DNA of 35,220 bases from Trichosphaerium sp. ATCC 40318 (taxonomy: Eukaryota; Protista; Tubulinea): the NCBI GenBank assembly GCA_038496445.1, contig JALMLS010000087.1:1-35220 (forward strand), in the 5' to 3' direction. Every line of letters starts with the position of its first letter. Position 1 is the stretch's first letter. Of the stretch, positions 1 through 35,220 are shown one piece after another. Below the pieces are notes generated by a model. The model did no database searches and was not told the DNA's origin. It was given only the letters and a program-made list of their open reading frames with translations. Position numbers and translations under genes: made by a program.

Positions 1-175
1 TATAGTATGCCATAGGAACTATTTAAAAAGCCCCTTTAGGGGGTTTGGGGGCAAAGCCTAGCGACTGAGCGCCATAACTCAGTTGTCTCCCTTTGTGGTG
101 AACAGTATCACTTCGACTTTTTTTTCCACATTTTCGGAAAACCAAAAAACACGTGTTTTACAAGTTTTTTTCTGT

Positions 176-530
176 ACTCAAAGGGCGGTTTCATCGTGCC
201 TATCTAAAATTAACTAAAGTGTTTTTTTTCATTTTCTATTTTTTCGTCTTTATTTTACCTGTTAGATTAGCGCCATCACGTGGAATAACAATTGAAGCGT
301 TAAAATCATCAAAAGCTACTTTAGAACCATATCCAAAGAAATACGGAACTGCTTTGTGTTCCGTAGATGTGCCTATACATATAAGTCCTCGGACTTTGTC
401 GGTCGTCGTTCTAAACGAGAAAAACGGTTGTTTTTAGAAGTTTATTGTGCTTACCATTTACCGACAATACTAAATTACCATTATGTACTCCGAAAATAAC
501 AATAAGAAAGAACACCAGCCGAAGCATCAT
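176..530 (-). CDS. Hypothetical multi-exon gene or fragment, possibly secreted
   Basis: ATG at 530 is followed by hydrophobic MMLRLVFFLIVIFGV. A GT-AG-bounded exon reads TTTDKVRGLICIGTSTEHKAVPYFFGYGSKVAFDDFNASIVIPRDGANLT. I could not reconcile splice phases and the 3' end is undefined. Confidence 0.3.
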
Positions 531-2053
531 TATTAACGGAGACAGGTGATTGAGTTTGTATTGACAAAGTTAGAAAAGTGAAAGTGTCAACATTTTTCTT
601 TATCAGACTACGGATTTTTATAGCCGGCTTAACCTCTAATCACGTGCCAACAGCTTCCTTGATGTTGTTGTTGCCAAGACAAGATTCATGCTGAAGAGCA
701 TTCTTTTACCTTTTACGTCCAATGGTACTGCCAAAGTAAGTCTCAGAGGTGTTTTAGTCCTTAAACTGTTTGTTTTTTGAGTGCTTCTTTCTTAGGTCGA
801 CATGGCCATCTAACAAATAATGGGCCGCATCCATTTCCGAGTCAGACAGAGTTATTCGGACAAGGACAATTATTGCTTGGAGATGTTACATTCGTAGAAG
901 AAACCATGGAGTTGAAATACAATATTTACCAATTGCTAAACGGTCTCTTGGCTACTTCAGATTATGTCGTTGCTAGAATCGTTATTGAAGATGGTGAGAT
1001 CAAGTACAAACATGCTGATATTTACTTTGATTTCTTGTAAAGGAATAAAACACTTCCCGATATTCCCAGTTCTTTGTTCAAATACACTAAATTGTTTTGA
1101 AGACTTTTTGGATATCAAAACAAAATAATCAATTCTATAGCTGTAGTTTACATGAGTTTTATTGAGTAAGACACCAAAAGTAGCTTGTAATGTTTCTTTG
1201 GTTGTTGTATCTAAAAACAACTTAAACGCCTTATGCATAGCGGCTTAATTAACTTTCATTACTACAAACAAGTCAGGATTGTTATCATAATATCAAAGGA
1301 AGCTTCTTAAATGGTACCTAAAGTCGCTAATAGTATTGCTATCTCTTAAACTTTTTCCAACACTATCCATGTATTCACCAACACGTGTTTTATGTAAAAA
1401 TATAGAGTTGATAGTAATAGCTGCAAACAAAGTCAGAAAACAGTCACAAACTAAAAACATGTGATAATTTCACGTACCTGAACCAACCAACAGAAACATG
1501 GAAACAAGTACAAACCGTGTGAACCTGTTAATATTGTCTGTTTCATTCAAGTTTTGAGATAGACTGACTTTGAGCAAAAAAATCCAGTTTCTGCCCACTT
1601 GTGCTTAGGAACGTTAGATCCCTATCGTCCATTGGCTCCTACAAACAACACTACACAGATTGGAGAACCTATCTCTTGGCTTGACCGCTTGGTCACGAGG
1701 CCTGAGATCCTTGTTTTATTCAAAGACCTAGACACACAATAAAACTACAATCGAAAACCAAAAACTGTCCGAGTACATCATAGTCATTGCGTATTGCCTC
1801 TAGCCGTTGCTTACTCCTCTAGATTGTTGACTTGTACTTTAAGTCGCCAACCTCCCTTAGTGTCAAACGTCCGCAAAACCAGGTTTGTACAGCCATTACT
1901 TTTCACGTCATTCCTATCCTTTGGATTGCTTCACCTTAAAATGCAGTACTTTTATTAGTGACAAATCGTGTACAGTATCCTTCAGTTTAGAACAATGAAA
2001 TTGAACTGAACGGGAAGGAACTTGTTATTATTAATTACTAAATAACCTCAATG

Positions 2054-3212
2054 TTAACGATGTAGCAGTGCTATTCGTTCTTCATTTAATGACGCCACTG
2101 CCTTTGCTGACCGTTTACTAAACACAAGTTAAGTGAGTATTCTTTTTTTTCTTTCAATTCACCTTGATACACACGGAGCTATAAAACCTGGGTGGAATGT
2201 TGGAAGAGTGATGCTTGATTGAACTGTTCTATATGGTGTTTGAGTGCCTACAATTCTTGTAAGCCAAATATAATAAACAATAAATGATTGAAGAGAACAT
2301 AAGTGCCTGTTGTTTTATCAATTGCTATTGACATTCGTGGGGTTTCAGCAAAACTGTTGATACCAACATTTGTAGTATCATCAAGCCTTAACAGCAAGAT
2401 AGTACCCACAATTGGAGAACCCAAAGTATTAATCGAATCAATAACGCATGCTCCTGGAACAAAAAAAGCTGATGTATCAACAGAATGAATTTCAGAACTC
2501 CCAAATCTTTGAGCAACAGACAACATTGTTGTTTCGCTATCAACTACCACTGTAACAGAAACAGTAAGTCATATTAAGCAAGAAAAAAAGAAGAAAAAAT
2601 TGATGGTTATCAACGTACTTCCAATAAAACCAGAAGGTCTTACTGGTGATATTACGCACGAGTATATTGGAGATACACAATTATTCGTATTTGTTATGTC
2701 AAGTTTGTATGTTGCCACTGTGGATGACGGAGGAAGTAAAACAATGAATGTTGTATCATCAATAAATTGACCGGCAATAGCAAACTCTGGGAAGTCGCCA
2801 GTACATATTAATGTGTTGTCAATTGATTTAACTATTACTTTAAATCTTCCACTAGTTTCTATCATTGTCAAAAGAATCATCGAGCCATCAAATGAAGGTA
2901 CTAAAAAAGCATCATCAGCCTGTAAAACAGCATACTTGGTTTTACATCTGTGGCTCACTTATGGCTGGAAATTGTTCTGATTGAAGCGTAAACGTAGCAG
3001 TGACGCCCAGAGAAGTAGGTTCTGCAAATAGTTAAGTACGAAACAAGGGTAAATATTTTACCATTATTAAACTCTAAGTCTGTATAAAATACTTCAACAT
3101 TTTCAGGATCAGTTAGTGATGAAGCCACACCATAAATATACCCAGGAGAGATTTGGCGACAAGAAATAGATATAATTAAGGCCAATAACGCCAGTATGGA
3201 TGTAAAATGCAT
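2054..3212 (-). CDS. Secreted protein of unknown function (multi-exon; intact paralogue of 17984-19157)
   Basis: Signal-peptide-like start MHFTSILALLALIISISC. ORF-track pieces 2955-3212, 2569-2958 and 2248-2550 join through short GT-AG introns. The last exon reads KRSAKAVASLNEERIALLHR*. Exons and introns align with the copy at 17984-19157. Confidence 0.8.
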
Positions 3213-4021
3213 GTGATCTCAAGAGACGTTGTGATGTTTAGTGTACCAATAGTTTTTGGCTTAAGTGATAAAAGGCACTTGATATCACGGAAGCAGATCA
3301 TCATGAACAAACATTATGGCATTATATTCATTGTGTCAATCCTGTCTTGGCCTTCTTTTGTAGTTTATTATGTTGATTAGTTTGTAGTAAAATACTACAA
3401 TCACGGTTATCCACGAACTCTTTTCTATCACACTTGTTCTTCTTGCTCCATTTGAAACGTAAGCAGTGCTCTTTGTAGTGCAAAAATAGTGATAACTCCG
3501 CACCTCAGTCATGTGCGGATCATTTGACGAAATGTACGCTTTTCAAAATTGGATCTTTCGAGAAACAGCTGTACCATCACGACCGCAATATATCCGTAAC
3601 ACTCTCAGTTATTTCTAACCAATTGAAGTCTGTAATTGTATTCATATCAGTCATGAGTGAATATGTGGAAAATTTCAAGCTTTTACAAAACAATTACAAG
3701 TAGTGATCATGCTTTCTTGTTTTGTTATTCAATTATCATTTGCTACACGATTCTTTTTAAGTGTATAATAAATCCCCTCGTATGGATGATAGAGCCATCA
3801 AGACTCTTCACCTCCAATATGCACCTTCTTTGTGTTGACTATGTCCAATCTAACGTATCAAGGTGACTCTACAACCTGGCACATGAGTCTGGTGGATCTT
3901 GAGGCCGAATGAATGCTTGTATCTTTAGTGCTTTAATACCACAGAACTACGTTGACAATAGCCTGAATTTCACATATTGGAAACACTCTATTTTTTGTAG
4001 AGCAACAGCCATACACTACTC

Positions 4022-6467
4022 ATGTTAAAAAGCTTGTTGGCTATCCTCTTTTTGAACTTTTTAGTAACAATCACGTGCCTGAATTATTTTGGATCATCTC
4101 CGCCTGTAGTTCAAACAAAGAACGGACCTGTTCAAGGATATTACAGTACTTTCTACGCCATATTATTGGTAAGATACTAAATCGGTTTAGATACAACTGA
4201 GGCGCTACCGTTTACTTACTTCCACGGTGAGAGCGTCATTCTCGTAACATTACGTCTTTTTCTTACGATTGTTTCACTAGGTATACCATACGCAACGCCT
4301 CCTATTGGAGATAAGCGTTTTCAGGCTCCACAACCTGTAGACGATTGGAATAAAATCATTGACGCCAAAGAGTACATTCATTGAGAACAAAATCGAAAAA
4401 CTTTTCTCTGAGTTTTTTGTTATGTAGTTTCAAGGAGGCTTGTGTTCAAGGTGGTAGTATGTATACTTTGGATCAAACTTCAGAAGATTGTCTATACCTT
4501 AATGTATTCACTCCTATGCCAATGCACTCAGAAACGCCAGTTTTACTATTCAGTGCGTGAAGTGAAGTGACTTGTCTAGAGTGTATTGACCTTAATAGTT
4601 TATGGTGGTTCTTTTCTGTATGGAGGCACGTCTTTGTACCCTGGTGGACAACTCGCTGCTCAAACAGATTCCATTGTAGTCACCATATCGTATGTTGAAA
4701 AAAAACTTCGAAAAAAATAATATCACGTGACCGAAAAGTCAATTTCTTTTTGTAGATATCGACTTGATGTTTTCGGATTTTATTACAATGAAGATAACAA
4801 ACAACACGAAAACGTTGGATTACAAGATCAAGCGTTAGCTATTAAATGGGTCTACGAAAATATACACGCGTTTGGTGGTAATCCGAGTACCTTGACAGTA
4901 TTTGGTGAATCAGCAGGTGGTATGAGCACGTTGCTACAGAGTATCCTACCACCTACAATTCAAACAGTACCTATACGGTGAGCACCCTTTTTTGAAAATT
5001 CGAACTCTTCACAAGAGTTGCAATACTTCATTTATTACAACCAACAATATCACTCATATTTGAAATCATCCGATAGTCAAATCCTACAGTTCCTGACTTT
5101 CCCACGATAATTACATCTATTATACCTCCATCTGGAGCTATTGTAGGTTGTTGAGTGGGTGCTTCAGTACTAGGTGATGCAGTAGCAAAGGAGCGATTGT
5201 TGTTGACACATTCTACACTGACCATCTATCATTTTATCATTACAATGTTACTTTTGTTCTGACTGTTCTACCACGTGTACTTTATCAATCGTTCTTTTTG
5301 TACTAATAATTGTTTGAGGGCATTAATCGCTGAGAGTCCTGGGCCATGGAGACTTCCCTCAAAAGAAACTAGTATGAAGATTACAGAGAGTGTATTACAA
5401 CTTTTTGATTGCTCTAATACTGAGTACAGTCAACGTTTACATTGTTAAATAATTGATGATTTCTCAGATGCCTGAAAAAAGTACCAGCAAAAACACTAAT
5501 GACTGAAACACAGAAATCTGGCGTATGAGCATGTTTACTAGTGTATGGTTTTCTTGACTGCTAATAGTTATCATACTACCCCACTGTTGGTGGAACCACT
5601 ATCACCGCTCAACCATTGTCTTTGCTCCAAGATGGTTTATATAGGAAGTACCCTATGATAATCGGCACTCAAGAATATGAAGGAAACATATTTATGTTTC
5701 AAAACAGCGGAAAGACACCAGCAGAAGGTATGACCGACTTTGCTGCTGTTACTATACATTTTAGTAACACCTCTAACGTATTTAGGTATTGATGAAGCAA
5801 TGTATAACAAGATAGTCGCTGAATCTTTCGCTGGATATTCTTCTGACTTTATTGAGCTTGTTAAGTCATGGTTTGTGATGTTTGTATTTATAAGTTTGTT
5901 CACGTGATGTTTTTTTTAACAGGTATGTGCCGTATACTAAGGCGAGAGGATATTGGGAGGGCGCTTCTAAGATTTTTGGAGATTCTGGTATTGCGTGCGG
6001 TGTACACTTAGCTTCTCCATTTATTGGAAAATTTCAGCCAGATTCTTACTTTAGATATCATTTTACAAAGTTCCCTGAAGGACCAAACTCCTTCCTTAAT
6101 GCTACGCATGCTTCAGAGTGTAAGTACATGATCTCTTTAAACTTCTAGTATACTTACAAATAAAACAACAGTAGCATACATATTCCAGCACCAAAGTCTG
6201 TTCTTCAATGGAACTTTTTCTCAAGATGACGTCTACGTTTCACACTCAATGGCAGCGTATGATTTTTAACTTCAGTCACATCTTTTAATAATTTATTGCA
6301 GATATTGGAAGTCTATGGCCGTTTTAGGAGTTCCAGGAGCCCCATGGAAGAGCTTTTTTTCTGATTCTGATGTTCTTGAGTTCAATGTACCTCTTGAAAT
6401 GAAAACTCTCGATGACAATACTTGGTCATACTGTAATAACTGGCAAGACATATTAACCAAGTTATAG
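4022..6467 (+). CDS. Secreted type-B carboxylesterase/lipase (cholinesterase-like alpha/beta hydrolase), about 12 introns
   Basis: The spliced product has a signal peptide, VVQTKNGPVQG, GIPYATPPIGDKRFQAP, SEDCLYLNVFTP, the oxyanion motif YGGSF, GLQDQALAIKWVYENIHAFGGNP and the nucleophile elbow GESAGG (~4904-4921). The remaining triad residues are Glu (GTQEYEG) and His (ATHASE). Stop is TAG 6465-6467. Confidence 0.93.
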
Positions 6468-6780
6468 TAATAAATACTTCTCCAAGCCACCAAATTTTTT
6501 CATTTCAAAATACACGTGATATTTTACAAGGCCTTTTTCTTCCAACACTGATCTTGCACCAAAACTGAAATGGCCTATTTTTTGCTACTGTTTACAATGT
6601 GACCTGCCATGTACCATGTGTATACTGTTTACATCACAATCACCACGCTCAATTAGTGTTACAGTAGATGATGTACCATGCATGAAAGATCCATGTAGAC
6701 AAGCTTCAGATACACACGCATTGACTAGGCCACAATAAGATATTCAATGATGATTATTTCTTCTGCATAGTTTAAGAATG

Positions 6781-7731
6781 TTATTTGTGTATCTCTTTGT
6801 GTTGCTTATTGGCTTCCAAGTCCGATTTTGTAGCAACTAACATTTCAATTTTTTCTTTTGAAATCTGTTTACAACCACTTAGAATAACAAGGCGTTTAAG
6901 TGATTTCAAGTGCTCAAAACATTCATTGGTGATCATATCATTAGACATAAGGTAAAGAATTTCAAGGTTGACCAAGTACTTTAATCCTAAGTCTGTAATC
7001 CCATTACACCCACAAACACCAAGCTGCTTCAGGTTGACCAAGTTCTTCAAACATGAGTCTGTTATATTCGGACACCTAATCAAGGAAAGGGTATTCACAT
7101 TTATCAACGATGAGAATCCATCATCAGTCGTCATCTTAGCTTTATCAATAAAGAGCGTGTGGACATTACATAGATACTTCAACCATGAGTCTTGAGGATT
7201 GGAGAGGATAAGTTTATGAACTTCTTTTAGTGCCTTTATTCCTTCAACAGTAATATTCTTGCAATGTCTAATATCGATTGTATGTACACCTTTGAGTGCC
7301 TTTAAAGATACATCTGTGATGGACGTTTCACTCAAGTATATTGTATGAATGGAGCAGTGACTAAAATGTTGTCCTTTGTTTACTAGTCCAACAATATCTG
7401 CATCTGTCAATATGGCACCATTTAAATAAATGGTTCGAACACCACAAAGATAATTCAAGTCGTTCCCTTCTAGTTCTAGATACTCACAAACAATTTTAGT
7501 GTTTTTGAGCAAAGGACTTTCAAAGAGAACACGACAATCTGTTGAATCATGTAATTTGATGATATTAAAGCCAAGATTGTTACGTATGATGTCTCTGAAT
7601 ACACTAGATACTCTACAAGCTCTAATACGCTGTTTCCTGTTTAAAAAACTCAAAATATGAGTAATCGTCTCTGGTGGCATACTTTGAAGACGTGTAACTC
7701 GATTCATAGCTTCTTCTTGCTTGATCGACAT
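6781..7731 (-). CDS. F-box / leucine-rich-repeat protein (intronless, 316 aa)
   Basis: N-terminal F-box LQSMPPETITHILSFLNRKQRIRACRVSSVFRDII is followed by Cys-containing LRRs (e.g. VNTLSLIRCPNITDSCLKNL, LKQLGVCGCNGITDLGLKYL). Single uninterrupted ORF. Confidence 0.9.
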   Translation of the reverse strand: MSIKQEEAMNRVTRLQSMPPETITHILSFLNRKQRIRACRVSSVFRDIIRNNLGFNIIKLHDSTDCRVLFESPLLKNTKIVCEYLELEGNDLNYLCGVRTIYLNGAILTDADIVGLVNKGQHFSHCSIHTIYLSETSITDVSLKALKGVHTIDIRHCKNITVEGIKALKEVHKLILSNPQDSWLKYLCNVHTLFIDKAKMTTDDGFSSLINVNTLSLIRCPNITDSCLKNLVNLKQLGVCGCNGITDLGLKYLVNLEILYLMSNDMITNECFEHLKSLKRLVILSGCKQISKEKIEMLVATKSDLEANKQHKEIHK

Positions 7732-8990
7732 TATTTGATGAGTGTAATGGTCAAACTTGTTAAAAACTCACTGTAGCTTAACCAAACTCCTGACTTGTAT
7801 ATTTGCTCCCAGCCTCCTACAAAGAGTTATCACGTGATTTGGGTCAGAACGTTAGTTGATAAGAAATGTGTAAAACTAGCTTTGTCACGTGATATTGGTA
7901 AAGGGAATTTGTACTTGTCAAGTAGCTTGACAGCGAGTTCTTCGCTGAGAGTATAATATAAATCAATTATTACCAAACAGTGTGTTGAGATGAGCTGTTA
8001 ACACTGATGATTTGCCTAAAAACATCACAGCAGAAAGGATAGATTAACGCCCTTCCGTTATGAATACAAGCAATATTCATATTCATTGTCCCGTAAGCCA
8101 TATTCATTAATATTCATTCATGAATATTCATGGGCGTTTGGTGAGTCAGGATGTTGAGGAGCTTTGGTTTGTAGCACCTAGCAATGTTCCTAATGGATAG
8201 ATTCAACAAGTTGCATTTGAAGAAAACCGAATCGGAATAGTCAACAGAACACCAAAACCCACAAATCCAGTCAAAATCAGCCATCAAATTGCACAATTTT
8301 CTGCCACTGTGTGCATGAATAAGTTCCAAATACATGAAAATAGCTAGTACAAGGTTTGTGGTTTTTCCAAATGAGCGTTATCCATATTTGAGTAATTACG
8401 AAACAGTATCTAAAAAAAGAAGTTCTCGTTTCGTTGCACGCTTTTAGATACAAAACTTGTTCAATGTGGTTTCCACGTGTGTAAATAGCTATCACAGGCC
8501 TTTGGGAGCGTTTTGAAATGTGCATTATCCATATTTGAGTATTTAAAATAGAATTTTCAGTGAACTAACCTTCTAGAAGCTTCTATTAATACCACAATTT
8601 ATTTTTGTGCAGTTTTTATGGGTATAAAAAGAAACGAAAATATTCTCGATATCAGATGGAAGTAGTTCTCCACAGCTAGTTTCGGTTTGACTAACCGAAG
8701 CGACTCACATAAACCCCTCTTAAACCTTTCGTAGTGGCTGACGAAAGTAGACACATAATGGTCGGTCTATAAAACCAATAAAAAATCCAAAAAAAAAAAA
8801 AAAAAGTAACAAATCTATTAGCGGCTTCCGTGATCTTAACGTATCGGTGAACATAGAACTTACTTGGTACCCAAAAAAAAAAAAAAATTCTCAAAAACCA
8901 GCGGCCTTACCTAGGAAGTGCATCTGAATGAAAACAAATAAAAATACCGTGTCCTCACCTAGGGAGGATACTTTTGTTTTTGTTACATAG

Positions 8991-9650
8991 AAAACGTATC
9001 TCTAAGTACTTGGATATTAAGCAGCTCTATACAATTAAAGCAGTAGCTACAAAGGGGTATTGGTGTTGTCTGGTCATGTAAGGTACTTCACATGAGCATA
9101 ATGTGCAACTCTACCACAGCCATAGAAGCTCTTATAGCTACTAAACAACTTAAAACCACTATACCAAGTACAATGATGCATTTGGCTTGCATCAAGGGCA
9201 AACACAATCACTTGGAAATTCTTCTTAAAAACAAATTCGAAACAAGTGTTACTATGGAAGACGGTCAAACACCACTTCACTGCGCGTCGCCATGGACACT
9301 CGAAATCAATTGAATTGCTTTTTGATCAAATTAACAATGACTTAGTTCTTGTTTGCCGGTACTTAACTTCCTTTTGTGCTCGACTGTTAACTCTTTAATG
9401 AGTTTTAAAGGGACTCTAGATAAACCTCTACATACGTTAGAAGAGCAAACTAGATGATGAGGCTATCATTAACGTACTCTAGAAACTTGACAACGAAGCG
9501 AATAAGTCAATTCTGGTTCCGAACGATAAAGGAAAAATACCATTCTTGGATAAGCCCGACAGTATAAAAGCTTTGGAGCTAGCCATACAACCAATACCTA
9601 ACAATAAGCCTTGCCTAGAGATTCAACTTGCTCAGGTACCTTTAAAATGA
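8991..9650 (+). pseudogene. Disrupted ankyrin-repeat gene with F-box-like N-terminal remnant
   Basis: Ankyrin motifs TMMHLACIKGKHNHLEILLKN and DGQTPLHCA (ORF 9092-9313). Upstream RISKYLDIKQLYTIKAVATK resembles the second half of an F-box. The frame is broken by stops and shifts. Confidence 0.55.
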
Positions 9651-10083
9651 GCAAAAACTATGAAGTCGAAACGTTCTAAACCAATGCTTGCATAGACATT
9701 CACTTGGAAGTTGGTGTTTACAACGTTAGTAATCACGTGCTTTTCATTCATTTTTTGACAGTATAAAAGGTATTTTATGGCGTTTGATAAGTGAGAGATA
9801 GTTGTTTAAGTACAGTAGTATCGTAAAACAACATCAGCAAGTAGCAGTTCTATACAATGGCACATTATGATGCAAAAAGTTTTTGTGTTGCTGATTGAAT
9901 TCTTCAATTTATATATGTAATTTGTTGTATATGTACAAGAGATAACTCCAATTTAATAAATGGGAAGGGTCTCTGGGTATGTGATCCAGGGATTGAAGCT
10001 GAGTGAGACATATTCTGCCTCCAATCTGGTATTGTAGATCAACAAGAACACATGAATCTTATGAGAAATGATTTCTATCTAAG

Positions 10084-10889
10084 TCAAAACGATATCGCTA
10101 AATACGATTTGTCACGTATAAATTGACCTTTATCATAAAAATGTACAGTTCTTAATTCACCATCTTCACTCCAAAATATATCTTCGCCCTGTTTTTGTGG
10201 AAAGACTTGTTGTTGTGTACTTACATAAAAGCATTGACGCTTTATTTGACCATTCTTATACCAACTTTTTTCTTCACCTTGCTGTTTGTTATCAACATAA
10301 AAACACTTGTAAGCCATTTGGCCATTATCATGCCAAGCTATTTTATCACCTTCTAGCTTCTGAATTGCTGTACAATTACTAATCGGAGCCTTGCTATAAC
10401 AAATACTACTTCTTTTGATGCCATTCATGTACCAACTTTTCTCTTCTCCAACTTTTATGTTGTTCGAGTACAAACACGTGGATTCCATCCTACCATTCCT
10501 ATACCAACGCTTCTCTTGTCCGTGTCTCTTACTATTGATGTAAAAACATTCCATTTTAACCAGACTTTTATGCTCAGCATTCCACAAGTTGCCTTCTCCT
10601 TCAATTAGGAAACATTGAATGCGCATTGGACAATTAAAATATTTCCTCCATTTACCATGCTTATCAAACGTGCTATTGAATCTTGTAGTTATAGCCATGT
10701 GGTTGGATAAAAGAGGAGCCATTTTATGAATACTTCTCCGTCTAAATCGATAATATCTAGGTGCAACTCAACGGGGAGGGTTAATAGGCAGTAATCAGCC
10801 AACTCTGAGGTATTAATCTACGAGGATGTCGCCGGTTAGTTTATGCTACATAGTACGTTTTAGCCAGCTACCTTTCGTTTTGACGCCAT
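10084..10889 (-). CDS. MORN-variant repeat protein with F-box-like N-terminus (one intron, one apparent frameshift)
   Basis: ORF 10084-10722 has MORN-variant repeats (KRHGQEKRWYRNGRMESTCLYSNNIKVGEEKSWYMNG...). Upstream exon 10889-10872 (MASKRK) and intron 10871-10818 (ACTAAC branch point) lead into LLTLPVELHLDIIDLDGEVFIKWLLFYP, which is one frame off the MORN ORF. Confidence 0.75.
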
Positions 10890-11144
10890 TAAAGCAGGAG
10901 TCTATGAGTATTTTGATTTTATAAGACTAAAAAAATCCGCAATGGGTAAAATGTCAAAAAATTTTGTCAAATGTCAAAGCAATGTCAAAGCTGTGTCAAA
11001 ACTTGGTTCATTCGTTGGCAACTCCTAGTCACTGAAGAGTAATACACGTGTTCTATTTATTTTTTTATTACATTAAACGTGAAATATGAAAAGTTACAAC
11101 GCCTACAGGTTGAGTTTATTCTTGACACAAACCAATTGGTTTGC

Positions 11145-13072
11145 ATGTCAAAATCTGTTGTACAGATTGCAACAGAATACTATTATTCTATTCTCATCCA
11201 GATTAACTTCTACATGCAGTTCAATGCAATGAAAGTAATTGTAAACTCGGACAATCTGTTTTTGGTTTGTCCATCCAAAGTCACGTGACTTGGCTTTTTA
11301 GTCGTAAAAAGTAACGAACTTAATAACACTTCCAGATTGGCTATGGCTACGTTAAAGGTTATCACGTTTTCGGCTTTAGCAGCAACAGGTGAAATATGTT
11401 GCTTAGTTGCCGCTGGTAAGTGAAATAAACAGGTTTTTGCCAACGAACAAACAAACGCGTAAACTCACTTATTTAAGGTATTACGATGACTCGTATAGGC
11501 GTCTTAAGTGACAATACAGTACAGAGTATTTCAAACCTTATAAAATCACTTATTATGCCATCACTGCTATTCGCAACAGGTCCGCCACCTTTTTTTTTCT
11601 GGCAAAAAGCCAAAAAACAATACAAAATTGTCAAAAAAGGTTATGACTTAAAACATTAAGTGTCTGACGTTGTAACACTTTCTCAACTTGTTAAATACTG
11701 GCCTACATTCGTATTTCTTTATTTATATATTGCACTTGGTCTCTTCATTGGCTGGACGATAGGAAAGTGCGTGAGAATAATCAAAGAAACTTATCCTTAT
11801 GCCTTTTAAACTCAGAATTTTCCGCACATCGACTTCCTTTAAGTATTACTTGATGTGTGTTCTTGGACTCTCAAGTACCGCAAGTTTTGCTCTTGCTTAT
11901 ACAACCTCTCTCATAAAAAATTCTCCACAAGTGCGTAATGAGCGTAAGTAGACATGTTTTTCTAATCATCCAATAGCTTTTTCAATCCGATGCCAAAGAA
12001 TCCACCGAGATACTCTTAGTACATCCTATTTTTTATTAAAACCCTTTACTTATTAAATAGAATCGGAGCACATCGTATGTACTGTTGATTGCTATATTCA
12101 TGCAATTTCCGACATGGTTGATTGGTTTTAATCTCTTGGCAAAGAATAAGGATGTAAAATCTTTAGTTTCTCAACAAGCACTAAGACAAACTTTCTTTAG
12201 AAGGAAGAATCAAGCAGTTCATTTGACAATATGATACAAACCATAAGCGATACAGAGACGGAGATGCTAATCGAAGACTCTGGAACAGAAGATGTTGTTG
12301 AAGATGCTGAAGATGTTGTTGTTGAAGAAATACAAGAAAACAACTGGCAACGTATTAAAAGATACTCAAAGCTAGGTTACGGCATGTTAACTCCTCCAAT
12401 TTGTGTGGGTGTATTAGGTACGCAGAAGACTGTGTTGTTTACAGGTTCCGTTGCTAAGCTTTGTTAGCTATATTTATTGGCTGCGTACCACAAGTCCGTG
12501 CTTTGTTTCATGAAAGTAAATACTTCAGTGGCACTCCGCCTTTGAGTTTTATTACTACAGCATGTACACTGATTGGAAACTGCCTGGTGCCACTTGCTAT
12601 GATAATTCTAGGAAGTAAAATAGCCCGTGTAAGTCTTCTTTTTTTTTTCTTTTTTTTATGTCACCACAGCAGCTTATAACTCCGCGGACTTACGATTTAT
12701 AGGGGCCACCAAAAACTGATATAAAGTTTAAGTGGCTATCAGCAATTTGTTTTATCAAGATGGTGCTTATACCTGCTTTGTTTACATTTGGTATAGTGTT
12801 TTTCTTGGCTCATAAAGTAATTGGGTTATTCGATAATGATAAAGTAATGTTGCTTGTTCTTATGATAGAAGGATGTAAGTAGTATATGAACTGTTCAGTA
12901 AGTTCTTGTAACGTTGTGGTTAGGTGCACCTACATCCGTCACTGTTGTTGTAATGGCAACTATTCATGGAAATATGTCAAATGGAGTGTCTGCGTTATTG
13001 TTCTATCAGTACATTGCAGCAATCTTAACTGTATCTTTAAGTGCAATGGCCATCATGGCTTGTATGGGATAG
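11145..13072 (+). CDS. PIN-LIKES / auxin efflux carrier (AEC) family membrane transporter, multi-exon
   Basis: Spliced segments include GVLSDNTVQSISNLIKSLIMPSLLFAT, NRSTSYVLLIAIFMQFPTWLIGFNLL, an acidic central loop, TPPICVGVLAIFIGCVPQVRALF, PLSFITTACTLIGNCLVPLAMIILG and DKVMLLVLMIEGCAPTS. These match the family layout. The 5' exons are approximate. Confidence 0.85.
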
Positions 13073-13179
13073 TTGTATCAAACTGTAGTGGACTGTGCAA
13101 TACGAGAGTTGAGTCATAAACATTGCTGTTTTTTCAATTGAAATCGTTTTCTTTCATCTGCATAGTAAAATGAATTTTC

Positions 13180-13990
13180 AAGAGTGCACGTAACATTTTG
13201 TTTTTCAAGTGGAGTGCAAAAAGTGTACTTTGTTAGTACACAAAGCCTATCAGTACCTTTGGCTTGTAGTTAGACTCAACACTGATCAATGTAACAAATT
13301 AAATACCTTTACAACATGGTGTGAGGATCTCGATACCTCGAGCTGCTACAACCGAAGTTGTTCGCTTACTGCAGGATGTCGTAGCTTTTGCAGTTTTCAT
13401 GAAACATCATTTAAATGAGGTGAGCAACGCATCAACTATATGTGCCCTTGGTAGTGCTTGGTATTGTAAACTTCGAAGAAACAAAAAAAAAAGGTTGACA
13501 GAAAATTAAAACCATTCACAAAGTCTCTTGCGCATCCCAATGACTGCATCACCTCTTGTTTTCGCTTTATTCGCTCTCATATTCTGCTAATATGTGTTGG
13601 CATCCTATAGAGGATACCTGGTCCCATGCTTTATGTAGCAGCAGTGTTGTTCTGGCGGCTCTTGTACAAAAAAAAAAATCAAACAAACGTTGAGAAATAC
13701 CGTTGTTATCCTGTATATTCGTCATGGCGTTGTTTGGTACTGCTAGGAGCGTTCTTGCTAACGATGTCAGCACCAGTGCACTAAAAATACACGTTCAGAT
13801 AAAGCGTTTTAATACCGAACACAAATGAATTGGCATTCAACATTGCGGAGATATACCTCGTAGGGTTCGATCTGTGTAGCCGTATCAGTCTTGTCAGTTT
13901 CGTGGTTTTTAACCAAACACGTGATTTCTTCGGACAAAATTTAAACTATAAGTATACTGTGACAACAAACTTATCGCTATATAACATTGG
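13180..13990 (-). other. Possible degraded or unresolved multi-exon gene
   Basis: Coding-like segments are separated by T-rich GT-AG intron-like stretches. No consistent frame or family was recognised. Confidence 0.2.
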
Positions 13991-14327
13991 TGCAAATATT
14001 ACGCCATGACGTTTTGTGCGGCGAATCTGCTTCGTGAAATCAAGTGCGTTTGGTTCACTTAAGGGCCTTCTAAGTTTTTACTTTGTTTGACCATTGGCAG
14101 CGAGTGTAATGATACATACTTAGTGATGTATTTTTGTCTGTTTACCCCTTTACCTAGCCTAGTAAACTGTGATCTGGTATCACAGTTTACGTCAATTGAG
14201 GGTTCAATTACATGGGGTACTCTATAAACTTTGCCCATACACCCCTTAACTTTTTTTTTTACAGTCTTTGGTTTTTTTATATTGAGCCCTCTAACTATTT
14301 ATGTTCTCTTGGATTCATATTGACTAT

Positions 14328-14580
14328 TTTACACCTTCTCCAATTACTACAATACTCATTCTGTACACCAACCACAATAAATAAACGCTGTATACTGAAC
14401 TTTGGCTTCGAATATCCAGTTTAGGGTATGTATTTGCTGAATTTCTTTTATTTTTTTCAGTTTTTTACACCTCCTTGTATTGCTGTGTAAGCCATACTGT
14501 GTAACCGCCACACCAAAAAAATGTGTTATAGAAAGTATTGGCTTCGAATTTGAAGATTAAAGTGAGAAATTGCCTTTTTT
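14328..14580 (+). repeat. Diverged ~136-bp tandem duplication in the transposon left arm
   Basis: TTTACACCT recurs at ~14328 and ~14464, and TTGGCTTCGAAT at 14402 and 14538 (period 136), with alignable sequence between them. Confidence 0.65.
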
Positions 14581-14961
14581 AGAAATTGTTTTTTTTTTAT
14601 CCTTTCCTAGTCCACAGTTTTATGATTAAAACGTTATTTTGGGCTCTAGCACGCACAACAAACGCTATTTAAGGGTGTACTGCCTCAAAACAAAAAAAAA
14701 AAGCCTTAAACTGGTTTTTTGTAATTTAAAGCTTAGTTTTAACGTTAAAAGCATAATTCAGCGTTGTATAGGCGCTTCTGAAGCTTTTGGAAGCCTTTCA
14801 ATGAAAAAAGCTATCAACAGCCTATAAAATTGTTTTAATACCACACAAGCCCTTTTTTACGCGCAAAAATACCACTGCAATGTTATATAGCCTTAACAGT
14901 TATTTTTTTTTGTCGGAATTTTTGTGATCATTGACAACTCATTATTGTAGGTTAAAAACTC

Positions 14962-17757
14962 ATGACAAGCTCCAATAGAACATCTCAAAACTGTTTTTTA
15001 TGCACTTTTGATATAACATGCAATGTAACAGAGGCAAAAAACAAAAAAAAATATCGACGAATTGATAAAGAATTAGTACATGCTAGTTGTTATTATGAAT
15101 ACTACAAACAGCTCAAAAGTAAACATTGTATACTTAAATTCTTCCTCACTCTTTTTTTAGAGCCCAAGAATCCAATCATTCTTGATGAAGAAAATGTTGA
15201 TCAATACATGGGGATGGATTTGACAGCCGTTGAACTTACAATAGAAACTCCTTTCAATTTGTCTTTATTACCTCAACCTGCACTTGTCGATGAATGCCAT
15301 GCTGATATGGTTGATGTTACCAATGAAAGCAGTCCAAGAAACATAGAATGTGGATCATCGTCCATTGATGAGCCTACCACAAATCTTTCGTTCAAACCAA
15401 CCTTTACTCCATTGGCACGTGCACCAACATCAAAGCCTTTCTCTGATGACCAGATGGTTTCTGTTCCTGTGAAATTGTTGGAGACTCTGGCTAAAGGAGT
15501 GAGCTGTTGCCCTTCATGCAAAGATCCAGAAGTGGTATTCAGTAAAATACATTGTGAAGCTGAATACACATCCGTCATTTATAATTGTTGGAATTGCAAA
15601 ACACCTTTTTCTATTTCCAACTCTAAACCAAAACCATTTCATGCTAACAAAGATGTTCCTGGACGTGGAATAAAGAGTATTAACTTACATACAGTGGCAA
15701 GTGTGTTGTTGTCTGGTATTGGATTCCGAGAATATAATACATTTGCTGCATACACTGGCAAACAAGTATGTCATGCGTTTTTTATTGTAGCTATTTTACC
15801 TCAACATGTAAACTTCCATGTCGGCATAGCAAATTGTTTACGTATTTATTTTTAGGCTATTTCAAGTGCATCTTTCTATACTATCCTGCCACATGTTGCT
15901 GAAGCAGTTAAAGTTGTTGCAAAACGATCGATGAAAGCAGAATGTGATAAAGTGTATTCACAATATGCCAAAACAAACACTAAAGGCCAACATTTAGTGC
16001 TTGGTGGTGATGGTGCATGGATGTCTAGAGGATGGCATTCACGTAGTCATGTTTACACTGTATTTGATTTAATTACAAAGAAAATTCTAGCTTTAGAAGT
16101 TGTGGAAAAGTCAGCAAGCATACAAAAAGGGGATTCTGTTTTGTTATACAAAAAAGGCAATTATTGTGAAGATGAAAGTTCAAAAGGCATGGAGGGAGTC
16201 GGTTTGCAAAGAGTATTGAAGACTCTTGCTCCTCTTTTAAAATATACTTCTATGTTTATCACAGATGGAGATGCTAGTGTTCCTGTAATAGTTAAAGGAA
16301 ATGCTCAAGTGTCGAAATTAGTAGCTGCTAAACGACTAGCTTTTAATTTGGATTTTGGCCACTTTCGAAAAAAACTAGTTAAAGATGCAAAGAACATTCT
16401 TGGTGACAAAAAACGTTATAAAGGGTTTGCAAAACACATCGTTAATTGGATTGTGTATGCTATAGTAGAAGGCAAAAAAAGGAATTGGACAGAAGAAAAG
16501 GTACTAGTTATGTTGTTATATTACTAACAAATACTAGATGCAATCACATTTTTTGTTGTGTATGGACCATTTAGTTTCTCATTATACAACCATGAGTTGC
16601 GTGTCCACTTGTCCGTGTAGAAATACAACAACATTGGACATGTTAGCTTCAAAACGCAGCAACAATAGATCAACATTGGAATTGTTGCCTACTGAGCTGC
16701 TTATAGAAATAGCATTGATGATGCCAAAAAAAAAGCTGTTCTGCTTTTGTAATGACTTCAATACGACTGTTTTCTCTTACTCGTCAATGTAAAACATTAC
16801 GAGCAACCCATTACAAGAAACACAAACCTGAATTACAATGGTGCGTTTTCAATACACAACACAGATAATAACACATATAGTCTTGACCTCAATAACAAAG
16901 AAGATGTTATTATCATTGAGGGGATTAAAAGAAATTCCAATAGTAATAATGAACGTGTTATTGACATTGAAGAGGACATTGATATTGATGATGAAGAAGA
17001 GGAATTTTTTAACAACAAACCAAGTATTGGCCGAATCCCTGTTAAAGACATTGGATTACGAGGATGGGCTGAAGTATTAAAAAGGTATGTGTACAGAATA
17101 TGCCATAAATGGACTACCAGTTTGGTTGAATCATGCAACAATGAGCGGTGCGTTTACACTGATAAACGAATATTCTATAAAATCACTTTTGAAATGCGAA
17201 CTTTAATTGCAGCTGGAGTCCACAATCTTGGCCGCCTACAATTTGCTATAGAAGTTTTTGCACTATTACAAATACCCATGTCTGAAGCAACTACAACATT
17301 TCTAGAAACATTAACTGAAAAGGCTGCAAACCTGTCCCAAAAAAGACAATCACCTGAACATAAAAAACAAAAAAAAATAAGAAGAGCCAACAAGAAATCA
17401 AAAGTATATCGCAAACATAAAAACACAAGCTACAAAGATCTTCCTTCAGAAACAACCACATTGACAGGTTTAAAAAGAAAAGGTGCAACAGCAACAACAA
17501 AAGCACAAAAAAAACAACGTCTCAATGCTGAAGACGATCCACTACTATACATTTGGCAATGTCCAAAAAAAACCCACATGAGTCCAATTCTATGGAAAAA
17601 ATCGATGCATAAACAAGGATTAGAGCTTATTTGTGACTACTACCCTGATAAAAAAGACTTTGACATCTGGGCTGATGAGGTACAGGAGGTTTACCGCAAA
17701 CAAGTAACTCGTGATGATTGGCGTAAGATTAAGGAAAAAAACCAAAAGAAAAAATAA
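14962..17757 (+). CDS. DDE transposase (~861 aa after splicing and one 1-nt correction) with Zn-binding motifs and an internal F-box-like domain
   Basis: Exons are 14962-15118, 15161-15765, 15856-16500, 16538-16840 and 16881-17757, all with GT-AG introns. Catalytic motifs: GGDGAWMSRGWHS (D at 16009), ITDGDAS (D at 16264), DFGH and TSLVESCNN (E at 17128). Cys/His clusters are CFLC..HASC and CPSC..CWNC, and there is a Lys-rich NLS-like tail. The model needs one A removed from the A9 run at 16726-16734. Confidence 0.85.
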
Positions 17758-17983
17758 ATTTGATTTTTTTATTGTGGCTTGTACATAATTAATAGCGCTA
17801 TTATTTGGTACAGCGCATGCCACACAACAGTACTTTCGGCTCTCAAAAAATCAGTCCAAAAAACTAATTTCTATGAATCCAGGAGAACGCCCTTAAGCAA
17901 ACAATTGTTTTGAAGGCCAATCACATCACAAATATCTCTTGTTACATCGCAGCGTCTCTTATTACATAAATACCTTTGATCAC

Positions 17984-19157
17984 ATGCATTTTATGTCCAT
18001 ATTTGTGTTATTGGCCTTAATTATATCTATTTCTTGTCGCCAAATACCTCCTGGATATGTTTATGGTGTGGCTTCATCACTAACTGGCCCTGAAAATGTT
18101 GAAGTATTTTATACAGACTTAGAGTTTAATAATGGTAAAATACCTTTACACCTTTGTTTCGTACTTAACTATTTGCAGAACCTACTTCTCTTGGTGTCAC
18201 TGCTACGTTTGCGCTTTGAATAGAACAATTTCCAATCATAAGTAAGCCAAAGTTGTAAAACCAATTATGCTGTTTTTACAGGCTGATGATACTTTTTTAG
18301 TACCTTCATTTGATGGCTCGATGATTCTCTTGACAATGATAGAAGCCAGTACATTTAAAGTAATAGTTAAATCAATTGACAACACATTAATATGTACTGG
18401 CGAATTCCCAGAGCTTGTTGCTGCCGGTCAATTTATTGATGATACAACATTCATTGTTTGGCTTAGCTCGACATTCACAGTGGCAACATATAAACTTGAC
18501 ATAACAAATACGGATAACTGTGTATCTTCAATATACTCATGCGGAACACCAATAAGACCTCCTGGATTTGTTGGAAGTACGTTGGCTAACAACAATTTGT
18601 TCTTTTTTCTTCTTTTTTTCTCGCTTGATATGACTTACTTTTTCGGTTACAGTGGTAGTTGATAGCGAAACAACAATGGTGGCTGTTTTTCAAAGCTCTG
18701 GGGACACTGTGCTTTATACTATTGATACACCAGCTTTTTTTGTTCCAGGAGCATGTGTTATTGACATGGCATCTGTCAGTACTTTAGGTACTGTTGGGGG
18801 TATTTTCTTGTTAACAAGGCTTGATGATACTAGAAATATTGGTATCGACGTTAATACCGCCACCCCACGAGTGTCAATAGCAATTGATAAAACAACAGGT
18901 ACTTATGTTCTCTTCAATCATTTATTGGTTATTATATTTGGCTTACAAGAATTGTAGGCACTCAAACACCATATAGAACAATTCAATCACCAAGCATCAC
19001 TATTCCAACACTCTACCCAGGTTTAATAGCTCCGTGTGTATCAAGGTGACTTTAAAAAGATTCATCTTCGATACTCATTTAACTTGTGTTTAGTAAACGG
19101 TCAGCAAAGGCAGTGGCGTCATTAAATGAAGAACGAATAGCACTGCTACATCGTTAA
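17984..19157 (+). pseudogene. Inverted paralogue of the 2054-3212 secreted protein with a premature stop
   Basis: Same exon/intron structure (introns 18135-18178, 18242-18300, etc.). In exon 2, TGA at 18217-18219 aligns with CAA (Gln) of the other copy. Confidence 0.75.
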
Positions 19158-19653
19158 GTACTAGGGTTATTTAATAAACTTATACTTGAAGTGCTTTTTA
19201 AACTGTGTCATGAATTTATCTAAATACGCTGTACTATAGCGTAATAGTCACTGGCCTTGTACGCTTACAATGGTAAGTAAAGAGTCTAGTGTGATGCTAT
19301 TATTGATCAGGTCACCATATCCAGTATTACTAGACAACTACAATTAGTGGTAAACATTGTTGAGGCCGATTTTATTTGCTTAGAAAATTCCCCATTCCGC
19401 TTTAAGTCATACAATGTTGCTGCCTTCGAATATCTAGTTTGTACAACCGAAATTAATGACTAACAGGGCAACCTGGACCCACTCCAATGGTCAACTTGGA
19501 GCAGCTTTTTAATTTTACAAGCTCGGCAGATTTTGAAAGGTATAGAAGGCTTACGTAAAACACATTTTGACTGTTCTATAAAAGATACTGCACTTGGAAT
19601 TGGCAATTGCACTTGACCAAAGCCACATGTACATTTTATTTAGCTAAAAAACC

Positions 19654-21567
19654 TTATTTTACAGATAATTCTTTGGCAATACTCTTCACATTATCAGTCT
19701 CATAATATGGTACTTTGACAGATGATTAGACCGATAAAAATATAAACAACATTTTCTCACATTTTTGAGAGTGGGAAACTACTAGGTCTGTTTCTTTTTC
19801 ACAAATGAAGGGTTTTAAGGAAATTTACTATTACAGTTTGTACAGTGTTTTTCGACATGGAATTTACCGGTTTTATGATTGGTACTTAACTTGTACCCTT
19901 CAATAGAGAGTTTGTATGTGTAAGTAATCCCCTTTTTTTTTTTATAAGCATGATTGTTGGTTTTTTTTTTACTTACCTCTGTTTCGCTCTTTTGCTTGAT
20001 GCATCTGAGAACTTCTTCCAATCCCACTCTTCATCTGGATACAAGTGTAATAAAATTCGAGGCCATTTCCTTACAAGACCAGGTGCACCAACATCAGTGA
20101 TATCTTGAGTTGAAACACGGTACCTTGTTGTATGTTTGTTAGTCAATAGTAAATCAGAAAATTTTGAGAAAGAACACAATGTGGTGTACCAGTCCTTCGG
20201 TTTTTGCAGATTTAATCGTTTCTTTATCTTGTTTAAAATTTTTACAATATTCCTTGTAGTTGCCCAATACATATTTGGCTTCTTACTAATCCAGAAAAAC
20301 AAGTGTCAAAAAAAAAAGATGAAACATGAAAAAAGTGTTTCCATGAAATATGCTGTGTACCTGAACTCTGAAGCTTGCCAGTTATAATCAGGATATACTG
20401 ATTTTAACATATAAGAAGGAGAATCATTATAACTAAATGAATAAGAAACTTGATAGTAAACAGTGAACTTGACAACAAAAACAGAAAAAATCGAAAATCA
20501 CTCTCCCTTAACGTACATCAGAAGAAGTGTCCTGCCACCTCTATTATTTATTGTTCCACATCTTATAGTATACCAATCATCTAGAGTTTTGAAATTAATA
20601 TCCTTGGCAACTCCGTTCAAGAATAAGCCTTGATTGTGTTTATCTTCCCACCATCCACCAGGCATGTTTCTGAACAAAATATAAGGTCACAAAGAAAATA
20701 CAAACACCGCACTCGAATCGCCATATTACCCATTCATACTCAGGGTAAGCATCCATCAGTGCAGCTGAATATGATCTATTGTATCTAAGGTTTACTTAGA
20801 CTATTCCAACAGGCTACAGCAGAAAAGTTCTTCCGGGATTTTTGGTACGTACTTGCCAATGAGCGACGAGTTTCCTTCAACAAGACACAAGCTAAACCCA
20901 CTCACTTTATACCAATCAGTCATTAGCATAACTTTTAATGTCACAGCCATATGTTCAAAATAAGCTCTAGAGTTCTTCCGTGTCCAACAATCAGTCGGCG
21001 TAAGTCTAGTTCCAAAAAAGTCAGTTAAACCATAATCGCATCAATCAGGCACAACAAAAACATTGTCACGTGATAAGCACGTTGATAGAAAGAAACAAGA
21101 AAAGTAAAGCTTCAACAATTAAAACTAAAGAGCGAAGAGTAAAGGCGTACTTGAACTTCCAAACTTGCCAATTGTAATTGCTGTAAATTGACATGAGAGC
21201 GGTTGGCATACAACCCTCGAACCTGCACCAAAACGTCTTTTTTAATTGTATAATCGGTACAAAGCGTAGCTTACAGCTTTAATAAAGCGGGTGGAGTGGC
21301 TTTGACCGTTTCTCGCTTCAATGTTGCTTTATCAACGTCATACCACCCCTCAGCTGTTTTCACGCCAAGATCTGTTGCCCAAGAGTCCATTTCCATTCGT
21401 TGGTTAGCGAGTATGTACGAACTGGCTGTAAAATTAGTTAGATTACCGCACACTACGTAATAGTTACTCTACAGACCATATTTTACAGTATTAACCGATT
21501 GTAATTTTGCAAGCTTTAAACGAGATTTTCTGGCGTTAAATGGGCCTATGCTCGATCTTCCAAGCAT
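19654..21567 (-). CDS. Trp-rich 75-aa tandem-repeat protein A (4 repeats), presequence-like N-terminus
   Basis: A spliced repeat reads NMPGGWWEDKHNQGLFLNGVAKDINFKTLDDWYTIRCGTINNRGGRTLLLIYNDSPSYMLKSVYPDYNWQASEF. Example exons are 20669-20517 (153 nt) and 20784-20713 (72 nt), with phase-2 introns. As written the frame stops at 19886; adding one G in AAGGG extends it to 19654. The start is approximate. Confidence 0.8.
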
Positions 21568-22092
21568 AGAGAGCGGGTTAAAACGCCGTACGGCGCTATA
21601 CGGCCGGTTGTGGATAATTACTCAAAGTCAAACATCTTCTCAACATCAACTCTGACTTGCTGGTCCTAAACACTATCTTTACAACTTGTAGGCGCAGTCT
21701 TAACGTTTTTACTACATTTCAGCGTCTCATTCACTATTGGCTATAAAAATGGCGACAGCGGCGTTTAGACGCAAGTTTAGGCTAATATTCGGTTCATTGC
21801 ATGCATCTTTTTGCTGAGAAAATAGAGTCATTCAGTTACTTTTTTTATTTTATTTTCCTTCATGAACGGCAATTTGGATGAAAATTGATTTAAACGAAGT
21901 TGTGAAGATACCGTAATTATCGTATATGCGCTATTGTTTTAGTATGTTTCAAGCATGGAATTCCCGTAGCTCTCCAAACTCGAGAATTCTGTGTTTCTTG
22001 GTTTTTTTTTTTCTTCCAAAAATGATTTTCTGTTCACTGAGAATAGTAAACTTATTCGAATACTTTTAAGCCCAAATACAATCATATTATTA

Positions 22093-22133
22093 AACAATAA
22101 CAACCAACACAACAACAACAACAACAACAACAA
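22093..22133 (+). repeat. (CAA)n microsatellite just upstream of the actin ATG
   Basis: AACAATAACAACCAACACAACAACAACAACAACAACAACAA is seen directly. Confidence 0.85.
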
Positions 22134-22143
22134 ACTTCAAAAA

Positions 22144-23781
<1,638 letters not shown>

Positions 23782-24218
23782 ACTCAACTTGTAACAAAAA
23801 ACTACATAAAAAATAAATAGTTTTTTCACCTCAATATCAAGTACTTGCTTTTTTCTTCTTGTTTTCGGTTTTTATGTTCATTTCCATGAGTACCGTATTA
23901 ACACGGCCTATCAAAATATTATTAGGAAAGAATTCACGTGTGCAGAGGCGAAATTTTTGTGAAACTACTTGGTAGTAAGTGACAACAAAGAAAATTGATG
24001 GTTTTTTTTGGTATTTTTTTTTTTACTAAAGCTTCGTTGCGTTGCTGTGTTGCAACAAACAAGCATGTTGCTATTGTACAAAGAGATCAAAATATTGTGT
24101 TTAAGCATTTGTAGTATTAAAGAATGCATTTTTAAGGCGACCCAACGTAGTTGTATCCTAAAAGTAAACTTAGAAAAAAAAAAACATCAACAAAACTAAT
24201 GAGAGTTTTAAAGCAAAA

Positions 24219-26030
24219 TCATCTTAAGCGTTGTGTCTTAAGGATTTTTAGTGAAATCCATACCTCAGCGCTCTTCTTCTGAGCAGCAGTAAGTTGAGCT
24301 TCTAACTTTTTGTTCTGTGCCTAAGAAGCAATTAACAAGAGTGCTGAATAAAAAATGCAGAAGTGTTGCTGATAGAAGTACAAAAAAAAAACTCACCTCC
24401 AGTTGTTTAACGCGTTTTTCAAGAGCACTGTTCTTTTTCTCCACACGCACCACATGAGCCTAAATGACATCAATACACAATAAAAAATAACAACAACGAA
24501 CGGAACTAAAAAGTTTCAAAAAAAAAGAAAAAGAAAATAAGTTGCTTACCTTAATGCTAGCAGAATGAAGTTCAAGTAACGCTGATATCTTTTGCGCTAA
24601 TGCGTCACTCTTATCATCAATTACAGGATGTCTATTTACATCGCTCACAGAAGAACCAGAAGAACTCTTACGCAATGTATCTTTCTTAGGTTCAACACGA
24701 CTAACTGCTTTCACAGCAGGCTTAGCCTTTACTACAGGCTTCACTTTCGCTACTGGTTTCACAGCGTCAGAGCTCTTACGAGATCCTGAATGGTTCGACG
24801 ATACTACACGTTTTGTACCATTATCTTTAGGAAGAGGCTAATAACATATAAGACTAGACACGAAGCACGTACGTGTCTCAAAAATATAAGAAAAAAAATA
24901 AGAAAAAAAAAAAATGTCTTTTCGAACACGTGTTCCTTGAAAGAATTTGTGAAATACCTCGATAGTATCAAGCAAGTTTGTCAAATCTTCAGGTTCAGGG
25001 ATAATATCATCACTCTTGGTAGAACCAAGAATAGGATCAACAAGAGGTAAAGTAGTAGCTGACGATGTTGAACCAGAAAGTTTTGAAGAAGGAGTGCTTC
25101 GAGGAAATTGTTCATTAGTCGCATTGGCATCAGGCGTCAACGGTAAAATAGTATCTGTAGTTGTAGCCTCAGGTGATATATCTCCATTATTACTGAATAA
25201 GTGACTTTCTATACAAGACAAGAAGTGTAAGTCGAGTTTCCAAAACGAACGTTTTTCAAAATTGCTTTTTTTTTGGACTTCATAATTTTTACGTTTGTTG
25301 TTTGTCAATCAGTACCTAGTGGTGTCTGTATAGGTAAAGCTGAATCACTCATGTACTCTGGCTTGTTTGCAGGCTAAAGTCAGGTTACTTGGCCGAGAAA
25401 ATAAGAAATTGCGACTCACCTTCATAGGCGTAACGTTAGGTGATCCTGACGCATCTAAAAGGGCGAAAAGAGGCATTGATACATTTCCAGGAGCCTTTTA
25501 AAGAAAATGAGTTAGCTACGTGTAGAAAATAGATTCTAACGAAGAAAAATCCTGTATAGGACTGTAGCTGGCATGAAAATAGCGACGTTAGCAATTTTGG
25601 GAGTTTTTGCCACAACAATGCGTTTTCGGTTCTCAAAAGTTATACCGTGGCAGATCTAGTAAGCGCTGCTGGTTTTTGTGGCGAGAAAGCCGCAGGTAGT
25701 GCAGATGGAGGTGTAGCTTCCTCTAATAAATGCGTTAAATACAGCGTTAACGTTTAACGTACTCTTTGGTGAGTCGAAGAAGCCTAAATCCTCGTGCTTG
25801 ATAATGGGTTCTTCTTCCTTTGGCTTTTGGAAGGGATCAAACTCCTGGAACGAGTTTCCTGCTCCTTGTTGTGCCGTATTTGAATCAAAAGGGTACAAGG
25901 AAGACAAACCACCTAGCGAATCTGCCATAACTGCGTTTAAAGAGTTTACCAAGTGATTACTTGTTTAATTATACGAGAGAAACGCGTTAACAAAGCGAAA
26001 CAAGCGAAAACAAAGACCTTTTCAAGAGTC
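24219..26030 (-). CDS. Hypothetical low-complexity (Ser/Pro/Lys-rich) protein with C-terminal coiled coil, multi-exon
   Basis: ORF-track pieces 25656-25952, 24838-25308, 24460-24762 and 24265-24453 contain GT-AG-bounded exons. The C-terminus AHVVRVEKKNSALEKRVKQLEAQNKKLEAQLTAAQKKSAE is heptad-like. Both ends are approximate. Confidence 0.6.
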
Positions 26031-26230
26031 CATTTTGTTCTTCTTCACAGAATTTTTTCAAACCAAAAACTGGCCAGTATCTCAACTACCTTCCTCCCGT
26101 TATGACTCATTATCAAGAACAACGCTACTCAGTACTGAAGCAAAGCTTTTTAACACAATACAAAGCCAAGAAAATACAGTACAAGAATGAACAAACAAAA
26201 CCCAAAAATAGGAGTGTCTTTTTCAGTCGT

Positions 26231-29200
26231 TTAAGACTTTGGCACGTTAACGGTAAATGGAGATCCATTTATGTGCCCCTTTTCACGTGACATCTTCTTA
26301 CGTGCAACAACAGATACTTTATAAGCACCTTCCACCTTAGGTTTCCAAGTAACCTCAAACTTTCCTTCACCTTTAAAAAAAAAAAGTCAAAAAAAAGTTC
26401 AAACAAAATCGCTGGTCGCTGCTCGTACCCTTGTCGTCTATACTCTTACGAGCATATCTTGGTCCTTTAATCTCAACATCGAGCTTATACTCTGATACTT
26501 TAAAAGGGTTACCAAGTTGGTCATTGATTTGAATGATAAAGACATTCTGCTCTTGGACTTTAACCTTGTCTTCGTCCTAGAAAAAAAAAGTTAATTTCAA
26601 TCGTTACTGTTACACCTTTGAAGTACTCACCAAACCATCACCAGAAAGTGTTGACTCCTCAAAAGATACATCGAGTACATCATCACTTGCATCTTTATCC
26701 CTAGGTGTTTTTTTATCCTGTCTAGGTGTCTTATCCTTCTTTAAAGCTTTAGCTTCTTTTTTCTTCTTTTTAGCTTCCGCAGCTTCTTCTTTTTTTTTTG
26801 CTTTTGCTGCAATCTTTGCAGCTTCTTTACTCTGTTTAAGAGCTCTTGCTGATTCCTTCTTTTCTTTGGCATACTCTTTCTTATCTCTAGCAGAGTCTGA
26901 AGACTTAATACTAGACCTAGAACTCTTGCTCGTTAACGTCTTCTCATCTTTTACTGCTTTTACTGGAAGCGGCGAGACTTTAGTCTCAGCAACCTGTTGA
27001 GCCTTTACTGGTCCAGCGGGCTTTGGTATCGGCTTGTTAGACGCTTGAGGAGGTGCTGGTACACCAGCAGGCCTCTTAACATTAAATCGAACGACATCGC
27101 TGCCTGTTTGAAAAAAGTTTTCGTTAGTGCTTATTTCTAAGTATTTTATGCGCTTCTTTCGTACCTCTTACTTCAAAGGCTATTGGCCAAAAAACAGGTG
27201 CACCTTGATGAGTGATAGAAAGAAAGAATAACCCATTGGAAATAGGTTTAGTATATTCTATATCAAAAGTGCCGTCCTCTACGCATTATTAGAAAAACGA
27301 CCGAAAAAGCAACTATGATGGTATCGTGCCATTATCAAAAATGTCGGTTGAGATTTCTTGTGGTCCACGGATACGAACTTTAATGCTAGACTCTTTCAAA
27401 GGTACAGATTTACCTATAAAGGAGTGTGAATAAATCGAGGAGCTATTAAGAATAAAGGAAACTAACCTGATGCATCCTTAGCATCTATTGTAAATACTTG
27501 TAGAGATCCAGCAACAAATGGTTTTCCCCACATACCATCACCAGAGATGGTTTCATTAGTAGCAATAGATAAAGGTTTTTGCACAGCTCTCTTAACAGGT
27601 GCAGAAGCAGCAGGCCGTCTCTAATCAAAGCAAAAACATTAGCAAAAAATAAAAAAGGAAGGCAGAATAAGCACGTACGCCTCCGGCTTTTTTTCTAGAT
27701 ACACTCCCTGCACGCTGTACAAACTTCTTCCTTGCAGGAGGCCGAACAGCTTGCTTCTTCTTAGAAGGACTTGGTACTCTCCTTGCTGGTTCTGGTGTAT
27801 AGACACGAGGTGTTGTAGATTGCGAACGTGTTGGTTTAGTCTCAGTCTTTGGTGGACCTCTTGGAGTTGTTTCTATGATTTTTGGTGGTTCTGATGCTTG
27901 TATAGGCTCAATTTTTGGAACCTCAACCTCCATCTCTTCATCACGGACACCTTCCTTGAAAATACCGCTCCACAGAATAGATCCATCATAATAGAACAAT
28001 GCACCCTTTCCATGACGTTTACCTTGAAAAAAAAACTTATAAGTTTCCTCCTGAAACTTCTACTACGGAAACAGCGATTTCAACAAGTTTGTGTGTTGGT
28101 TACGTACCTGCATTGAGTTCACCTACATACCAACGCTTGGTATTTTGGTAGTATTCTACACCTTCACCATCCCAGTGACCTTCTTTCCAATCACCTTCGT
28201 ACCACTTATTCTTACCACCAACAAAGTACGCAACACCCTTGCCATGGCGTTTATTATTTGCGTAAGTACCGCTGTATTTTGTGGTACCATCCATGAAGTA
28301 CTCATTACCCTTTGAAACAATCGTTAGATAAGCGTATTGCAGTGCAAACACTGAAACTTTCAAAGAGCATGTGAGAAACAAAAAAAAAGTCGAAGCTGCT
28401 AATTACCTTGCCATGCCACTGACTATCCTTAAAATCACCATGGTATATTTTCGTGTATCCATCCTTTTGATAGCTAGCACCTGCACCTTCGAATTTTCCT
28501 TTCTAAGCAAAGAGTAAGAAGGCATTGCTTCCGTCCTAAATAACTTACCACAAATGCTCCAGCAAACCTCTTCTTAGCTCCAGAATCTTGATAGAATATC
28601 ACACCATTACCGTGGAACATTCCTTCAATAAAATCCCCCTAAGGAAGTTACCTGTTAGACATCACGTGATTTTTATTGTATCAAAAAAATTCTAAATTGA
28701 TCACACGTACTTCATACCACTTACTACGATCTTGAAAATACATAACACCTTGACCATGTTTCAACCCGTTTTTAAATAGTCCCTACAAATCATGTTTTAG
28801 CACAAGTGATTCTCTAGTAATTGCGAGCCATCACGTGGTAAAAAAAACCTAATTTTATCCGTTTCGTAATAAAACAAGTCTGTCAATCTGGCTCGATGAC
28901 AAACAAGCCAAATACAAGATGGTAAAAATTAAATAGGTAACATCTACATACCTTGTAAAACGGTACGCCATCTTTGTAATACTCAACACCTTCGCCGTCC
29001 CACTTACCATCTTTCCACTCTCCAATATATTTCTTCTTTCCAACTTTCTCAGAGTAGTACAATATCCCTGTACCAGTCCAATTGGCATTCTCATCGAATG
29101 AACCTAATCACAGTTACTATATTATCCATGCTGAACAAAAGACGAAACCAAAAGAGGTTGGGTAGTGGCAATACCTTCAACACCTTGGAAATCTCGATTT

Positions 29201-30067
29201 TCTTTTTTAGCGAAATTCTCGAAGTGTTCTGTAATCTAAACGCTGTAAGTTTGTTTATGACGTTGCACAATATTTAATTATATTCCCCAGTACCAAGAAT
29301 AATAAAAATAGATTGATAATAATAAAATAAAACGTACTGTTATGTCAGGATTAAATTTGTAAATATTATCAACTTGATCTCTTTTTAAAGGCACATTGTA
29401 CACCTGTACTTGCTTTAAAATATCATTTACTTTCAGTTCAATAGCAGAAGCTTCTTCATCTATACGCCAAGTGAGTTACAAAACAATAATAACAACGACA
29501 GTAGAAGAAAACGCGAACAAATCGATGGACAAGTATTGACTTGGAAAAAATTTGTTGTATTACGAAAAGAGCTCTAGCGTACCATCCGTAACTTCACCAA
29601 CTGTCATAATGATAGGACTAATATACACATGTCTCTTCTTTACTTTGATGTGTATTTCATACTTTCCAAGTGCTGGTGGCGTCCATTCAACATCAAAAGA
29701 GTTGTCGTCGTTGTCAAAAATTTCTACGTCAACCTTTTCTATTACAAGCTTCAGTTAGTTGAACTACCGCGTTTACATTGTCTTTATACGCTACCTGGTC
29801 CTTTTATAAATACTTCTAACTGTTTCTCACTAGCGCCTGTAGGTTTTTAGGTTAAAAAAAGACTATTTTGCTACAACGACGTCTTGTGTACCAATATCGC
29901 TTCCTTTGAACGTTATTGTAAATATACCCAACTCTTTAACATTAACTTTCGTTTGGTCAATACCTGGACCTTCCACTTCGCTGGGAGAGCATCTACGATG
30001 TATTTAGGGGGTCATATCCAAAAAAAGAATAATTAATTACGTACTCTCCTCTTACAGGTCTACTCAT
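26231..30067 (-). CDS. Filamin-type Ig repeat + MORN repeat protein (filamin - MORN array - Pro-rich - filamin - Lys-rich - filamin)
   Basis: Three filamin-like repeats (VEGPG..FTIT..LEVFIKGP..DNDDNSFDVEWTPPALGKYEIHIK; ISGDG..FTIDAKD..IRGP..DGTFDIEYT; LSGDGL..VEIKGP..GKFEVTWKPKVEGAYKVSV..HINGSPFTVNV). About 8 MORN repeats (e.g. YIGEWKDGKWDGEGVEYY, YSGTYANNKRHGKGVAYF). ATG at 30067, TAA at 26233-26231. Confidence 0.85.
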
Positions 30068-30325
30068 GTTGCAATATACGAACCAACAACTGAGAAGGCC
30101 GAGTAGTAACGTAAACTGCGAACGGTCAAAAAATAACTGTAAATAAGTCTAAATAGTTCTTAGCCCGGTTAATTTCGTAAACGATACTACCGAGAGTATT
30201 CTAAAAGATAATAGCGCCTATAAAAGAACAATATCGTTTTTTTTGAATAAACGCTCCAAACGATCATCAAAAAACCTTGGAACGCCGTTAAAGACATTCT
30301 ACCTATTAATTCAATACCAATAACC

Positions 30326-32044
30326 ATGATACCAAAACTCACAACCGCAAATGCAATAAGCGTACCATCTAGAACTAAAACTAGCTACAAACAAACGGCA
30401 ACAACTCAAATGCGGCATAACCACATACACCGCCTGCGCCAACGCACAAAAACCTACCCAGCCAGAGGAGCAACAAATACAACGTATGTTTATACACTAC
30501 CGGTAACGATTAAGGGTTTTATAGACTTGCAAGGTCTCCCAGAGACATTTTCGAGTACGCTTCAGAAATAATGCAAATTAAAGACTTGTCTCAATGGTAC
30601 AACGTATGTGGAAGAGATTTGTTCAAGTTACTTGGTCCTAATATTTTGTACGACAAAAATGAAGTTTTTTGATCAAAATCACGTGATTTTAAGCTTCCAC
30701 TGCTAATATCCTTTAGATGGAATTTTAACGACTCTTTGACAGCTGCGTTATCAGTGGCATATAGTGACTATAGATGGGAAGGATGGCGCTTCAAGTACGT
30801 CTGTTAATGTGTTTTTTTTCTCAAAAGTTTTTTTTTCTTTTTTTTATTACCTTTTTGATGTCTTTATTGTTCGACGTGTCTAATGTATGTTGCGTATAGG
30901 ATAGTGCCTAAGAATGGTTGGGATGATAGGTATAATAGAAAACAAATATTTGAGTACATCGCAAAGGTGTGTAATGTAAAAATCATTGATGACTGGTATA
31001 AAGTTTACTTTCATCAATTTCTTCACTACGGAGGTGCTGGCATAACGTAAGAAATTGTAAATTCTTCCTCAAAAATGTTTTCTCTAATGCGTATTGTTAT
31101 CAATAGAAATCACTATGCTGGATCATTATCGAATGGTTTGAAAGACATTTATCCGCATATCGAGTGGCAAGATTTCAAGTTTGTGTACGACAAAAAATAC
31201 AAGATTTCTTTAATGACTTTATGGCGTTGTACTTGTCAATATTGATTTGCTGACATATACCTTAGGAGCGTACCAAAGAACCACTGGCATTCGAAGAAGA
31301 ACCAAAGAGAAATGATAGAACATATTGCCGAGTTAGAAGAGATTAAGGACTTGTCAGAGTGGTACAAAATCTCATCTAAAACAATTATTAACCGTGGAGG
31401 CTTCTCAGCTATGTATGTCACTTTATACACTCTAAATTATTTTCTTACACTTTTAGTGGATGCTATGGTGGGTCTATATCAGCTTGCTTGGCAGCTTTGT
31501 ATCCACAAAACTCTTGGAAACCTTGGTTGTTTGTGTACGTTTTTTTTTTTCCAAAATACATACTCACAACATACCTCCAGTAATCCACCGAAGAATTTTT
31601 GGCATAAAATAGAACACCAACACCAGTTCTTAACCTCAGTAAAAGAGAAGCTGAATATAACGACCGCTAGTGGCTGGTACGCTAAATTCTTTCACGAAAA
31701 AAATAAATTAAGTGTATTTTTCTTTAGGTATAATACGCGTGTGAGTGAACTTATGAGCCTTGGTGCTACACCAATTCTTACAAGGTATTGGCCATATGCA
31801 TTACAGCATGTACACACTGAGTTTAATTGGGAGTGGCATAAGTTCTTATCTCATCGTGGAAGACAAAAGTATGTTTTGGTTGGTTTATAAAACTGTTTTT
31901 TCTTCGTCTTTTTTTCTTGGTTTGACGTTAATGTTTAGGTTTATGATACAGTGTCTAGGAGAGGTATTTCCAGGGAGTAAACTAGAGTTGTCAAAATTTA
32001 GAACAAGACATGTTGCACTTACAGGATCACTGACTATGCCATAA
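30326..32044 (+). CDS. Trp-rich 75-aa tandem-repeat protein B (4 repeats), paralogue of 19654-21567
   Basis: Exons are 30326-30483, 30525-30647, 30717-30794, 30900-31046, 31107-31184, 31266-31412, 31457-31534, 31581-31676, 31728-31868 and 31940 onward, all with phase-2 introns. A repeat reads SVPKNHWHSKKNQREMIEHIAELEEIKDLSEWYKISSKTIINRGGFSAIGCYGGSISACLAALYPQNSWKPWLFV. The 3' end is uncertain. Confidence 0.82.
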
Positions 32045-32839
32045 ACAACGTAAATCCAAGGTTGCAAAAATTTGGATCGATCCAGACCTTTGCAAATTGT
32101 ACGTTTCACCTTTCCGAGCCTGAGGGTATCTGTGTGAAATAGGCAAATATGGGTCCAAGCAAAACACGATAGCATACAACCGTAACAACCAATGTGTTGT
32201 GCATACTGAAAAAACAAACCAAAGGCTAAAACACAAACCACAGTGACATTTACAAGAAAGCATTAGCAAAGAGCTATGATAAAGGAAACTCCAAGTTACT
32301 TATTTGGCAGAAAGTGTTGAGAAAGGTAGTACTTAGATTGTCGGTTTTCTATTGATGAGATCAAAGATTTTTATCATCAATTAAAGAAGTGCTTGAAAAC
32401 AGAACAAACATCTCACATCCATTAAATAAAATTTATTGGTTTTTTTCATAAAGGTTGTTTTTTTTTACAATGTTGCCTTTCTGTTTGTGATTTTCCTGAA
32501 ATCAATATGAATTAAGTAGGATTGTCTTTTTGGCTTGTCTTTCTCTATTGTAAAATTAAAAGGGTTATAAGTATTTCATGCTACTAGTTTATTGGCAATA
32601 CAACTTTTTTAAGGCAAGTTGTTTTTTTTTTTTTGTAGCCTTCAAGGTGATTCAAATCGAATCCTATGTTTTTCATGTTGAAATCCATTTTGAAATTGGT
32701 ACTGTTGTATGTACACATGTACACAGTGAAAAGATTTGAAATAAAGGAAAAAAAATAAACAGGTTGTAACTATAGCCGGTAGTGTTCCTATCATTTAAAT
32801 GAATTTGGAATGGGAAAAAAAAAGTAATTACTGTTATTA

Positions 32840-33871
32840 CAAGTCTGGTGTAATATATCAGTTTTTGGTATATACCACTTTTATACCACTTTTTTATACC
32901 AGTTTTTTATGGTATATACAAAAAAAAGTGGTATATTTTGAAAAAATACCAAAAAAAGTGGTATATTGACCCAAATATACCAACAATATACCAAAAAAAC
33001 AGGTATAAAAACAGAAAATATACCACTTTTTGTAGAAAAAAAAATATACCCTTTTTATACCACTTTTTTAGGTATATACCACTTACCACTTTTTTTATAC
33101 CAGTTTTTCATGGTATACCACTCTTATATACCACTTTATGCTTACTTATAGTACACCTGCAATTCAAAAATACACTTTATTTAATACACAGTTTGTGAGT
33201 TACAAGTTTTGGACAATGTCCACTACAGTTACATTACTATGGGCGTCTGGAAAATTCGTCCATCCCCATGAGCTTGCTGTACCTACTGTAAAAACATGCT
33301 GTGCACCTAATGAAAGTGGTTCCACCTGAATCTATCAATTACTAAGGCCTACGGAGGTCGGTTAATGTATATCAAACGAAAATAAAATAAAACTTTGTCT
33401 GGTACCCACGAACGTCTGTATAATACCTGCAATATAGTTTCCTCAATGTTGGTACTGGAATAAGGTCCTGCGGTCCGAATGAGCTTGGTTTGGTTAGATT
33501 CTATGATATACTAAGGTCCCTACGCACCGTTCAATGTATGACGTCCATGATCGTTCAACAAGAAAACCCATTACCAAAAAGCTCCTTAATGACCTTCTTG
33601 AAGCATACCATAAAGTGGTATATACCAATAAAAAATTGGTATATACCACATACCATAAAAAGTGGTATATACCACTTTATATACCATTTTAGAAGGTCTC
33701 ATTATGTGAATGAAAAGTGGTATATACCACTATCTACCACTTTTTTATTCACTTAATTTTTAAAAAAAGTGGTATTTCAAAATGGTATATACCAGTTCAT
33801 ATACCATTTTGTTGAAAAAGTGGTATATACCATAAAAAAACTGGTATATACCACTTTAATTTTTAGACCTG
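32840..33871. mobile_element. Non-autonomous TIR element with dense TGGTATATACCA subterminal arrays
   Basis: Termini CAAGTCT... and ...AGACCTG form an imperfect inverted repeat. Arms ~32860-33140 and ~33605-33860 are made of AAAGTGGTATA/TATACCACTTT units in both orientations around a unique ~450-bp core. No target-site duplication is visible. Confidence 0.65.
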
Positions 33872-33878
33872 AAGAACT

Positions 33879-33925
33879 GGGCGCGTGGTGTAATTGGTAT
33901 CACGGTCGCTTTGCATGCGACAGGT
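33879..33925 (+). tRNA. tRNA-Ala(TGC) 5' fragment, truncated in the variable loop
   Basis: GGGCGCG-TG-GTGTAATTGGTATCAC-G-GTCGC-TTTGCAT-GCGAC-AGGT gives the acceptor 5' strand, D arm/A box and a perfect anticodon stem with TGC. No T arm or 3' acceptor strand follows. Confidence 0.8.
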
Positions 33926-33999
33926 ACAAAGGGTAGAAATATAAAGAAAGAAACAAGAGTAGCTCCACCTCTTGTATCTAAAATTGGTTGCATACTCCT

Positions 34000-34219
34000 A
34001 GAGATGGTATGGAAATGAAAAAAGAAAAAAAAATTGAAATATTTCAGTATTTACATTTCCAATTTGCAACAGTTTTAGCAAAAATTCTGGGCCATTTTCA
34101 TCTACACTTCTTGTAGAGCAACATCAACAAATCAAATTCTGATATTATGTAAGTTGTGTTTGAAACAGTGAATTTAAAAATTTTGTACTTTTACTATTTC
34201 AGTTTCCCATACCATCTCT
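34000..34219. mobile_element. 220-bp MITE-like element
   Basis: Perfect 13-bp TIR AGAGATGGTATGG (34000-34012) / CCATACCATCTCT (34207-34219), with CCT flanking on both sides and an AT-rich interior. Confidence 0.6.
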
Positions 34220-34452
34220 CCTGTTACTTTCATCTTCTTACTAACGCCTTTGGTGATCCCTATTTTCTCCTCAGCTTAGTAAATGAAGGCGCTGAATTGC
34301 CAACATCTGACTAAACGCTTAATTCTTAGTATCTGGCACAGGATAAAAACATAGAACCAACAACCTCTAAAGCGAAACAAATCTCAAAAAAATCTGATTT
34401 TTAGCCATTCATTCAACAAACTGTACAACTTCAGACTTTCACAGTTACAACT

Positions 34453-34564
34453 TGGATCCTCTGGCCTTGGATCCTGGTGCAAGTGCATGCAAAGTGCTTG
34501 AAATGACAGAAAAATGCATACAACTTGCATGCGATAGCACCTGGGATCCAAGGCCGGGGATCCA
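34453..34564. repeat. GC-rich long inverted repeat / hairpin
   Basis: TGGATCCTCTGGCCTTGGATCCTGGTGC (34453-34480) pairs with GCACCTGGGATCCAAGGCCGGGGATCCA (34537-34564). Inner GCATGCAA/TTGCATGC extends the stem. Confidence 0.8.
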
Positions 34565-35220
34565 GATTCTGACAAAAAACAATATAATGTATCGATGTTT
34601 TGACCATCAGGCTAACGGCACTTGTTTGAAAAAATGAGTTTTTATAGTTTGAGTTTTTCTTTGAGACAAGAACTGTTTTTAAATTGCAAATTTGTCCATG
34701 TATGCTATGGAATAATGATGTGTACATCATGACTAATTTTAGCATATATGGTTGTACTTAGAGAAGGTAAAACAGTCAATTTAATTTTTAGACACTTTTG
34801 AAAAAAACGAGTGATTTTTGCTCATGCTTAACACCTACTTTTTCTTACACAACTTGAATACACGCTATACTGCATTATGTACCGTTTAGTATACGTAAAT
34901 GCACTTGACAAGGGCGGGTATGGCTGCACAAAAAACCGCCTAAAAGGGCCAAATTTCGAGTTTTGAACAATACAGCTGTACAACTATGTTTGTTACCTGA
35001 TTGTAATTCTGCAATGGCTATACTACTATCTTGTCTATATCATCAGATAGTGTATAGTATTCAAAAATAATTATGTAGAGCTCTTTGTGCTCCGCTTTCA
35101 GCCATAAAACGCATTTTCACTTTCTTCATGGAACCAACCAAGAACCTGCCTGTTCTCAAAATCACATCTTATACGCCCTTTGAGTAATGTATTGTGTGTG
35201 CGCCAAATCATAGCAAAAAC

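Follow-up and report, generated by a model that had tools for sequence, protein, structure and literature searches.

The window, meaning the whole stretch of 35,220 nt that was analysed, had a GC content of about 36%, short GT-AG introns and eukaryotic genes, including actin, carboxylesterase and MORN-repeat genes (the last at 10084-10722 and 27625-28381, both on the minus strand; PF07661 and PF02493). An intronless F-box/LRR gene of 316 aa was located at 6781-7731 on the minus strand (PF00646, E 1e-7) and was of a type found in amoebae and their giant viruses. A spliced gene without a Pfam match was present as an inverted duplication (2035-3218 on the minus strand and 17978-19177 on the plus strand) with 86% identity over 1.2 kb. 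Direct and inverted TGGTATATACCA-type repeats were densely clustered at 32844-33869 (31% GC), and could represent either a MITE or something resembling an origin.

A transposase gene was predicted on the plus strand at 14962-17757. It consisted of five exons separated by four predicted GT-AG introns (15119-15160, 15766-15855, 16501-16537, and 16841-16880), and the exons totalled 2587 nt, that is, 862 codons including the stop and one extra base, giving a protein of 861 aa. Exon 1 (14962-15118) encoded a predicted Cys/His-rich N-terminus, and the intron behind it was in frame, so that its retention is possible. Exon 2 (15161-15765) encoded a linker and a CxxC..CxxC region with a weak match to PF20700 (E 0.016); the intron following it had an equivalent in the relatives L001 and L003. 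Exon 3 (15856-16500) encoded the RNase H core with the first Asp (DGAW, 16009), the second Asp (DGD, 16264) and the DxxH motif (DFGH, 16351). A profile search with exon 3 retrieved 57 relatives, the best of which was 48% identical. Exon 5 (16881-17757) contained the catalytic Glu (VES, 17128), a helical region, a basic tract and the C-terminal tail, and shared 32% identity with L001 over 213 aa (E 8e-36). The tail had no Pfam match and showed poor conservation within the family. When exon 5 or the insert region of the relative P0010 served as the query of word-based protein searches, the query alone was recovered.

A zinc finger of the form H-x5-C-x3-C-P-C (HYTTMSC..CPC) was found at 16580-16618, past the second Asp and ahead of the catalytic Glu, and its H, C, C and C were invariant in alignment A7. 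Nearly all Kolobok transposases carry a zinc finger between DxxH and Glu (Kojima and Bao, PMC9587614), and the H..C...CPC cluster described in an earlier sequence-only reading of this DNA could be refined to this known feature, the first-acquired zinc finger of Kolobok. That reading had also listed the second Asp/DxxH region, the F-box-like motif, the VES Glu, an A9 run, an acidic tract and four introns, and its sequence features were all found where it had placed them. The acidic tract (16963-17004, plus strand) was real, within a loop of 56 aa in the window against 23 aa in L001 and L003; it was absent from both relatives and is a lineage-specific feature outside the F-box module. The predicted structure of P0010 (pLDDT 87) matched the ISCth4 and Hermes transposases (Z 11), and its nearest Atlas clusters (TM 0.61-0.66) were PF20700 proteins combined with a DEDDh or YqaJ nuclease, which are the KolobokD and KolobokE architectures.

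Judged from its termini and gene, the window element is a single-gene Kolobok cut-and-paste transposon flanked by TTAA. Its right end (17864-17896, minus strand) carried a TIR/subterminal sequence that resembled the right end of L001, a complete relative, over about 29 nt, and terminated in YY-TTAA (17891-17896). Two candidate left ends were present on the plus strand. The first, at 14059-14071, consisted of a TTAA target-site duplication and a short TIR, GGGCCTTCT, with 8/9 matches to the right end. The second, TTAA-GGGTGTACT at 14669-14684, was 290 nt upstream of the ATG, a spacing resembling that of L001. Both read TTAA-GGG and each shared 9/16 positions with the right end, which leaves the left end ambiguous between 14059 and 14669. 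The TTAA-GGG at 14059 and a CCCC-TTAA at 14244-14249 may bound a 191-bp non-autonomous Kolobok-like element (14059-14249); if this is a separate element, the large element would in truth start at 14669. The TTAA duplication, judged at occupied sites, was found at the right end (17893-17896), at either candidate left end, and likewise in L001, L006 and L007. The termini were GG..CC, conforming to 5'-RR/YY-3', with short TIRs matching at 8/9 positions in the window, where the left end is ambiguous, and at 14/16 in L001 and L007 and 11/16 in L006. Outside the element, the plus-strand copy of the duplicated spliced gene began 80 nt beyond the right end.

Assignment to MuDR/Mutator in the strict sense was rejected. 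MuDR elements have variable target-site duplications of 8-11 bp and long TIRs, and the absence of a zinc finger between D and E was also used as a criterion; the window element has TTAA, short TIRs and the zinc finger. The label 'Mutator-like' of PF20700 extends to Kolobok-type proteins. No accessory nuclease, helicase or KolX gene was found in the element, which has a single gene whose fifth exon and tail lack a Pfam match, and membership in the KolobokD, E, H, P or Kol0 lineages, for which such a gene was the criterion, was rejected as well.

An F-box-like domain was located at 16676-16790 on the plus strand (LPTELLIEI, with the LP at 16685). The motif lay 23 residues past the zinc finger, in the stretch that separates the second Asp from the catalytic Glu, and was followed by a basic helix, R-x-x-H-x-K-K (16791-16826, plus strand), common to L001, L003 and L005. 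One extra base in an A9 run (16726-16734, plus strand), the sole frameshift of the gene, splits the domain; either a homopolymer error in the assembly or a genuine mutation could account for it. In L001, L003 and L005, the three closest relatives and all spliced loci, the zinc finger, linker, F-box-like helices and basic helix were encoded in a single frame. A profile built from relatives only was run against 1518 six-frame segments and matched two adjacent pieces of the window, one in frame 0 over positions 3 to about 63 of the profile and one in frame +1 over positions 65-97 (E 0.004); the sole further match under E 0.5 was the F-box/LRR gene of the window. The conserved Pro and the conserved Arg were 94 nt apart in the window, 93 nt in L003 and 90 nt in L001. 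The GT-AG intron 3' of the F-box (16841-16880, plus strand), with a phase-2 donor, agreed in position and phase with that of L001 and L003. Since the three relatives read through in one frame and two of them share this intron, A8 is the ancestral reading and the F-box segment exonic, which bears out the correction from A9 to A8 proposed earlier.

The insert almost certainly derives from an F-box. In the window itself, Pfam searches of the exon pieces and of the F-box halves (19 and about 20 residues, each half alone) gave no F-box match. Among the relatives, the whole P0010 protein exceeded the Pfam cut-offs (PF12937, 26 bits; PF00646, 21 bits), as did the segment of P0017 (PF12937, 26 bits). 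Matches below threshold were obtained for P0004, L001, L005 and L023, and no Pfam F-box match for L003, P0007, P0025 and L013. In profile searches of the PDB, Skp2 was the top match both with 7 inserts (E 0.002) and with 11 relatives (E 8e-5), and in the latter search it was followed by Legionella AnkB (E 0.013), Fbw7, FBXO31, FBXO4, TIR1, Dia2 and FBH1. The insert profile also aligned to the F-box of the host gene at 6781-7731 (E 3e-5) and, at adjacent positions, to the two halves of the window's transposase domain. The central claim of the sequence-only reading, that a DDE transposase has an F-box-derived insert within its catalytic domain, is supported by the Pfam, PDB profile and structural matches of the family.

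The structural matches were weak but consistent with an F-box for a motif of 40 residues. The predicted L003 insert formed helices at 53-62, 65-74 and 76-84, with low confidence (pLDDT 65, pTM 0.36). In a structural search of 48,161 chains with this model, F-box proteins, aligned over these helices, filled 8 of the first 12 rows and 15 of the first 50, at Z scores of only 2.2-3.8. Superposition on FBH1, beta-TrCP, FBXL5 and Skp2 gave an rmsd of 2.1-2.5 over 40-44 residues (Z at most 3.8, pLDDT 65). A Foldseek search with the isolated insert returned nothing. In the ESM Atlas, F-box clusters were the sole named sets for L003 (0.94, with a low shared-feature count) and for the first half of the window domain (0.79), and these values serve as a lead only. 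Across 12 F-box members, the hallmark Pro and the Asp/Glu at position 4 were each present in 12/12, with hydrophobic residues at positions 5 and 9. P0010, P0025 and L020 had insertions of 7-25 residues between the F-box helices. In the P0010 model, pLDDT was 90 or more in the core, 56-76 in the F-box and below 50 in the linkers, and the F-box was not packed on the core. The F-boxes of the window clade are degenerate.

The loop was visible in 41 family members including the window, and 12 of them, the window again counted, had the motif at an offset of 17-25 residues from the end of the zinc finger. In the remaining 29, the linker was short or the loop was long and in many cases acidic, with a DE fraction up to 0.45. 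This agrees with the earlier view of the site as a variable loop, and the insert proved not to be limited to one decayed copy. Motif-shuffle values are circular, as the motif was derived from the same sequences; the evidence lies in the fixed offset and in the absence from the 29 other members. Complete elements bounded by TTAA and TIRs, with an F-box and all catalytic residues, were L001 (2891 bp), L006 (2874 bp) and L007 (3279 bp), and these are therefore transposons, not host genes. The Logan contig of L001 (1-2892) spans TTAA to TTAA exactly, as a multi-copy recently active element would, with the F-box region unbroken; L001 and L002 differ by one base. Assembly GCA_049309645.1 (L006, L007 and L044) contains two Kolobok elements with an F-box and one without. 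Further relatives were found in Balamuthia mandrillaris, where the protein ends upstream of the loop, and in Endostelium zonatum, where it lacks the F-box. Scans with the close-clade alignment gave no match in contigs from metagenomes or viruses. The wider alignment, scanned against viral and prokaryotic genomes, gave none either, hence nothing points to a source in viruses or bacteria.

In phylogenetic trees based on the core alone, the F-box members fell into three deep groups, and at least 4-5 changes were required. P0025, with an F-box, was sister to P0033 and P0047, without one (support 100/100). A single F-box clade was rejected by the AU test (p 1e-5). The root was set by a long outgroup, L033 448-4999, a complete Kolobok element with perfect 16-bp TIRs, a different transposase subtype and no F-box. 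We infer that one early gain followed by repeated loss best fits the fixed offset; repeated capture of the F-box is possible. In alignment A1 (relatives P0004-P0057), a Ulp1 SUMO protease occurred in 3/41 and OTU-like domains in 2/41 members. This Kolobok group seems, from these domains, to have repeatedly acquired modules of the ubiquitin/SUMO pathway.

Among the window, L001 and L003, identity was 33-50% in the F-box halves and 36-49% in the core, against 17-28% in the linker preceding the F-box and 22-30% in the loop following it. The segments are short, so the comparison is a rough measure, and synonymous sites were mostly saturated. By this rough measure the F-box insert appears to evolve like the core, unlike the linkers, and to be kept under selection.

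These data suggest a course of events in which a subgroup of single-gene Kolobok transposons would have taken up a host F-box early, into a surface loop after the zinc finger. Selection would have kept it, and several lineages would have lost it or swapped in acidic loops. Cells use F-boxes to couple proteins to their ubiquitination machinery. In the transposase, the F-box is predicted to hang from the folded core by flexible linkers and, judging from its family, would dock on host Skp1 and make the transposase its own SCF substrate receptor. Skp1 binding is likely for the F-box Kolobok family; for the degenerate window clade the balance tips just in its favour. Because the F-box is not followed by an LRR, WD40 or other substrate-binding domain, the protein closest to the E2 would be the transposase itself or a partner subunit. 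Self-ubiquitination would then keep the transposase scarce, or tag the finished strand-transfer complex for removal, which would allow repair. Auto-ubiquitination is common in F-box proteins without bound substrate, and DDE strand-transfer complexes require active disassembly, as carried out on MuA by ClpX. Since a separate substrate-binding domain is absent, self-ubiquitination for turnover or for removal of the transpososome or strand-transfer complex is the reading we favour, tentatively and at somewhat under an even chance. Against it stand the degenerate F-boxes of the window clade, the low structural Z scores and pLDDT of the insert, the rejection of one F-box clade, and the lack of the F-box in 29/41 relatives, which marks it as dispensable to the family. 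A broader proposal is that these elements form a protist Kolobok lineage, widespread and so far undescribed, in which the active transposase acts as an SCF substrate receptor and brings the host ligase to the transpososome for its dismantling or for removal of chromatin or silencing proteins; here a transposon would have captured an F-box and put it to use in transposition. This proposal seems slightly more probable than its contrary.

An F-box-derived module without an active ligase, acting as a structural or protein-contact module (a dimer contact, or packing with the R-x-x-H-x-K-K helix) or as a Skp1 tether, is a less probable alternative. The window clade is conserved even though it falls below the Pfam thresholds, the conservation continues into the basic helix, and the 7-25 residue insertions between helices in P0010, P0025 and L020 would suit such a role. 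However, the best-kept positions are the F-box hallmarks (Pro, Asp/Glu at 4, hydrophobic at 5 and 9), and the modelled domain does not pack on the core. It is unlikely that the F-box binds Skp1 and directs SCF against host proteins located close to the ends of the transposon or to its target site (nucleosomes, silencing factors or defence factors, for instance), as viral and Legionella F-box effectors do. The same F-box evidence would serve this explanation, with Legionella AnkB among the profile matches (E 0.013), and the acidic loops of many F-box-less relatives (DE up to 0.45) suggest host or chromatin contacts there. A separate substrate-binding domain was nevertheless not found, and the C-terminal tail has no Pfam match and is poorly conserved.

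Neutral cargo, in which a host genome very rich in F-boxes supplies fragments that insert into a tolerant loop and then decay, is improbable and largely refuted. The patchy distribution with at least 4-5 changes on the tree, the F-box/LRR gene within the window and the frameshift inside the F-box of the window copy would fit it, but the insert is as conserved as the core between copies with saturated synonymous sites, and its offset from the zinc finger is constant in three deep lineages. An artefact, with the segment being intronic (donor 16615 or 16789 joined to 16880; both give in-phase joins with A9 and need no frameshift) or a chance likeness of a native Kolobok helix, is highly improbable: both donors were rejected as the ancestral structure by the one-frame relatives L001, L003 and L005 and by the donor equivalent to 16841 in L001 and L003, P0004, P0007, P0010, P0017 and P0025 encode the segment within continuous ORFs, and a native LP helix of PF20700 transposases was rejected since F-box-less relatives lack the helix, their zinc finger joining the K-x-W/F-L motif directly.

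The removal of eukaryotic cut-and-paste complexes after strand transfer and the limits on transposase level are poorly understood, and an F-box transposase would offer a direct test case, with natural sister pairs with and without the F-box (P0025 versus P0033/P0047). The Kolobok core loop tolerates inserts of 50-160 residues. The family shares with the known Kolobok groups (Kol0, KolobokD, E, H and P; PMC9587614) the TTAA duplication, RR..YY ends, a DDE core with C/DxxH and the zinc finger. The accessory modules described for those groups are nucleases, a helicase or KolX, located downstream or in a second gene (PMC9587614), whereas here an F-box lies inside the catalytic domain. No F-box in Kolobok was found in the supplements of PMC9587614 or in the searchable literature. 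The sequence-only reading had known of no transposase with this architecture, which holds for Kolobok as far as these sources go, but an isoform of the platyfish Zisupton (KDZ) transposase is described as including an F-box (Bohne 2012, as cited in PMC12062965). Both are transposon-encoded proteins with an F-box; Zisupton belongs to another superfamily and concerns one fish isoform, whereas in the present family 12 divergent elements carry the F-box at one fixed site within the main reading frame.

Host F-box genes with captured transposon domains are also known, namely Caenorhabditis F-box A2 with a mariner HTH and zebrafish F-box::CxC7 (PMC12062965). They likewise join an F-box and transposon-derived sequence in one polypeptide, but as host genes with a transposon fragment, the opposite direction of capture; here the elements are bounded by TIRs and target-site duplications and have an intact DDE triad. 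A transposon taking a host F-box is the direction for which that 2025 screen reported no evidence, and one plant SWIM/Mutator protein with an F-box is among the rows listed in its table (PMC12062965). In RAG1/RAG2, a transposase-derived enzyme is likewise described as being under ubiquitin control, with RAG1 ubiquitin-ligase activity reported to promote recombination (PMC8374863) and CRL4 to direct RAG1 degradation (PMC8516306). RAG differs in using a RING ligase or a host receptor, not an F-box, in being domesticated, and in that the module is outside the core. FBH1 (F-box DNA helicase 1) and Dia2, both weak profile matches and FBH1 also a structural match, are DNA-acting proteins with a built-in F-box that directs SCF to a DNA structure; unlike the present family they are host genes, not mobile, with the F-box outside the catalytic domain.
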